Shown here piece after piece: positions 1 through 64,000 of a DNA stretch of 64,000 bases (position 1 is its first letter; every line of letters begins with the position of its first letter). The stretch comes from a virus. Under the pieces are notes generated by a model, which was given only the letters and a program-made list of their open reading frames with translations, did not search any database and was not told where the DNA came from. Made by a program: the position numbers and the translations under genes. Where the stretch lies: positions 1 through 64,000 of the IMG/VR virus record IMGVR_UViG_3300021963_000057; one strand, written 5' to 3'.

Positions 1-924
1 TCTGGCGCAACATTTGCCAATGCAGCCTTCACAAGAGCTAACTCTGCATATGCAAAGGCAAACTCGGCACTTGCAAATACATCAGGTATATTCGATGGTT
101 CACTAATCATTACACAAAACTTGGATGTTAATTCATCAATCAAGTTTGCAAATGCAACATTCACATCAACACAAGGTTTGGTTACAATCAGTGCATCAAA
201 TACTGGTGCAACTCAACCAACTGGGGGTGATGGTTATGTTTTACACATGACTGGTAAACATAACATTCCCGTTAGAGTAGTATCCGATTCTTTTGGTGCC
301 AACGGGCAACTCGTTTTCCCATTGTTTGGTGGTCGTGCAGCAAGAGGTAATGTAACTAATCCATCTGCGGTTCAAACAGGTGATGTTCTAACACGAATTG
401 GTGCAAGTGGTTTTGGTGAAACATCATATCAATCTGGTGGTACGTCTAGAATAGATTTTGTTGCAACAGAAAATCATACAGATACATCCAGAGGCACAGC
501 AATTAAATTCTATAATGTACAAGAAGGTTCAAATACATTATCAGAAATTGCCAGTTTCAATGCAAACACAGTTACAATTACTGGTGTAGTTAATCCCGCA
601 AAAGGTTTCATCTATACACCTAGAATTCTACAAGGTGCTCAGACCGCAATCACAATCGACTTTGCAACAGACTCTATGGTTCGTGCTACATTCTCAGCAA
701 CAGTAACAAACACACTCGCAAACTATGTTGCAGGTAAAATTGTTGAAGTATGGTTAACAAATACAGCAGGTAACGGACAAACAGTTGTACACGGATGCTT
801 GGCAAACAACTCGACTATTGGTGCAACATCATTAACAATCGCATCAGGTCGCTCAGTCTACTTAAAGTACTTTAGTATTAGCGGAGACAATGCAAATACT
901 TTCGTTGCAGTAACATACGCATAA
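1..924 (+). CDS. 5'-truncated virion structural/tail-fibre-like protein with Ala/Asn heptad repeats
   Basis: Frame 1 is open from base 1 (SGATFANAAFTRANSAYAKANSALANTSG...), so the real start lies upstream of the window and the listed TTG at 121 is internal. Thr/Gly/Asn-rich sequence immediately upstream of gp8. Confidence 0.7.
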   Translation, partial: SGATFANAAFTRANSAYAKANSALANTSGIFDGSLIITQNLDVNSSIKFANATFTSTQGLVTISASNTGATQPTGGDGYVLHMTGKHNIPVRVVSDSFGANGQLVFPLFGGRAARGNVTNPSAVQTGDVLTRIGASGFGETSYQSGGTSRIDFVATENHTDTSRGTAIKFYNVQEGSNTLSEIASFNANTVTITGVVNPAKGFIYTPRILQGAQTAITIDFATDSMVRATFSATVTNTLANYVAGKIVEVWLTNTAGNGQTVVHGCLANNSTIGATSLTIASGRSVYLKYFSISGDNANTFVAVTYA

Positions 925-934
925 TAAATAAATC

Positions 935-2314
935 ATGGCAAATAAAAATATACTCACAAACGATTCAAAGGTCTCTCAAATAGACCTGTTGTATTATGCA
1001 CCAGTTGCAGTGGTACCACCTGCAATCACAACACCAATTCATTCTTACTATTGTTTCTTGGCCAAGCCAACTCCATGGGTAGACGATAATAATCCAAACA
1101 CACCTACAACTGATTTGAAATCTATCAAACAGATTCAAAAGAATATTTTTGTTACGAAACAAATTAAGACCAGTGACATTTCACCAGTCATTCAACGAAT
1201 TGATTGGCAAACAAATTGGATATATGATTACTTCCGTGATGATGTTGATATGTTGACTAAGGATGAAAATGGTTTTCTAACCAAATTATTCTATGTTAAA
1301 AACAGGTATGACCAAGTTTTCAAGTGTTTGTGGAATAATAATGGTGCAGAATCAACAAGAGAACCGTACTTTGAACCTGGTACATATTCAGCCAACAAAA
1401 TTTTCCAAGGTGATGATGGTTACAAATGGAAATTTATGTATACCATTGACACCGGACTGAAACTGAAATTCATGGACAGAGAATGGATGCCGGTGCAGGT
1501 GGGTTCAAACACGCCAAACCCATTGGTTACCAGTGCAGGTGCAGGTAGTATAGATGTTATTAATGTCATAGATGGTGGGTCAGGATACGACACGGTCAAT
1601 GCGGTTGTGTATGTCACTATCACAGGTGACGGAACAGGTGCAACTGCATCCGCAAACGTGGAGTCTTTGGTGGACGGTGGTTCAATCAGAGATATTATTG
1701 TGGTAAATCCAGGTAGTAACTATACATATGCCAACGTTGCAATAACTTCCGCAATTGGTGGTAATGCAAACGTTACATGGGCAACTTCACCAATCGGCGG
1801 CCACGGATTTGATCCAATTTCTGAATTGGGTTGCGGTCACCTCATGTTGACTGCTGAATTTGATGGTGATGAAAATGGTTTTATACCCACAGATATTGAC
1901 TACCATCAAGTTGGTATTTTGGTAAATCCAACAACAAAACAATTCAATCCAAATCCAGCCAATGGTGTCATCTATAGTACAACAACAAATGTAGTTGTAG
2001 CACCAGGTTCAGATGCGGGTTATACACCAGATGAATTCATATATCAAGGCACTTTGGAGAATCCATCATTTTATGCAAACGTTTTGAGTTTTGATAGTGA
2101 TTCCAACCTGATTAAGCTGATAAATACAACTGGAACTCCAGCAAATAACAGTCCAATATTTGGCCAAGATTCAAAGACAACAAGAACATTACTGTCATAC
2201 AGTACTCCAAATTTTGCAGTTCATTCTGGTTATATGATTTATGTAGAAAATAGATCCGGTGTTCAAAGAAGTACTGATGGTATAGAACAATTCAGATTCG
2301 TATTAGGTTTCTAA
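935..2314 (+). CDS. gp8: Baseplate wedge subunit gp8
   Basis: T4-like gp8 motifs (RIDW, FYVKN..QVFKCLWNN, DGYKWKFMYTI, PIGGHGFDPISELG, GYMIYVENR); preceded by TAAATA. Confidence 0.85.
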   Translation: MANKNILTNDSKVSQIDLLYYAPVAVVPPAITTPIHSYYCFLAKPTPWVDDNNPNTPTTDLKSIKQIQKNIFVTKQIKTSDISPVIQRIDWQTNWIYDYFRDDVDMLTKDENGFLTKLFYVKNRYDQVFKCLWNNNGAESTREPYFEPGTYSANKIFQGDDGYKWKFMYTIDTGLKLKFMDREWMPVQVGSNTPNPLVTSAGAGSIDVINVIDGGSGYDTVNAVVYVTITGDGTGATASANVESLVDGGSIRDIIVVNPGSNYTYANVAITSAIGGNANVTWATSPIGGHGFDPISELGCGHLMLTAEFDGDENGFIPTDIDYHQVGILVNPTTKQFNPNPANGVIYSTTTNVVVAPGSDAGYTPDEFIYQGTLENPSFYANVLSFDSDSNLIKLINTTGTPANNSPIFGQDSKTTRTLLSYSTPNFAVHSGYMIYVENRSGVQRSTDGIEQFRFVLGF

Positions 2315-2323
2315 GGGAAAAAA

Positions 2324-5300
2324 ATGGCTTTAAATTTTAACGTTGATCCATACTATGACGATTTCGATGGAGCGAAAAACTTCCATCGCATATTGTTTAA
2401 ACCTGGTGTTGCTGTACAGGCAAGAGAATTAACGCAAGCACAAACAATATTACAAAATCAAATCACCAGTTTTGCTGATAACATTTTCAAGCAAAATTCT
2501 CCTGTTACTGGTGGCCAAGTTACAACCAACTTTGACGTAAAGTACGTTAAAATCCAATCATCATATAATGGTATCACGATTGATGTTGAAAACTTTCAAG
2601 ATAAACTAATTAGAAATGCCACCGGTACTGTTGTTGCAAGAGTGTTGACAACAGCTGTTGCTACTGGCACCGCAGATGAAGGTGATCCTGCAACATTGAT
2701 TGTTTCTTATAAAACAGGTACAGAATTTAGTGACAATGAAGTTATATACGATGCAGATTCAAACTTAACTTGCCAAGCAATGCCTAGTGCTGCGGTTGGT
2801 TCTTCATCTATTGCATCCATTTCACAAGGTGTTTTCTATGTTCTCGGTAACTTTGTACAAGTATCACCACAAACTGTTATACTAAGCAAATACGATAACA
2901 CACCATCTAAACGTGTTGGTTTAGATATCAGTGAAACAATTTATGACTATGCAAACGATAATTCTTTGTTGGATCCAGCAGTTGGTGCATCTAACTACCA
3001 AGCTCCTGGTGCAGACCGTTATGTAATCAGTTTACAACTATCATCTAGACCATTATATTTTGGTGATGATGCATTGTTTATTGAACTTGTTCGCATAGAA
3101 GATGGTAATGTATACAGAATGGTTGATGGTTCAGTCTATGCAACTATTGATGATTACTTTGCAAAACGTGATTATGAAACGAATGGTGACTACATCATTC
3201 AAGATTTTAAATTTACACCTAAAACTTATGATGAGGATGCCAACAAATACACAATGAGTGTTGGACCAGGTTTAGCATATGTACATGGTTACCGTGTAGA
3301 AAATCCTTCACCACTCAATATAATTTCGAATCGTGCAAGAACTACAGCTACACAGGAAAACGAACCTGCTTTCATAGATTATGGTAGTTATTTCTTAGTT
3401 AGTAACGTTGCAGGTACTGGTGAATATACTTTCCCTGTAACAACAGCCAACACAGTAGATTTCCACTGCGTTGCCAACACAGATATCAATACTGCAAACT
3501 CGACAACTTACAATTCAACATTGGTTGCCACAGCGTATATCCGTGGACTACAATTTCAAAGTAGTCCAACAAATGGTCAGGCAAATACATACATATTCAA
3601 AGCACACGTTTATGATATTGAAAACAAATCAATTTCAGCAAATGTAATTTCTGCAAACGCAACATCTATTACACTTCCTTTTATTAATGGAAAAACTTCA
3701 GGTGTTGACCATGCTTATGATGGCGTAAATGTTACCATTTCTAAAGGTACTAATGCGGGTGAAACAAGAACCATCTCCAATTACAATGGTTCAACAAGAG
3801 TTGCAACAGTAAGCCAAGAATGGAGTGTTACACCAGATAGCAGTTCCGTTTATGTTTTGAACTTTGATACACCAGATATTGAGTCTATGGTGTTTACAAA
3901 TAGTGATGGAACATATCCAAAAACAAGATACGCAAGTGCTGAGATAGACAATACAGGTAAAGTCGGAAACGTGGCCACAGGTGATGCCATATTTGAAAAT
4001 CCAAACATACCTGAAATGATTTACCCAATCGGTAATCCATATGTGTCAAGTATTACATCAACATCTTACACAACATATCAAGAAATTAAAGGTGTAAATT
4101 TTAACGTTGATGGTGATACATTATCCGCTACATTATCATACACAGGAAGTTATGCGGGTGTTATTAAACATTTAGGTAATGAAAACTCAACATTGTCTAA
4201 TGATGTTGTTGAACAATGTTATACAATTATTGTTACTGATAGAAAATCAAATAGTACATTGACTAATGGCCAAGTTGTGCCATGGACAGTTAGTGGTAGA
4301 ACCGTTAAACTAAATGATGTTGGTTCTATAGCCACATTTGAAACAGAAACATCAGATTTAACTGCATTTACCGCAACAATTATTGCAAAAGTTTTTGTGG
4401 TCAATGCTTCAAGTACCAACCACGTTCTAAGAATCAAGAATCTTGTTACTGGTAATACAACTGCTGTATCAAGTAATGCTTCAGGTTATATGACAACTGT
4501 GGCCACAAATACATTTGTTGATGATTCAGCAAGTTCAAAAGGTCATGTTTACATCAAGGCTGCTGGAGTTGTTTCAAACGGAACAAAACAATCATTGTAT
4601 TTGTCTGACGTTAAACAACTTGTAAAAATCATAGATACGAAAACTGATATTTACCCAACTGTTGCTATGTTGACAGACGCTTCTTATGATGTTACAAACC
4701 GTTATACGTTTGATAGTGGTCAAAGAGATAATTACTATGACCATGCATCAGTAACATTAAGACCTGGTGCTGTGAAACCTACTGGTAATATTCTCATCAT
4801 TGTGGATTATTATAAACATAGTGGTGGTGATGGTTACTTTAGTAAAATGTCATACATTGACAACTCAAGTTCAGCAGAAAACTACAATCAAATTCCTTCT
4901 TACAAAAGTAAATATGGTACACAATATAGTCTAAGAGATTGTATTGACTTTAGACCAGTAAGACTTAATGCACAAACACAATTTGTTTTCCGTCATACCG
5001 ATTCAGACTTGAGTGTAGGTTCATTGTTACCAGCTGATTTGTCAACCTTTATTTGTGACTATTCATATTACCTAGGTCGTAGAGATAAATTAATTATTAC
5101 TAAAGACAAAGCAATTCAAATTATTGAAGGATCACCATCCATCAACCCACTATTACCTAGTGAACCAGAAGGTGCATTGGTGTTGGCCAATATTACGCAC
5201 AAACCATACACCGGTAATATACCAACAGAAATGAATACAGGTTTATCAGACCTATCTGTGCAATCTGTTCAACACCGCCGTTATACAATGGCTGATATCG

Positions 5301-8300
5301 CTGGTTTAGATACACGAATCAATAGAATCGAATACTATACTGCATTAAACGCATTAGAACAAAATGCAAACTCATTACAAATATCAGATTCATATGGTCT
5401 AAACAGGTTCAAAAACGGTATTATGGTAGATGACTTTTCTGGATACGCTGCGTCAGATGCAGGTATTACAGATTATAAAGCATCAATTAATCGTAGAACA
5501 AAACAAATGACAGCAAAACAAACTGTCAAGAATTTCCCATTAAAGAGCTTGGCCTTAGCATACAACATGGAAAGACCACGAAGTTCTGTAATTTCTAGTT
5601 TTAATTTTGCGAGAACAAGTGATGGTTATACTAACTATTTCTCACTACCATATACAACTACCAATATTGTTGCACAAAAACTTGCAAGTAGAACAATAAA
5701 TATCAATCCCTTTTCTGTAACAAATGCAAAAGGATTAGTAGCACTATCACCTAACGTAGATAATTGGGTTGATACATCTCACTCTCCTTCACTGTTGATT
5801 GTTGATCCAGACTTACATATTTGGCAAAGTTCCGATGAAATTAACACATTGATTTCAGGTGACTGGCAAACAGTTTCCGGTACAATGACACTGCAAAAAG
5901 AAACTTCAACTTCAAGAAGTTGGGACAATAGATGGGTTGATAATCGAACACTAGAACACATTACGGAAGTTACAACAACATCAACATATAAGAAAGTAAC
6001 AAATCAAACTGGTACCGATTTACTAGGTGCATACAGCCAGATAGATAATACATATTCATTGAATAATGGATATATTAATGACATTAGTATTCTTTCATGG
6101 ATTAGACCACAAGAAGTTGTTATCCGTGCTCAAGATATGTTGTATAAAACAGAAATACACGCTTTCTTTGACACAGTAAATGTTGATAACTACATCAAGA
6201 AAGCAAACATTATTGAGTTGACTAATGTTGTAGGAAAATTTAACCAAAATGATATTGTTGGATACTATTCTTCAGGTACATTTGTACCAACAGGTATTGT
6301 TATTGGCATTTATGATTATCCAAATAATGATAATGTAAGATTGTATGTTTCTGGTGATGGTGCAACAACAACATATCATAGTGGAAATGTATTACAAAAT
6401 GCTTTCTTCGATGAAGATGGTGTATATCAAACAAGCGAAGCACAAGGAACATTCAGTAGTCAAACACACAATGGTGGTTTGATACAAGCAGTGAATAGTT
6501 CAACATCAATAACATTGTCTACTTTGGCTTCTTCAACAAGCACGGACTATATTGGAAGTAAACTATACATTACACAAGGTGTTGGCAAAGGACAATCAGC
6601 GATAATTACTGGTTACAACGGAACAACCAAAGTTCTTACATTAGCCACAGCAATAACATGTTCAGTGAAAGATTTATATTCTATCGGTTCTTTTGTTACG
6701 GATGAACAAGGTAGTTTCTTTGGTGTTTTCACGATACCAGAAAGAACTTTCAACAATGGAACTAGAGTGTTCCGTATGGACAACCGTTTCAACGGAAATG
6801 AATCTACTATAACAACTTTTGCAGAAGGTACTTTCTATGCATCTGGACTACAGGTCAATAAACAAAATATTGATTTTGGTGCATCACCATCTGGAGCAAA
6901 AGATACCTTTACACAAACAAAGAAAAGAGATGTTGTAACTTCTGAAACCAGAGTTACTAAAGCACAAAGATTTTGGTATACCAAACACGATCCTGTTTCG
7001 CAAACATTTATTATTGACAAAGAAAACTTTGCAAATGGAGCATACATCACTTCTGTCAGAGTATTCTTTGCAACAAAACCAACCAGTGATACTGCGCCAG
7101 TAACTCTATCTATTGTGGGAACACTAAATGGTTATCCAAATGGATCAACGTTAGACAATTCTATTGTGGTTTTACCTGCAAACCAAATTAAAACATCATC
7201 ATCACCACAATACTTGGATGAAACAACATACACAGAATTCGTTTTTGATTCACCAGTTTACATTCAATCAGATGTAATGTATGCAATAATTTTAAGGTCA
7301 CAGTCAAACGAGTATACATTATACACAGCTGCAAACGGTGACCAAGCATTGCCCTCATCTGTGAAGAATCTTGCAACTGATCCATATCCAAGTTCAATCA
7401 CAAAGATTGCAACAGCACCATATGTTGGTTCATTATTCTTGTCACAGAACTCACAAACATGGACAGCGGATCAAAACCAAAGTTTGATGTTCACCATCGA
7501 ACGTGCCAAGTTTGATATAACAAAAACACCATCAATCAGAATGGTTGTTCCTAAGAAGATGCCATCCAGAACTTTGATTGAAAATCAAATTGATTATTAT
7601 ATCAACGCAAACACAATGGTTAACAAAGTTGGAACAACTTCAAATGAAGACCTGTTGGTTGGTGCATTTAATCTTACAACTACCGATTTTATTCCATCAT
7701 CGACTTCAATAACATATACATATTCAGCTAAATTACAAAGTAATACTGAAACATCCGAAGTTAATATTAATCCAGGTAAATATGGAACAACAATGTACAA
7801 CCATATCTATTTGAATGATAACAGAGGTGAGAGAATAATTGAAGCCAACTCAACAACATCATTCTCCATGTATGGTTATTTGGAATCAACTGATGATGCA
7901 GTTTCACCTATCATTTCAGATGCAGGTACATCTGTATTCACGATTGAATATGATATAAACAATTGTCCACTATCAAACGGTTTGATTTCTATCACCAATA
8001 ATGGTAGTGGTTACAATGCAAACTTAACATCCGTTACTGTTTCTGCACCAACAGGTAAGAATGGTGAACAAGCATATGCAACAGCCAATGTTGTTGATGG
8101 TATTATTGATGCAATTTATATCACTACTCCAGGTGCCGGTTACATTGAAACACCAACCATCATAATTGCTGATGCAAACGGCACACCAGGAACAGGTGCA
8201 ACCGCAGTTGTTGCGGGTGAAACATCATCCAGTGGTGGTCCAGCAGCAACACGTTATATAACGAAAAAAGTTGTACTAGACGGTGGTTTCGATTCAGGTG

Positions 8301-8668
8301 ACCTGAATATTTACTTATCTGCATATCGTCCACTTGGAACTGATATAAATGTATATTACAAAGTTTTGAGTAGAAATGATACACAAAAATTTGATGATGG
8401 TTACTGGCAATTAATGACAAAAACCAACAGCAGTGATGGTAAATACTCACAAGCAAGAGAAAATATACATGAATATACTTTTGCACCTGGAACTTCAGGT
8501 AAAGAACAAGGTTTTGTTTCATACTTGAGTAATAATGGACAGACGTATTATACATTCAGTCAGTTTGCAATTAAGATTGTGTTGACAACAACAGACAAAA
8601 CTCTTGTTCCTTATTTGTCGGATTTAAGATGTATTGCTTTGCCACCAAATACTAACACGGTATTCTGA
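2324..8668 (+). CDS. Large virion structural protein (DUF4815/VrlC-like)
   Basis: 2114 aa; N-terminal PYYDDF..KNFHRILFKPGVAVQARELTQAQTILQNQI, APGADRY, NRFKNGIMVDDF, DPVSQTF and C-terminal FSQFAIKIV..VPYLSDLRCIAL, typical of the giant protein next to gp8 in T4-like environmental phages. Confidence 0.8.
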   Translation: MALNFNVDPYYDDFDGAKNFHRILFKPGVAVQARELTQAQTILQNQITSFADNIFKQNSPVTGGQVTTNFDVKYVKIQSSYNGITIDVENFQDKLIRNATGTVVARVLTTAVATGTADEGDPATLIVSYKTGTEFSDNEVIYDADSNLTCQAMPSAAVGSSSIASISQGVFYVLGNFVQVSPQTVILSKYDNTPSKRVGLDISETIYDYANDNSLLDPAVGASNYQAPGADRYVISLQLSSRPLYFGDDALFIELVRIEDGNVYRMVDGSVYATIDDYFAKRDYETNGDYIIQDFKFTPKTYDEDANKYTMSVGPGLAYVHGYRVENPSPLNIISNRARTTATQENEPAFIDYGSYFLVSNVAGTGEYTFPVTTANTVDFHCVANTDINTANSTTYNSTLVATAYIRGLQFQSSPTNGQANTYIFKAHVYDIENKSISANVISANATSITLPFINGKTSGVDHAYDGVNVTISKGTNAGETRTISNYNGSTRVATVSQEWSVTPDSSSVYVLNFDTPDIESMVFTNSDGTYPKTRYASAEIDNTGKVGNVATGDAIFENPNIPEMIYPIGNPYVSSITSTSYTTYQEIKGVNFNVDGDTLSATLSYTGSYAGVIKHLGNENSTLSNDVVEQCYTIIVTDRKSNSTLTNGQVVPWTVSGRTVKLNDVGSIATFETETSDLTAFTATIIAKVFVVNASSTNHVLRIKNLVTGNTTAVSSNASGYMTTVATNTFVDDSASSKGHVYIKAAGVVSNGTKQSLYLSDVKQLVKIIDTKTDIYPTVAMLTDASYDVTNRYTFDSGQRDNYYDHASVTLRPGAVKPTGNILIIVDYYKHSGGDGYFSKMSYIDNSSSAENYNQIPSYKSKYGTQYSLRDCIDFRPVRLNAQTQFVFRHTDSDLSVGSLLPADLSTFICDYSYYLGRRDKLIITKDKAIQIIEGSPSINPLLPSEPEGALVLANITHKPYTGNIPTEMNTGLSDLSVQSVQHRRYTMADIAGLDTRINRIEYYTALNALEQNANSLQISDSYGLNRFKNGIMVDDFSGYAASDAGITDYKASINRRTKQMTAKQTVKNFPLKSLALAYNMERPRSSVISSFNFARTSDGYTNYFSLPYTTTNIVAQKLASRTININPFSVTNAKGLVALSPNVDNWVDTSHSPSLLIVDPDLHIWQSSDEINTLISGDWQTVSGTMTLQKETSTSRSWDNRWVDNRTLEHITEVTTTSTYKKVTNQTGTDLLGAYSQIDNTYSLNNGYINDISILSWIRPQEVVIRAQDMLYKTEIHAFFDTVNVDNYIKKANIIELTNVVGKFNQNDIVGYYSSGTFVPTGIVIGIYDYPNNDNVRLYVSGDGATTTYHSGNVLQNAFFDEDGVYQTSEAQGTFSSQTHNGGLIQAVNSSTSITLSTLASSTSTDYIGSKLYITQGVGKGQSAIITGYNGTTKVLTLATAITCSVKDLYSIGSFVTDEQGSFFGVFTIPERTFNNGTRVFRMDNRFNGNESTITTFAEGTFYASGLQVNKQNIDFGASPSGAKDTFTQTKKRDVVTSETRVTKAQRFWYTKHDPVSQTFIIDKENFANGAYITSVRVFFATKPTSDTAPVTLSIVGTLNGYPNGSTLDNSIVVLPANQIKTSSSPQYLDETTYTEFVFDSPVYIQSDVMYAIILRSQSNEYTLYTAANGDQALPSSVKNLATDPYPSSITKIATAPYVGSLFLSQNSQTWTADQNQSLMFTIERAKFDITKTPSIRMVVPKKMPSRTLIENQIDYYINANTMVNKVGTTSNEDLLVGAFNLTTTDFIPSSTSITYTYSAKLQSNTETSEVNINPGKYGTTMYNHIYLNDNRGERIIEANSTTSFSMYGYLESTDDAVSPIISDAGTSVFTIEYDINNCPLSNGLISITNNGSGYNANLTSVTVSAPTGKNGEQAYATANVVDGIIDAIYITTPGAGYIETPTIIIADANGTPGTGATAVVAGETSSSGGPAATRYITKKVVLDGGFDSGDLNIYLSAYRPLGTDINVYYKVLSRNDTQKFDDGYWQLMTKTNSSDGKYSQARENIHEYTFAPGTSGKEQGFVSYLSNNGQTYYTFSQFAIKIVLTTTDKTLVPYLSDLRCIALPPNTNTVF

Positions 8669-8670
8669 TT

Positions 8671-8892
8671 ATGCATTTATTAAAGGTACAAGGCACCAAA
8701 CTGGTGAGGGATCCTAGGAGTGGTGCCATTATCAACCAAGACAAAACTGGATTAGATGAGTACTTGGCTAGACGCCGTGGTATGGAGTCTCAAAAGGAAG
8801 AAATAAATAAAGTAAAGTCTGATATCATAGAAATGAAACAAGACATGACAGAAATAAAAAGTTTGTTACTAAAACTATTAGAAAAAGGTTAA
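8671..8892 (+). CDS. Small conserved hypothetical protein (C-terminal coiled coil)
   Basis: LVRDPRSGAIIN motif and EIKSLLLKL terminus; tightly packed between structural genes. Confidence 0.75.
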   Translation: MHLLKVQGTKLVRDPRSGAIINQDKTGLDEYLARRRGMESQKEEINKVKSDIIEMKQDMTEIKSLLLKLLEKG

Positions 8893-8893
8893 A

Positions 8894-11800
8894 ATGGCTA
8901 ATACAGTTACCACATTAAATTATGCCAATACATTCGGCCATTGGTTGGCTGCAACTGACGCATTGATTGCTGAAAATAATACATTGGCCAAAGATAATTA
9001 TGTAAAAGATTCTGGTACAATTTATCTTTCAGAGGGAACATTAAACGCTTTACAATCAAACGGTAACGTTATCGTACAAAAAGCGTTGATGGTCCAAGGT
9101 GTTGGTTCTTATGCAACAGTTCAAAATGATTTGACAGTTGAACGCCAAGGTCTATTTACCAATACCGATTTGAGTATTGTTGCAACAGGTAATGTACAAG
9201 TTGGGAATACATTGATTGTATCTGGTGCAGGTTATGGTGTTCAAGTTGATAATGATGCGTTGATTGGTGGTGATTTGGTAATTGGTGGTAACTTAGAACT
9301 AAACATTCTAGAAGCTAGACAAAAGGTCAACACAGAAACTTTGTCTGTAACAGGAACAACATACACCAACAAACTGCAATCAAATAACCAAGTTGTAACT
9401 GGCATACTCACTGCAAACACTAACATATACACAAGTCGTTTACAGTCAAACACTTCTATAACAACAACAGAAATTCAGGCTAATACCGTAATTAATGCTG
9501 CCACAATTTCTGTAACTACTGGCATGTATGGTAATTTACTACAAGCCAACTCAAGTGTTAATACTTCAAATGCATCCATTGTAAACACAGTATACACCAA
9601 AGACTTGCAAGCCAACTCAAGTGTTAATACTTCAAATGCATCCATTGTTAATACATTGTATGCAAAAAATTTGGTTGCTAATTCTAAAATAACTGTGCCT
9701 GATGCTTATGTTACATCGAATGCTCATATAACTGAGAATATATTTGTTTCGGGTTCAGGATATGCATATGATTTTTATGCAGCAAATACCGTGTTTAGTG
9801 ATTCCATATATGCGAATACAGTTTACTTCCAAAACAATCTTACAACTGTAGGTAATACCAATTCTACATCATTTTTTGCATCTTCAAATATAACCACACA
9901 AACACTATATTCATTAGATTCTTTTGGTGATTATCTTACTGCAAACCTACACATTTATACACCATCAATTGACGTTGAGGGTACCACATTGACACGTTTT
10001 GTTCAAGCAAATTCGTCAATGAATACATCAAACTCAAGTGTGGTCAATACAAGTTACACAAAATATTTGATTGCAAACACACTGGTTACAACTGCTGGAC
10101 TTAATTCTTTAGGTAAGACACATACAAATACTTTACAAGCCAACACTTCAGCAAATACACAAACATTATCCGTTACTGAACGTGCATTAATTGACCGTGT
10201 TCAAGCCAATACATCCGTTAACACAGACATTTTAAGTGTTGGTACAATTGCATATTCAAATAAATTTCAAGCAAACAATTCTGTAAATGCTGCTGTTATA
10301 AGTGTTAGTGGAAATGTGTACACAGATAAAGTGCAGGCAAATTCGGCCGTAAATACTGCAACACTAATGGTAACAGAAAAGATTGATGCGAATGATGCGT
10401 CAGTTTTTGTTCACGATTTGGAAACTTTGGGTTCATTATCTGTTGGTACTGATTTCATTATCAACGGCACAACAATTTATAACTCAGATACATTTACTTT
10501 AAATGCAAGTGCAGCTGACGGACAATTTGCTTATATTTCTGTAAACAGAGGTTCGTCTGGTGCTAATGCAGAGATTCGTTGGAATGAATCTAGTGAATGG
10601 TGGGACATTTATGAAACCAACAGTGGTGAATACTTCAGAATTCTAACTGATGAACACATCAGTGACGTATTAGATTCTACTAATTCATTGGTTGTTGCTT
10701 CATCGGCAGCAGCTAATGCATTGAATGATAATATTCAAACAGCAAATACATATCTAAAAGGTCGTGTCACTTCAGCTGAAAGTTTTGCTAACAGTGCTTT
10801 TGTAAGAGCCAACTCATCCTATACTGCACAAAACACAACAGCGGCATTTGCTAATGCGGCATTCAGACACGCTAACGCAGCTTTCGAATCTGCAAATAAT
10901 GTGGCACCTCAAGTGGCACCAGCATACGGTCATGCTAATGCTGCATTTGATAAGGCTAATACTGTTGTATCAACTATCAAAGGAACAACAGGTTCTGTTA
11001 CTGCAAGTAACGCTGGTATTACACTAAAGAGTAACAATGGTATTGTTATATTTGCCACAAATGATAACAGTACTGGTAACACACTTGCAATTAGTACTTC
11101 ACAAGACCTAAGAACAACTGGTTCACCAACTTTTGCCGGTTTGTCACTGACAACTCCACTACAAGTTGGCCAAGGTGGTACAGGAACAACATCCTATGCA
11201 TCATTATTTGGTTTAGCAATAACTGCTGCAGCAGGTTCTGGTGCTGACGGAAAGGTTCTTGGTACAGATGGTGCTGGTGGTTATTCTTGGGTAACAGGTG
11301 GTTCAGGTGGAGGTGGTGGTACACAACCAGGTTCTAGAATCAGTTCATCACGTTTATCATATACCGGTGATGACCTTACTTCAAAATTTACCACACCAAC
11401 GCATAGTGTTGGTACACAACTACGTGCATACATTAATGGTGTTCGTCAACTAGAATCTGAATACTGGTCATTCACTGCAAACTCAATCATATGGTTTAAA
11501 TCACCACCAGTAACAGGTGATTCAATACTCATTGAAGTTGATGGTTATGCTGTGTATGAATACTTTGCAAATAATATTGTTTATGGTCCTGCTTCAGGTG
11601 ACATTGTTGGTTCAACCATTCAAGATGCAATTGATAACCTAGAAACAAGAAAGATGCCAAAAGGTGGTGGCACATTTACAGGCCGTGTTGAAGGCCTAAC
11701 GATGCCAACAACAACGTCAAATACTGTATTTGCAACAACTCAATTTGTAAATCAACTTGCAAACTCTAATTATACATTCTCACATAGTATTAGTGGTAAC

Positions 11801-13123
11801 GCAGGATCAGTAACAAATGGACTATATTCAAGTGTTACATATGAAAATCCTTCTTGGTTATCAACTCTTGCAGCATCAAAACTTACCGGTACTATTGCTG
11901 ATGCTAGATTGGCCGACCAATCAAGTGTAACTGCTGGTCATTATGGTTCTGCAAGTAAAGTCACAAAAGTTTATGTTGATTCAAAAGGTAGAGTTACTTC
12001 CGTGGCCAACGTGGATATTGCTATCACTAGGTCACAAATTACCGATTTCCCAACTTTTACTGATGCAACAAATGCCGACAATATTGTTTCTGGCACACTG
12101 AATAATGCCAGACTGGGCACTCAGGCAGGCCTAACAGCAGGTTCTTATGGTGGCACCAACAAGGTAGGAACATTTACAGTCAATGCAAAAGGTATAGTTA
12201 CCGCCGCATCAGATAGTCAAATCGCAATTACAAAATCACAAGTGACAGACTTCCCAACACTTGCGGCTTCCGCTACAACAGATACAACCAATGCTGGTAA
12301 TATTAGTAGTGGTACACTACCTGATGCTAGAATGCCTTCCGGTTATGCAAAATTGGCTGGAGCTGCATTTAGTGGTGAAACAACTGTAACAGGTGCTGGC
12401 AAAATTATATTAGCTACATCAGGTGATATTACTGCATACAGAAGTGGTGGCACAACAGGTGTAGTATTCTTAAATAGTGCTCAAAGTAAATATTTGTACT
12501 TTGATGGAACAAAATATTATATGCCTGGAGCAGCACTGAATGTTAATGGTTCTGATGTTATGAATACATCGGATGGATATAATATTACTGGTACACGCAA
12601 CTACGTTAGTTCTTCTTCTGTAAATGTTGCCACTCAATCAGGCACATTAGTTGCATATGGTAGTAGTGGATCCATTGGCACAAACCATGCAACCATGTCT
12701 TTCCATAGACCAGGTGCATATGCTGTTAACATGGGACTTGACAACGACAACGTGTTCAGAATTGGCGGTTGGTCTGCGGCCGCAAATAGATTCCAAATGG
12801 ACATGAGTGGTAATTTAACAATGGCAGGTAACGTAACTGCTTATTCTGATGTACGATTGAAAACAAACATTCAAACCATTGAAAATGCATTAGACAAAGT
12901 GATGCAAATGCGTGGTGTTTCTTATGAAAGAATAGATAATGGTGAAAAAAATGTTGGTGTTATCGCACAAGAAATAAAAGAAGTTCTTCCAGAAGTTGTT
13001 CTAGAACGTGAAGGTGACGACCAATATATGTCAGTATCTTACGGCAATATTGTTGGTGTTTTGATTGAAGCAATTAAAGAACTTAAAGCAGAGATTGAAG
13101 AATTAAAAGGACAGAATAAATGA
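8894..13123 (+). CDS. Long tail fibre with C-terminal intramolecular chaperone (peptidase S74/ICA)
   Basis: C-terminal AYSDVRLKTNI..ALDKV..GVIAQEI..VLPEVV..SVSYGNIVGVLIEAIKEL autocleavage chaperone; 22-aa repeats, Ala/Asn heptads and TAGSYG..VDSKGRVTS repeats. Confidence 0.85.
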   Translation: MANTVTTLNYANTFGHWLAATDALIAENNTLAKDNYVKDSGTIYLSEGTLNALQSNGNVIVQKALMVQGVGSYATVQNDLTVERQGLFTNTDLSIVATGNVQVGNTLIVSGAGYGVQVDNDALIGGDLVIGGNLELNILEARQKVNTETLSVTGTTYTNKLQSNNQVVTGILTANTNIYTSRLQSNTSITTTEIQANTVINAATISVTTGMYGNLLQANSSVNTSNASIVNTVYTKDLQANSSVNTSNASIVNTLYAKNLVANSKITVPDAYVTSNAHITENIFVSGSGYAYDFYAANTVFSDSIYANTVYFQNNLTTVGNTNSTSFFASSNITTQTLYSLDSFGDYLTANLHIYTPSIDVEGTTLTRFVQANSSMNTSNSSVVNTSYTKYLIANTLVTTAGLNSLGKTHTNTLQANTSANTQTLSVTERALIDRVQANTSVNTDILSVGTIAYSNKFQANNSVNAAVISVSGNVYTDKVQANSAVNTATLMVTEKIDANDASVFVHDLETLGSLSVGTDFIINGTTIYNSDTFTLNASAADGQFAYISVNRGSSGANAEIRWNESSEWWDIYETNSGEYFRILTDEHISDVLDSTNSLVVASSAAANALNDNIQTANTYLKGRVTSAESFANSAFVRANSSYTAQNTTAAFANAAFRHANAAFESANNVAPQVAPAYGHANAAFDKANTVVSTIKGTTGSVTASNAGITLKSNNGIVIFATNDNSTGNTLAISTSQDLRTTGSPTFAGLSLTTPLQVGQGGTGTTSYASLFGLAITAAAGSGADGKVLGTDGAGGYSWVTGGSGGGGGTQPGSRISSSRLSYTGDDLTSKFTTPTHSVGTQLRAYINGVRQLESEYWSFTANSIIWFKSPPVTGDSILIEVDGYAVYEYFANNIVYGPASGDIVGSTIQDAIDNLETRKMPKGGGTFTGRVEGLTMPTTTSNTVFATTQFVNQLANSNYTFSHSISGNAGSVTNGLYSSVTYENPSWLSTLAASKLTGTIADARLADQSSVTAGHYGSASKVTKVYVDSKGRVTSVANVDIAITRSQITDFPTFTDATNADNIVSGTLNNARLGTQAGLTAGSYGGTNKVGTFTVNAKGIVTAASDSQIAITKSQVTDFPTLAASATTDTTNAGNISSGTLPDARMPSGYAKLAGAAFSGETTVTGAGKIILATSGDITAYRSGGTTGVVFLNSAQSKYLYFDGTKYYMPGAALNVNGSDVMNTSDGYNITGTRNYVSSSSVNVATQSGTLVAYGSSGSIGTNHATMSFHRPGAYAVNMGLDNDNVFRIGGWSAAANRFQMDMSGNLTMAGNVTAYSDVRLKTNIQTIENALDKVMQMRGVSYERIDNGEKNVGVIAQEIKEVLPEVVLEREGDDQYMSVSYGNIVGVLIEAIKELKAEIEELKGQNK

Positions 13124-14094
13124 CAACAAAGATAACGCCATCAGTACTGGCAAATACAGCAGTTACTGCTGGCTCTTATGGTGATGCCACACAAATACCA
13201 ACGGTTGCAATTGATGCACAAGGTAGAATTACTTCTGCATCACAACAAGCTGTAGCAATAAGTACAAGTCAAGTAACATCTGGTACATTTGCTGATGCAA
13301 GATTACCGGATAAAATTAGTTCAACATCGGTTGGTTCTGCAAGTCATGTATCTCGTTTTACTGTCGATGCTAAAGGTAGAGTTACTTCAGCAAATAGTAT
13401 AGCGATTCAAATCGCAACTTCACAAATTACTGGTTATCCAACTTTTGCAACATCAGCAACAACTGATACAACTGATGCAGATAATATTACATCAGGTACT
13501 TTGGCAAAAGAAAGACTGCCTGATACTGCTGTTACTGTTGGTACATATGGTTCAGCAGCAGGATCATCCTACTCAAGATTTGTTGTCGATTCGTCAGGAC
13601 GAATTACTTCAGCTGCAAACGTTTCAATTCAAATATTACCAGCACAAGTTACTGGTTTGGCCACATCAGCCACAACAGATACAACTGATGCGAGTAATAT
13701 TACAACAGGAACTTTACCATCAGCCAGATTATCAATAACAAACGTCAACGCAGGTTCTTATGGTTCACAATCTCATGTAACGAGATTTACTGTTGACAAT
13801 AGAGGTAGACTCACATCAGCAAACAACATTGCAATTGCAATCAACGCATCAGCTGTAGCAGGCCTAGCATCAGTTTCCACATCAGGTTCTTATTTTGATT
13901 TGCGTGATAAACCAAGTATACCAACCGTACTGAATACACTTTCAACAGGTTATCCAGTAGGTTCAATCTATATGAATGGTTTAGATGGTGAAAATCCAAA
14001 TACTTTATTAGGTTTTGGTACATGGACAGCTGTTTCAAATACTGCATTTACACCAGACATTGATCCACTCTATGTTTGGATGCGAACCGAATAA
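13120..14094 (+). CDS. Fibre-repeat protein with gp10-like C-terminal motif
   Basis: Four TAGSYG..(F/V)xVDxxGR(V/I)TSA repeats; ends YPVGSIYMN..NPNTLLGFGTW..YVWMRT as in T4 gp10-type C-termini. Confidence 0.65.
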   Translation: MTTKITPSVLANTAVTAGSYGDATQIPTVAIDAQGRITSASQQAVAISTSQVTSGTFADARLPDKISSTSVGSASHVSRFTVDAKGRVTSANSIAIQIATSQITGYPTFATSATTDTTDADNITSGTLAKERLPDTAVTVGTYGSAAGSSYSRFVVDSSGRITSAANVSIQILPAQVTGLATSATTDTTDASNITTGTLPSARLSITNVNAGSYGSQSHVTRFTVDNRGRLTSANNIAIAINASAVAGLASVSTSGSYFDLRDKPSIPTVLNTLSTGYPVGSIYMNGLDGENPNTLLGFGTWTAVSNTAFTPDIDPLYVWMRTE

Positions 14095-14123
14095 GTAATA
14101 AATACCTCTAAAGGGGTTAAAAA

Positions 14124-14465
14124 ATGTCAGCAGGTTATCAAGAATTATTTTTAGAAAAAGGTTCAAATTTTACCACGTCCGTAGCATTGGATCAAGCTGA
14201 CGGTTCACCTTTTCAATTGGTCGATTGCCAAGTTAAAGCTACCATGAAAAAATCTTATTATTCTAGTAGCACAACCGCAGAATTTATTATAACAATTAAT
14301 GACCCGACTGAAGGTATCTTAATTATGTCTTTGCCATATGCAAATACAGCAAACATTTCTCCCGGTAGATATGTATATGACGTTGCTATTAAAGATTCTT
14401 CTAATAATGTTTCAAGGGTTTTAGAGGGAATTGTGAACGTGTTACCTCAAGTTACTGTATTTTAA
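14124..14465 (+). CDS. Conserved virion structural/adaptor protein
   Basis: LFLEKGSNF..GRYVYDV..RVLEGIVNVLPQVT family common in T4-like tail regions; TAAATA at 14099. Confidence 0.7.
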   Translation: MSAGYQELFLEKGSNFTTSVALDQADGSPFQLVDCQVKATMKKSYYSSSTTAEFIITINDPTEGILIMSLPYANTANISPGRYVYDVAIKDSSNNVSRVLEGIVNVLPQVTVF

Positions 14466-14474
14466 AGGAAAATC

Positions 14475-15008
14475 ATGGCAACAGTAACAGTTAGACAACC
14501 AGCAACTGTCAAAGTAAGGGTAGAAGGACAAAAAACAAGAGTCCAGACTCTTTCTTATGGTACAAAAACACTTAGAAGTTTAACAGACTTGTCACTCACT
14601 GGTGCAAACACTGGTGATGTAATCATATACAATGCCAACACAAAGACATTTAGTGCAAAAGGTCTTGGTGCGGATACACCTGTTCACGGACATTTATTAC
14701 CAACAGAATCTAGAACATATGACCTTGGTTCCAGAACTAAAAAATTCCGAAGTCTATATCTAAGTGGTAACACAATTGACCTGGACGGAACACAAATTAA
14801 ATCTGAAGGCACAACAGGTGCAATTACGTTTGCAGCTGCACCAACAGAATCCAATCCTAATCCTATTGCGATTGTCGTTTCTCCAGTTGGTGGTTTTGCG
14901 CCTGTACAAACAGTTGGTGGTGTAATATCCGAACAAGCAATTCAAGCCGCAGTAGCAAACTCAGTAACTTATTTGGCATTCCAAGGTGCAGACTCGGGTT
15001 TCTTTTAA
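14475..15008 (+). CDS. Hypothetical tail-associated protein
   Basis: GHLLP..TYDLGS..KFRSLYLSGNTI fibre motif; ends ADSGFF. Confidence 0.65.
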   Translation: MATVTVRQPATVKVRVEGQKTRVQTLSYGTKTLRSLTDLSLTGANTGDVIIYNANTKTFSAKGLGADTPVHGHLLPTESRTYDLGSRTKKFRSLYLSGNTIDLDGTQIKSEGTTGAITFAAAPTESNPNPIAIVVSPVGGFAPVQTVGGVISEQAIQAAVANSVTYLAFQGADSGFF

Positions 15009-15011
15009 AAT

Positions 15012-15236
15012 ATGGCAAATACAACGATACAGATACTGCGTTCCTATGCGAACACCGCACCGGCCAACTTGGCGGACGGTGAATTAGCATACTCATATCT
15101 GTCAAATACACTTTTTATTGGTAGTACCACATTAAATGTGGAAACTCAATTATGGTCCAACAATGTTATTAGTATTGGTGGACCAGATTATATTGCTAAT
15201 GCGGTTAGTGTAATTGACGGCGGCATTTTTTCATAA
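15012..15236 (+). CDS. Small protein with Mtd_N-like N-terminal domain
   Basis: MANTTIQILRS..P..LADGELAYSYLSNTLFIG; paralogous to the N-termini of 15280 and 17932; ends IDGGIFS. Confidence 0.65.
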   Translation: MANTTIQILRSYANTAPANLADGELAYSYLSNTLFIGSTTLNVETQLWSNNVISIGGPDYIANAVSVIDGGIFS

Positions 15237-15279
15237 ATAGATAATAGGATTAATCCAACCAACAACAAGGATAATAATA

Positions 15280-17190
15280 ATGGCGAATACCTCGATTCTA
15301 ATTAAACGTTCCACCACGGTAGGCGTACCAACAAGCCTACAAGCTGGTGAGTTAGCGTACTCATACTTATCAAATACCATATTCATTGGTACACCAGGCG
15401 GAAATGGTGTTGTTAATGTTGGTGGTCATTACTATACTTCACAGATTGATTCCGCAACGGCATCAAATACTGTAAACACAATCGTTAAACGTGATGCTGC
15501 AGGTAACGTTGCAGTTGGTCACATCACTGCTCGTGGACTTACAATCGGTAGTAACGAGTTTGGTACAAACGGTTTTACAGGTAACGCCAATTCCGCAACA
15601 CAATTTCAAACAGACAGATACATTGATGTTACTGGTGGTGACATTACTGCATCTGCACAGTTGTTTAACGGTACTGCAAATGCTACACTAAGTGCGTCAC
15701 TTAATGCTGTTGCTGGTCTAACTGCTGGTGTTTATGGTGGCGTAACAAACATTCCAGTTGTTACTGTTGCTGCAAATGGTCGTGTTATGGCCATTGCAAA
15801 CACCAGTATTTCCACAGACTTGTTGATTGCTGGTGATTCTGGTACAGATACAATTCATCTAGCTGATGATACATTAAGATTCATTGGCGGTGAAGGTATC
15901 ACATCAACAGTATCTGACAATGCAGTTTCTTTTGGTGTTGACACAACAGTTGTTCGTGCAAATACTGGAAGTTTGACACAAACTATTGATGGTAACATCG
16001 TCATCAGTGGTAACTTGAGTGTTCTAGGTACAGAAACCATCATCGGTGTTACTACACTTGAAGTTTCTGATCCATTATTATACTTAGCTGGTAACAACTA
16101 CGTATCTGATGTAGTTGATATTGGTTGGGTTGCAAACTACAACAACGGTTCTGCAAACCTACATGCTGGTATGATTCGTCATGCTGGTGATAAAGACTTC
16201 TACGTTTTTGATAGTTACAACGTTGAACCAGATAATAACGTCATTGACATTACTGGCAATGGTTTCCATATTGCAAACTTACATGCAAACTTAATCTCTA
16301 CATGGTCTAACGTTACATCATTACATGTTGGTACATTAGATGTTGCTGGTGCAACAACACTTAAATCATTATCTTTAACTGATGACCTAACAGTATCTAA
16401 CGGTGGTACTGGCGCAAGTTCATTCACAGCAGGTGCAATCCTTGTTGGTGATGGTACAAACTCACTGAAGACACTAGCAAATAGCACATACACCGCAACA
16501 GGAACAGGTGCTGCAAACAACACAGTATCTTCAATCACAGTTGATGCATACGGTAGAGTAACTGCTGCAACGTTTGAACAGATTACTGGTCTAACAGTTG
16601 GCCAAGGCGGTACTGGTGCAAGTTCATTCACTGCTGGTCAAGTTGTTATTGGTAACGGCACTGGTGCTCTCGTACAACTTGCAAACGTTTCTTCAATCAA
16701 CACAAACGTTGCAACATCAAACACAGTTGGAAACATTACAACAGACGTATATGGTCGTGTAACAGGATTCACACAACAAGAAATCTCTGGTCTATCAGTT
16801 GCTCAAGGTGGTACTGGTGCATCAACATTGAGTGCAGGTGGTTTGTTAATTGGTAACGGAACAGGTGCAATTTCTACACTTGCAAACGTTACTTACACAT
16901 TGACTGGTACACTAGGTGCAGCTAAGACAATCACATCGTTGACTGTTGATGCATATGGCCGTGTAAGTGCAGCAACTGCCGCAGACATTTCTGGTTTGAC
17001 TGTTGCTCAAGGTGGTACAGGTGCTTCAACATTCACCGCAAAAGGTATCGTATACGGTGATGGCACAAATGCACTAGCAGTTACTGCTGCGGCCGGTTCA
17101 TCCGACCAAACATGGTCTAACCAAATTCTTACAACAACCAATGCAGGTGTTCCTGTTTGGACATCCACTTTGGATGGAGGTCAATTCTAA
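15280..17190 (+). CDS. Tail fibre-like protein (Mtd_N-like N-terminus, GGTGASSF repeats)
   Basis: MANTSILIKRS..LQAGELAYSY; four L(T/S)VxxGGTGAS repeats alternating with TVDAYGRV; ends LDGGQF. Confidence 0.75.
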   Translation: MANTSILIKRSTTVGVPTSLQAGELAYSYLSNTIFIGTPGGNGVVNVGGHYYTSQIDSATASNTVNTIVKRDAAGNVAVGHITARGLTIGSNEFGTNGFTGNANSATQFQTDRYIDVTGGDITASAQLFNGTANATLSASLNAVAGLTAGVYGGVTNIPVVTVAANGRVMAIANTSISTDLLIAGDSGTDTIHLADDTLRFIGGEGITSTVSDNAVSFGVDTTVVRANTGSLTQTIDGNIVISGNLSVLGTETIIGVTTLEVSDPLLYLAGNNYVSDVVDIGWVANYNNGSANLHAGMIRHAGDKDFYVFDSYNVEPDNNVIDITGNGFHIANLHANLISTWSNVTSLHVGTLDVAGATTLKSLSLTDDLTVSNGGTGASSFTAGAILVGDGTNSLKTLANSTYTATGTGAANNTVSSITVDAYGRVTAATFEQITGLTVGQGGTGASSFTAGQVVIGNGTGALVQLANVSSINTNVATSNTVGNITTDVYGRVTGFTQQEISGLSVAQGGTGASTLSAGGLLIGNGTGAISTLANVTYTLTGTLGAAKTITSLTVDAYGRVSAATAADISGLTVAQGGTGASTFTAKGIVYGDGTNALAVTAAAGSSDQTWSNQILTTTNAGVPVWTSTLDGGQF

Positions 17191-17234
17191 GCTGACTATA
17201 TAATGTAATAGATTTTTTATGATAGGAGTTTGAA

Positions 17235-17927
17235 ATGGGAAATGAAAAGTATTTAAATTATTACATTGAGACATTAACGGCGACAATGACAGATTGTGTT
17301 GTACGAAATGTCTCAATGCAAGCGAATGCTAAGATTACTGATGAGGTTGTAAAAGAACAGACTGAACAAATTGAAGCATTGGTTAAGTTAAATAGTGAAC
17401 TACAAGAAACAGTTCAAAATTTAAAACAAACCAATGCAACAAATGAAAGTAATGCCTTACAAGAGTTGAAAAACAAGTTGACTGAAACTGAAGGTCTTGT
17501 TGCAAAACATAAACAAGATTATGAAGAATTGATTAATAAGTTTAGAGACTATGATAGTGTTAAGAATCAGGCAACACACGTTGAAACCTTTAAAGGTGAA
17601 TTGATTAGAGCCAGAGAAGAAACTAACCGAGTTCGCACTGAACTTGAAACTAGAATCAACTCTATTAATGCTGAAACTAATGGAAAAATTAGTGGCATTA
17701 ATGAAGAAAATGAAAAGAATGTTAGACTGTTAATTCAGAAACATGAAACTGAGAAAGGTAATCTGAATAATAAGATTGCCGAATTGACTGAAAAGATTGA
17801 ATACTTACAACTACCTCCTGCCAAGCGAAAAAAAATTGACGAACAGCTGAATAAAGAAGTGGCACCAACAACCTTAACAAGTTTAGTTGGTACCGATGGC
17901 GTACTCAAGGATGGCGGAACGTTTTAA
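17235..17927 (+). CDS. Coiled-coil protein
   Basis: E/K/L/N-rich heptads; SD AGGAG upstream; ends KDGGTF. Confidence 0.7.
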   Translation: MGNEKYLNYYIETLTATMTDCVVRNVSMQANAKITDEVVKEQTEQIEALVKLNSELQETVQNLKQTNATNESNALQELKNKLTETEGLVAKHKQDYEELINKFRDYDSVKNQATHVETFKGELIRAREETNRVRTELETRINSINAETNGKISGINEENEKNVRLLIQKHETEKGNLNNKIAELTEKIEYLQLPPAKRKKIDEQLNKEVAPTTLTSLVGTDGVLKDGGTF

Positions 17928-17931
17928 GTAA

Positions 17932-18933
17932 ATGTCAAACACAGCAATACAGTTAAAAAAATCAGGCGTAACAGGGAACACACCATCAGGTCTTGCATTT
18001 GGTGAGGTTGCTCTCAACTACGCCGATGGTAAACTGTATTATAAAAACAGTCTTGGTGGTACATCGTACATCAACAACCAATATTCGTTTGACACAATCA
18101 ACTCAAACAACTCCCTAATATTTGCGGGAAGTAGTTCAGACACCTTGTCTTTTGTTGCTGGTAATAATATAACCATCAGCACCAATACAACTACAAAAAC
18201 AATCACAATCAATTCAACATCTGGTGGTGATCCAAGTTATGCTTTTGATAAAGCAAACGCAGCATTCAACAAAGCAAACAACGCACTTGCAAATACAAGT
18301 GGAACAACATTTGATGGTGATTTGTTAATTGGTAGTAGTGGTAAACTAACAGTATTGGCGGTTGGTGGTGATGAAGGCGGTGAAATTCTTTTAGGCAAAG
18401 CTGTTAGCAACACGACTTTGAGTGGCACAGGCGTAACAATTGATGTATGGCAAAACAGATTAAGATTCTTTGAACAAGGTGGTTCTGCCAGAGGTGCTTA
18501 CATTGATTTAAGTGCTGCAACTGCTGGTGTTGGTAGTGATTTATTATCTGGTGGCGGTGGCGGTACAACAGACACAACCGCAAGAGTTTCCGCACAAGCT
18601 GCGTTTGATAAAGCAAACTCAGCAGGTTCATTTGCTAACGGTGCTTTCGACAGAGCAAACTCCGGATATGGTGTTGCAAATACCGGTTCTTCATTTGCTA
18701 ATGGAGCATTTCTTACCGCCAATTCATCATATAATGCACAGAATACTACCGCATCATTTGCTAACGGTGCATTTGTAACAGCTAATTCAGCAGCAAGTTT
18801 CGCCAACGGTGCATTTTCAGAAGCCAATATTGCATACACTCATGCAGAAGCAGCATATGCAAAAGCAAATACAGGTACAACCGCACTAGACGTAAACTCC
18901 GAAATCATTGCATTTACTATCGCCTTTAGTTGA
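17932..18933 (+). CDS. Tail fibre-like protein (Mtd_N-like N-terminus, Ala/Asn heptads)
   Basis: IQLKKSGVTGNTPSGLAFGEVALNYADGKLYYK; GGDEGGEI..IDVWQNRLRFFE domain; FANGAF repeats; hydrophobic C-terminus IIAFTIAFS. Confidence 0.7.
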   Translation: MSNTAIQLKKSGVTGNTPSGLAFGEVALNYADGKLYYKNSLGGTSYINNQYSFDTINSNNSLIFAGSSSDTLSFVAGNNITISTNTTTKTITINSTSGGDPSYAFDKANAAFNKANNALANTSGTTFDGDLLIGSSGKLTVLAVGGDEGGEILLGKAVSNTTLSGTGVTIDVWQNRLRFFEQGGSARGAYIDLSAATAGVGSDLLSGGGGGTTDTTARVSAQAAFDKANSAGSFANGAFDRANSGYGVANTGSSFANGAFLTANSSYNAQNTTASFANGAFVTANSAASFANGAFSEANIAYTHAEAAYAKANTGTTALDVNSEIIAFTIAFS

Positions 18934-18963
18934 TGAAATAAATAGAGGATTAAGGAAATTTAA

Positions 18964-19290
18964 ATGGCAAATACTTTTAAAAATCAACTACAAGCAGCAG
19001 TCGGAACATCACCAACTACCATCTACACAGCAGGTGTGGGTGTATCGGCCACAGTTATTGGTATGACAATTGCAAATATATTGAACTCAACTATAACCGC
19101 AAACGTTATAGTAACTTCTAGTGGTTCAGATTATTATATGGTCAAGATGGCAGAAATTGAACCAGGCAATTCATTGATTACCATAGGTGGTGACCAAAAA
19201 TTGGTACTAGAAGCCAATGACATTATAAAGGTTTCAACAAGTAACGCCTCAGCAGCTGATGTTATTTTGAGTTTATTGGAAATAACATAA
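18964..19290 (+). CDS. Small beta-rich virion protein
   Basis: MANTFKN..TIYT..ATVIGMTIAN..KLVLEANDII..ADVILSLLEIT family; paralog of 20936. Confidence 0.7.
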   Translation: MANTFKNQLQAAVGTSPTTIYTAGVGVSATVIGMTIANILNSTITANVIVTSSGSDYYMVKMAEIEPGNSLITIGGDQKLVLEANDIIKVSTSNASAADVILSLLEIT

Positions 19291-19291
19291 T

Positions 19292-20926
19292 ATGCAATTC
19301 ACTTACATTGGTAATCAAAGTAAAAAGGATGTAAGGTTAGCTGGTTCATTTGCTAATGGTGCATTTGTAACTGCTAACTCAGCAGCCAGTTTCGCCAATG
19401 GTGCCTTTACAACAGCCAATTCTGGTGCAACATTTGCTAACAGTGCCTTTGTAACTGCTAACTCTGCATATACATCACAGAACACCACGGCTGGTTTTGC
19501 AAATGGTGCTTTTGTAACTGCTAACTCAGCTGCAAGTTTTGCCAATGGCGCATTTACAACAGCAAATTCTGGTGCATCGTTTGCTAACAGTGCTTTTGAC
19601 CACGCCAATGCAGCCTACAACGCAGCAAATACTAGTGGTGCTGATAGTTGGGCTAGAACACAAGCCAATAACGCATATGACAAGGCAAATTCTGCCGGTT
19701 CATTTGCTAATAGTGCTTTCTCTCAAGCCAATTTGGCATATAATGCAATTATAACCAGTAGTAATACGGCTTCGTTGTATTATTTGACACGAACATTTAC
19801 TGGTGATGGTAGTACAACCGATTTTACAGTAACAGCAAACACCACATCAAACAGTATTCTTGTTTTTGATAACGGTATTACACAAAATCCAATAGTTGAT
19901 TATAGTGTAAGTGGCACAACATTAACTTTCACAACTGCACCAAGCACTGGTTCTGTAATACAAGTTCGTGAAATGTTGAGTAACGTTCCAGTAGTTACAG
20001 ATAATTCCAATTCTGCATTTGATAGAGCAAATGCTGCGTATATTCGAGCCAATTCATCTTATACTGCACAAAATACAACTGCATCATTTGCTAACGGTGC
20101 TTTCGATAGAGCCAATTCAGCAGCAAGTTTTGCCAACGGTGCTTTTATAAAAGCAAACTCATCTTACGCTGCACAGAACACCACGGCTGATTTCGCAAAT
20201 GGTGCTTTCGTAACAGCCAATTCTGGTGCATCATTTGCTAATGCTTCTTTCTTGAGAGCTAATGCTTCTTATCTTGCACAGAACACCACAGCTGATTTTG
20301 CCAACGGTGCATTTGTAACAGCTAATGCATCCTACATATCACAAAACACCACGGCTGGTTTTGCAAATGGTGCATTTATAACCGCTAATGCTTCTTATCT
20401 TGCACAAAACACTACATCTGATTTTGCCAACGGTGCTTTCTTAACAGCCAATTCTGGTGCATCATTTGCTAATGCTGCATTTGATAGAGCAAATGCCGCT
20501 TATGCACAAGCAAATACTGGAGGTGGTGGCAGTGGTGCAGATGCATGGGCAAGAGACACCGCAAATGCAGCATTCATAAAGGCAAATTCAGCCTTTGATG
20601 CCGCAAATACAGCTGCAAATACATCTGGAAATACAAGTGTTACAATGGTTACTGATAGTTTTGTTGCCAATGGCAGCACAACAACATTTACTTTAACCAT
20701 GACACCCACAGATAAATACTATACAACTGTGTCTGTTGATGGTATTATTCAACATAAAAGTACATATAGTTTATCAGCCAATGTAATTACATTAGATAGT
20801 ACATTAGAAAACGGAGCACTTGTTGATATCACAACAACTGGTGTTGTAGGTTATTCAACTGGTGGTGGCGGAGGCGGTGTATCAATTAGTAAATCTATTG
20901 CAATGGCAATAGTGTTTGGTTTATAA
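19292..20926 (+). CDS. Fibre protein with long Ala/Asn heptad stalks and two FTGDGSTT-type domains
   Basis: Many ANSAASF/ANGAFVT heptads; ends SIAMAIVFGL. Confidence 0.7.
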   Translation: MQFTYIGNQSKKDVRLAGSFANGAFVTANSAASFANGAFTTANSGATFANSAFVTANSAYTSQNTTAGFANGAFVTANSAASFANGAFTTANSGASFANSAFDHANAAYNAANTSGADSWARTQANNAYDKANSAGSFANSAFSQANLAYNAIITSSNTASLYYLTRTFTGDGSTTDFTVTANTTSNSILVFDNGITQNPIVDYSVSGTTLTFTTAPSTGSVIQVREMLSNVPVVTDNSNSAFDRANAAYIRANSSYTAQNTTASFANGAFDRANSAASFANGAFIKANSSYAAQNTTADFANGAFVTANSGASFANASFLRANASYLAQNTTADFANGAFVTANASYISQNTTAGFANGAFITANASYLAQNTTSDFANGAFLTANSGASFANAAFDRANAAYAQANTGGGGSGADAWARDTANAAFIKANSAFDAANTAANTSGNTSVTMVTDSFVANGSTTTFTLTMTPTDKYYTTVSVDGIIQHKSTYSLSANVITLDSTLENGALVDITTTGVVGYSTGGGGGGVSISKSIAMAIVFGL

Positions 20927-20935
20927 GGATTTAAA

Positions 20936-21295
20936 ATGACAACTCCAAATATAGCAGCATTAACAACAATTACAGGAAATACACAAGTACAAGCTGTGAC
21001 AACATCAGCCACACCAATTGTAAATAATCCTTCTGCAAGTGGACAAATATTGAAAATAAATTCTTTAATTATTTCAAATATAAACGCAACAACAGCACAA
21101 GATATTACAGTAGATTTATATAGAAACACAACAGCATATAAATTGGTGAGTACAGTTTCTATTGCGGCCGATAGTTCTTTTACAGCATTAGACAAAACAT
21201 TATCCATTTATCTTCTTGAAGGCGACCAATTAAGATTGACGGCAAGTAATAATAGTACACTACAAGCGATTTGTTCATTCGAGGAAATTAGTTAA
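20936..21295 (+). CDS. Small beta-rich virion protein
   Basis: PNI..ILKINSLIISNI..IYLLEGDQL..CSFEEIS; related to 18964. Confidence 0.7.
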   Translation: MTTPNIAALTTITGNTQVQAVTTSATPIVNNPSASGQILKINSLIISNINATTAQDITVDLYRNTTAYKLVSTVSIAADSSFTALDKTLSIYLLEGDQLRLTASNNSTLQAICSFEEIS

Positions 21296-24200
21296 TGTTT
21301 AATTCTGGTATTCTTGGAAAAAGGTCAAAGGATACAACAGGTATTGTTTCTGTCCGTGACAACTTTAACCAACAAAATTATCCGGTACCTACAATTACCA
21401 GTTTTTCAGTTACGGATGAATCTTACAATCCAACGGATGATACTGCAATTGATACAGCAGGCGGACAAACTATTGTTTTAAATGGTTATGGTTTTGCGCC
21501 TGGTATCACCGTTATGGTTAATTCTTCGAACATAAGTGTCGTAACATATATTGATCCTAACAGAATATCTTTCACCGCACCAGCATTATCTTCAGGTAGT
21601 TATACGGTTTATGCAACTAACGTTAATGGTGGTACAGCAATATTGGTACCAGGTTTAGTTTATTCAGGAATACCAACATTTACAACATCTGCTGGTTCAT
21701 TAGGTTCATATTACGAAACAACTTCTATCAACACCTCTGTTAGTGCAACCGGTGATACACCAATTACATACTCTGTGGTATCAGGATCATTGCCTTCTGG
21801 TGCAACATTAAGTTCAAACGGAACTCTTTCAGGTACAGCTCCAGCTGATTACTCAAGTTCAACTTATTCATTCGTCATTCAAGCAAGTGATGCTGAAAAT
21901 CAAGATACTATTCGTTCATTCAATTTAACAATCAATACGGATGTTGTGTCGTTTTCCACACCAGCAAACAATGTAACATATAATGTTATGGGAAATAGTC
22001 CAATATCAAATGTTACTGCAAGCGCAACATCAGCTGCAGGTTATGGTGTATTATATTCATCTACAGGCCTACCCACTGGTTTAACGATTGATGCTGGAAC
22101 AGGTGTTATATCAGGAACACCAACAGTTGAAGCAAGTAATAATTCAATCATAACCGCAACAGCAAATACAACAACTCGTTCTTCAACATTATATATTAAT
22201 TGGGTTGTTTCTTTAGGTGATTTGTATTGGAAACAAACATCATTATTATTGAATGGTGAAACTCCTGTAACACCATATATTAGTGATGCAAGTGCTAATA
22301 ATGTAGCGTTAACTGTTGTTGGTAATCCGGTTCCAACAAAATTTAATCCATACCAAGATGGTTACTACAGTAATTATTTTGATGGTACTGGGGATTATTT
22401 AACTGCTGCTTCAAGTACAGCTTTTCAACTTGGCACCGGAGATTACACGTTCGAAGCTTGGATATACCCAACTGCGTTAGGTTCAAATAATAGTAATAAT
22501 ATTTTGAATATTGGTACTTATATAACCGGATTATTGATTAGATGTGCGGCAACTACAGGTATTGAAATTTACACCAACAATACACAACGTTTACTTACTG
22601 CAACCGGACTCACACAAAATGCTTGGCAGCATATTGCATTAGTTAGAAGCGGAAGCTCTTGTACATTTTATGTAAATGGCACCAGTATTGGTACATTTAC
22701 AGATTCTAGTAGTATTTCTCCTGCAACGGCTACAGTTACAATCGGTATGGCAGCACATAATAGCAGTGAATTCTTTACTGGTTATATGAGTAATTACAGA
22801 TTGGTAAAGGGTACAGCAGTATATACATCCGCATTTACTCCATCAACATCACCATTAACTGCTATTTCAGGTACAAGTTTATTAACTTGCCAATCAAACA
22901 GATTAATTGATAAATCATCTAATGCATTTACTATTACAAAAAATGGTGACACATCAGTAACACAAGTGCAACCATTTACAGTTTCGAATGATTATACTGG
23001 AGTTTATTTTCCATCCACATCCGATTATTCAACATTTACCGGAACTACCGCACAAGTTTTTGGTACAGGTGATTTTACAGTTGAATGTTGGGTGTATGCA
23101 ACTAATACTGGTACAACAACTGGTCATAATATTTCAAGGCCATCAACTTTGACCAATACGTGGTCACTGCAAACATATAATAGCGCACTAAACTGGTTAT
23201 TCGGTTCAACAACTCTAGGAACTGGTGCCGTTCCAGTATATGCATGGTCACACCTTTGTGTCAGTCGTGTTTCTGGTGTAACAAAAGGATTTGTAAACGG
23301 AACGCAAACATTCTCTGTAGCAGATACAAACAATTACTCAGCATCACCAACTAGACCTATTGGTCCTGGTGGAGGTGGTGCAGCGGTGTTCTATGTTTCT
23401 GATTTCAGAGTTGTTGTTGGATCCGGAGTAACATCAGTCACTGTACCTACATCACCATTAACAGCAATAACAAACACACAATTATTGACTCACCAATATA
23501 GTGGTGCTGTAGTTAATCAAACTATTATAGACAACGGACAATTCAATAACATTATCACAAGAAACGGTAATGCAAGTCAAGGTACATTTAGTCCTTATAG
23601 TCAAACTGGCTGGAGTAATTTCTTTGATGGTAGTGGTGATTATATAGATGTTACTGGAATACCTGTGGCAGCAACAGGACAATTCACAGTTGAAGCATGG
23701 ATATACACCAACAAAGTTAATAGTTCTACCAATCAGATGATATACTCACAGTATAACACAACCGATTCTAATAGATTTACTATTAATATAAACACATCCA
23801 ACAAATTAACAGTGACACATCCTTCAGGTAACATCACTGGTGCAACAACAATAACACCATATCAATGGAATCATATTGCGGTAACTAGAGATGCAAGCAA
23901 TACACTTAGAATATTTTTAAATGGTGTAGTTGATGCATCATCGTCAAGTTGGACAAATTCAATATTTCAAACCAATGCAAGGATTGGATATTATCCAAAC
24001 ACTCCACTAGATTACTTTAATGGTTATATCAGTAATCTAAGAGTATTGAGTGGGACTGGATTATACACTGAAGCATTCACACTACCAACCACAGCATTAA
24101 CTGCAATAGCAAACACAACTTTATTAACTTGTGGATCAAACAGATTTGTTGATAATTCAAATAATAATTATACATTAACTAGAACTGGTGATGTGTCAGT

Positions 24201-25359
24201 TCAAGCCTTTAGTCCATTTGGAGGAACAGCTTATAATCCAAGTTTGCATGGTGGCAGTGTATACTTTGACGGTAGTGGTGATTATCTCACAATTCCAACT
24301 AGTACAAATTTCGGATTCGGTTCAGGAGATTTTACTGTTGAGTTTTGGGTATATCCTACAGCTACCACCAGACAAGACTGGATAGACATTACAGATGGAA
24401 CAAATAGAGTTTTGGTTTATTATAGTGGTAGCGCAATCACATTCTATAGTGTACCTACAAATGCTGCAGCAATTACCGGACCTGCAATTGTCGCCAGACA
24501 ATGGTATCATATAGCGTTATCAAAAAGTTCTGGTTCTTCTAGACTATTTGTTAATGGCGTTCAAGTTGGTGCTACATACGCAACAAATCAAACTTATTCA
24601 GCAACAATGCCAATAACAATTGGTAAAGACAGTGCCGGATCAACACACGTTACTGGTTATATCAGTGATATTAGGATCACTAAAGGCTTAGGAATATATA
24701 CTGCAAATACTTCGGTACCAACTACGCCGGCGACAAATTATTCCACATCTAGACCAGCAAGTTTGTTATTGAATATGAATAATGGCGGTATAACTGACAA
24801 ACACAGTAGTCATACATTTGAAACAGTGGGTAATGCTCAATTAAGTACTGCTGTCAAAAAGTATGGTAGTGCTAGTATGTATTTTGACGGCAACGGAGAT
24901 AGATTAGTAATTCCATACTCAACTTTATTTTCACAAATGCAACCATATACGGTTGAATTTTGGTTCTATCCAACAAATAATGGTGTTACCGGTCAATATA
25001 TATTTGCTCGAAATTCAGGTGGTTTTTTTAATCTCAATTGGTTCGGAACTATTATGAGGGTAGACAAACAAGGTACGGGTATACAGATTACCGGATCAAC
25101 TACCATGGCAGTAAATCAATGGCACCATTTTGCCATGACGTATGATGGCACCAACACAAAGATATGGGTAAATGGTGTATTAGATGGTTCTGTTGCCGGT
25201 ACAAGTACTAGTGATACTAGCGCAAATATAACTATTGGATACTATGAAGCTTCAGGAACATCTTCTTACTATGGTTACATAGATGATTTTAAGTTTACTA
25301 AAGGTGTGGCACTTTACACTTCCAACTTCACACCACCAACACAATTACTAACATCATAA
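21295..25359 (+). CDS. Multi-domain receptor-binding protein: IPT/TIG, putative Ig domains and about five concanavalin-A/LamG domains
   Basis: Repeated YFDG(T/S)GDYL..GTGDFT(V/F)E.W(I/V)YP..W.HIA..R..F(V/L)NG..GYIS(N/D).R LamG signatures; GSLPSGATLSSNG and GLPTGLTIDAGTGVISGTPT Ig-like repeats. Confidence 0.85.
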   Translation: MFNSGILGKRSKDTTGIVSVRDNFNQQNYPVPTITSFSVTDESYNPTDDTAIDTAGGQTIVLNGYGFAPGITVMVNSSNISVVTYIDPNRISFTAPALSSGSYTVYATNVNGGTAILVPGLVYSGIPTFTTSAGSLGSYYETTSINTSVSATGDTPITYSVVSGSLPSGATLSSNGTLSGTAPADYSSSTYSFVIQASDAENQDTIRSFNLTINTDVVSFSTPANNVTYNVMGNSPISNVTASATSAAGYGVLYSSTGLPTGLTIDAGTGVISGTPTVEASNNSIITATANTTTRSSTLYINWVVSLGDLYWKQTSLLLNGETPVTPYISDASANNVALTVVGNPVPTKFNPYQDGYYSNYFDGTGDYLTAASSTAFQLGTGDYTFEAWIYPTALGSNNSNNILNIGTYITGLLIRCAATTGIEIYTNNTQRLLTATGLTQNAWQHIALVRSGSSCTFYVNGTSIGTFTDSSSISPATATVTIGMAAHNSSEFFTGYMSNYRLVKGTAVYTSAFTPSTSPLTAISGTSLLTCQSNRLIDKSSNAFTITKNGDTSVTQVQPFTVSNDYTGVYFPSTSDYSTFTGTTAQVFGTGDFTVECWVYATNTGTTTGHNISRPSTLTNTWSLQTYNSALNWLFGSTTLGTGAVPVYAWSHLCVSRVSGVTKGFVNGTQTFSVADTNNYSASPTRPIGPGGGGAAVFYVSDFRVVVGSGVTSVTVPTSPLTAITNTQLLTHQYSGAVVNQTIIDNGQFNNIITRNGNASQGTFSPYSQTGWSNFFDGSGDYIDVTGIPVAATGQFTVEAWIYTNKVNSSTNQMIYSQYNTTDSNRFTININTSNKLTVTHPSGNITGATTITPYQWNHIAVTRDASNTLRIFLNGVVDASSSSWTNSIFQTNARIGYYPNTPLDYFNGYISNLRVLSGTGLYTEAFTLPTTALTAIANTTLLTCGSNRFVDNSNNNYTLTRTGDVSVQAFSPFGGTAYNPSLHGGSVYFDGSGDYLTIPTSTNFGFGSGDFTVEFWVYPTATTRQDWIDITDGTNRVLVYYSGSAITFYSVPTNAAAITGPAIVARQWYHIALSKSSGSSRLFVNGVQVGATYATNQTYSATMPITIGKDSAGSTHVTGYISDIRITKGLGIYTANTSVPTTPATNYSTSRPASLLLNMNNGGITDKHSSHTFETVGNAQLSTAVKKYGSASMYFDGNGDRLVIPYSTLFSQMQPYTVEFWFYPTNNGVTGQYIFARNSGGFFNLNWFGTIMRVDKQGTGIQITGSTTMAVNQWHHFAMTYDGTNTKIWVNGVLDGSVAGTSTSDTSANITIGYYEASGTSSYYGYIDDFKFTKGVALYTSNFTPPTQLLTS

Positions 25360-25377
25360 TAGTTTGATAAATAAAAC

Positions 25378-26421
25378 ATGTCAACACAAGTAACTCCATC
25401 AAGATTAGATTCAACTAAAGATTTTTCGTCTTTGGTGCCGTCTGCCTATGCGGCAGCAAACGCAGCTTTTGTGCAGGCAAATGCTGCCTTTGCTCAAGCA
25501 AATACAGGTGGTGGCGGTGCGGGTTCAGATGCTTGGGCCAGAGATACAGCTAATGCATCATTCCTACAAGCAAACTCTGCGGCATCATTTGCCAATGGTT
25601 CTTTTGTAACCGCCAACACAGCTGCAAGTTTTGCCAATGGTGCTTTCTTAAGAGCCAACGCATCATATACAGCTCAAAACACTACGGCTGAATTTGCTAA
25701 TGGTTCTTTTTTAACTGCTAACTCGGCAGCCAGCTTTGCTAATGCAGCATATCAATCACAAAATACTACCGCATCATTTGCTAATGGTTCTTTCATTGCG
25801 GCAAACTCAGCAGGTTCATTTGCCAATGCAGCCTTTGTAACAGCCAACTCTGGTGCATCATTTGCCAATTCTGCATATGCACATGCCAATGCAGCATATG
25901 CTCAAGCAAATACTGGTGGGTCAGGTACAGATGCATGGGCAAGAGATACAGCAAATGCCGCTTATGCACATGCAAACGCAGCCTTTACAACAGCTAATAC
26001 TGGCGGTGGTGGCGGCTCAGACACATGGGCTAGAGCACAGGCCAATGCTGCGTTTGCAAAAGCAAATTCTGAAATTATAATTTTCGCAGTAACAGACGAC
26101 ACATCAAATATCACAGTCAGTTCTGCTAGGGCGTCATTCAGAGCACCTTCTGCAATGACATTAACTGGTCTACCTAGAGCATCACTAAATGTTGCTTCAA
26201 CATCCGGTATAGTTAACGTTGATATTAAGATAGCAGGAACAACAATACTTGGTTCAAATAAATTAACAATAGATGCAACAGAAAAAACCAGTACAACTGC
26301 TGCAACACCAACAACATATGTGACAACATCGGTAGCTGATGATGCGGAAATTAGTGTTGATATTCTTGGTGCTGGTACAGGTGCAAAAGGTTTAAAGATA
26401 ACTCTTTACTATACGGATTAA
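25378..26421 (+). CDS. Fibre/adaptor protein (Ala/Asn heptads plus C-terminal beta domain)
   Basis: FANGSF repeats; C-terminal FRAP.AMTL..LPRASL..AST.G..TIDA.EKTS..GLK.TLYY is homologous to 28941. Confidence 0.7.
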   Translation: MSTQVTPSRLDSTKDFSSLVPSAYAAANAAFVQANAAFAQANTGGGGAGSDAWARDTANASFLQANSAASFANGSFVTANTAASFANGAFLRANASYTAQNTTAEFANGSFLTANSAASFANAAYQSQNTTASFANGSFIAANSAGSFANAAFVTANSGASFANSAYAHANAAYAQANTGGSGTDAWARDTANAAYAHANAAFTTANTGGGGGSDTWARAQANAAFAKANSEIIIFAVTDDTSNITVSSARASFRAPSAMTLTGLPRASLNVASTSGIVNVDIKIAGTTILGSNKLTIDATEKTSTTAATPTTYVTTSVADDAEISVDILGAGTGAKGLKITLYYTD

Positions 26422-26422
26422 T

Positions 26423-28507
26423 ATGTCGGGTGTTATGTTTATTAATAATGCAGTGAATTACATAGCATTAGCGGGTCAAGAAGAATGGACATCCAGTTCA
26501 GGTACTTTTACTTGGATTGTACCTAGAGGTGTCTATGAAATTCATGTTTGTTGTATTGGTGGTGGAGGCGGTGGCGGAGCTCACGCTACTGCACCAGCTG
26601 GCGGTGGTTATGGTGGTTCGTTAGCATGGGGTAATAAAATACCAGTAACACCTGGAGAACAAATAACCGTTCGGGTGGGTGACGGGGGTGGTAATGCAAT
26701 TGGCACTGGTGTAAGTGGTGGTTCCGGCGGCGAATCTTATATCGCAAGAGGTGCCACAAGATTGTTAAGTGCTGCTGGTGGTCCAGGTGGTGGAACAACA
26801 TTAGCAGGTACAAATCAAAGTACAACTTCAACAGCAGTTAGTGGAACAAATAGTGTATATGGTTTAACTGACGCATCTTATAGTCACGGTGGACCATCAT
26901 ATGTAACTAACGCAACATCAAGTGAGAGATGTTCTGGCGGTGGCGGCGCAGCAGGATACGCCTCAATTGCAAACATTGGAACAATCACAGGTGGAATTGG
27001 TGGACCCAATAATACCGGATACACATCAGGGACCAGTGGCGGTAGCGGAGGTGGTTCCGGAGGCATTTCATCTGACACTGGAGGTGCTGGTGGAGGTACA
27101 GGACCATGGGGTCAAGGCACTAGCGGATCAGCCGCTTCAACAACAGGTGGTTGGGCTGGCGTAGGTGGTTCGGGTGGCCTGCCGACTGCAAGTTTTGAGA
27201 GTCCACCTGCACAATCTATCGCATCAGCTTGGAGTGCATCAAGTTGGTCACCCAATGCAGGATTATTTGGCGGTGGTGGCGGCGGTGGATTAAACTCAAA
27301 CCCAGGTACAGGTTCCGGTTTCGGTGCAAGAGGTTGTGTGAGAATAATGTGGGGAGAAGGCAGAGGGTATCCTTCAACAAATACAGGTGACTACTATGGT
27401 TCAACCGCTGTAACAAGTAGTCAACAAAATTATTTTACGCCAGGAACATATACATGGACTGTTCCAGCAGGCGTTAGAGAATTTTCAGTGTGCGCTATAG
27501 GTGGTGGCGGAGCAGGTATGCAAGGCACTACTACAACAGGAAAAGGCAGTGGTGGTGGTGGCGCTTTAGCGTGGGCGAATTTCAAGTGTGAACCTGGAGA
27601 ATCATTTACTGTAGTAGCCGGTGCTGCAGGACAATCAACTGCATTAAACACTGCAACCGCAGGTGGTGCCAGTACTGTTACTAGAAACGTTTCGTTTAAA
27701 GGGTTTATATCAGGAACAAATTTGTACATTACTGAAATGATTTCAGGATTAATAACAACCGCAATAACTATAACGGGCTCGGGTGTAACATCAACAACAA
27801 TAAATGCATTTCAAACGGGTGAATATGGTAAAGAAGGAACTTATACGATAGGTACTTCACAAACAGTAGGAACATTAGACTCACCAATCACATTTAGTGG
27901 TACTTTGTTATTAATGACAGCTGGCGGCGGTGGTGCTGCTTTAGCTGTTGGTGGTGGCACACCATCAGGAGGAACATATTCTGTACACTCAACTGCAAAA
28001 AGTAGTGGAGGCATGAGTGGCGGTGCTGGTGGCACAAGTAACTCATCGACAACTGCGTTTGGTGGTAGTGGAGGTGGTGCAGGAGGATACCAAGGCACAG
28101 CAGGCGGTGCCGGAAGAAATTCATCTTCAGCTCTAAATGGAAACTATCCAACACCATATGTAGCTAATAGAATTTCAATGACGGGTGGATCATCGAGTGG
28201 ACGTAATGGTGGTGCTGCGGGTGCGATGGGTGCTGGCGGTGGTGGTACAGGAATATATGGCACAGGTAGAGAGCCTGGACAAGATACTGGTCAAGTATCT
28301 TCAGCACTTAATTCAGGTGGTGTTGCAGGCAGCGGAGGACAAGACGGTACCGCACCAGCAGGCACTGGCCAAGGTGGCCAGTTCGGAGGTGGCGGCGGCG
28401 GATCAGGTAACAACTACACTGCTGGTCGAGCAAACGGTGGAATTGGTGGTGTAAGAATAACTTGGGGTGCTAGACACAAGTATCCCGCACCAACAACAGA
28501 TGTTTAA
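26423..28507 (+). CDS. Glycine-rich adhesin-like protein with two gp38-like glycine-rich domains
   Basis: Two copies of G(T)(F/Y)TW.VP.GV....C.IGGGG..G.VRI.WG flanking poly-Gly segments. Confidence 0.7.
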   Translation: MSGVMFINNAVNYIALAGQEEWTSSSGTFTWIVPRGVYEIHVCCIGGGGGGGAHATAPAGGGYGGSLAWGNKIPVTPGEQITVRVGDGGGNAIGTGVSGGSGGESYIARGATRLLSAAGGPGGGTTLAGTNQSTTSTAVSGTNSVYGLTDASYSHGGPSYVTNATSSERCSGGGGAAGYASIANIGTITGGIGGPNNTGYTSGTSGGSGGGSGGISSDTGGAGGGTGPWGQGTSGSAASTTGGWAGVGGSGGLPTASFESPPAQSIASAWSASSWSPNAGLFGGGGGGGLNSNPGTGSGFGARGCVRIMWGEGRGYPSTNTGDYYGSTAVTSSQQNYFTPGTYTWTVPAGVREFSVCAIGGGGAGMQGTTTTGKGSGGGGALAWANFKCEPGESFTVVAGAAGQSTALNTATAGGASTVTRNVSFKGFISGTNLYITEMISGLITTAITITGSGVTSTTINAFQTGEYGKEGTYTIGTSQTVGTLDSPITFSGTLLLMTAGGGGAALAVGGGTPSGGTYSVHSTAKSSGGMSGGAGGTSNSSTTAFGGSGGGAGGYQGTAGGAGRNSSSALNGNYPTPYVANRISMTGGSSSGRNGGAAGAMGAGGGGTGIYGTGREPGQDTGQVSSALNSGGVAGSGGQDGTAPAGTGQGGQFGGGGGGSGNNYTAGRANGGIGGVRITWGARHKYPAPTTDV

Positions 28508-28520
28508 TTAAGGAAAAACT

Positions 28521-28934
28521 ATGAATTTATGTATTGAAATTTATGAAGGCAATCCAATCAATCATCCAATCCAACAATCCAATTTGGAAATGATTTATCC
28601 TGGTATAGATTTTGAAAATTTACCTGAAAAATATTGTAAATTTGTTCGTGTTGAGAAACCATTTCCTAAATGGGATGAAGTTATTGAAGGACCAGAATAC
28701 AAAATTATTGATGGTGTTTGTTATGATGTATGGACAATTAATAAAATTTCTGATGAAGAACGTCAGCAAAAAATTGCAGATTTAGTTGCATCTTGTCCTT
28801 ATCCATCATGGACAATAGATTATGAAAATCATAATATAATACCACCAACGCCAATGCCAGAACAAGGTTCTTGGACATGGGACGAAGCAACTCTTTCTTG
28901 GGTCGAATATGTGGAACCAACAGACAACATATAA
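28521..28934 (+). CDS. Putative tail-fibre assembly/chaperone protein
   Basis: PYPSW..PPTPMP..WTWDEATLSW C-terminus, typical of proteins adjacent to Gly-rich fibres. Confidence 0.55.
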   Translation: MNLCIEIYEGNPINHPIQQSNLEMIYPGIDFENLPEKYCKFVRVEKPFPKWDEVIEGPEYKIIDGVCYDVWTINKISDEERQQKIADLVASCPYPSWTIDYENHNIIPPTPMPEQGSWTWDEATLSWVEYVEPTDNI

Positions 28935-28940
28935 TAAAAA

Positions 28941-29408
28941 ATGACAACAAAAATAAAACTACCCAATATAGACACATCGTATGATTATTCATCTTTGGTA
29001 CCAGCATCATTTGCACAGGCTAATGCGGCATTTTTATCTGCAAACAATGCAGGTAATGTTTATATGACGATAGCTCTTAGTGATGAAACAACTGCAATTA
29101 CAACAGGTACATCAAAAGTAACTTTCAGAGCACCACATGCAATGACATTAAATCAATTACCTAGAGCATCACTAGCTACTGCAAGTACATCAGGTAATCC
29201 AGCAATTGATATTAATAAAAACGGCACAAGTATTTTTAGCACCACATTAACCATAGATGCTAACGAAAAAACAAGTGTGACTGCCGCAACGCCCGCAGTG
29301 TTGTCCACCACAACGTTTGCAGATGATGATGAAATAACTATGGATATAGATACAGCCGGTACAGACGCAAAAGGATTAAAAGTCACATTATATTATAGAA
29401 GAACATGA
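28941..29408 (+). CDS. Short adaptor protein, paralog of the 25378 C-terminal domain
   Basis: Direct visual alignment with residues ~235-347 of 25378..26421. Confidence 0.7.
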   Translation: MTTKIKLPNIDTSYDYSSLVPASFAQANAAFLSANNAGNVYMTIALSDETTAITTGTSKVTFRAPHAMTLNQLPRASLATASTSGNPAIDINKNGTSIFSTTLTIDANEKTSVTAATPAVLSTTTFADDDEITMDIDTAGTDAKGLKVTLYYRRT

Positions 29409-30352
29409 GATTTCTTATAAATTCATATGTACTTGGGGCTTCTGGCGTTGCACCAGGTCAACAAGAATATACAACACCAGGAACATATAGTTTTGTTGTA
29501 CCAACAGGTGTAACAAGTGTATCTGTTGTTTGTATTGGTGGTGGCGGTGCAGGTTCAGTCGGCGGCGGCGCATCATCAAGAACTCCAGGTGGCGGCGGTG
29601 GCGGCCTAGGGTATAAAAATAACATATCAGTTACTCCAGGAGCAAGTTATACGGTTGTTGTTGGTGCAGGCCAAACTAGATTGGCTGTGTCTACTGCAAC
29701 AGACGTTTATCCTGGTGGTTCAGGTGGCGATAGTTATTTTATAGATACATCTACAGTTAAAGGTGGTGGCGGTGGCGGCGCAGGAAGCAATGCTGGTTCA
29801 TCAGGCGGCAGTTATGTTGGTGATGGAGGTGGTGCTGGCGGCGGTGTGACAGGAAACACTAGTGACCGAGCAGAAGGTGGTGGCGGCGCTGGCGGATACT
29901 CTGGTACAGGTGGTATCGGAGGCCAAGCAAACAGTAATAGTGGTAACGGTGGTTCAGGATCAGGCGGCGGAGGCGGAGGCGGCGGTGCTGCATGGACTAC
30001 AAGTGGCAGTTCTTATCGTGCGGGTTCGGGTGGTGGAACAGGATTATTAGGCCAAGGATCAAACGGTACTGGCGGCACATTTAATAGTGGTGCTGGGACT
30101 GGCGGTTCAAATCCGCAAGGTGGAGGTGGTGGCGGTGGTTCTGGTGGTGGAAATGGTACAAGCGGCGGCATATCAACATCAGACACAAACATAGGTGGTA
30201 GTTATGGCGGTGGTGGTGGTGGTGTATCAAGAAATACAGGAACAGTGTATAGTGGCAGTGGGCAAAATGGAGGTGTCCGTATTATGTGGGCTGGTACCAG
30301 AGTGGGTGATGTATCAAGAGCCTACCCATCGACAAATACAGGAAACTTATAA
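29405..30352 (+). CDS. Glycine-rich adhesin-like protein (single domain)
   Basis: GQQEYTTPGTYSFVVPTGVTSVSVVCIGGGG..GGVRIMW..YPSTNTG, homologous to 26423. Confidence 0.7.
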   Translation: MRFLINSYVLGASGVAPGQQEYTTPGTYSFVVPTGVTSVSVVCIGGGGAGSVGGGASSRTPGGGGGGLGYKNNISVTPGASYTVVVGAGQTRLAVSTATDVYPGGSGGDSYFIDTSTVKGGGGGGAGSNAGSSGGSYVGDGGGAGGGVTGNTSDRAEGGGGAGGYSGTGGIGGQANSNSGNGGSGSGGGGGGGGAAWTTSGSSYRAGSGGGTGLLGQGSNGTGGTFNSGAGTGGSNPQGGGGGGGSGGGNGTSGGISTSDTNIGGSYGGGGGGVSRNTGTVYSGSGQNGGVRIMWAGTRVGDVSRAYPSTNTGNL

Positions 30353-30402
30353 ATGAAATTTCTGCCGCCAGAAGAATAATAAATACCCTATAGGGGGAAA
30401 AC

Positions 30403-31176
30403 ATGGCCACAATAACAACAAGAACAGCATTTAAAGATTACTGCTTACGTAGACTAGGATTTCCAGTAATCGAAATCAACGTTGATGACGACCAGGTAGA
30501 AGACCGTATTGACGATGCATTACAATACTGGCAAGACTATCACTTTGATGGTCTACAAAAGGTTTATTACATTAAAAGAATAGACCAAAACGATATTGAT
30601 AACAAATATTTGGATATATCTGAAGCCACAGATTCATCAAACAACGCATTACAAATTGCTGGTATCACCAGAATATTCCCTATTTCCGATTCTCTTTCTC
30701 AAGTCAATATGTTTGATTTGAGATACCAATTGCGTTTGAATGAGTTGTATGACTTTACATCCGCATCATACATCAACTATACCATGACACAACAACATCT
30801 ACGTATGTTGGAACAATTGTTTAGTGGTGAAGTACCTATTAGATTTCAAAGACACATGCAAAGATTGTACATTGATTGGGCTTGGGGTCACAGCGAAGCA
30901 CCAGTTGGTACAACAGTGATTGCAGAGTGTTATGCAACAATTGATCCTGACATTTATACGCAGGCATGGAATGACCGATGGTTAAAAGAATATGCAACAG
31001 CACTTATCAAGCGTTCTTGGGGTAACAACCTTAAAAAGTTTGAAGGCATTCAATTGCCAGGTGGTGTCAAACTAAATGGCGACAAGATTTATCAAGAAGC
31101 CAAAAACGAGATAGATGCTCTACATGCGGAAATTGGTGACAAGTATGGTGCACCACTAGAAATGTTCATGAACTAA
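30403..31176 (+). CDS. gp13: Neck protein gp13
   Basis: YCLRRLGFPVIEINVDDDQVEDRIDDALQ; WLKEYATALIKRSWGNNLKKF..LPGGV.LNG. Confidence 0.92.
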   Translation: MATITTRTAFKDYCLRRLGFPVIEINVDDDQVEDRIDDALQYWQDYHFDGLQKVYYIKRIDQNDIDNKYLDISEATDSSNNALQIAGITRIFPISDSLSQVNMFDLRYQLRLNELYDFTSASYINYTMTQQHLRMLEQLFSGEVPIRFQRHMQRLYIDWAWGHSEAPVGTTVIAECYATIDPDIYTQAWNDRWLKEYATALIKRSWGNNLKKFEGIQLPGGVKLNGDKIYQEAKNEIDALHAEIGDKYGAPLEMFMN

Positions 31177-31177
31177 T

Positions 31178-32059
31178 ATGGCAACCTCGGTTTATTTCAA
31201 TAATTATAACTCTCTTGCTGAGCAGAGGGTAATTGAAGACTTGATTGTTGAGTCAATCAAGATTATGGGTTTTGACGCCTACTATTTACCTATTGAAAAT
31301 GAAACCGATAGAGACATATTGTATGGTGAGGATCCAATTAAGAGATTTAGTTCAGCCTTCCCAATTGAATTTTACTTATCAAGTTCAATGGAATATGGTG
31401 GTGAAAAAGAATTCTTTTCTAAGTTTGGTCTTGAGATTAAGAACACTGTTAACATTATTCTTTCTAAACGTTCTTTCTCACAAAGAGTACCACAAGATTC
31501 TTTTACTAGACCCCGTGAAGGCGATTTAATTTATGTACCATTCTTAAATGGTACTGGTGAATTATTTGAAATCAAATTCACAAACCAGACCAAAGACTTT
31601 TTCATGTTAGGTCGCAAGATACCATTCTTCTATGAATTGGAACTAGAGAAATTCAAGTATTCACAAGAAGTTATCGACACTGGTGTGGAAGATATTGATG
31701 ATGTTATGATTCAATCAAGTTACACTTTAGACTTGATTGTTGGCCAAGGTGAAGGTTCATATGAAGCAAGAGAAATTGTATATCAATCTGATGATGGCAC
31801 ACAAGCAAATGCATGGGTTGTGGCTATCGTACAAGAATTTATTAAGCCAGAAGATACACTAAAAGTTACCAATATTGCAGGTGAATTCAGAGATAACGTT
31901 GCAATCATTGGTGCAACAAGTAATGCAGAATACTATTTGGCATCTTTTGATCCGTTAAAAGATAGTACAAGAAATGAAACATATGACAATGCATATTTGT
32001 TTGATACTGCAAATAATATTATTGACTTTACAGAAACAAATCCGTTTGGAAGAATTTAA
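31178..32059 (+). CDS. gp14: Neck protein gp14
   Basis: DLIVESIKIMG, FFSKFGLEI, RPREGDLIY, DFTETNPFG. Confidence 0.92.
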   Translation: MATSVYFNNYNSLAEQRVIEDLIVESIKIMGFDAYYLPIENETDRDILYGEDPIKRFSSAFPIEFYLSSSMEYGGEKEFFSKFGLEIKNTVNIILSKRSFSQRVPQDSFTRPREGDLIYVPFLNGTGELFEIKFTNQTKDFFMLGRKIPFFYELELEKFKYSQEVIDTGVEDIDDVMIQSSYTLDLIVGQGEGSYEAREIVYQSDDGTQANAWVVAIVQEFIKPEDTLKVTNIAGEFRDNVAIIGATSNAEYYLASFDPLKDSTRNETYDNAYLFDTANNIIDFTETNPFGRI

Positions 32060-33075
32060 TGTCAACATATAATCGTGTCATAAGAAAATTGGTTGTCGGA
32101 TTTGGTAATCTGTTTGATAACATTACCTTGTATAGATTTAAACCAGATGAAACAGAATCAGAAAGATTCATTGTTCCTATTACATATGCAAGTAAAGAAC
32201 GTTATGTCATGCGTATTGAACAAGATGCGACACTAGACAAAAAGGTTCAGATAACTTTACCTCGTATGTCATTTGAGATGGCCGGTCTGTCTTATGATTC
32301 TAGTAGAAAACAAAACACAAACATTAAGAATTTTTCTGGAACTCCACCATCAGGAATTTTATCACAATATAATCCAGTACCATACAATTTTGATTTTAAC
32401 TTATACATCTATGTTCGAAATATAGAAGATGGTACACAAATCATTGAACATATATTGCCATTTTTTACACCAGATTATACGATTAAATTGAATTTGATTC
32501 CTGAAATGGGTATCATCAAAGAAGTTCCTGTCATTTTAAATTCCACATCACATGAAATTACATATGAAGGTGGTAGAGAAAATGAAACACGTATGATTGT
32601 TTGGACATTAAACTTTACAGTTAAAGGTTTCATATTTGGTAAGGTTTCAGAAACTGGTGTCATCAACCGTGCATTTGTTTCTGTATACAATCTAGTATCT
32701 CCACAAGAGGTGATTGAATTCTACATGAATTTAGATTCTGGTTTTGGTACCTACAAAGTGGGTGAAACAGTTTATCAAGGTTACACACCAGATGATGCAA
32801 CAGCAACAGCTGTTGTAGTACAATTCACCGATAACGTATTGAGACTAAAAGAACTAACAGGAAACTTCGTGTCAGATAAACCTATATACGGAATTAACAC
32901 ATTGGCAAACTATAACTTTACATCATACAACTTGAACCCATTGAAATTCGTTGAAGTTGATTCTGTTGGCAGAGTTAGTACAGATATCGACTATATGTCT
33001 GTTGATAAAGAAGATGCTAAGGCTGATAATACATTGGCTGAAGTCACAACAATCAACAAGGCTGCAAACCAATAA
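32059..33075 (+). CDS. gp15: Tail sheath stabiliser/completion protein gp15
   Basis: IRKLVVGFGNLF, LPRMSFEM, PVPYN, QIIEHILPFFTPDY, WTLNFTVKG. Confidence 0.92.
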   Translation: MSTYNRVIRKLVVGFGNLFDNITLYRFKPDETESERFIVPITYASKERYVMRIEQDATLDKKVQITLPRMSFEMAGLSYDSSRKQNTNIKNFSGTPPSGILSQYNPVPYNFDFNLYIYVRNIEDGTQIIEHILPFFTPDYTIKLNLIPEMGIIKEVPVILNSTSHEITYEGGRENETRMIVWTLNFTVKGFIFGKVSETGVINRAFVSVYNLVSPQEVIEFYMNLDSGFGTYKVGETVYQGYTPDDATATAVVVQFTDNVLRLKELTGNFVSDKPIYGINTLANYNFTSYNLNPLKFVEVDSVGRVSTDIDYMSVDKEDAKADNTLAEVTTINKAANQ

Positions 33076-33093
33076 ACAAAACGAGAGAATTAA

Positions 33094-35085
33094 ATGTCTA
33101 AACAAACTATTAATATTGGTATTAGAGCAAATGATGGTAAAGGTGATTCATTACGAGTTGCTTTTACTAAAACAAATAACAACTTCACTGAGTTGTATAC
33201 CACAGTTGCAAATAATTCTAATACATCAAACACCTACTATGAAACCAACCAAGAGTTGGCACAGAATGCTTACAACAAGGCAAACACCGCATCACTAGGT
33301 GACATTTTGTTTGACCACACAACGATGTATAGTAATACTCACGTTGAAGTTGGTAATGACCACCATGGCCGCAGAGCATGGGGTTTAACATTTGGCCAAA
33401 CAACAACAGTTGCAAATAGTGTTTTTGGTACCAGTGTTGCATTTGATACTGCAAATAATATTTTGGTTGCAATGACAACTCCAAATGAAGTTACGGGTCT
33501 ACCACAATCAACAGTTATTAAATTTGATCCATATGGATCAATTTTCTGGAGAAAATCGGTACCAGCATCAAACGTAAACAATACATTACTACCAAGTTAT
33601 GCCGAATCTGTTGCTGTTGATGCAAACAACAACGTGTATCTATTAACAAATATACCAGATGATTCATCAACACTGGTAACCAAGTTTAACTATCTTGGTC
33701 AAAATGTATGGAATACCTTAATTTCTGATTCTATTGGTTCAACTGAAATTGTTGTTGATGACCAAGAATTTCCATACTACATTGGTCAACACAATTTAAT
33801 TACAGGTTTAGATATTACAGGTGAATTATATTTCACACACTTTAATGCAGGTATAGGTAATGCATATTCTATTATTACATTACCAACTGCATATAGTGGA
33901 GGTGGTGTGTTGGTTGGTTCGGATAATGGTCATGTACACAAGTTTGATACAGAAGGTGTTTATTTGTGGTCAAACGAAGTTGATTCTGGTGGAAATCACA
34001 TCGTATCATTAACTTATGATACCTCAAATAATTGGTATGCAGCAACAAACACAAACATTTATAAGTTTAGAGCCAACAATCAATTAATTTGGGAAAAAGA
34101 AATAACAGGATTAAATGCAAATCTTTCCGCAATTAAATATAGTGGTGATTATTTGTATGCAACACAAACAGGTACAGTAGAAAATAATGAAAGAGGTTTT
34201 GTAAACTATAAGTTACATGCAGCAAACGGAGAACTTGTTTGGGCAAATGCATTACAAATACCTTACGTTGATAATGAACACCGAAATGGTTACCGAAACT
34301 TTGATGTTAAAGGTGACTTCATGGTTGGTGTTGGCCATGCTTCTTTTGATGTAGATGTTGCAACAATATACCAATTACCCGTTGATGGTACTTTGGCAGG
34401 AACTTATTTTGGTGCTCAGTCTACGAAGTGGGCTGAAGGTAATCCTATAGAATTTACATACGTTACTGTACCAGAAGCTGGAACTACAACAAGTTCAACA
34501 GTTGGTTCAGGCAATACAACAATAACTATTGCAGAGAATACCAACTATTCTTACACAATGAATACTGTTGTATATCAAAACCCAAGTCCAGAAAACGAAG
34601 AAACATTAACATATTTCACACAAAATTGGGACTTCACTGGAGACGGAACATTAGTTATTCCATCTTCTGGTTCTGATTTGGCAATAGAGTTTAGCGGTAA
34701 AGGTGTTGCTAACGTTGGTTCAATCACTGCTAGAACTGCTGCAGCGACATGGAATGGAAATACTTCATTTGAATTAGATGTTACTGCATTAATTAATAAA
34801 TTAACACCACAACTAGGTGATGGTGGTGAACAATATCACTTAGCGGATGGCGTTGAAGGTCAAATAATGTATATTGTTCCAGGAACTGGTGGCGAGATGA
34901 ATAATCAATTCACAACTATGTCTTTTGATAATGCAAGATGGTCTAATGGTAATGGTGTGATTAATGAAAATACATCAGTGTCTTGGTGGTTGCCATTTCA
35001 AAACCCAAATGGTGGCAGTACTGCTGTACTAACTTTGATATTCACTGACGGCGCTTGGAACCTACCACACAACTGGTTCGATTAA
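33094..35085 (+). CDS. Structural protein with gp9/gp10-type N-terminal anchor and beta-propeller-like repeats
   Basis: MSKQTINIGIRANDGKGDSLRVAFTKTNNNFTELY; repeated VA.D.NNN.Y..KFD..G...W motifs. Confidence 0.65.
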   Translation: MSKQTINIGIRANDGKGDSLRVAFTKTNNNFTELYTTVANNSNTSNTYYETNQELAQNAYNKANTASLGDILFDHTTMYSNTHVEVGNDHHGRRAWGLTFGQTTTVANSVFGTSVAFDTANNILVAMTTPNEVTGLPQSTVIKFDPYGSIFWRKSVPASNVNNTLLPSYAESVAVDANNNVYLLTNIPDDSSTLVTKFNYLGQNVWNTLISDSIGSTEIVVDDQEFPYYIGQHNLITGLDITGELYFTHFNAGIGNAYSIITLPTAYSGGGVLVGSDNGHVHKFDTEGVYLWSNEVDSGGNHIVSLTYDTSNNWYAATNTNIYKFRANNQLIWEKEITGLNANLSAIKYSGDYLYATQTGTVENNERGFVNYKLHAANGELVWANALQIPYVDNEHRNGYRNFDVKGDFMVGVGHASFDVDVATIYQLPVDGTLAGTYFGAQSTKWAEGNPIEFTYVTVPEAGTTTSSTVGSGNTTITIAENTNYSYTMNTVVYQNPSPENEETLTYFTQNWDFTGDGTLVIPSSGSDLAIEFSGKGVANVGSITARTAAATWNGNTSFELDVTALINKLTPQLGDGGEQYHLADGVEGQIMYIVPGTGGEMNNQFTTMSFDNARWSNGNGVINENTSVSWWLPFQNPNGGSTAVLTLIFTDGAWNLPHNWFD

Positions 35086-35100
35086 AATAAATAAAAAACT

Positions 35101-35520
35101 ATGAATACATTTGACAAAAACATGGAAAAATTATTTGATGTAACACCGGTCGAACAAGAGGCAAAGCCTTTGGTGCCGGTGGTTACCACACCAGTTGAAG
35201 ATGGTCCTGATTTAAAAACAGACTTGCATGATGCATATCAACAAACAAAAGACAATCTACAAGAACTAATTGATAATGGCAAAGATGCAATGGAAGAATT
35301 GCGACAGATTGCTGCAGCAGGACAACATCCACGTGCGTTTGAAGTCTATGCAACATTACTAAAGAACGTGGTTGATGCAAACAAAGAACTACTTGCAGTG
35401 CAAAAACAAATGCGTACCATGGATGGTAAGCCTAGAGAAGGTGATACCAAAATTGATAAAGCCATTTTTGTTGGTTCAACCGCAGAATTAAATAAATTCC
35501 TCAAAGGTAAAGATGAGTGA
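35101..35520 (+). CDS. gp16: Terminase small subunit gp16
   Basis: HPRAFEV and IFVGSTAELNKFL; directly upstream of gp17. Confidence 0.9.
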   Translation: MNTFDKNMEKLFDVTPVEQEAKPLVPVVTTPVEDGPDLKTDLHDAYQQTKDNLQELIDNGKDAMEELRQIAAAGQHPRAFEVYATLLKNVVDANKELLAVQKQMRTMDGKPREGDTKIDKAIFVGSTAELNKFLKGKDE

Positions 35521-37201
35521 TTTAAGAAACGGCGAAGCATACCGTGACAATCCTTTACTTAAAAAGGCAGGTGTCAAGGTAGAATATACAGAAGAACAAG
35601 TTGCTGAGTATATTAAATGTTCTAAAGACCCTGTTTATTTTGCCAAGAATTATGTGAAGATTGTTAACGTTGACGAAGGTCTAATCAACTTTAAGATGTG
35701 GCCATTCCAAGAAAAGATGTTGAAACTTTTTAAGGACAATCGTTTCGTAATTACCAAATGTCCTCGACAAGTTGGTAAAACTACCACAACCGTTGCATAC
35801 ATGTTATGGGCAACCATCTTTACAGACAGTCAAAACTGTGCAGTTCTAGCCAACAAGGGTTCTCTTGCAAGAGATATTTTATCCAAATACCAACTTGCAT
35901 ACGAAAACTTACCTATGTGGTTGCAACAAGGTATTGTGACCTGGAACAAAGGTAACGTTGAATTGGAGAACGGTTCTAAGATTGTTGCAGCATCTACATC
36001 AAGTTCTGCAATTCGTGGAGGTTCTTTTAACATCGTATTTTTGGATGAATTTGCGTTCGTTCCAAACAATATTGCGGAAGAATTCTTTAACTCTGTTTAC
36101 CCTGTAATTTCATCAGGTAAAAAGACAAAAATTATTATTGTGTCTACACCAAATGGTATGAATCTATTCTACAAGTTATGGATGGACTCAATCAATAAGA
36201 AAAACAACTATGTGAATTTTGAAATTCATTGGTCACACGTACCAGGCCGTGACGAAAAGTGGAAAGAAGAAACCATTCGTAACACTTCCGAAAGACAGTT
36301 TGCACAAGAGTTTGAAACAGAATTTTTGGGTTCTTCCAACACATTGATTTCTGGATACAAATTACAACAATTGGTATACATTGACCCTATTGCAAACCAT
36401 GACCTATTAAAAATTTACGAACATCCGGTTAGAGAAGGTGTCAATGAATCCAAATCAGACCACCTGTATGCAATTACGGTTGACGTTTCAGAAGGTAAGA
36501 ACCTTGACAGTTCAGCCTTCTCTGTAATTGATATCTCACAGACACCATACAAACAAGTGGCAACTTATAAGAGTTCGTCAATTACACCCATTCTTTTTCC
36601 AACTGTGATTTATAATACCGCAAGATATTACAATGATGCGTATGTACTCGTAGAAATTAATAACAACCCACAGGTGGCAGATTCGTTACATGCGGATTTT
36701 GAATATGAAAATCTATGGAAGATATTTACAGGCAATAAGAAGCCCCAACAATTATCAGCAGGTTTTGCCCGTGGTGTCCAGATGGGTCTAAAAATGTCAC
36801 CGCAAGTCAAGGCAATTGGTTGTTCAAACCTTAAGACTTTGATTGAAGGTGACAAATTACTAATACAGGATTTTGATACATACTCAGAGTTGACCACTTT
36901 TATTCAACAGAAGAACTCTTTTTCTGCGGAAGAAGGTGCAAACGATGACATGGTTATGTCTTTGGTGATGTTTTCGTGGGTAACAACCCAACAATATTTT
37001 AAAGAAATTGTTAATCACGATATTCGTAAACAAATTCAATTGGAGAATATGAACCAGATGGACGATGATGTTCTACCGGCTCCAATTATAGAAGATGGTT
37101 TAGAACATGATTTTGAAATTGTTGGTGGTGATATGTGGGAACTTGCAGACGGTGGAGAAACGTATGCGAAGTTTATGAGAAACAGATTGGAAAGGTTATA
37201 A
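35513..37201 (+). CDS. gp17: Terminase large subunit gp17
   Basis: Walker A PRQVGKTT, Walker B FLDEFAF, STPNG, nuclease DVSEG and DDMVMSL. Confidence 0.97.
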   Translation: MSDLRNGEAYRDNPLLKKAGVKVEYTEEQVAEYIKCSKDPVYFAKNYVKIVNVDEGLINFKMWPFQEKMLKLFKDNRFVITKCPRQVGKTTTTVAYMLWATIFTDSQNCAVLANKGSLARDILSKYQLAYENLPMWLQQGIVTWNKGNVELENGSKIVAASTSSSAIRGGSFNIVFLDEFAFVPNNIAEEFFNSVYPVISSGKKTKIIIVSTPNGMNLFYKLWMDSINKKNNYVNFEIHWSHVPGRDEKWKEETIRNTSERQFAQEFETEFLGSSNTLISGYKLQQLVYIDPIANHDLLKIYEHPVREGVNESKSDHLYAITVDVSEGKNLDSSAFSVIDISQTPYKQVATYKSSSITPILFPTVIYNTARYYNDAYVLVEINNNPQVADSLHADFEYENLWKIFTGNKKPQQLSAGFARGVQMGLKMSPQVKAIGCSNLKTLIEGDKLLIQDFDTYSELTTFIQQKNSFSAEEGANDDMVMSLVMFSWVTTQQYFKEIVNHDIRKQIQLENMNQMDDDVLPAPIIEDGLEHDFEIVGGDMWELADGGETYAKFMRNRLERL

Positions 37202-37268
37202 AACCAGCCTTTCATAAATACTCTTATGGTATTTTGCCAAAAGAACATAATAATTCAAGGAGAATAAA

Positions 37269-38960
37269 ATGGCATTTCAAATCTCTCCAGGCGTAAATGT
37301 AGCTGAGGTGGATGCAACAACAGTTGTACCCGCAGTTCAACAGACCGCTGGTGCATTTGCTGGAAACTTCCAATGGGGTCCAGCAGACAAGGTAAAACAA
37401 ATAGATAGTGAAATAACACTTGTAAGTACATACGGTAAACCTAATTCAGACTCAGCAGTATCATTTTTTACAGCTGCAAACTTCTTGTCTTATGGTAACA
37501 ACTTAAGTATTGTGCGTTCTATTGGTGCATTAGCAAACAATGCAACCGATGGTAGTACATTGAATGTACAAATTAAAAACGAAGACGTTTATGAAGCTTC
37601 ATATTTGTTAAGTGACAATGGCAACGACTATGGTCCGTTTGCAGCTCGTTATGCAGGTTTATTAGGTAACTCTCTGACTGTACACGTTTGTGCAAACACA
37701 ACAACATATAGCACATGGGCATACAAAAACTATTTCACATCAGCGCCAGGTACATCAGACTTTGCAGATTCTGTGAATGGATCAGATGACGAAATGCATA
37801 TTGTGGTTGTTGACACAGACGGTTTATTTACAGGTTCAGCTGGTTCAATTTTAGAAACATATGGTTTCGTTTCAGCTGCTTCTGATGCTGTAATTAACGG
37901 TGTTACAAATTACTATAAACAAGTTATTTTTAATAACTCAAGATATATCTATGCAATGGATCCTGTTGATTATGCAACAACATCTGCGACATGGGGCACC
38001 ACAGCTGCAGGCAAAACTTTTGCGAGACCAGCAACCAACCAAACAGTGAGTTTGACTACAGGTTCTTCTGTAAATCCTACAGACGGAAACATACAATCAT
38101 CTTACGATTTGTTTGCAAATAAAGAAGCTATTGATGTTGCATTGGTGTTGTCAGGTGGCCATTCAATTACAGTCCAACAATATGTTATAGACAATATTGC
38201 AGTTGGTCGTGCTGATTGTGTTGCCTTCATTTCTCCAAGATATGCAGACGTTGTAAACAAAGCAGGTCAAGAAACCACTAATATCGAAGACTGGTTAACA
38301 ACACTGTCAAGAAGTTCTTCTTACGTTGTTGCCGACTCTGGTTGGAAATATCAATTTGACAAGTACAACAACACATACCGTTGGATTCCATTGAATGGCG
38401 ATGTTGCTGGTCTATGTGTATACACAGATAATATTCGTGACCCATGGTTCTCTCCAGCAGGTTTCAACCGTGGTTCAATTAAGAACTGCATTAAGTTGGC
38501 ATGGAATCCAAATAAATCATACCGTGACACATTGTATGCCGCAGGTGTAAACCCTGTTGTATCTTTCCCTGGTCAAGGTACAGTGTTGTTTGGTGACAAA
38601 ACATTGTTGAACAAACCATCTGCATTTGACAGAATCAACGTTCGCCGTTTGTTCATCACACTTGAGAAAGCAATTGCACAAGCTGCTAAGTTCTCAATGT
38701 TCGAATTGAATGATGAGTTTACTAGAGCACAATTCATCGCTTTAGTATCACCATTCTTGCGTGACATTCAAGGCCGCCGTGGTTTAACAGACTTTAGAGT
38801 TGTTTGCGATGCAACAAATAACACACAACAAGTTATTGATAGTAACCAATTTGTTGGTGATATCTACATTAAACCTGCACGCTCTGTCAACTACATTCAG
38901 TTGAACTTTGTCGCTGTTGGCACTGGTGTTGACTTCGTAACAATCGTTGGCGCAGCTTAA
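37269..38960 (+). CDS. gp18: Tail sheath protein gp18
   Basis: SPGV, FQWGP, FLSYGNNL, PWFSPAGFNRG, SAFDRINVRRLF, KPARSVNYIQLNFVA. Confidence 0.96.
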   Translation: MAFQISPGVNVAEVDATTVVPAVQQTAGAFAGNFQWGPADKVKQIDSEITLVSTYGKPNSDSAVSFFTAANFLSYGNNLSIVRSIGALANNATDGSTLNVQIKNEDVYEASYLLSDNGNDYGPFAARYAGLLGNSLTVHVCANTTTYSTWAYKNYFTSAPGTSDFADSVNGSDDEMHIVVVDTDGLFTGSAGSILETYGFVSAASDAVINGVTNYYKQVIFNNSRYIYAMDPVDYATTSATWGTTAAGKTFARPATNQTVSLTTGSSVNPTDGNIQSSYDLFANKEAIDVALVLSGGHSITVQQYVIDNIAVGRADCVAFISPRYADVVNKAGQETTNIEDWLTTLSRSSSYVVADSGWKYQFDKYNNTYRWIPLNGDVAGLCVYTDNIRDPWFSPAGFNRGSIKNCIKLAWNPNKSYRDTLYAAGVNPVVSFPGQGTVLFGDKTLLNKPSAFDRINVRRLFITLEKAIAQAAKFSMFELNDEFTRAQFIALVSPFLRDIQGRRGLTDFRVVCDATNNTQQVIDSNQFVGDIYIKPARSVNYIQLNFVAVGTGVDFVTIVGAA

Positions 38961-38985
38961 TAAATAAACGATATAGGAGAAAACA

Positions 38986-39528
38986 ATGGCATTTAATGTA
39001 GCAGAATTCAGAGCTAATATGATTGGAGACGGCGCACGTCCTAATCTATTCTCTGTCTCTTTAATATTCCCTTCAAACGTATCGAACTCAACAGCTGCAG
39101 GTCAAAAACTAACCTTTATGGCCAAGACAGCTCAATTACCAGGTTCGTCAATTGGTACTGTTCCAGTGTATTACTTTGGCCGTGAAATGAAATTTCCTGG
39201 CAATAGAACATTCGCTGATTGGACATTAACCATCATCAATGATGAAGATTTCGTGATTAGAAATTCTTTAGAAAACTGGATGAATTCTATCAACAGTCAT
39301 GCAACCAATGTAAGAAGTGGTGCAGCCAGAAATTCTAACGGATATTCTGTTGACGCAAACGTTATTCAATATGGTAAAACAGGTAACGAATTGAAAAAAT
39401 ATAAATTCGTTGGTATGTTCCCATTAGATTTGGCACCAATCGACCTAGATTGGGGTTCAAATGACTCAATTGAAGAATTCACTTGTACGTTTGCATACCA
39501 ATTCTGGGAAACAGACACAACATCTTGA
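38986..39528 (+). CDS. gp19: Tail tube protein gp19
   Basis: GARPNLF, GNRTFADWT.TIINDEDF, IEEFTCTFAYQFW. Confidence 0.95.
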   Translation: MAFNVAEFRANMIGDGARPNLFSVSLIFPSNVSNSTAAGQKLTFMAKTAQLPGSSIGTVPVYYFGREMKFPGNRTFADWTLTIINDEDFVIRNSLENWMNSINSHATNVRSGAARNSNGYSVDANVIQYGKTGNELKKYKFVGMFPLDLAPIDLDWGSNDSIEEFTCTFAYQFWETDTTS

Positions 39529-39535
39529 TATATGA

Positions 39536-39567
39536 GGGAGGCCCGTTAGGGTCTCCCATGTTTTTTT
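39536..39567 (+). terminator. Intrinsic terminator after gp19
   Basis: GGGAGGCCC-GTTA-GGGTCTCCC stem followed by ATG and a T7 run. Confidence 0.75.
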
Positions 39568-39589
39568 GATTTTATAATTACACACAAAT

Positions 39590-41341
39590 ATGGCAAATAA
39601 CACAAATAAATTTTCATTGTTCGGTTTTACTATTTCTCGTCAGAAGGATGAGGAAGATGCAATCGTCCAACAATCATTTGCACCACCAACGCAAGACGAT
39701 GGGGCATTAACTATTACATCTGCCGCTTATTACGGCACATACGTTGACCTTGACGGTACCGCAAAGAATGAGGTGGAACTTATTTCTCGTTACCGTGAAA
39801 TGGCAATGCAACCTGAAATAGAATCTGCAATAGATGATATAGTTAATGAAGCCATTGTGCAAGACGATGATGGTAAAATAACACAAATCATTTTGGATGA
39901 TTTGAAAGTAAATGACAAAATCAAAAAAGCCATCAAAGAAGAATTCAATACCGTTTTACGTATGTTGGATTATAGAAAAATGGCCCAAGATATTTTCCGC
40001 CGTTACTATGTTGATGGTAGAATGTATTATCACATCATTATTGACCGTGAGAATCCACAAGAAGGTATCAAAGAACTTCGTTACATAGACCCACGTAGAT
40101 TACGTAAGGTCCGTGAAATGAAGAAACAAAAGGATGAAAGAACTGGTGCAGATATTATGCAACCAGTCAACGAATACTATATCTACAACGACAAAGTTGT
40201 TAGTGGTAGTGCATCCAATTTTGGTCCTGTTGGTGTTCGTATTACAACAGACTCTATTATTTCGGTGGTATCGGGCCTTATGGACTCCCGCCGTGCCGTG
40301 GTGTTATCATATCTACACAAAGCAATCAAGCCTCTTAATCAATTAAGGATGATTGAAGATGCAACTGTTATCTATCGTATTTCACGTGCTCCTGAGCGCC
40401 GCATTTTTTATATTGACGTTGGTAATTTGCCTAAGTTAAAAGCAGAACAATACCTACGTGATATCATGGTCAAGTATAAAAACAAACTTGTGTATGATGC
40501 GAACACAGGTGAAGTGCGTGATGACCGTAAGTTCATGTCTATGATGGAAGACTTTTGGTTACCACGTAGAGAAGGTGGCAAAGGCACAGAGATTACTACA
40601 CTACCAGGTGGACAAAACCTAGGTGAGTTGGAAGACGTTAAATACTTTCAAAAGAAACTGTATGGTGCCTTGTGTGTTCCAATCTCCAGGTTAGAACCTA
40701 ATCAAGGATTCTCACTTGGTCGTTCATCAGAAATTACACGTGATGAATTGAAGTTCTCTAAGTTTGTGGACAGACTAAGAAACAAATTCTCCGATGTATT
40801 CAACCAAGCCTTGCGTGTACAGTGTGTACTAAAAGGTATCTGTACAGATGAAGAATGGGAATTGTTTAGAGAAAACATTCATTATGATTTCATCAAAGAT
40901 AATAATTTCTCCGAATTAAAAGAAGCGGAATTAATTTCACAACGATTATCTCTACTTCAATCGGTTGATCCATATACTGGTCGTTACTTCTCACAAAAAT
41001 GGATTCAACAAAATGTGTTGCGTCTAACAGATGATGAGATTGCTGAAATGGATTCAGAGATTGAAAAAGAAAAAGAAATGGGTCTTGGATTACCAGTCTC
41101 AGTAACAAATGATGTTGCACAACAACAAATGATGGGACAAGTTCAGACCGACCAAATGGTACAACAATCAGAATTAATGCCTGATAATGCACCGACTGGT
41201 GGTTCCAGTTCTGGTGGTGATACTTCATCATCAAAAAGTAAACCAAAAGAAAAAAGTTCCAGTGGATCAAAATCAGTTAAAGGTGACCTCAGCTTAGAAG
41301 AAGTTGAAACAACGTTTACTAGATTAAAACGTATTTTATAA
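39590..41341 (+). CDS. gp20: Portal protein gp20
   Basis: YRISRAPERRIFYIDVGNLPK, MMEDFWLPRREGGKGTEITTLPGGQNLG. Confidence 0.97.
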   Translation: MANNTNKFSLFGFTISRQKDEEDAIVQQSFAPPTQDDGALTITSAAYYGTYVDLDGTAKNEVELISRYREMAMQPEIESAIDDIVNEAIVQDDDGKITQIILDDLKVNDKIKKAIKEEFNTVLRMLDYRKMAQDIFRRYYVDGRMYYHIIIDRENPQEGIKELRYIDPRRLRKVREMKKQKDERTGADIMQPVNEYYIYNDKVVSGSASNFGPVGVRITTDSIISVVSGLMDSRRAVVLSYLHKAIKPLNQLRMIEDATVIYRISRAPERRIFYIDVGNLPKLKAEQYLRDIMVKYKNKLVYDANTGEVRDDRKFMSMMEDFWLPRREGGKGTEITTLPGGQNLGELEDVKYFQKKLYGALCVPISRLEPNQGFSLGRSSEITRDELKFSKFVDRLRNKFSDVFNQALRVQCVLKGICTDEEWELFRENIHYDFIKDNNFSELKEAELISQRLSLLQSVDPYTGRYFSQKWIQQNVLRLTDDEIAEMDSEIEKEKEMGLGLPVSVTNDVAQQQMMGQVQTDQMVQQSELMPDNAPTGGSSSGGDTSSSKSKPKEKSSSGSKSVKGDLSLEEVETTFTRLKRIL

Positions 41342-41354
41342 TTAGGAGATAAAA

Positions 41355-41567
41355 ATGCCAACAGCAAGAGAAATCATAGATTATGCAGAAACAGACAATG
41401 CGGTTGAAATGCGTGATGCATTATATGCTGCACTACATGATAGAGTTATGTCTCATATCGAAACACATAAAGCAGAAGTTGCAAAACAACTGATGAATCC
41501 AGAAGGTGCAACCGCTGAAGATGAAGTTGTGTATGCATCAGAACCTGCCGCAACAGAAGCAGAATAA
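41355..41567 (+). CDS. Prohead core protein (gp67-like)
   Basis: Small acidic protein directly after the portal; assignment is by position. Confidence 0.55.
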   Translation: MPTAREIIDYAETDNAVEMRDALYAALHDRVMSHIETHKAEVAKQLMNPEGATAEDEVVYASEPAATEAE

Positions 41568-41579
41568 TTTTGACACTGG

Positions 41580-41587
41580 TATAAATA
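41580..41587 (+). promoter_or_regulatory. T4-type late promoter TATAAATA
   Basis: Exact gp55 consensus upstream of 41614. Confidence 0.8.
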
Positions 41588-41613
41588 TTATTCAAACATA
41601 ACAGGAATTACAA

Positions 41614-42135
41614 ATGTCAAATTCATTTACATATCAAGTAATAAAGGATACCACAGAACATACAGTTATTAAATTAACCGGTTCTTTTGATGGTACAGGC
41701 CAAGAAGCCAATGCTGTTCGTATTCAAGCAAATACACTATACGGTGCAATGGATACTTCTAAAGGTAACTTACTTTCTTCTAGTGCAAATACAGGTGCAT
41801 TAGATTTTTACGGTTTATCTGTATATCGTTTATGGTATGACTGTGCATCTGGTGGTGACGTAACACTTTCTTGGAACGCAGCAACACCATTGCCTATATT
41901 TGTAATGAATGGTAACGGTGAATATGATTCTGCTGGTAACTGGGTAACAATACCAAACAACGCAAAAGGTACCACCGGATGCAAAGGTGATATTGCTGTT
42001 ACAACTAGAGGTATGGCAGCAAATGATAGTTACACAATGATTTTGGAATTACGTAAAGACAACGAACATTATCAACGTGGTCATTTGAGTGATCCAGCTG
42101 CGTTTAACTATGGCCCATATGCCATGAAACCATAA
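41614..42135 (+). CDS. Conserved hypothetical head-module protein
   Basis: Between gp67-like and gp21, with its own late promoter; beta-rich. Confidence 0.7.
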   Translation: MSNSFTYQVIKDTTEHTVIKLTGSFDGTGQEANAVRIQANTLYGAMDTSKGNLLSSSANTGALDFYGLSVYRLWYDCASGGDVTLSWNAATPLPIFVMNGNGEYDSAGNWVTIPNNAKGTTGCKGDIAVTTRGMAANDSYTMILELRKDNEHYQRGHLSDPAAFNYGPYAMKP

Positions 42136-42145
42136 GGTAACAATA

Positions 42146-42790
42146 ATGAAACTCATACGAGAACTTACCGAATCGGTACAATACTTAACGGAAGAAAAAG
42201 ATGGAAAGAAAACACTTTACATCGAAGGTCCGTTTCTAGTAGCAGAAGCAGTTAACAAAAACAAACGCATGTACAAAGAAGAAACAATGCGTAATGAAGT
42301 TAACCGTTACAACGAAGAATACATTTCTAAAAATCGTGCCTTTGGTGAACTGGGACATCCAGACACCCCATCCATTAATCTTGACCGTGTATCACACTTA
42401 ATTGTTGGTCTGCGTCAAGAAGGAAATGCTTGGATAGGCAAAGCAAAAATTCTTGAAACCCCTATGGGTAACATTGCAAGAAATCTTATTGAAGGTGGGG
42501 CACAACTTGGTGTATCATCTAGAGGTATGGGTTCTCTTAAAATGGAAAACGGCATCAATGTCGTTCAAGGAGACTTTCATCTGGCCACAGCGGCAGATAT
42601 TGTAGCAGACCCTTCTGCACCTGGTGCTTTTGTGCAAGGTATTATGGAAGGTAAGGAATGGATGTTAGTTAATGGTATCTGGACAGAACAACATTACGAT
42701 GTTGCTAAACAGGAAATCAAACAAGCATCAAGCAAAGATATTGAAGCAGTAAGCTTAAAAATCTTTGAAAACTTCCTTAAAAAACTTTAA
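42146..42790 (+). CDS. gp21: Prohead protease gp21
   Basis: RAFGELGHP, LGVSSRGMGSL, DIVADPSAPGAFV. Confidence 0.96.
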   Translation: MKLIRELTESVQYLTEEKDGKKTLYIEGPFLVAEAVNKNKRMYKEETMRNEVNRYNEEYISKNRAFGELGHPDTPSINLDRVSHLIVGLRQEGNAWIGKAKILETPMGNIARNLIEGGAQLGVSSRGMGSLKMENGINVVQGDFHLATAADIVADPSAPGAFVQGIMEGKEWMLVNGIWTEQHYDVAKQEIKQASSKDIEAVSLKIFENFLKKL

Positions 42791-42791
42791 A

Positions 42792-42799
42792 TATAAATA
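42792..42799 (+). promoter_or_regulatory. T4-type late promoter TATAAATA
   Basis: Exact consensus upstream of gp22. Confidence 0.8.
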
Positions 42800-42827
42800 T
42801 CCAATATAAATCAAGGAGATTCTCAAA

Positions 42828-44090
42828 ATGGGAAAATTTAATCTGACAGACGCCGCTAAAGCAATTCTAACAGAAGGTGCAAAAGAAAATTTTGAAGCTT
42901 CTGTAAGCCGTGGCCACAAAGACGGTCCTTCAAAGTTGCCTACATCTGTTGCTTATGGCACTAAAGATGTTGGTGAAGTTGCAGGCGAAATCAAGAAGCA
43001 AGACGATGAGACTGGTGACTACACAAAAGGTACACCAACAGCAACACCTCCAGGTGCAACACCACCAGTTGGTTCACAACCTGCACAGAAGTTGTCTGGT
43101 CCTGCTGACTCACAAGGTTCTGAACACAAAGCTGTTCAAGCTGCAGCAACTGATTACAACGCAATTCGTGACCGTATCAAAGCTAAACTTGCTCCACAAA
43201 TGATGCAAGCAAATCCAGGTGCAACATTCCAATCTTATGCTGAAGAAGCAGAAGAAGAATCTGATGATGTTGTTGCTGAAGAAAAAGAAGGTCATGAAGA
43301 CTCAGCCGAAGACAAAAAAATGATTAAGGCCATGATGAAGAAACAAAAGATGAAAGAACAAATGGACCAAGACGTAGGTGCATTGCTTTCAGGTGAAGAC
43401 CTTTCAGAAGAATTCAAATCAAAAGCTACTACAATTTTCGAATCTGCCGTTGTTGCTCGTTCACAATCTATCATGGAAGAAGTTGAAGAAGCATTGTACG
43501 AAGAATTCGAAGTTGCTGTTGAAGCAGTTAAAGAAGATTTGGCTAAGAAGTTGGATGACTACATCAACTACATGGCTGAAGAATGGTTCAAAGAAAACCA
43601 ATTGGCAATCGAAAAAGGTCTACGTGCCGAAATCGTTGAAGATTTCATCCGTGGTCTAAAAGGTCTATTCGAAGAACACTATATTGACATTCCAGAAGAA
43701 AAAGTGGATGTTGTGGAAGAATTGACAACTAAGGTTGAAGAATTGGAATCTTCTATCAACGAAGAAATTTCACGTAACGTTGAAATGAAGAAACAAATTA
43801 ACGAGTTTAAAAAGAATGAGGCTATACATGCAGTATGTGAAGGCCTAACGCAGACACAAGTAGAGAAACTTAAATCACTCGCAGAGAGCGTTGAGTTTAC
43901 TACTGAAGAAGAATTTGGTCGCAAACTAGAAACATTGGTAGATTCATACTTCCAACAATCAGTTAAAGCACCAGTTAGTTCTGCCCTGAACGAAGCTGTT
44001 GAAGTTGAGGACGAAAAAGCACCATCGGCTGCTGTTGATCCTGCAATTGCACAGTACGCACAAATCATCTCTAAATCATTGGTTAAATAA
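42828..44090 (+). CDS. gp22: Prohead core scaffold protein gp22
   Basis: LSEEFKSKATTIFESAV, LDDYINY..EEW..EN.LAIE.GLR, LFEEHYIDIPEEK. Confidence 0.93.
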   Translation: MGKFNLTDAAKAILTEGAKENFEASVSRGHKDGPSKLPTSVAYGTKDVGEVAGEIKKQDDETGDYTKGTPTATPPGATPPVGSQPAQKLSGPADSQGSEHKAVQAAATDYNAIRDRIKAKLAPQMMQANPGATFQSYAEEAEEESDDVVAEEKEGHEDSAEDKKMIKAMMKKQKMKEQMDQDVGALLSGEDLSEEFKSKATTIFESAVVARSQSIMEEVEEALYEEFEVAVEAVKEDLAKKLDDYINYMAEEWFKENQLAIEKGLRAEIVEDFIRGLKGLFEEHYIDIPEEKVDVVEELTTKVEELESSINEEISRNVEMKKQINEFKKNEAIHAVCEGLTQTQVEKLKSLAESVEFTTEEEFGRKLETLVDSYFQQSVKAPVSSALNEAVEVEDEKAPSAAVDPAIAQYAQIISKSLVK

Positions 44091-44130
44091 ATAAAATTTA
44101 CCAACAAAAGATACTTACAAGGAGACACTC

Positions 44131-45477
44131 ATGTATCTAACAGAAGAACTACAAAAGAAATGGGCACCAGTGCTTGAGCACGAAGGCCTAGAGTCTATCA
44201 AAGACCCATACAAGAAAGCTGTTACAGCACTTGTTTTGGAAAACCAACAACGTGAAATGGCTGCTGCTGCACAACAGTTGAATGAAACTGCTGTTTCTGC
44301 TGCACCAACAAACGTTACAGGTTCTGGCATTTCTAACTACGATCCAATCTTGATTAGCTTGGTTCGCCGTGCATTGCCTAACTTGATTGCTTATGACGTT
44401 GCTGGCGTTCAGCCAATGACAGGACCTACAGGTCTTATCTTCGCAATGCGTGCTCGTTACGACACACAATCAGGTGGTCCATCAAATACAAACGAAGCAT
44501 TCTTCAACGAAGCAAATACAGAATTCTCTGGTGCATTGTCTACATCTAACCCATACGGTTTTCGTGGTAACAACGCAACTGACATCCGTACAAGCCCTGT
44601 TCAAGACTTGACTGCTAACCACTATACAACTGGTATCGCAATGACTACAGCAACTGCTGAAGCTTTGGGTGCTGATACAGATAGTCCTTTCAAACAAATG
44701 GCATTCTCAATTGAGAAAGTTACTGTTACTGCACAATCACGTGCTTTGAAGGCTGAATACTCTCTAGAACTTGCACAAGACTTGAAGGCAATTCATGGCT
44801 TGGACGCAGAAACAGAGTTGTCAAACATCCTTTCTACAGAAATTTTGTCTGAAATCAACCGTGAAGTTATCCGTACAATCTATACAACTGCTGTTGCAGG
44901 TGCTCAATATGGTACCACAACTGCTGGTGCATTTGACTTGGACACAGACTCTAACGGTCGTTGGTCAGTTGAACGTTTCAAAGGTTTGATTTTCCAAATC
45001 GAACGTGATGCTAACGTTATTGCAAAACAAACTCGTAGAGGTAAAGGTAACGTGATGATTGTATCATCTGACGTTGCTTCCGCTATGGCTATGGCTGGTG
45101 TTCTACAGTACACTCCTGCATTGTCTGCTGACTTGCAAGTTGATGACACTGGTAACACATTTGCTGGTATGTTGCACGGTCGTATCAAGGTCTACATCGA
45201 CCCATACTTCGGTGGTTACACATCTAACCAAGAATTGGTTACAATCGGTTATAAGGGTTCTTCTCCTTATGACGCTGGTCTATTCTACTGCCCATACGTT
45301 CCTCTACAAATGGTTCGTGCAGTTGACCAGTACACATTCCAACCAAAGATTGGTTTCAAGACTCGTTACGGCATGGTTGCAAACCCATTCGCAAACGGTC
45401 TTGCATCTGGCAACGGTGCATTGAACCCACGTACAAACGTGTACTACCGTATCTTCCAAGTTAAAAACTTGATGTAA
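44131..45477 (+). CDS. gp23: Major capsid protein gp23
   Basis: GVQPMTGPTGLIFAMR, SRALKAEYSLELAQDLKAIHGLDAE, FYCPYVPL, FQPKIGFKTRYG. Confidence 0.98.
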   Translation: MYLTEELQKKWAPVLEHEGLESIKDPYKKAVTALVLENQQREMAAAAQQLNETAVSAAPTNVTGSGISNYDPILISLVRRALPNLIAYDVAGVQPMTGPTGLIFAMRARYDTQSGGPSNTNEAFFNEANTEFSGALSTSNPYGFRGNNATDIRTSPVQDLTANHYTTGIAMTTATAEALGADTDSPFKQMAFSIEKVTVTAQSRALKAEYSLELAQDLKAIHGLDAETELSNILSTEILSEINREVIRTIYTTAVAGAQYGTTTAGAFDLDTDSNGRWSVERFKGLIFQIERDANVIAKQTRRGKGNVMIVSSDVASAMAMAGVLQYTPALSADLQVDDTGNTFAGMLHGRIKVYIDPYFGGYTSNQELVTIGYKGSSPYDAGLFYCPYVPLQMVRAVDQYTFQPKIGFKTRYGMVANPFANGLASGNGALNPRTNVYYRIFQVKNLM

Positions 45478-45506
45478 GATAAAAAGTCACCGCAGAGTGA
45501 TATTTT

Positions 45507-45534
45507 AAGACCACCTTCGGGTGGTCTTTTTTTT
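45507..45534 (+). terminator. Intrinsic terminator after gp23
   Basis: AAGACCACC-TTCG-GGTGGTCTT plus T run (UUCG tetraloop). Confidence 0.9.
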
Positions 45535-45563
45535 GGCTCCTAAATACTGATAGAGGAGATAAA

Positions 45564-46076
45564 ATGACAGCACTAAACAGAAGTCCTGAAAATACAAACC
45601 TATTACAACCAACAAAGTTTTTGTTGACATTTGACAGAATTAGAACCACACAATATTTCTGCCAAACAGTTAATCTTCCTGGTGTAAGTTTGGGTGAAGT
45701 AAGTAGGGCAACACCATTCTTGGATATGTTTTCACCTGGCACTAAACTAACATACGATCCATTGGTCGTAGAGTTTATATTGGATGAAGAATTGCAAGGA
45801 TGGAAAAATTTGTATGATTGGTTCTTGTCTATGGCTGATCCAAATGGTTTTGAAAAACGTGACGGTAGTAGAGAACTACAAATGAATAAACATTTTTCGG
45901 ATGCTACTTTAACTGTGTTGAGTGGATTAAATAATCCTTTGTTGAGAATACAATATGTTAACGTATTTCCATTGAGTATTGGAGATATTAGATTTGATAC
46001 CACACAATCTGCGGATACAATATTGACCGCAACGGCAACATTTAGATATCAATCATATACATACTTGACAGTTTAA
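45564..46076 (+). CDS. gp3: Tail completion/sheath stabiliser gp3
   Basis: NLLQPTKF, YFCQ.VNLPG, PG.KL.YDPL, SDATL; canonical position between gp23 and uvsY. Confidence 0.85.
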   Translation: MTALNRSPENTNLLQPTKFLLTFDRIRTTQYFCQTVNLPGVSLGEVSRATPFLDMFSPGTKLTYDPLVVEFILDEELQGWKNLYDWFLSMADPNGFEKRDGSRELQMNKHFSDATLTVLSGLNNPLLRIQYVNVFPLSIGDIRFDTTQSADTILTATATFRYQSYTYLTV

Positions 46077-46093
46077 TCATTTTGTGTTATAAT
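46065..46093 (+). promoter_or_regulatory. sigma70-type promoter for uvsY
   Basis: TTGACA(46065)-17 nt-TATAAT(46088) with extended -10 TG. Confidence 0.8.
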
Positions 46094-46160
46094 GTTTTGA
46101 ATAGATAGAATGACATTAAGTTGTTGATTCTAAAGAATAATTTGATATATTTGAATAGAT

Positions 46161-46595
46161 ATGGAAACACTTGAACAAGTTTTAAAAATGTGGGAATCGG
46201 ATGCGGTTATAGACCAAACCGAGCCATCTAAAGAACTACTAAACATTCCCAAATATCATAGTAAGTATCTTGGCATTCTTACTAAACATAAAATTGCATC
46301 AAAGAAAGCACACTTTGATTATCTACGTATGCGTAAAGTAAAATGGGAATACTTTACTGGCAAAATGTCCGAAGAAGAATTGGAACAATACGGTTGGGAA
46401 CCATTCCAGTTTGCACTCAAATCGGATATCAATACTTACCTAGAAGCAGACAAAGACCTTATCAAGTTGCTTGAGAAGAAGGTCTACCACGAAGAAGTTA
46501 TTTCTGTAATCGAATCCGTGTTAGCAGAACTTAAACAAAGAACGTGGCAGTTAAGAGATTTTATTTCTTGGGAGAAATTCGTTGCCGGACAATAA
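46161..46595 (+). CDS. uvsY: Recombination mediator UvsY
   Basis: IPKYHSKYL, WEYFTGK, YLEADKDL, W.KF; upstream of uvsW. Confidence 0.88.
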   Translation: METLEQVLKMWESDAVIDQTEPSKELLNIPKYHSKYLGILTKHKIASKKAHFDYLRMRKVKWEYFTGKMSEEELEQYGWEPFQFALKSDINTYLEADKDLIKLLEKKVYHEEVISVIESVLAELKQRTWQLRDFISWEKFVAGQ

Positions 46596-46752
46596 TATAC
46601 TATCAATTTCAATTGATACATTAAACCTTTTTTCTTTTATGGTTGGCATGTTTTTTGCTGCAACCATGTGGAGAACTAGGGCTTTATATTATGTCGTTTT
46701 TTATTTTGTGTGTTTGGCATTATATTACGGTTTGAGATATCATTATGGTTGA
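46582..46752 (+). CDS. Unannotated 56-aa putative two-TM membrane protein
   Basis: TTG start after GGAG (46571); MPDNNILSISIDTLNLFSFMVGMFFAATMWRTRALYYVVFYFVCLALYYGLRYHYG*; overlaps the uvsY stop and the uvsW start. Confidence 0.55.
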   Translation: MPDNNILSISIDTLNLFSFMVGMFFAATMWRTRALYYVVFYFVCLALYYGLRYHYG

Positions 46753-48232
46753 ACACATTACAATAACAAAAGTAAATGAGGTGTACGGCAAAGTGGTCTG
46801 TGAACGCCACGTTGCAAGGGAACTGTCAGAATACTTCACGTTCTTTGTACCTGGTTATCAGTTCGTTCCAGCCTATCGGAATCGCATTTGGGATGGTAAG
46901 ATTCGTCTATTCAATCTACAGACCAGTCAACTATATCTTGGATTGATTCCATATCTTACAGAGTTTTGTGATGAACGTGAGTATGCATACTCGCATGACC
47001 TGATTGAAGATGAATATTCTGTGTATCATGCACACAAGTTCTTTGATACTTTGAATCTACATTCAAATGGTAAACCAATCGGTGTCAGAGAACATCAACA
47101 AAATGCGTTTATTGAAGCAATACAGAAACGTAGAACCTTATTGTTGTCACCAACCGCATCAGGCAAATCACTTATCATATACTTGTTGTTTAGACAATTA
47201 TTGGATTATCAAGACCTGAAAGGTTTAATTATTGTACCGACAACATCATTGGTAGAACAGTTGTACACAGACTTCCAAGATTATTCAAGTGAAAATGGTT
47301 TTGATGTTGAAGATAATGTACACAGAATCTACCAAGGTAAAGATAAAGTAACTGATAAAAAACTTACAATATCCACTTGGCAATCATTGTACAAACTTCC
47401 ACCAGAGTATTTTCAACAGTTCGATTATGTGATTGGTGATGAGGCACACCTATTCAAGGCACAGTCTTTAACATCTATACTGACAGCCTGTGTTAATGCC
47501 AAATACCGAGTTGGTCTTACTGGAACTTTGGACGGAACCAAAACACACAAACTGGTATTAGAAGGTTTATTTGGCCCAACTAAAAAGGTTATCACCACCA
47601 AAGAGTTGATTGATAAGAAACAATTATCTCCATTTAATATCAAGTGTTTGGTGTTGAAACATTCTGATGAGATTTGTCAAGAAATGAAAGACAAGTCTTA
47701 TCCAGATGAATTGAAATTTTTAATTGAATCTGAAAATCGAAATCGTTTTATTCGTAACTTAGCCGTAAGTTTGAACAAGAACACGTTGGTGTTGTTTCAA
47801 ATGAAGAAGCATGGTAAGTTACTTTACGAAATGATTAAAGAAAAGGCAATTGGCCGAAATGTATTCTTTGTTGACGGTGACGTTGAAACGGATGTCAGAG
47901 AAGAAATACGCAGACTCATGGAGATATCCGAAAACGCCATCTTTGTGGCATCGTTTGGTACAACAAGTACCGGTATCAACATCAAAAACTTACACAATAT
48001 CATATTCACATCGCCGTCAAAATCGAGAGTTAGAAATTTACAATCTATTGGCCGTGGATTAAGGCAATCTGATAACAAAGAGATTGCAACACTTTATGAT
48101 ATTGCAGACGACTTAAGAATCAAAAAACACACAAACTTTACTTTACAACACTTCGTTGAAAGAGTGAAGATATATAATGAAGAACAGTTCTCTTTTAAGA
48201 TTTACAATATAGGACTAAAAAATGGCAGTTAA
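46745..48232 (+). CDS. uvsW: DNA helicase UvsW
   Basis: WDGKIRLF, SPTASGKS, DEAH, GLTGT, LQSIGRGLR. Confidence 0.96.
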   Translation: MVEHITITKVNEVYGKVVCERHVARELSEYFTFFVPGYQFVPAYRNRIWDGKIRLFNLQTSQLYLGLIPYLTEFCDEREYAYSHDLIEDEYSVYHAHKFFDTLNLHSNGKPIGVREHQQNAFIEAIQKRRTLLLSPTASGKSLIIYLLFRQLLDYQDLKGLIIVPTTSLVEQLYTDFQDYSSENGFDVEDNVHRIYQGKDKVTDKKLTISTWQSLYKLPPEYFQQFDYVIGDEAHLFKAQSLTSILTACVNAKYRVGLTGTLDGTKTHKLVLEGLFGPTKKVITTKELIDKKQLSPFNIKCLVLKHSDEICQEMKDKSYPDELKFLIESENRNRFIRNLAVSLNKNTLVLFQMKKHGKLLYEMIKEKAIGRNVFFVDGDVETDVREEIRRLMEISENAIFVASFGTTSTGINIKNLHNIIFTSPSKSRVRNLQSIGRGLRQSDNKEIATLYDIADDLRIKKHTNFTLQHFVERVKIYNEEQFSFKIYNIGLKNGS

Positions 48233-48572
48233 AATTTTACGTTTAAAAGATGGTCTGGATATAATCTGTGACTGCATTTTTGAAAAAGATAACAAAGTGG
48301 TGATTGACAATCCCATGTTGTTTGAACTCAGAGGCATGAATCTGGTATTGCAATACTGGTTACCAATGGCCGTAATGAAAGGTGAATCTGTTGAGATGAG
48401 AATGGATAACATTCTCTGCACGATGGATCCAACCGATGATTTTGAAGAATACTATTCAATGTCTGTTATTAGATTGAAAGACTCTGAGAGAAAAGAAAGA
48501 GAAGTGGATCTCAACGATGAGATACTAGCAGCTTTCGAAGAAAAGGAAATTGGTAAATCCTTAATACATTAA
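48222..48572 (+). CDS. Conserved hypothetical protein (uvsW-gp55 interval)
   Basis: VKILRLKDGLDII N-terminus; conserved position. Confidence 0.7.
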   Translation: MAVKILRLKDGLDIICDCIFEKDNKVVIDNPMLFELRGMNLVLQYWLPMAVMKGESVEMRMDNILCTMDPTDDFEEYYSMSVIRLKDSERKEREVDLNDEILAAFEEKEIGKSLIH

Positions 48573-48593
48573 TATCATAGGGGGACACCGTGG

Positions 48594-48622
48594 ACTATAT
48601 CACATGTCAAGCCCTTTGTCAA
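48594..48622 (-). promoter_or_regulatory. Antisense sigma70-type promoter upstream of gp55
   Basis: Minus strand: TTGACA (48622-48617)-17 nt-TATAGT (48599-48594) with extended -10 TG; a second TTGACA at 48610-48605. Confidence 0.6.
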
Positions 48623-48644
48623 CAACTTTTTATGGTACATTTGA

Positions 48645-49190
48645 ATGAGTAAACAGAAACATTATATAAACAATGCAGACTTCCTAAAGGCACTTGTCGA
48701 TTACAAGACCAGATGCGTAGAGGCCGAACAGGCTGGCAAACCAAAACCAAACATTCCCAATTACATTGGTGAATGCTTTATGAAAATTGCCGAAGGTCTA
48801 TCACACAAACCAAACTTCATCAACTACACTTACCGTGACGAAATGATTTCCGATGGTATTGAAAACTGCTTGATGTACTTTGAGAACTTTGACCCGTCTA
48901 AGTCTAACAATCCATTTGCCTATTTTACACAAGTTATCTACTTTGCATTCCTACGTAGAATACAAAAAGAAAAGAAACAACTATACGTCAAGTACAAGGC
49001 CACAGAGATGTATGGTATTCTGGATGAATTTGAAATGTTAGAATCGGAAGATGGTAGTACCAAACAATTCGAACTATATGAAAATATTGCAGAGTTCATT
49101 GAAACATATGAAGATGCCAGAAAAACTAAGAAGGCTGGCAAAGACGCTGCAAAGAAACCAAAAGGGCTTGAAAAATTTATTGAGGAGTGA
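48645..49190 (+). CDS. gp55: Late-transcription sigma factor gp55
   Basis: HYINNADF, YIGECFMKIA..LS.KPNFINYTYRDEMISDGIENC, NPFAYFTQ..AFLRRI.KEKKQ. Confidence 0.96.
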   Translation: MSKQKHYINNADFLKALVDYKTRCVEAEQAGKPKPNIPNYIGECFMKIAEGLSHKPNFINYTYRDEMISDGIENCLMYFENFDPSKSNNPFAYFTQVIYFAFLRRIQKEKKQLYVKYKATEMYGILDEFEMLESEDGSTKQFELYENIAEFIETYEDARKTKKAGKDAAKKPKGLEKFIEE

Positions 49191-49194
49191 TATA

Positions 49195-49635
49195 ATGAAA
49201 GTTGGATTTACTTGTTCCACTTTTGATTTGTTTCATGCTGGGCATATTATAATGCTCAAGGAAGCCAAACAACAGTGTGATTATCTTATAGTTGGATTAC
49301 AAACTGACCCCACTATTGATAGACCAAAAGAAAAGAACAGACCGGTTCAAAGCATTTTTGAAAGGTATGTACAACTACAGGCCTGCAAATATGTGGATGA
49401 AATTGTGGTTTATGCCACGGAAAAAGACCTGTTGGATATATTGCTTTCTTTTCCAATTAATGTTAGAATCTTAGGTGATGAGTATGAAAGCAAAACCTTT
49501 ACTGGTAGACAAGAGTGTATGAATAAAGGTATAAAATTTTACTTTAATAAACGTGAACACACCTTCTCAACAACAGAGTTGAGGCAAAGAGTTGTGGATG
49601 CGGAAGCAGAAAAGTTGATGAAAAATATAGTATGA
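49195..49635 (+). CDS. Glycerol-3-phosphate cytidylyltransferase-like (TagD family)
   Basis: Probable start ATG 49195 after GAGGAG; FDLFHAGH (HxGH), LIVGLQTDP, R.H.FSTT.LR. Confidence 0.85.
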   Translation: MKVGFTCSTFDLFHAGHIIMLKEAKQQCDYLIVGLQTDPTIDRPKEKNRPVQSIFERYVQLQACKYVDEIVVYATEKDLLDILLSFPINVRILGDEYESKTFTGRQECMNKGIKFYFNKREHTFSTTELRQRVVDAEAEKLMKNIV

Positions 49636-50699
49636 AAGTTGCGATAATTACCGACCAACATTTTGGTGCCAGAAACGATTCAACATTGTTTTTGGATTTC
49701 TTTGAGAAGTTTTATAAAGAGACTTTCTTTCCGGCCTTGGTAAAAGAAAAAATTGATACCGTACTTATTCTTGGTGATACGTTTGACCGTAGAAAGTATG
49801 TTAACTTCTTCTCATTGAAACGTGCCAAACAAATGTTCTTTGACCCGTTGTTTGACTTGGGCATTCAAGTGCATATGTTGGCCGGTAACCACGACACATA
49901 CTTTAAAAATACCAACGATGTTAATTCTGCCGACTTGTTGTTAGGTGAATACGGTATTACACTAAATGTTATTGACCATCCAACCGAAATATATGTTGGA
50001 CCACATAAGATTTGTATGATGCCTTGGATTTGTCCCGAGAATTATGAAGATTCTTTAGAGACATTGAAAGAGACCGATGCAAAGTTTTGTATGGGTCATT
50101 TTGAAATTGCAGGCTTTGCCATGTATCGTGGTATGCCATCTGAAGGAGGGTTAGACCGTGGTATTTTTAGGAAGTTTAGTCACACTTTTAGTGGTCATTA
50201 CCATCACAAATCTTCTAGTGATGATATCTACTATTTGGGCAATCCATACGAACTTACTTGGCAGGATTATAATGACCCTCGGGGTTTTCATTTGTTTGAC
50301 TTGGATACTCACCAACTTGAATTCATAGAAAATCCAAATAAAATGTTCCATCGTATTATTTACGATGACAAAGAACAATCTATCAAAGAGATTGACGGTA
50401 AAGATTTAAAACCATACACAAACACATATGTTAAAGTGGTTGTAATTAATAAAAACAACCCGTATTTGTTTGACAAATTCATGAATAACCTGTATAATGT
50501 AAACCCTGCTGATATTACTATTGCAGAAGATTTTACAGAATTAGAAGATGGTGATGAAGCGATTGATGAAGCCGAAGACACACTCACCATATTAAACAAG
50601 TATGTTGATGGTATTACGGAAGAAAGTATTGACAACGACAAGTTGAAAACATTATTGAAAGAACTCTACGTAGAGGCATTGAATACTGAACAAGCATGA
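49632..50699 (+). CDS. gp47: Recombination endonuclease subunit gp47 (SbcD/Mre11-like)
   Basis: DQHFG, GDTFD, GNHD, GHFE, SGHYH, YLGNPY. Confidence 0.95.
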   Translation: MKVAIITDQHFGARNDSTLFLDFFEKFYKETFFPALVKEKIDTVLILGDTFDRRKYVNFFSLKRAKQMFFDPLFDLGIQVHMLAGNHDTYFKNTNDVNSADLLLGEYGITLNVIDHPTEIYVGPHKICMMPWICPENYEDSLETLKETDAKFCMGHFEIAGFAMYRGMPSEGGLDRGIFRKFSHTFSGHYHHKSSSDDIYYLGNPYELTWQDYNDPRGFHLFDLDTHQLEFIENPNKMFHRIIYDDKEQSIKEIDGKDLKPYTNTYVKVVVINKNNPYLFDKFMNNLYNVNPADITIAEDFTELEDGDEAIDEAEDTLTILNKYVDGITEESIDNDKLKTLLKELYVEALNTEQA

Positions 50700-52414
50700 T
50701 TTTATTCCAAAAGATTAAGTGGAAGAATTTTCTATCCACTGGAGCACACTTTACTGAAATTGATTTTACCAAGTCCAATAACACATTGATTATTGGTCAC
50801 AATGGCGCAGGCAAGTCCACAATTTTGGATGCATTATGTTTTGGATTGTTTGGTAAACCTTTTCGTAAGATTAACAAGCCACAATTACTCAACTCTGTCA
50901 ACGGCAAAGAAGCCGTTGTAGAAGTTCATTTCAATATTGGACAAAAAAGATACAAAGTAATTCGTGGTATTAAACCAAATGTATTTGAAATTTATCTGAA
51001 TGATGTATTGCTGAACCAAGATGCAGCTGCAAAAGACTATCAAGAGATACTAGAGAATAATATTCTCAAACTAAATTACAAGTCCTTTACGCAGGTTGTC
51101 ATTCTTGGTTCAGCATCATTTGTTCCGTTCATGCAGTTATCGGCATCTGACCGTAGAGCAATCATTGAAGACCTACTAGACATTCAAATTTTTTCCTCAA
51201 TGAACAATGTTATCAAGGAGAAGAACTCGGCCATCAAAGAAGAATTGAATAAAACCAAGTATGCAATTTCTCTTACCGAAGAAAAGATAACTCTACAAAA
51301 ACAAAACATCGAAGAACATAAAAAGAACCATGATGCAGAAATTAAACGCAAACAGGAAGAAATAGAAAAATCAAAAACTCAAATGAGTACATTGCAAAGT
51401 GATATTCAGTTGATTAATAAACATATTGCGGTATTACAGAATAGGGTTGGTGATAAGAAAGAGAAGCTGGATAAAAAATCCAAGAGTCTATTTCAAATCA
51501 AAGGTAAAGTGCAAACTAATATTGACCGAAACCAAAAGGAGATTGACTTCTATGAAAACAACCACGATTGTCCAACTTGCAAACAGTCTATCACACCTGA
51601 GTGGAAAGATTCTCAAGTACAAGAAAAGTCAGAGAAAATCACTACACAAAAAACTGGATTGGTTGAGATTGAACAGGAACTAACCAAAGTAACTGCCGAA
51701 ATCAAATTAATAACAGATATACTTTCGCATATCAGTGAACATAATGGTGAAGTTATTAAACATACTTCTACCATATCAGCAATAAACAACTACATCACCA
51801 AGTTGAATACTGAGATTGATGAGTTGACTAAGAAACAAACCAACACAGAAGGTAGTGACCAAAAGTTAACTGAATTGAATACTGCACTGGAAGAACACCG
51901 TAAAGCTTATGAAGTGAGTTTGACCGAAAAACATTACCATGAATTTGCAGGTACTTTGTTGAAAGATGGCGGCATTAAGACACGTATCATTAAACAATAT
52001 TTGCCAATTATGAATAAGTTGATTAACAAGTACCTGAAAGCCATGGACTTCTTTGTCAACTTTAACATCAACGAAAACTTTGAAGAAACAATTAAGAGTA
52101 GACACCGTGATGACTTCTCTTATGCCAATTTTTCGGAAGGTGAAAAAATGCGTATTGATTTGGCACTATTGTTTACTTGGCGACAGATTGCCAAACTAAA
52201 GAATAGTACGAATACAAATTTGTTGATACTTGATGAAGTGTTTGATTCTAGCCTTGATACCGTAGGTACTGAAGAATTTCTGAAGTTGATACAAGAAATG
52301 GGTGCAGATACGAACGTGTTTGTTATCTCACATAAAGGCGACCAACTGTTCGATAAGTTCCGTTCGGTTATTAAATTTGAAAAGAAAAATAATTTTTCAA
52401 GGATTGCAAAATGA
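50696..52414 (+). CDS. gp46: Recombination endonuclease subunit gp46 (SbcC/Rad50-like)
   Basis: GHNGAGKST, CPTC hook, FSEGEK, LILDEVFDSSLD, ISHK. Confidence 0.96.
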   Translation: MILFQKIKWKNFLSTGAHFTEIDFTKSNNTLIIGHNGAGKSTILDALCFGLFGKPFRKINKPQLLNSVNGKEAVVEVHFNIGQKRYKVIRGIKPNVFEIYLNDVLLNQDAAAKDYQEILENNILKLNYKSFTQVVILGSASFVPFMQLSASDRRAIIEDLLDIQIFSSMNNVIKEKNSAIKEELNKTKYAISLTEEKITLQKQNIEEHKKNHDAEIKRKQEEIEKSKTQMSTLQSDIQLINKHIAVLQNRVGDKKEKLDKKSKSLFQIKGKVQTNIDRNQKEIDFYENNHDCPTCKQSITPEWKDSQVQEKSEKITTQKTGLVEIEQELTKVTAEIKLITDILSHISEHNGEVIKHTSTISAINNYITKLNTEIDELTKKQTNTEGSDQKLTELNTALEEHRKAYEVSLTEKHYHEFAGTLLKDGGIKTRIIKQYLPIMNKLINKYLKAMDFFVNFNINENFEETIKSRHRDDFSYANFSEGEKMRIDLALLFTWRQIAKLKNSTNTNLLILDEVFDSSLDTVGTEEFLKLIQEMGADTNVFVISHKGDQLFDKFRSVIKFEKKNNFSRIAK

Positions 52415-53004
52415 ATACAGAAGATATTGTCTTATATAACACAGAAGAAACGATTAAGGTTGCACCGACAGCCGAAAAGGTTGAAACGTTTGACTTGGTA
52501 CCGCCAGACCATCCAGCACTTTACAAAGTCCTACCAGAGTTTGATTTTGAAAATGCACCAATCAATCCAAATAGTTTTGCATCTACATTGGTGGAGACTT
52601 GTAGAAAACATCATGGTATTGGTCTATCTGCAAATCAATGTGGTTTTGAATACCGTGTTTTTGTTATGGGTGCCGGTGAAGAATATGTGGCATATTTCAA
52701 TCCAAAAATCATTTCATCAAGTGGCGAAAAACACATGGAAGAAGGATGCCTTTCATTTCCTTTCTTAAATCTCCACATTACCAGACCAGAAACTGTAGAG
52801 GTTGAATACCAGGATTTCACAGGTGAGAAACGTACCAAAACTTTTAATGGCATATCTGCAAGATGTTTTCTTCATGAGCTTGACCACATGAACGGGATAG
52901 TGTATACTAGTCGTGTAAAACCACTTGCGTTACAATTTGGTTTGAAAAAGTTGGATAAAATTAGACGCAAGTACTTTAACCCTAAGAAAACCAAAAGAAC
53001 TTAA
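52411..53004 (+). CDS. def: Peptide deformylase
   Basis: GIGLSANQ, EGCLS and HELDH catalytic motifs. Confidence 0.93.
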   Translation: MNTEDIVLYNTEETIKVAPTAEKVETFDLVPPDHPALYKVLPEFDFENAPINPNSFASTLVETCRKHHGIGLSANQCGFEYRVFVMGAGEEYVAYFNPKIISSSGEKHMEEGCLSFPFLNLHITRPETVEVEYQDFTGEKRTKTFNGISARCFLHELDHMNGIVYTSRVKPLALQFGLKKLDKIRRKYFNPKKTKRT

Positions 53005-54269
53005 TGGCCACACCTATAGATTATGTTGATGCTCAGTGGGAAAAATGGCAGGTACTAAATGATCCTGAACGTTTCGAACACATTGACACTGAGCAATTGA
53101 AAGAGATATTGATTAAGGACCTTACGTATGCCTCACAAATGGATGTACGTGAGTATACCTTATATCAAAAGTGGTTAGAGGTGCATGAGAAATATCCAAC
53201 CAGAACAATCAGTACACTCTTTGATGAAGAAGTGCAATTGGTAGATGTTACACAAAAGAAACTGGTTGAGAAAGTCAAAAAAAACTTTTGGATGCCAGAA
53301 GGTCCAGATGACTATGAAAAATTAAAGCCAAGATTAGTCTTATCTAACGGACCTTTGGCAGAAACATGGAATACAGTACGTACATTTTCTTCTACGATGA
53401 AGAATAACTCCAACATTGGCCGCAATCTTTATTACACTGTGGTTGATGAAAACACCGACAAGTATCTTGGTGTTATCTGTATATCATCTGACTTCTTGGA
53501 CTTGACTCCAAGAGATACCGCAATTGGTTGGCCACGTGATGTTAAGACACAACAAGGCATGATTAATCATACAGCAATTGGTTCTACAATCGTTCCACTA
53601 CAACCACTTGGTTTCAATTATATGGGTGGTAAATTGTTGGCATTGTTGTGTCTTGCTGATACCGTACAGAATGATTGGAAAAGACAATATGGAGACGTTC
53701 TTGTTGGAGTTACAACTACTTCCCTTTATGGCAACACTAAGTCCAATGGTCTATCTCAGTATGATGGTCTTGAACATTGGAACAAAATGGGTTTCTCTAG
53801 TGGTTCGGTTGCTTTTGAACCGTCCAGAAAAACCAGAGCAATGATTTATGATTGGGTAAAAGAGAATCACACACGTAAATATTTTGAGTGGTGGGAAGCC
53901 AAGAATCAAAAAGGTTTGCCACTTAAACGTGACCACAAAAATCGTACATTAAATTTTGCGTATGGTAAGTTGGGTATTCCAAAAGAACTTATCCGTACAG
54001 AGCATCAGAGAGGCATCTATTTCTCACCTCTCTATAACAACACCAATGAATATCTTAGGAAAGAAATTGGTGATGAACAACTGGTCAAATCATTTGATAC
54101 CAGTGAAGAAACCTTGACGCAAATTTGGAAAACCAAATATGCCAAAGGTCGTATATCAATGTTGAAGAAAAAGAATAATGTATCTTATGAATCATTATTT
54201 TATGATGACTTGATATACCTGTCTTGGGAAGAAACCAAGGCTAAGTATCTACCACAAGTTGGCAGATAA
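53004..54269 (+). CDS. Druantia DruA/DUF4338-like protein
   Basis: GR.L.Y.V.D..T.KYLGVI...SD..L..RD..IGW, P..P....GGKLLALL, TTTSLYG..SQY motifs recalled for the DUF4338/DruA family. Confidence 0.65.
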   Translation: MATPIDYVDAQWEKWQVLNDPERFEHIDTEQLKEILIKDLTYASQMDVREYTLYQKWLEVHEKYPTRTISTLFDEEVQLVDVTQKKLVEKVKKNFWMPEGPDDYEKLKPRLVLSNGPLAETWNTVRTFSSTMKNNSNIGRNLYYTVVDENTDKYLGVICISSDFLDLTPRDTAIGWPRDVKTQQGMINHTAIGSTIVPLQPLGFNYMGGKLLALLCLADTVQNDWKRQYGDVLVGVTTTSLYGNTKSNGLSQYDGLEHWNKMGFSSGSVAFEPSRKTRAMIYDWVKENHTRKYFEWWEAKNQKGLPLKRDHKNRTLNFAYGKLGIPKELIRTEHQRGIYFSPLYNNTNEYLRKEIGDEQLVKSFDTSEETLTQIWKTKYAKGRISMLKKKNNVSYESLFYDDLIYLSWEETKAKYLPQVGR

Positions 54270-54290
54270 AAAAGTATACCGCCAATATAC

Positions 54291-54319
54291 TTGACACACA
54301 CACTAAGTAATAGTATAAT
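54291..54319 (+). promoter_or_regulatory. sigma70-type promoter
   Basis: TTGACA(54291)-17 nt-TATAAT(54314), perfect consensus. Confidence 0.85.
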
Positions 54320-54376
54320 GTGAATACTTGCGAAATGCAAGACTTTTGTTTTTAACTTTGTCATTAGGAGATTATT

Positions 54377-54649
54377 ATGACTACCAAAATTTCTGCGAAA
54401 GAAAAAATCCTCAATTATTTGAGCAAGACTGAGGGTTACAACACCCTTTCCACAGCACAAGCACGTGCTCGTTTCGGAATCCAAAATGTTTCCGCACGTA
54501 TTGATGAGTTGCGCCAAGAAGGCCACTGCATCTACACCAACACCAAAACACGTGGTGATGGTTCTAAGGTATCTGTATACCGTTTGGGTACACCAACTAA
54601 AGCAATGGTTCGTACCGCACTTAAAGCTGGTTACAGCTTCAGCGCTTAA
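54377..54649 (+). CDS. Winged helix-turn-helix DNA-binding protein
   Basis: KILNYL..LST.QAR.RFGI.NVSARI.ELR.EG..IY.N..YRLG.P; strong SD AGGAG. Confidence 0.75.
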   Translation: MTTKISAKEKILNYLSKTEGYNTLSTAQARARFGIQNVSARIDELRQEGHCIYTNTKTRGDGSKVSVYRLGTPTKAMVRTALKAGYSFSA

Positions 54650-54660
54650 TTATTAAGCTA

Positions 54661-54689
54661 ATAGGGATCCATGCCGGATCCCTATTTTT
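54661..54689 (+). terminator. Intrinsic terminator after the HTH gene
   Basis: ATAGGGATCC-ATGCC-GGATCCCTAT plus T run. Confidence 0.8.
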
Positions 54690-54703
54690 GTTTTGGAGAG
54701 AAA

Positions 54704-55522
54704 ATGGAAATTTCAATTAAAAAAGAAGAACTTCAGAAGAAAAGCATTTTCGTTGCTACACCTATGTACGGCGGCATGAATCATGGACTTTATGCCAAGG
54801 CATGTCTTGATTTACAAGCACTCTGTATGCAATATGGTGTTACAGTGAAATTCTCATTTCTTTTCAATGAGTCTTTAATTACACGTGCTAGAAATTATCT
54901 TGTTGATGAATTCTTGCACCGTTCAGATTGCACACACATGTTGTTCATTGATGCTGATATTCACTTCAATCCACAAGATGTTATTGCCTTGTTGGCCTTA
55001 GACAAGGATGTTATTGGTGGTCCTTATCCTAAGAAAGCGATTAAGTGGTCGTCAGTTAAGAAAGCATTGGCTAAAAATCCAGATATGGAAGCAAGTGCTT
55101 TAGATAAAGTTACTGGTGATTATGTTTTCAATCCAGTAAGAGGCACAGATAAATTTAGTGTTGCCGATCCACTTGAAGTGTTGGAAATCGGTACCGGTTT
55201 TATGATGGTTAAACGTGAAGTTTTCCCTAAGTTTGCAGAAGCATTCCCACATCTACGTTACAAACCAGACCACGTTGGCCAAGCCAACTTTGATGGTTCA
55301 CGTTACATTCATGCGTTCTTTGATACGTTGATTGACACCAAAGATTCTCCAACAGGCGGTGGTTCAGACCGTTACTTGTCAGAAGATTACATGTTCTGTC
55401 AACTGTGGCGTAAGATTGGTGGTTCTATTTGGTTGTGTCCTTGGATGCGAGCAGACCACATTGGTACCTATCACTTTAAAGGTGATATGCCAGCAGTAGC
55501 AAATTACGTTGGAGAAATGTAA
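54704..55522 (+). CDS. Glycosyltransferase-like protein (GT-A fold)
   Basis: Probable start 54704 after GGAG; ATPMYGG, ESLITRARN, FIDADI (DxD), GTGFM, YLSEDY.FC. Confidence 0.75.
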   Translation: MEISIKKEELQKKSIFVATPMYGGMNHGLYAKACLDLQALCMQYGVTVKFSFLFNESLITRARNYLVDEFLHRSDCTHMLFIDADIHFNPQDVIALLALDKDVIGGPYPKKAIKWSSVKKALAKNPDMEASALDKVTGDYVFNPVRGTDKFSVADPLEVLEIGTGFMMVKREVFPKFAEAFPHLRYKPDHVGQANFDGSRYIHAFFDTLIDTKDSPTGGGSDRYLSEDYMFCQLWRKIGGSIWLCPWMRADHIGTYHFKGDMPAVANYVGEM

Positions 55523-56184
55523 TGATTGTTGGTTTACTTGGATTCATTGGTTCAGGTAAAGGCACTGCCGGTGACATTCTTAAAGACCTTGGCTTTACTC
55601 CTGTGAGTTTTGCCAAAGGTGTTAAAGATGTTGCCGCAGAAATGTTTGGTTGGCCACGACACCTATTAGAAGGTGATACTGAACAGTCCAGACAATGGCG
55701 TGAACAACCAGATAAATTCTGGTCAGAAGAATTTGGTCGTGAGTTTACACCAAGACTAGCACTACAATTAATGGGTACAGAAGTTGGTCGTGAAGTTTTT
55801 CACTCTGATTTTTGGATCATCAAATTGAAAAATTATATACAAAAAAATCCAAATCAAGATTATGTTATTACTGATGTACGTTTTCAAAATGAAATTGAAT
55901 TCGTTCATCAGAACAAAGGCATTCTCATAGAGATACAACGTGGTACTACACCACATTGGTATGAGATTGCATCCAAGGCCAATCGTGGTGACTGGAAAGC
56001 GGAAGAATTTATGTTGAAGCAATCTGGTGTACATGAATCTGAATGGCGTTGGATTGGTGGTTACGTTGACCATCACATTGACAACCAAGGTTCTTTGGAA
56101 GAATTAAAGAACAAATTGATTAAATGCTTGACAACCTCTTATGGTCCAGGTATAATGAGTGAATTGAAACAAGGAGTATCGTAA
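55522..56184 (+). CDS. Deoxynucleoside monophosphate kinase (T4 gp1-like)
   Basis: GFIGSGKGT P-loop, TPRLALQLMGTE, VITDVRFQNE, H.SE. Confidence 0.9.
   Translation: MIVGLLGFIGSGKGTAGDILKDLGFTPVSFAKGVKDVAAEMFGWPRHLLEGDTEQSRQWREQPDKFWSEEFGREFTPRLALQLMGTEVGREVFHSDFWIIKLKNYIQKNPNQDYVITDVRFQNEIEFVHQNKGILIEIQRGTTPHWYEIASKANRGDWKAEEFMLKQSGVHESEWRWIGGYVDHHIDNQGSLEELKNKLIKCLTTSYGPGIMSELKQGVS
56128..56156 (+). promoter_or_regulatory. sigma70-type promoter for gp45, embedded in the dNMP kinase 3' end
   Basis: TTGACA(56128)-17 nt-TATAAT(56151). Confidence 0.75.
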
Positions 56185-56861
56185 TGAAATTATCTAATGA
56201 GACCTTAACGGTTCTTAAAAACTTTGCCAACATTAATCCTGGTATTGAGTTTAAGACTGGTAAGAAATTGACAACTATTTCCGCAACAAAGACTGTCTTG
56301 GCAAAGGCAGGCATCAAAGATGACTTTCCACAGGATTTCTGCATCTATGATTTGAACCAGTTTTTGTCCGTACAATCTCTGTACAAAGATGGTGAAATTG
56401 ATTTTGATGACAAACATGTTATCTTCAAAGTTGGTCGTAAGAAACTAAACTATCGCAAAACTGCAAAGAGCATGATTGTGACACCACCAGATAAAGAATT
56501 AACATTGCCTTCTGTTGATGTGTCATTCACATTGAAAGAAGAAGAACTTGCTTCTATCCTAAAGACTGCGAGCATCCTACAATCACCTAACATTGCCATC
56601 ATGTCTGATGGTGAAAAGATTTCTATCACAACCTGTGATGCAAAAGATAACTCTGCACATACCGATTCAACAGAAATTGCTGATGGTAACGGCAAGAAGT
56701 TTAAGGCTTTGTTTTTGACAGAGAACTTTAAAATGATTTCTGGTTCTTATGAAGTACAAATTTCATCTAAAGGTTTGTCATACTTCAAGAACACTAAAGA
56801 AGATATGGAATACTGGATCGCCATCGAAGCCAAAGAATCTGACTTGTCGTTCGGAGAATAA
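56184..56861 (+). CDS. gp45: Sliding clamp gp45
   Basis: MKLSNETL.VLKNFA.IN, F.IYDLNQFL, YWIAIE. Confidence 0.93.
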   Translation: MKLSNETLTVLKNFANINPGIEFKTGKKLTTISATKTVLAKAGIKDDFPQDFCIYDLNQFLSVQSLYKDGEIDFDDKHVIFKVGRKKLNYRKTAKSMIVTPPDKELTLPSVDVSFTLKEEELASILKTASILQSPNIAIMSDGEKISITTCDAKDNSAHTDSTEIADGNGKKFKALFLTENFKMISGSYEVQISSKGLSYFKNTKEDMEYWIAIEAKESDLSFGE

Positions 56862-56862
56862 T

Positions 56863-57138
56863 ATGACTAAAGTAAATACACTATTTGGTTCTTTTGATGA
56901 AGACCAACTGAAAAAACTTAAAGGTTATGTTGATGAAATGGTTCTACACATGAACCGAAATCAATCAAACAACGATGCAATGAAAGACATTGTAGATGTT
57001 GCCAATGAAGAATTAAAAGTGCCTAAGAAGATTATCAAGCGTATGGCAAAAACACAATTTAAAAACTCATTTCAAACTGAAGTGGCAGAATCAAAAGAAT
57101 TTGAAGCCTTGTTTGAAAGTATGAATGGAGTTAAATGA
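56863..57138 (+). CDS. dsbA: Double-stranded DNA-binding protein (T4 DsbA-like)
   Basis: Probable start 56863 after GGAG; KDIVD...EELKVPKKIIKRMAK..FK..F..E..E.KEFEALFE. Confidence 0.65.
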   Translation: MTKVNTLFGSFDEDQLKKLKGYVDEMVLHMNRNQSNNDAMKDIVDVANEELKVPKKIIKRMAKTQFKNSFQTEVAESKEFEALFESMNGVK

Positions 57139-57335
57139 TGGGTGAAATACGCACATGGATTGATAAAGAACAGTACATTGCTGTACTTGAAAAAGAAATC
57201 AGTGTATTACAATCCAGATATGATCCAAGTCAAGAAGGCACTGGTCATTACAATACAGCAATTCATGTATTGCAAAATAGAGTCGCTGAACTTGAACTAG
57301 AAATGATTTGGCCATTTCCAGATGCAACAAATTGA
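57135..57335 (+). CDS. Hypothetical protein
   Basis: Coupled ATGA overlap; GTGHYNTAI.VL motif. Confidence 0.6.
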   Translation: MMGEIRTWIDKEQYIAVLEKEISVLQSRYDPSQEGTGHYNTAIHVLQNRVAELELEMIWPFPDATN

Positions 57336-57672
57336 AATACCATTCTTCTATCCACTAACGGAACAAACTTCGTTGGAGTTAGATTTTACTCCAAGTGAAC
57401 AATGGATTGCAGAGTGGCGAAACAAACAATGGAGTCCTGTCACCAGTGGCAGTTACTTAATTAGTAATGGTGGTGTTGGTATTGGAACAATCGCAGCATC
57501 ATGGTCACAACCAACAACCGAGTTTGTTATAAGACCTAGTGAAAAGAATGTTGGTAAGTGGGAAATCACAAGCGGAATGTTTGTGTATAGACCCACTAAG
57601 CCAAATACAGTCGTAAGATTTTTTGCCAAGTTACTGCTTGGCTTTAAATGGCACGATGAAATTCAATCGTAA
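57322..57672 (+). CDS. Hypothetical protein
   Basis: Overlaps the upstream ORF; ends RFFAKLLLGFKW. Confidence 0.55.
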   Translation: MQQIEIPFFYPLTEQTSLELDFTPSEQWIAEWRNKQWSPVTSGSYLISNGGVGIGTIAASWSQPTTEFVIRPSEKNVGKWEITSGMFVYRPTKPNTVVRFFAKLLLGFKWHDEIQS

Positions 57673-57689
57673 AAAATTGGATATAGTAT

Positions 57690-57711
57690 TGAAACAATAA
57701 TTATTGTTTCA
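57690..57711. repeat. Perfect 22-bp palindrome TGAAACAATAATTATTGTTTCA
   Basis: Exact self-complementarity in the intergenic region before 57780. Confidence 0.85.
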
Positions 57712-57779
57712 TTTTTAATTAGAGTTCGTGTCTTGTTAAGGTTTTCTTACAGCACCTACTTATTTTATAAGGAAAAATC

Positions 57780-58793
57780 ATGTTCGATACAAAAACTATC
57801 GACCCTAATAAGGTCACGTTTACACAAATCAAATCTCCAGGCATACGATTCAAAGACCGTGTCCGCATTAAATTCTCGGAGATAAATTCCCCTGCTTTTA
57901 AAACTGGTAATCCTGTTAGGATGAAAGGTAAAAACGTTTCTCATATTCAACGATTGGAAATTTCATTTGCTCAAGGTATTGATTACACCCAAATGCCTCC
58001 TTCGGTGATTGAAAAATCCAATAATGACGGTGGAATTATCACAAAGTATGAATTAATTACAGGCAACCATAGTTTCGAAGCCATGAAAAATATTGGTTTC
58101 GATGAATGGGTGTTTGATATCTATGAATTAATTCCAAATTCTGGATATGGATATGAAGATGCTATTCGTACATTCCAATTAAAAGAAAACAATGAATCTC
58201 CAAAGTTAGGTTCTTGCGAGGAAGATGTTGTAAATATTATTTGTCGATTGATAGACCATGCTTCAAAATTGGTTGAAGCAAAAGAGGATAGTATTAAATC
58301 TTATGTTGATTCTGTTTGCACATACATGCACTGGCAAACAAGATCCAAAATTGTGAGAGATACGATTCGTAAACTATCAAAGAGTGGTAAAAACCCATAC
58401 AGAGATTATATCACTTATACTGCAAGTGATGTGGGTGAATTTTTGCAAAAAAATACAGACCTTGTTGCTTTTGGTGAATTTGATATGACTCGACAAAAAA
58501 CTGGTTGGTCAATTTTAGAGGGATATGAATATGAAATTTTGATGAATGCTATTAAAAAATATCATTCTGAAAAACGTGAATCCTACTTCACACTACATAC
58601 AGGAAGTTTAACGGACAAACTATCAACTGCCAAAGAGAAACGTCAGAAGATGGTTAACAATCTAAGCAACCTCGAAAACTCTTTGTTGAGTGTTTTTGAA
58701 TATTATCAATTAAATGGAAAATTTCCATGGCATACTATGGGTGCTTTGCCACAAGATGTCCGTGGTGGTGAACAAGATTATATCTATTTCTAA
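57780..58793 (+). CDS. Hypothetical protein, possibly ParB/Srx-like N-terminal domain
   Basis: PP.VI....YELITGNH.FEA resembles the ParB-like motif; SD AAGGA. Confidence 0.5.
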   Translation: MFDTKTIDPNKVTFTQIKSPGIRFKDRVRIKFSEINSPAFKTGNPVRMKGKNVSHIQRLEISFAQGIDYTQMPPSVIEKSNNDGGIITKYELITGNHSFEAMKNIGFDEWVFDIYELIPNSGYGYEDAIRTFQLKENNESPKLGSCEEDVVNIICRLIDHASKLVEAKEDSIKSYVDSVCTYMHWQTRSKIVRDTIRKLSKSGKNPYRDYITYTASDVGEFLQKNTDLVAFGEFDMTRQKTGWSILEGYEYEILMNAIKKYHSEKRESYFTLHTGSLTDKLSTAKEKRQKMVNNLSNLENSLLSVFEYYQLNGKFPWHTMGALPQDVRGGEQDYIYF

Positions 58794-58798
58794 GTGAC

Positions 58799-58827
58799 TT
58801 GACATGGCCTTCGGGCCATGTTATAAT
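58799..58827 (+). promoter_or_regulatory. sigma70 promoter whose spacer is a UUCG hairpin (promoter/terminator fusion)
   Basis: TTGACA(58799)-TGGCCTTCGGGCCATGT-TATAAT(58822); hairpin GACATGGCC-TTCG-GGCCATGTT. Confidence 0.8.
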
Positions 58828-58853
58828 TTTATTTTATATTATGGAGAATTTGA

Positions 58854-59786
58854 ATGTCGCACATTTTATGGGTCGAAAAGTATCGTCCTAAAACTATTGA
58901 AGATTGTATTCTTCCTGATGGTATCAAAGCAACATTTCAGGAGTATGTAAACCGCAAAGAGATTCCTAACCTCTTGTTGTCTGGTTCTGCTGGTGTTGGT
59001 AAAACTACAATTGCAAAAGCACTTTGTGAAGAAGTCGGTTGCGATTACATTATGATTAACGGTTCAGACGAATCGGGTATTGATGTTCTACGGAACAAAA
59101 TCAAGAACTATGCATCATCTATGTCCCTGTCAGGCGGCCGCAAGGTCGTTATCATTGACGAAGCGGACTATCTAAATCCAAATTCAACTCAACCTGCCAT
59201 GCGTGGTGCGATTGAGGAGTTTGCATCTAACTGTTCTTTCATCTTCACATGTAACTTTAAAAACAGAATCATTGACCCAATTCATTCTCGTTGTACCGTT
59301 GTTGATTTTAAAATCAATGGCAGTAAACAAAAGATGGCAGCTGCCTTCTTCAAACGTGTTGAGTGGATTCTTGAACAAGAAGGAGTTACTTATGATAAGC
59401 AAGTGGTTGCTGCCGTTATCACGAAACATTTTCCTGATAATCGCCGTGTTCTCAACGAGCTTCAGCGTTATAGTGTTAGCGGCACAATTGACAAAGGTAT
59501 TCTTGCATCAGTTTCCGATGTGCAGCTAAATGAGTTGGTGACTTCACTTATGAACAAAGACTTTGCTTCTTGTCGTAAATGGGTCACAAACAACCTTGAT
59601 AATGATATCACCAGAATCTTTAGAAATATCTATGATGGTTTGTATGAGAAGTTGAAACCAAATTCTGTGCCACAAATGGTACTAATCTTGGCAAAGTATC
59701 AATATCAATCAGCCTTTGTTGCAGACCATGAAATCAATTTGATTGCCTGTCTGACAGAAATTATGGTCGAATGTGAATTCAAATGA
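58854..59786 (+). CDS. gp44: Clamp loader large subunit gp44
   Basis: LWVEKYRP, GSAGVGKTT, IIDEADY, IHSRC. Confidence 0.96.
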   Translation: MSHILWVEKYRPKTIEDCILPDGIKATFQEYVNRKEIPNLLLSGSAGVGKTTIAKALCEEVGCDYIMINGSDESGIDVLRNKIKNYASSMSLSGGRKVVIIDEADYLNPNSTQPAMRGAIEEFASNCSFIFTCNFKNRIIDPIHSRCTVVDFKINGSKQKMAAAFFKRVEWILEQEGVTYDKQVVAAVITKHFPDNRRVLNELQRYSVSGTIDKGILASVSDVQLNELVTSLMNKDFASCRKWVTNNLDNDITRIFRNIYDGLYEKLKPNSVPQMVLILAKYQYQSAFVADHEINLIACLTEIMVECEFK

Positions 59787-60172
59787 GTCCGTTCGATTAT
59801 GCCGATTACATCCTGAGAAAGAAGGTGCCGGATGGTGAATTGGACTTCAAAGATTATGCACCTTTTCTAATCAATAGGTCTTTGTCCAACCATTTAGATT
59901 GTGTCTTGTACGCCAACGACATGAACCTCTGGCCAGGAATCGACAAGGACATGCAATACCAGTATCTTCTAAATAGTATCAGGCCTATGAAACGTAAGTT
60001 CGTTCCATGGCAAAAGGCCGATTCTGAGAAGGATATTGAGTGCGTGAAAACCTATTTTGGGTATTCAAACTCCAAGGCTAAAGAAGCCCTACGTATCCTC
60101 ACCGATGAACAAATCGCTGATATAAAAACAAAAATAGATACAGGCGGAGTGAAGAATAATGATAGAAATTAA
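59783..60172 (+). CDS. gp62: Clamp loader small subunit gp62
   Basis: Y.PFLINRSLS, QY.YLLNSIR..KR, YFGYS..KA.EAL.IL. Confidence 0.92.
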   Translation: MSPFDYADYILRKKVPDGELDFKDYAPFLINRSLSNHLDCVLYANDMNLWPGIDKDMQYQYLLNSIRPMKRKFVPWQKADSEKDIECVKTYFGYSNSKAKEALRILTDEQIADIKTKIDTGGVKNNDRN

Positions 60173-60566
60173 AGACTTAGTTGAAGTGACGTTGGATGAC
60201 AAAGATGATTTTTTAAAGGTACGTGAGACACTGACCCGTATTGGTGTTGCCTCTAAGAAAGACCAGACACTGTACCAATCTTGCCACATTCTCCACAAGC
60301 GTGGACAATACTATGTGGTACATTTCAAAGAACTATTTGCCTTAGATGGCAAACCAACCGACATTACCGAAAACGACCTATCACGTAGGAATGCCATTGC
60401 AAACCTATTGGAAGATTGGGGTTTGGTAAAGATTGTCAACAAAAAACAAACCGAGGTGCCACCACCTATCTTCTTGTCACAGATTAAAATATTGTCACAC
60501 AAAGAAAAGAATGACTGGCAACTTACACCAAAGTATAATATTGGTAAAAAACCGAACGGTTCTTGA
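60159..60566 (+). CDS. regA: Translational repressor RegA
   Basis: DDFLKVRETLTRIGVAS, LYQSCHILHK.G.YY.VHFKELF.LDG. Confidence 0.96.
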   Translation: MIEIKDLVEVTLDDKDDFLKVRETLTRIGVASKKDQTLYQSCHILHKRGQYYVVHFKELFALDGKPTDITENDLSRRNAIANLLEDWGLVKIVNKKQTEVPPPIFLSQIKILSHKEKNDWQLTPKYNIGKKPNGS

Positions 60567-60591
60567 CAACTAGTATAAATACTGATATAAT
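60563..60591 (+). promoter_or_regulatory. Nested sigma70 and late promoter for hsp20
   Basis: TTGACA(60563)-17 nt-TATAAT(60586) with extended -10; TATAAATA (60574-60581) lies within the spacer. Confidence 0.8.
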
Positions 60592-60593
60592 AG

Positions 60594-60742
60594 TCCCATT
60601 CGGGATGGGAAAAAAGGTGCTCCACCTACCTTAGGAGCGTACTAAAACGGGCAAACGTATTGTCACTGGAGAACGTAACCAGTACCTCAACCGATACGCC
60701 TTCGGGGTATCAATTTTTTAATCTCGCTTTTAGGAGAAACAC
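60594..60742 (+). promoter_or_regulatory. Structured 5' UTR of hsp20 ending in a ROSE-like RNA thermometer
   Basis: Four upstream hairpins, then TCTC-G-CT-TTT-AG-GAGA (60722-60737): the UCGCU motif pairs with the SD, leaving a bulged G. Confidence 0.65.
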
Positions 60743-61198
60743 ATGACAAATCTTATGAAAGATTTTTTCACGGCCGACAAAATGTTCAGCCAAATTCAAC
60801 CATTCAGTGTAGGATTCAACGACACGTTGGAACTTATGCGTGAAGCAGCAGCGGCCGCTGCATCTAAAGCCGTAGCATATCCTCCATACAACATCAAACA
60901 GGTAAAAGAAAACAAGTACGTCATTGAAATGGCAGTTGCTGGTTTTGCTAAGTCCGATATTGAGATGACTTTGGAAGGAAATAAACTTGTAATTAAAGCT
61001 GCATCTAAAGAAGATGATTCTGAGGAATATCTATACAAAGGTATTGCCAACCGTGCATTTGAACGCACCTTTACTCTCGCAGATAAAGTAGAAATCAAAG
61101 ATGCAGAAATGATGAATGGCATGCTTAAAATTTGGTTAGAAAACATGGTCAAAGTTCAAGATGCCGTTAAGAAAATTACTATTAAGGACAGCGAATGA
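60743..61198 (+). CDS. Small heat shock protein (Hsp20/IbpA family)
   Basis: YPPYNI, IEMAVAGF, YLYKGIANRAFERTFTL, A.M.NGML.I.L. Confidence 0.95.
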   Translation: MTNLMKDFFTADKMFSQIQPFSVGFNDTLELMREAAAAAASKAVAYPPYNIKQVKENKYVIEMAVAGFAKSDIEMTLEGNKLVIKAASKEDDSEEYLYKGIANRAFERTFTLADKVEIKDAEMMNGMLKIWLENMVKVQDAVKKITIKDSE

Positions 61199-61260
61199 AT
61201 TGGTGGCCTGTCTCCGATGAGGAGTGGGAACAACTGAATTATCCAGAAAAGTTCCGGTAA
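61195..61260 (+). CDS. Putative 21-aa peptide MNWWPVSDEEWEQLNYPEKFR
   Basis: ATGA overlap with the hsp20 stop, AAGGA upstream, ends just before the terminator. Confidence 0.4.
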   Translation: MNWWPVSDEEWEQLNYPEKFR

Positions 61261-61264
61261 TAGT

Positions 61265-61304
61265 AAAGAGGTTGCTTGACAACCTCTTTTTTTACCTGTA
61301 TAAT
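61265..61304 (+). terminator. Terminator hairpin fused with a sigma70 promoter
   Basis: AAAGAGGTTG-CTTGA-CAACCTCTTT plus T run; TTGACA(61276)-17 nt-TATAAT(61299). Confidence 0.8.
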
Positions 61305-61310
61305 ATCACT

Positions 61311-61493
61311 ATGAAAACTGAAAAACAATACATCAAAAAAGTTCGTGTTAAAACCACGTTGGAGAATTACTACGTGTGTTCACCAGAGACTAAAGAGATT
61401 GATGGTGTTCAATTCGTTTACGTAATTAAGAACATTGGTATTAGGGAAACACCTAAACTAATGAGGAAAGAATCATTAGAATACGTCAAATAA
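61311..61493 (+). CDS. 60-aa hypothetical protein, probably on a leaderless mRNA
   Basis: ATG 61311 lies 7 nt after TATAAT with no SD; the longer ORF from 61224 runs through a terminator. Confidence 0.65.
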   Translation: MKTEKQYIKKVRVKTTLENYYVCSPETKEIDGVQFVYVIKNIGIRETPKLMRKESLEYVK

Positions 61494-61568
61494 GGGCCTA
61501 TAGCTTAATGGTAAAGCAGTGAACTCATAATTCATTGAGTCTAGGTTCAATTCCTAGTGGGCCCACCA
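61494..61568 (+). tRNA. tRNA with CAT anticodon, likely tRNA-Ile2 (lysidine type)
   Basis: Cloverleaf with GGGCCTA/TGGGCCC acceptor, anticodon loop CTCATAA, T loop GGTTCAA and encoded CCA; C4-G69 and C5-G68 pairs as in TilS substrates; G1-C72 excludes initiator tRNA. Confidence 0.9.
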
Positions 61569-61586
61569 TTTTTATTAAGGAGTATC

Positions 61587-62036
61587 ATGTCGATTACAAT
61601 TAAAAATCTTGAGAGTGCATTGGCTGGAGAAAGTCAGGCACATATCAAATATCGTTACTTTGCTAAGATTGCTCGTGAAGAAGGTCACGAAGAAATTGCA
61701 AAACACTTTGAACACACAGCTGACCAAGAATTGCTTCATGCATGGGGTCATTTGGAGTTGTTGATTGGTAAACCATCAACCAAAGAATGTTTGGAGAAAG
61801 CAATTGAAGGTGAAACATATGAGTTCACACAGATGTATCCAAATATGAAAGCAGAAGCAGAGTTAGAAGGAAATCAGGAAGCTGTTCGTGAAGCTGCACA
61901 TCAAATTGCAGAATCACAAACTCACGCTGAAGAATTCCGTGCAGTACTTGCTAAGGCAGAAAAACGTTTCGCTGCTTTGACTAAGATTGAAAAACGCCAT
62001 GCAGAAGCATATCAACAAAAATTGGGAGAACTATAA
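61587..62036 (+). CDS. Rubrerythrin (di-iron ferritin-like)
   Basis: Start 61587 after AAGGAG; NLESALAGES.A..Y..FA..A..EG..A.QE..HA, AIEGETYE...MYP, ES..HA. Confidence 0.9.
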   Translation: MSITIKNLESALAGESQAHIKYRYFAKIAREEGHEEIAKHFEHTADQELLHAWGHLELLIGKPSTKECLEKAIEGETYEFTQMYPNMKAEAELEGNQEAVREAAHQIAESQTHAEEFRAVLAKAEKRFAALTKIEKRHAEAYQQKLGEL

Positions 62037-62170
62037 TGAGTGAAATACATGTGTGCGTAGTTTGTGGACATGAACATGATGAAGCAACAGAAGGTGCATG
62101 GAACACATTGCCTGATGACTTTATTTGTCCTGAATGTGGATGTGGTAAAGAAGATTACGAGGTCCTGTGA
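62036..62170 (+). CDS. Rubredoxin (44 aa, absent from the ORF track)
   Basis: MSEIHVCVVCGHEHDEATEGAWNTLPDDFICPECGCGKEDYEVL; two CxxC motifs; TAATG coupling to rubrerythrin. Confidence 0.9.
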   Translation: MSEIHVCVVCGHEHDEATEGAWNTLPDDFICPECGCGKEDYEVL

Positions 62171-62595
62171 AACAAAAATTTCGTGATGCGTATATGAAAG
62201 TGGCTGAGACATTCGCAGAATTGTCCTCGGCTGTTAGACTTCATGTTGGTGCCATTGTAGTCAAAGATGACAGAATTATTTCAATTGGTTACAATGGTAT
62301 GCCCTCAGGTTGGGATAACAACTGTGAGTATGAAGAAGGTGATGAGTTAGGTGGTTATTATTTAAAAACTAAACCTGAGGTGTTACATGCTGAAACAAAT
62401 GCGATTGCCAAGTTGGCTAAATCTAACGAATCTGGTATGGGTGCTACTATGTTTATTACCCATGCTCCATGTTTGGACTGTGCCAAACTTATCTACCAAA
62501 GTGGTATTAACCATGTTTTATACCGGAACTCTTATCGGAGTGATGATGGTATCAAGTTTTTGGAAAAAGCCTTAGTCACTGTGGAAAAAATCTAA
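62167..62595 (+). CDS. cd: dCMP deaminase
   Basis: VGAIVV, GYNG.P, HAE.NAI, PC..CAK. Confidence 0.92.
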   Translation: MKQKFRDAYMKVAETFAELSSAVRLHVGAIVVKDDRIISIGYNGMPSGWDNNCEYEEGDELGGYYLKTKPEVLHAETNAIAKLAKSNESGMGATMFITHAPCLDCAKLIYQSGINHVLYRNSYRSDDGIKFLEKALVTVEKI

Positions 62596-62638
62596 TCATC
62601 TAAATAACTAAGGGTAATGTCGCCCTTAGGAGACCAGG

Positions 62639-63157
62639 ATGATTATTCGTGTGGTTAACTGTCCGGATAGAGACTTCAAACCCTTTATAGAAAGGGCAGC
62701 ACAGTTTTACGCCAAGGAACTAATACCCAATACACGCATAAGAAACAACTGTACAACAGAAATAAAGTTCTGTACAAAGATTAATGAATATGGTTTTGCA
62801 AGTATTGAAGATTACAATACCAGAAAACAACCTCGAAAATTCTTAATAGAGATTCATCCCAACCTTGGTTCAAGAAGAATACTGGAAACACTGGCACATG
62901 AAATGGTTCATGTGAAACAATACATCGAAGGTGAAACCAATGATGAATTGACCAGATGGAGAGGTAAGAGAGTTGATCCAGACAAAATTGATTATTGGGT
63001 TCAGCCATGGGAGATAGATGCTTATGGTCGTGAACCAGGATTACTTACAAAGTTTGCAATATCGGAACATTTGTGGGAAGTATTTGATGATTTTGTTGAT
63101 CCTTCCGGTCCAATAAATTGTTATCCTATTGCATGGAAATTAAAGAATGTCAGTTGA
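62639..63157 (+). CDS. Zn metallopeptidase-like protein (HExxH)
   Basis: TLAHEMVHVKQY..PWEIDAY; TAAATA at 62601. Confidence 0.75.
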   Translation: MIIRVVNCPDRDFKPFIERAAQFYAKELIPNTRIRNNCTTEIKFCTKINEYGFASIEDYNTRKQPRKFLIEIHPNLGSRRILETLAHEMVHVKQYIEGETNDELTRWRGKRVDPDKIDYWVQPWEIDAYGREPGLLTKFAISEHLWEVFDDFVDPSGPINCYPIAWKLKNVS

Positions 63158-63686
63158 AGCGGATAGATTTACTTACGGCCAAGGTAACATAAAGATTGTT
63201 ACAAATTTTCCAGGAAAAAAAGTCAAGTTAGGAAAATATTGTTCAGTTGCAGCAGATGTTCAAGCTTTTCTTGGTGGTAATCACAGAGTTGATTGGATAA
63301 CAACGTTTCCTTTTGGTCACATAAGCACAAGCGAAATCAATGTATCTAAAGTAGATGGACATCCAGGTACAAATGGTGATATCATTATTGGCAATGATGT
63401 TTGGTTAGGAACAGGATGTGTCTTAATGTCTGGTATAACAATTGGTGATGGTGCTGTCGTTGCTGCACATTCTCATGTTGTTAAAGATGTTGCACCTTAT
63501 ACTCTTGTTGGTGGAAATCCAGCAAAGCCAATCAAACTTAGATTCGAACAACATATTGTTGATGCATTAATGGAATTAAAATGGTGGGATTTAGATGTTG
63601 ATGTGGTAAAGTTAATCGTTCCGGTCTTGTGTGCTGAACCAAATTATGATACAATCCAAGACTTAATACAAAAATATAAAAAATAA
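63147..63686 (+). CDS. CatB/Vat-related hexapeptide-repeat O-acetyltransferase
   Basis: GKYCSVA, GGNHRVDWITTFPF, IIIGNDVWLG, ITIGDGAVVAA.S.V.KDV.PY..VGGNPAK.I..RF, LKWWD. Confidence 0.88.
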   Translation: MSVEADRFTYGQGNIKIVTNFPGKKVKLGKYCSVAADVQAFLGGNHRVDWITTFPFGHISTSEINVSKVDGHPGTNGDIIIGNDVWLGTGCVLMSGITIGDGAVVAAHSHVVKDVAPYTLVGGNPAKPIKLRFEQHIVDALMELKWWDLDVDVVKLIVPVLCAEPNYDTIQDLIQKYKK

Positions 63687-63700
63687 TTTCAAAAAACCGC

Positions 63701-63729
63701 TTGCCGAGGCTTAAAAGTTCCTATATAAT
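63701..63729 (+). promoter_or_regulatory. sigma70-type promoter of the leader ORF
   Basis: TTGCCG(63701)-17 nt-TATAAT(63724), A-rich upstream element; predicted +1 falls on the ATG at 63736. Confidence 0.7.
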
Positions 63730-63735
63730 AACACT

Positions 63736-63849
63736 ATGAAAAATATTAAACACATATCCTTATCGTTGCAGCCGGAGTATCGCACATTTAATTGCGCTGA
63801 TAGCTCATGGGCGATTACGACCGGGTTTTGTGTAAAGATGGAGAACTAA
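63736..63849 (+). CDS. Putative 37-aa attenuator leader peptide containing all 20 amino acids
   Basis: MKNIKHISLSLQPEYRTFNCADSSWAITTGFCVKMEN*; leaderless; 31 distinct codons; 3' part complementary to the terminator 5' arm. Confidence 0.65.
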   Translation: MKNIKHISLSLQPEYRTFNCADSSWAITTGFCVKMEN

Positions 63850-63872
63850 TACAGAAGTTCTAAAAAAGACTC

Positions 63873-63917
63873 CAAACACAAAACCCTAGACCTAAAAAAT
63901 CTAGGGTTTTTTGTTTG
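63873..63917 (+). terminator. Intrinsic terminator of the attenuator, competing with an antiterminator at 63823-63886
   Basis: AAAACCCTAGA(63880-63890)/TCTAGGGTTTT(63900-63910) plus TTGTTTG; GGGTTTTGTGT(63823-63833) can alternatively pair with ACACAAAACCC(63876-63886). Confidence 0.85.
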
Positions 63918-63939
63918 TTGTTTCAATACAACGTAGTGG

Positions 63940-63987
63940 TTGCCAGAATCTTTGGTTCTGTTACAATACACACTGTTCTTTAAAAAT
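63940..63987 (+). promoter_or_regulatory. Second promoter followed by a boxA-like antitermination site
   Basis: TTGCCA(63940)-16 nt-TACAAT(63962) with extended -10 TG; TGTTCTTTAAAAAT(63974-63987) versus rrn boxA TGCTCTTTAACA. Confidence 0.55.
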
Positions 63988-64000
63988 TTGTTGTAGTTTA

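Follow-up and report, generated by a model that had tools for sequence, protein, structure and literature searches.

A short leader ORF of near-complete amino acid composition and a putative ribosome-dependent attenuator ahead of a tRNA array in uncultured T4-like phages

Organization and distribution of the element

The DNA studied in this work, hereafter the window, is a stretch of 64,000 nt corresponding to positions 1 to 64,000 of the virus record IMGVR_UViG_3300021963_000057, and its 3' end carries a compact unit constituted by a promoter, a short open reading frame (ORF) and an intrinsic terminator, all on the plus strand. Promoter P1 (63701-63729), which scored 10/12 in a consensus scan, displays the hexamers TTGCCG (63701-63706) and TATAAT (63724-63729) separated by a 17-nt spacer; among relatives the hexamers are near-invariant and the spacer is variable. 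The leader ORF (63736-63849; 37 codons plus TAA) encodes 20 distinct amino acids, and its ATG at 63736 starts 6 nt past the -10 hexamer. The coordinates agree with those of the first-pass annotation, in which a sigma70-type promoter placed the transcription start on the ATG of a 37-codon ORF. The terminator (63873-63917) consists of a core stem (63880-63890/63900-63910), an extended A/U stem and a U tract reaching 63917. This terminator is supported by folding and covariation, and was absent from the list of a consensus terminator scan, probably because its 9-nt loop exceeds the 3-8 nt limit of that scan.

Downstream of the terminator, the consensus scan located a second promoter, P2 (TTGCCA-16-TACAAT; 63940-63967), between the terminator and the first tRNA gene. 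It is followed by a boxA-like motif, TGTTCTTTAAAAA (63974-64000), included in a 26-mer that recurs at 64857-64882, and the same motif also follows a second, internal promoter of the array; we take TGTTCTTTAAAAA to resemble the E. coli boxA consensus. An array of phage tRNA genes had been predicted beyond the end of the window, and indeed a set of 27 tRNA genes, in which all 20 amino acids are represented, begins at 64004, 4 nt past its last position.

Further, we identified 63 distinct versions of the element in contigs of uncultured freshwater or estuarine T4-like phages, all of them heading a tRNA array. Among cultured phages, the closest capsids are those of Methylophilales phage Melnitz and Pelagibacter phage Mosig (64% identity). 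In every relative, tRNA-Gln and a large array come after the element, whereas the gene preceding it varies; the linkage of the element to the tRNA array is invariant. The reading frame is open in all 63 distinct versions, and the indels found among close relatives are all multiples of 3. Start codons vary among ATG, GTG and TTG, and three start solutions were recognized: a leaderless ATG, an A-rich leader followed by GTG or ATG, and a GGAG followed by GTG or TTG, the GGAG being located 7-8 nt 5' of the start codon in those relatives using a Shine-Dalgarno sequence. In-frame indels and the three start solutions indicate selection on translation. The check proposed for the frame thus gave a positive outcome, with 63/63 homologues open, conserved start signals and in-frame indels in close relatives. 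Conversely, the description of the mRNA as leaderless, which is predicted from the sequence for the window, holds for part of the family, since other members have a leader, which in some of them includes a Shine-Dalgarno sequence.

A promoter-like site after the terminator is present in most relatives and absent in the L183 lineage. In most members the switch would therefore add to tRNA transcription rather than being its sole gate, as the array there has its own P2 and does not depend on read-through. In L183 the order is promoter, Shine-Dalgarno sequence, 31-codon ORF, terminator and tRNA-Gln, the latter 9 nt past the U tract, and no other promoter-like site lies between the terminator and the first tRNA. 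Contigs from RNA libraries bridge the terminator (L004 811-1001, 860-974 and 887-1241), and constitute weak evidence, being assembled contigs only, in which DNA carry-over is possible; stretches that these contigs leave uncovered are uninformative.

Either the element alone or the element plus the first tRNAs was compared by blastn with 50,697 phage records, cultured or deposited; the element had no match, and only tRNA genes were matched. When 185,579 genomes of prokaryote species were searched for its core pattern, 87 matches were returned, the number that chance predicts; 4 of these carried the downstream G-run plus T-run used as screen, and none was a relative. In one cultured T4-like phage of Aeromonas that carries a tRNA array, no comparable all-amino-acid ORF was found upstream of the tRNA groups, which indicates, as far as this phage goes, that the element is not general to tRNA-bearing phages. 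Among all Rfam families (E <= 10), 13 matches were obtained, all below threshold and on the terminator only; these included Thr_leader (RF00506; 26.7 bits, the gathering score being 55), where only the terminator hairpin aligns, and none corresponded to the T-box covariance model. Four diverse leader peptides matched no Pfam or PHROGs family at E <= 1. In our literature search, we found no paper on a leader peptide preceding phage tRNA genes, or on a leader containing all amino acids.

Pairing alternatives in the leader transcript

The first-pass annotation proposed that codons 30-33 of the leader form the 5' strand of an antiterminator. This strand, GGGTTTTGTGT (segment 1; 63823-63833), does pair perfectly over 11 bp with ACACAAAACCC (segment 2; 63876-63886), which overlaps the 5' arm of the terminator core (63880-63890), so that antiterminator and terminator are mutually exclusive. 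Of the additional pairing support that was claimed, the TGGAG motif is located at 63839-63843 and not at 63838-63842. The full transcript has a minimum free energy (MFE) of -53.5 kcal/mol (z = -5.5).

Covariation was assessed on a MAFFT alignment fitted to no structure and including diverged members. The antiterminator helix is paired in 93.2% of cells, with changes on both sides in 6/11 pairs and 35 double-change cells against 9.7 +/- 2.4 in shuffled alignments, none of the 500 shuffles reaching the observed value; slid controls gave 31-58% pairing. The terminator covaries to a similar degree, with 88.7% of cells paired and 56 double-change cells against 17.2 +/- 3.4 in shuffles. Using close relatives only, no antiterminator covariation was detected, because the helix hardly varies among them; the compensatory changes that had been proposed as a check appeared once diverged members were added. 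In each lineage, the end of the ORF and the flank of the terminator are complementary through sequences particular to that lineage, and in all of them segment 1 is made of the last codons, ending 0-22 nt ahead of the stop; the stop codon of the L183 lineage falls inside segment 1. By its geometry alone, segment 1 could be occluded by a ribosome finishing the ORF.

Other structures were found within the ORF. Segment 0 (codons 5-9; 63750-63760) resembles segment 2 in sequence and can pair with segment 1; this pairing is the MFE structure of the nascent transcript and is kept in 79.9% of cells across the family, with covariation that is not significant in the family alignment. Folding also places a central hairpin (63775-63806) on GAGTATCGCAC ... 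TCATGG, encoding EYRT ... SW, in which pairing is kept, likewise with no covariation support; being a pause hairpin is one possibility for it. A crude duplex z-score for these two structures averages just -1.1. The sequence GAGTATCGCAC ... TCATGG is invariant even at wobble positions, which argues for a constraint at the RNA or DNA level rather than at the peptide level, and the attenuator model leaves this invariant EYRT...SW core unexplained. Invariant blocks of 11 nt and 6 nt occur in the element. Finally, a small AGAACT/AGTTCT hairpin spanning the stop codon (63842-63861; 85.9% paired) was found by folding; it is confined to the lineage of the window and absent in diverged groups.

When the transcript was folded in stages, segment 1 was paired with the first 60 nt, in the 5' part of the ORF, in 79% of members; once segment 2 was present, segment 1 paired with it in 95%, and 90% of the full transcripts contained the terminator. 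The alternative structures hence followed one another as expected. Folding at equilibrium, with the footprint of a ribosome masked, returned the terminator every time. The switch can only be a kinetic one acting during transcription, like that of classical attenuators.

Amino acid and codon composition of the leader

The peptide of the window contains 20/20 amino acids in 37 residues, 18 of them distinct within codons 1-25, which reproduces both counts of the first-pass annotation. Under the amino acid composition of the genome, the probability of a complete set in 37 residues is 0.0015. The leader is the sole 20/20 case among the 249 ATG ORFs of 30-45 amino acids in the 104.6-kb genome, and also among 484 such ORFs when ATG, GTG and TTG starts are considered; about 0.4 complete short ORFs are expected genome-wide. 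Completeness in one genome alone is only suggestive, and it is the comparison across the family that makes it compelling. Among 56 distinct peptides (31-44 amino acids), 40 are complete and 14 contain 19/20, even though only EYRT...SW is invariant in all 56, the N- and C-terminal parts have been replaced wholesale from lineage to lineage, and His, Cys, Val, Pro and Ala occupy different positions in different lineages; amino acid diversity is therefore kept while the peptide drifts, as had been anticipated. The expected frequency of completeness is 0.04-0.24% under genome composition, 0.8-8% when the family's own composition is used and the invariant residues are kept, and 2-11% for diverged lineages if all residues that they share with the window are held. 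As an empirical background, 11 of ~5,950 ORFs were complete in 1.84 Mb of phage DNA (about 0.2%). The all-20 composition is under selection; since 16 of the 56 peptides miss one to three amino acids, completeness is favoured and not obligatory. Cys is common among the leader peptides.

Codon usage is diverse and also strongly atypical. The leader of the window uses 23 distinct codons in its first 25 and 31 distinct in 37, the chance of at least 31 in 37-codon windows of the genome's genes being 0.0013. The use of codons rare in this phage, pointed out in the first-pass annotation, was corroborated by their share in the genome: GGG represents 1% of Gly codons, and the shares of AGC (4%), ACG (5%), TCG (5%), CGC (6%), CCG (6%) and GCG (7%) are similarly low. 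In a CAI-like index the leader scores 0.425 versus 0.689 +/- 0.045 for genes, and a score this low is reached by just 0.06% of gene windows of 36 codons. Amino acids are mostly represented by one codon each, the leader draws on 23 of the 26 anticodons that the phage encodes (P = 0.0024), and synonymous-codon diversity is also kept across the family.

Not all of these residues are placed where a delayed ribosome would leave segment 1 free. The strict sensing window so defined contains 15-20 amino acids in 22-29 codons, as Gly and Val in the window, and Trp, His and Ala in other lineages, are often confined to segment 1 or its immediate neighbourhood; a stall at these residues should not induce, and the strict window would sense 15-20 amino acids rather than 20. 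The proposal that the leader samples most of the tRNA pool consequently stands for the whole ORF, with 19-20 amino acids in 54/56 peptides, and has to be narrowed to 15-20 for the strict window.

Proposed regulation of the tRNA array and alternative explanations

Leader-peptide attenuation is a textbook mechanism, and several of its features were recognized in the element: a short ORF with translation start signals beside a promoter, an antiterminator that excludes the terminator and covaries, and an intrinsic terminator between the leader and the downstream genes. Moreover, the computational checks proposed in the first-pass annotation were all carried out, and none had an outcome listed there as refuting. 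Considering these features, we regard as reasonably probable that the element is a ribosome-dependent transcription attenuator heading the phage tRNA operon and reporting on the whole aminoacyl-tRNA pool, by which tRNA transcription is probably tuned to the cell's ability to translate. The P1 transcript would begin with the short translated ORF, whose last codons (segment 1) could form a helix with segment 2, the 5' arm of a strong terminator, excluding the terminator hairpin (segments 2:3). An undelayed ribosome would be on or beside segment 1 while the polymerase makes segments 2 and 3, the terminator would form, and P1 transcripts would end at ~63917. A ribosome delayed at an upstream codon would leave segment 1 free, allowing the antiterminator to form first, and the polymerase would read across P2 and boxA into the tRNA genes; with no ribosome, segment 0 could sequester segment 1 and termination would again be favoured. 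Because the ORF contains every amino acid and rare, varied codons, its translation time would report the whole aminoacyl-tRNA pool, with the likely feedback that phage tRNA transcription goes up whenever translation is limited by a tRNA, whichever it is. What we infer here is how large this response is and in which direction it goes, as well as the signal sensed.

A more far-reaching form of this proposal, drawn from the same sequence data and to be held only tentatively, as it seems to us unlikely, is a phage pan-tRNA sensor, in which any tRNA loss, due to anticodon nucleases, other tRNA-depleting defences, starvation or phage shut-off, would raise transcription of a complete set of replacement tRNAs as an inducible counter-defence, built from a leader peptide sampling all 20 amino acids; the anti-defence role is speculation. 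As to the attenuator reading itself, a leader selected to contain all 20 amino acids and placed before a complete phage tRNA set would be the first general translation-capacity sensor of the leader-peptide kind, and no cis-regulator of a phage tRNA array would have been described earlier. It would bear on the open question of why large phages carry tRNA arrays and on how these are deployed against tRNA-targeting defences or host shut-off, a question that an element of 200 nt makes directly testable, and would provide synthetic biology with a compact part reporting global elongation stress.

The evidence for the switch itself, namely the complementary pairs, their covariation and the staged folding, would apply equally to an attenuator responding to a signal other than the tRNA pool, whether EYRT...SW acted as an arrest peptide for a small molecule or a ribosome-targeting factor, or the leader monitored transcription-translation coupling or ribosome availability. 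The invariance of EYRT and SW in 56/56 peptides, with codons fixed at wobble positions, is accommodated there and left unexplained by a pure census model; nevertheless, wobble invariance suggests an RNA or DNA constraint and not a peptide one, and the retention of all 20 amino acids while the remaining peptide is replaced finds no explanation, thus we deem such a signal rather improbable. The conserved frame, the conserved peptide motif and the common Cys could alternatively belong to an independent micropeptide gene having its own promoter and terminator, with the ORF-terminator pairing serving mRNA stability or translation control, and with P2 as the array's own promoter in most members. This is, in our view, quite improbable: its codons are extremely unfavourable for a gene that encodes a protein, lineages differ by wholesale replacement of the N- and C-terminal parts, none of the four leader peptides belongs to a Pfam or PHROG family, the first tRNAs of L183 have no promoter except P1, and neither the all-20 composition nor the covariation of last codons and terminator arm is given a reason.

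It is highly improbable, in turn, that the ~180-nt terminated transcript is a trans-acting or dual-function small RNA like rnTrpL/peTrpL of Sinorhizobium, its place before the tRNAs being incidental or secondary. The compact promoter-to-terminator unit, the very stable conserved structure (z = -5.5) and the invariant 11-nt and 6-nt blocks fit a small RNA, and attenuator RNAs with trans functions are documented in two reports (PMC7298713, PMC7968998). However, no target was identified, and the in-frame indels and three start solutions reveal selection on translation; moreover, a function in trans is compatible with the attenuator model and not an alternative to it.

Regarding the attenuator reading, to our knowledge every known attenuator reads one or few related amino acids and controls genes for biosynthesis or for aminoacyl-tRNA synthetases. 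The sensitivity of classical attenuators depends on codon runs, and no run of regulatory codons for an amino acid of the operon was found here; what sets the element apart as a variant is the presence of 19-20 different amino acids in place of a run. With the trp, his, leu, thr and pheA attenuators of E. coli and Salmonella it shares a short ORF adjoining the promoter and three mutually exclusive pairings ending in an intrinsic terminator, with ribosome position (here by prediction) deciding the hairpin. Unlike them, it has no single-amino-acid codon run, every amino acid being present mostly once or twice; segments 0 and 1 both lie inside the ORF; the downstream genes are tRNAs and not biosynthetic enzymes; it is phage-borne; and it bears no sequence relationship to them. 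Points that count against an attenuator are the single codons per amino acid and the distance from segment 1 to the stop, varying over 0-22 nt, together with those given above, namely P2 in most members, the smaller set of amino acids in the strict sensing window, the lack of covariation in the segment 0:1 pairing and the central hairpin, the unexplained EYRT...SW core and the incomplete peptides. Multivalent attenuation in ilvGMEDA and ilvBN(C), with Leu, Val and Ile codons, likewise reads more than one aminoacyl-tRNA through one leader, as proposed here, but there three related amino acids occur in clustered runs, whereas here all 20 are spread over 31-44 codons.

Among less related systems, T-box riboswitches also precede translation-related genes and tie the terminator/antiterminator choice to tRNA status, as would the phage element; they bind uncharged tRNA directly with no ORF, in contrast to the conserved translated frame found here. 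The arrest-peptide leaders tnaC, secM and ermCL are likewise short leaders with a conserved peptide motif before downstream genes, but they stall through the nascent chain at a defined codon, some acting via Rho or translation, and stalling by EYRT...SW is hypothetical. Finally, TGTTCTTTAAAAA after P2 recalls the rrn-type boxA antitermination (NusB/NusE) of stable-RNA operons, although in the phage the boxA-like motif is a separate element located downstream of the attenuator.

Layout of the element and its occurrence among related phages

The window covers bases 1-64000 of a 104,626-bp IMG/VR record (37.9% GC) from a T4-like myovirus, whose genes include a large terminase, a gp46-like nuclease, and a portal and a capsid of the gp20 and gp23 types, respectively. 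Both Methylophilales phage Melnitz and Pelagibacter phage Mosig have capsids 64% identical to the one encoded here. The element studied here begins with a promoter identified by promoter scan (P1, TTGCCG-17-TATAAT, 63701-63729, plus strand), followed on the same strand by a 37-codon ORF (63736-63849) whose ATG lies 6 nt past the -10 hexamer. On folding, the element transcript reached -53.5 kcal/mol (z = -5.5) and formed a stable long-range hairpin inside the ORF, a small one spanning its stop codon and, further 3', a strong terminator hairpin whose U tract runs to 63917. Between the terminator and the first tRNA gene, the window and most relatives contain a second promoter (P2, TTGCCA-16-TACAAT, 63940-63967, plus strand, promoter scan) and a boxA-like motif, TGTTCTTTAAAAA, which we take to be similar to the rrn boxA consensus. 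This motif is part of a 26-mer located 3' of P2 (63974-64000) and found again at 64857-64882 (1857-1882 of L004, i.e., bases 63001-78000 of the same record), 3' of a second promoter-like site within the tRNA array and ahead of tRNA-Glu; the motif occupies the same position in most relatives.

The first-pass annotation had predicted a tRNA array or tRNA-repair genes past the end of the window. A tRNA array is indeed present: ARAGORN analysis of L004 located 27 plus-strand tRNA genes that together cover all 20 amino acids, the first being tRNA-Gln, starting at 64004. No match to the element was obtained among cultured phages by sequence search, and no homologue was found in prokaryote genomes; no analogue was seen in a cultured T4-like phage of Aeromonas that carries a tRNA array. 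Relatives were gathered from IMG/VR contigs by means of the upstream acetyltransferase, two exact motifs and a gapped pattern of the invariant core (GAGTATCGCAC...GAT...TCATGG), discarding chance matches inside genes before counting. The resulting family consists of 63 distinct elements with 56 distinct peptides. By eye, these fall into about ten lineages that differ in their flanking parts, and most of the lineages have members with all 20 amino acids in the leader. Wherever the contig was long enough, a tRNA gene was found 9-300 nt downstream of the element (tRNA-Gln in all contigs but one, L181, with tRNA-Ser), and a large tRNA array was present wherever the contig extended that far. Since a tRNA gene is always next and the upstream gene varies from contig to contig, the element travels with the tRNA array and not with its upstream neighbour. 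In the window, the gene directly upstream (63147-63686) encodes a hexapeptide-repeat acetyltransferase, approximately 40% identical to Streptococcus phage proteins annotated as Vat/streptogramin O-acetyltransferases; some relatives have an acetyltransferase at that position and others a different gene.

Translation and composition of the leader ORF

The pattern of conservation argues that the leader ORF is translated. In 63/63 elements the reading frame that contains the invariant core is open, ending ahead of the terminator; indels among close relatives are all multiples of three, and indels of 1-2 nt are found 3' of the stop codon. The start codon (ATG, GTG or TTG) keeps a constant register, 12-15 codons ahead of the core, and three start solutions exist in the family: a leaderless ATG 6 nt after TATAAT (the window and a diverged group, e.g., L212:6240-6356), an A/U-rich leader of 25-30 nt with GTG or ATG, and a canonical GGAG 7-8 nt ahead of GTG or TTG (e.g., L187, L184, L194, L182). 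The codon-usage index of the leader is 0.425, versus 0.689 ± 0.045 for phage genes, a difference more in keeping with a regulatory ORF that overlaps RNA structure than with a protein gene. Four diverse leader peptides matched no Pfam or PHROG family. Only M1, EYRT and SW are invariant; from one lineage to another, different sequences take the place of the N-terminal 11-15 residues, the middle (NC.D.. or PFIGSDNQ, the two types seen) and the C-terminal 5-15 residues. At the nucleotide level, invariant blocks of 11 and 6 nt are fixed even at wobble positions; the attenuator model set out below does not account for these blocks, which point to an additional constraint, for instance a pause site, binding site or arrest motif.

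The window's leader indeed uses 20/20 amino acids, 18 of them within codons 1-25, and 31 distinct codons, including many rare ones, just as the first-pass annotation had described. Under genome amino-acid composition, a complete set is expected per ORF with P = 0.0015, and this leader is the sole complete ORF among about 250-480 of that size in the genome, so this genome alone provides modest evidence. Across the family, there is strong evidence that the all-20 composition is a kept property rather than a one-genome accident. The full set of 20 amino acids is present in 40 of the 56 distinct peptides (31-44 residues), 19 are present in another 14, 18 in one and 17 in one. The rare residues change place between lineages: His occurs in an N-terminal HKP, in LHISKP, or in AH after SW; Cys occurs in NC/FC or immediately ahead of EYRT; and Val, Pro and Ala likewise move. 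The observed 20/20 frequency is thus 71% (40/56) overall and 61% (14/23 peptides) with the diverged PFIGSDNQ core, versus 0.04-0.24% expected from genome composition, 0.8-8% when the seven invariant residues are fixed and the other positions sampled from the flat amino-acid composition of the family itself, and 2-11% for diverged lineages with all residues common to the window held fixed. Empirically, 0.18% (11 of ~5,950) of other 30-45 aa ORFs in 1.84 Mb of fetched phage DNA were complete, versus 36 of ~50 leader ORFs in the same survey. Furthermore, synonymous codons exceed the expected variety in 58/58 distinct ORFs (mean +3.0 codons), and the window's leader uses 23/26 phage-encoded anticodons versus 17 for gene windows (P = 0.0024). 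These completeness and codon figures come from related sequences, and none is a formal probability.

Alternative RNA structures

The claimed 11-bp pairing between 63823-63833 (segment 1, codons 30-33) and 63876-63886 (segment 2) is present and overlaps the terminator arm (core stem 63880-63890/63900-63910). Complementarity between the final 10-15 nt of the ORF and the terminator 5' arm with its flank is seen in every lineage, with lineage-specific sequences for segments 1 and 2, respectively: GGGTTTTGTGT and ACACAARACCC, GGGGTTTTTGAAGA and TTTTCAAAAACCTC, GGGGGTAGTGGAAC and GTTTCACAACCCTC, GGGGTATGTGGAAC and GTTTCACAAACCCC, and GGGGTCTTATGT and ACATAAGACCC. To count covariation, we used an ordinary MAFFT alignment of the 63 elements, made without fitting to a structure. 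For the antiterminator (segments 1:2), 93.2% of cells were paired, with double changes at 6/11 pairs and in 35 cells versus 9.7 ± 2.4 after shuffling (0/500 shuffles reaching the observed value); sliding the partner by 1-3 columns reduced pairing to 31-58%. For the terminator, the figures were 88.7%, 6/11, and 56 versus 17.2 ± 3.4 (0/500). The antiterminator helix hardly varies in close relatives and shows no double changes there; therefore, its covariation signal derives from diverged members. In each lineage, segment 0 (63750-63760, codons 5-9) is similar in sequence to segment 2 and is able to pair with segment 1; in the 63-element alignment this pairing is kept (79.9%), but its covariation is not significant (2/8 pairs; 3 cells versus 2.1 ± 1.0; 169/500). 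The central hairpin (79.5%; 1/11 pairs; 1 cell versus 0.0 ± 0.2; 19/500) is almost invariant, and so its pairs are uninformative.

Folding of successive transcript lengths of the 63 elements gave the order expected of an attenuator: in 79%, segment 1 is paired with the ORF's 5' part before segment 2 is made; after segment 2 appears, the 1:2 pairing has the lowest energy in 95%; and the full-length transcript folds into the terminator in 90%. Equilibrium folding favours the terminator in every case, even with a ribosome footprint masked, so any control must be kinetic, as in trp. Contigs from metatranscriptome libraries span the terminator, with DNA carry-over possible and no transcript ends given.

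Proposed attenuation of the tRNA array

The best-supported reading of these sequence comparisons is that the element would be an attenuator dependent on the ribosome, with a leader that gauges the aminoacyl-tRNA pool as a whole. Prompt translation would bring the ribosome onto or beside segment 1 while segments 2 and 3 are made, resulting in termination; a delay at any earlier codon would leave segment 1 free, allowing the antiterminator to form and transcription to read through into the tRNA genes. Strictly, the codons at which a stall would keep segment 1 unoccupied represent 15-20 amino acids, not always 20, and in the window's leader Gly and Val lie inside segment 1 only. Other features that sit less than neatly with this model are that the regulatory codons are single, without runs, and that segment 1 ends anywhere from 0 to 22 nt ahead of the stop codon. 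A link to anticodon-nuclease defence is an attractive, speculative extension of the attenuator reading.

In its working, the element may be likened to the trp, his, leu, thr and ilv leader-peptide attenuators, whose structural features it shares. Unlike them, it lacks a codon run for one amino acid, and the genes it would regulate are phage tRNA genes. An Rfam search revealed no sequence relationship to known leaders, identity as a T-box was rejected, and full-text searching of the literature found no description of such an element.

Because most members carry P2, the switch would act additively in them, another point that does not sit neatly with the model. One lineage (L183, L206, L219, L232, L233; at least 9 contigs) has neither the second promoter nor boxA. 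Its element (L183:4316-4540, minus strand) consists of a promoter (TTGACA-17-TATACT), AGGAAG and an ATG, a 31-codon ORF (L183:4382-4477, minus strand) that, even at this length, still contains 20/20 amino acids, and a 12-bp terminator with a U tract; tRNA-Gln starts 9 nt past the U tract and is followed by Ser, Ser, Ile and Cys. A promoter scan of L183 3700-4700 found no further promoter-like site on the same strand, and thus the first tRNAs can come only via terminator read-through from P1. Judged by its sequence, this layout is the classical attenuator arrangement.

Within the array, by far the deepest coverage in four metatranscriptome contig sets (up to ~1,500) falls on L004:1152-1258 (genome 64152-64258), between tRNA-Gln and tRNA-Ser(GCT), a segment with a 3' end ...CCGCCA and no ARAGORN call. 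In several relatives tRNA-Ser(TGA) occupies this position, and the segment could encode a tRNA-Ser(UGA)-like RNA whose anticodon loop is unusual, or a stable RNA of some other kind. A 92-nt tRNA with a long extra arm, called as Ile with anticodon TAT by ARAGORN (L004:1353-1444, genome 64353-64444), is kept in most relatives, and the ATA codon that it would read is present in the leader. The array also includes two protein ORFs, L004:3130-3627 (165 aa) and L004:4777-5400 (207 aa), the latter with motifs that, judged by eye, resemble a calcineurin-like metallophosphoesterase. A lone tRNA-Met is located in the window at 61494-61568, 2.2 kb upstream of the array and separated from it by five ORFs (44-179 aa).
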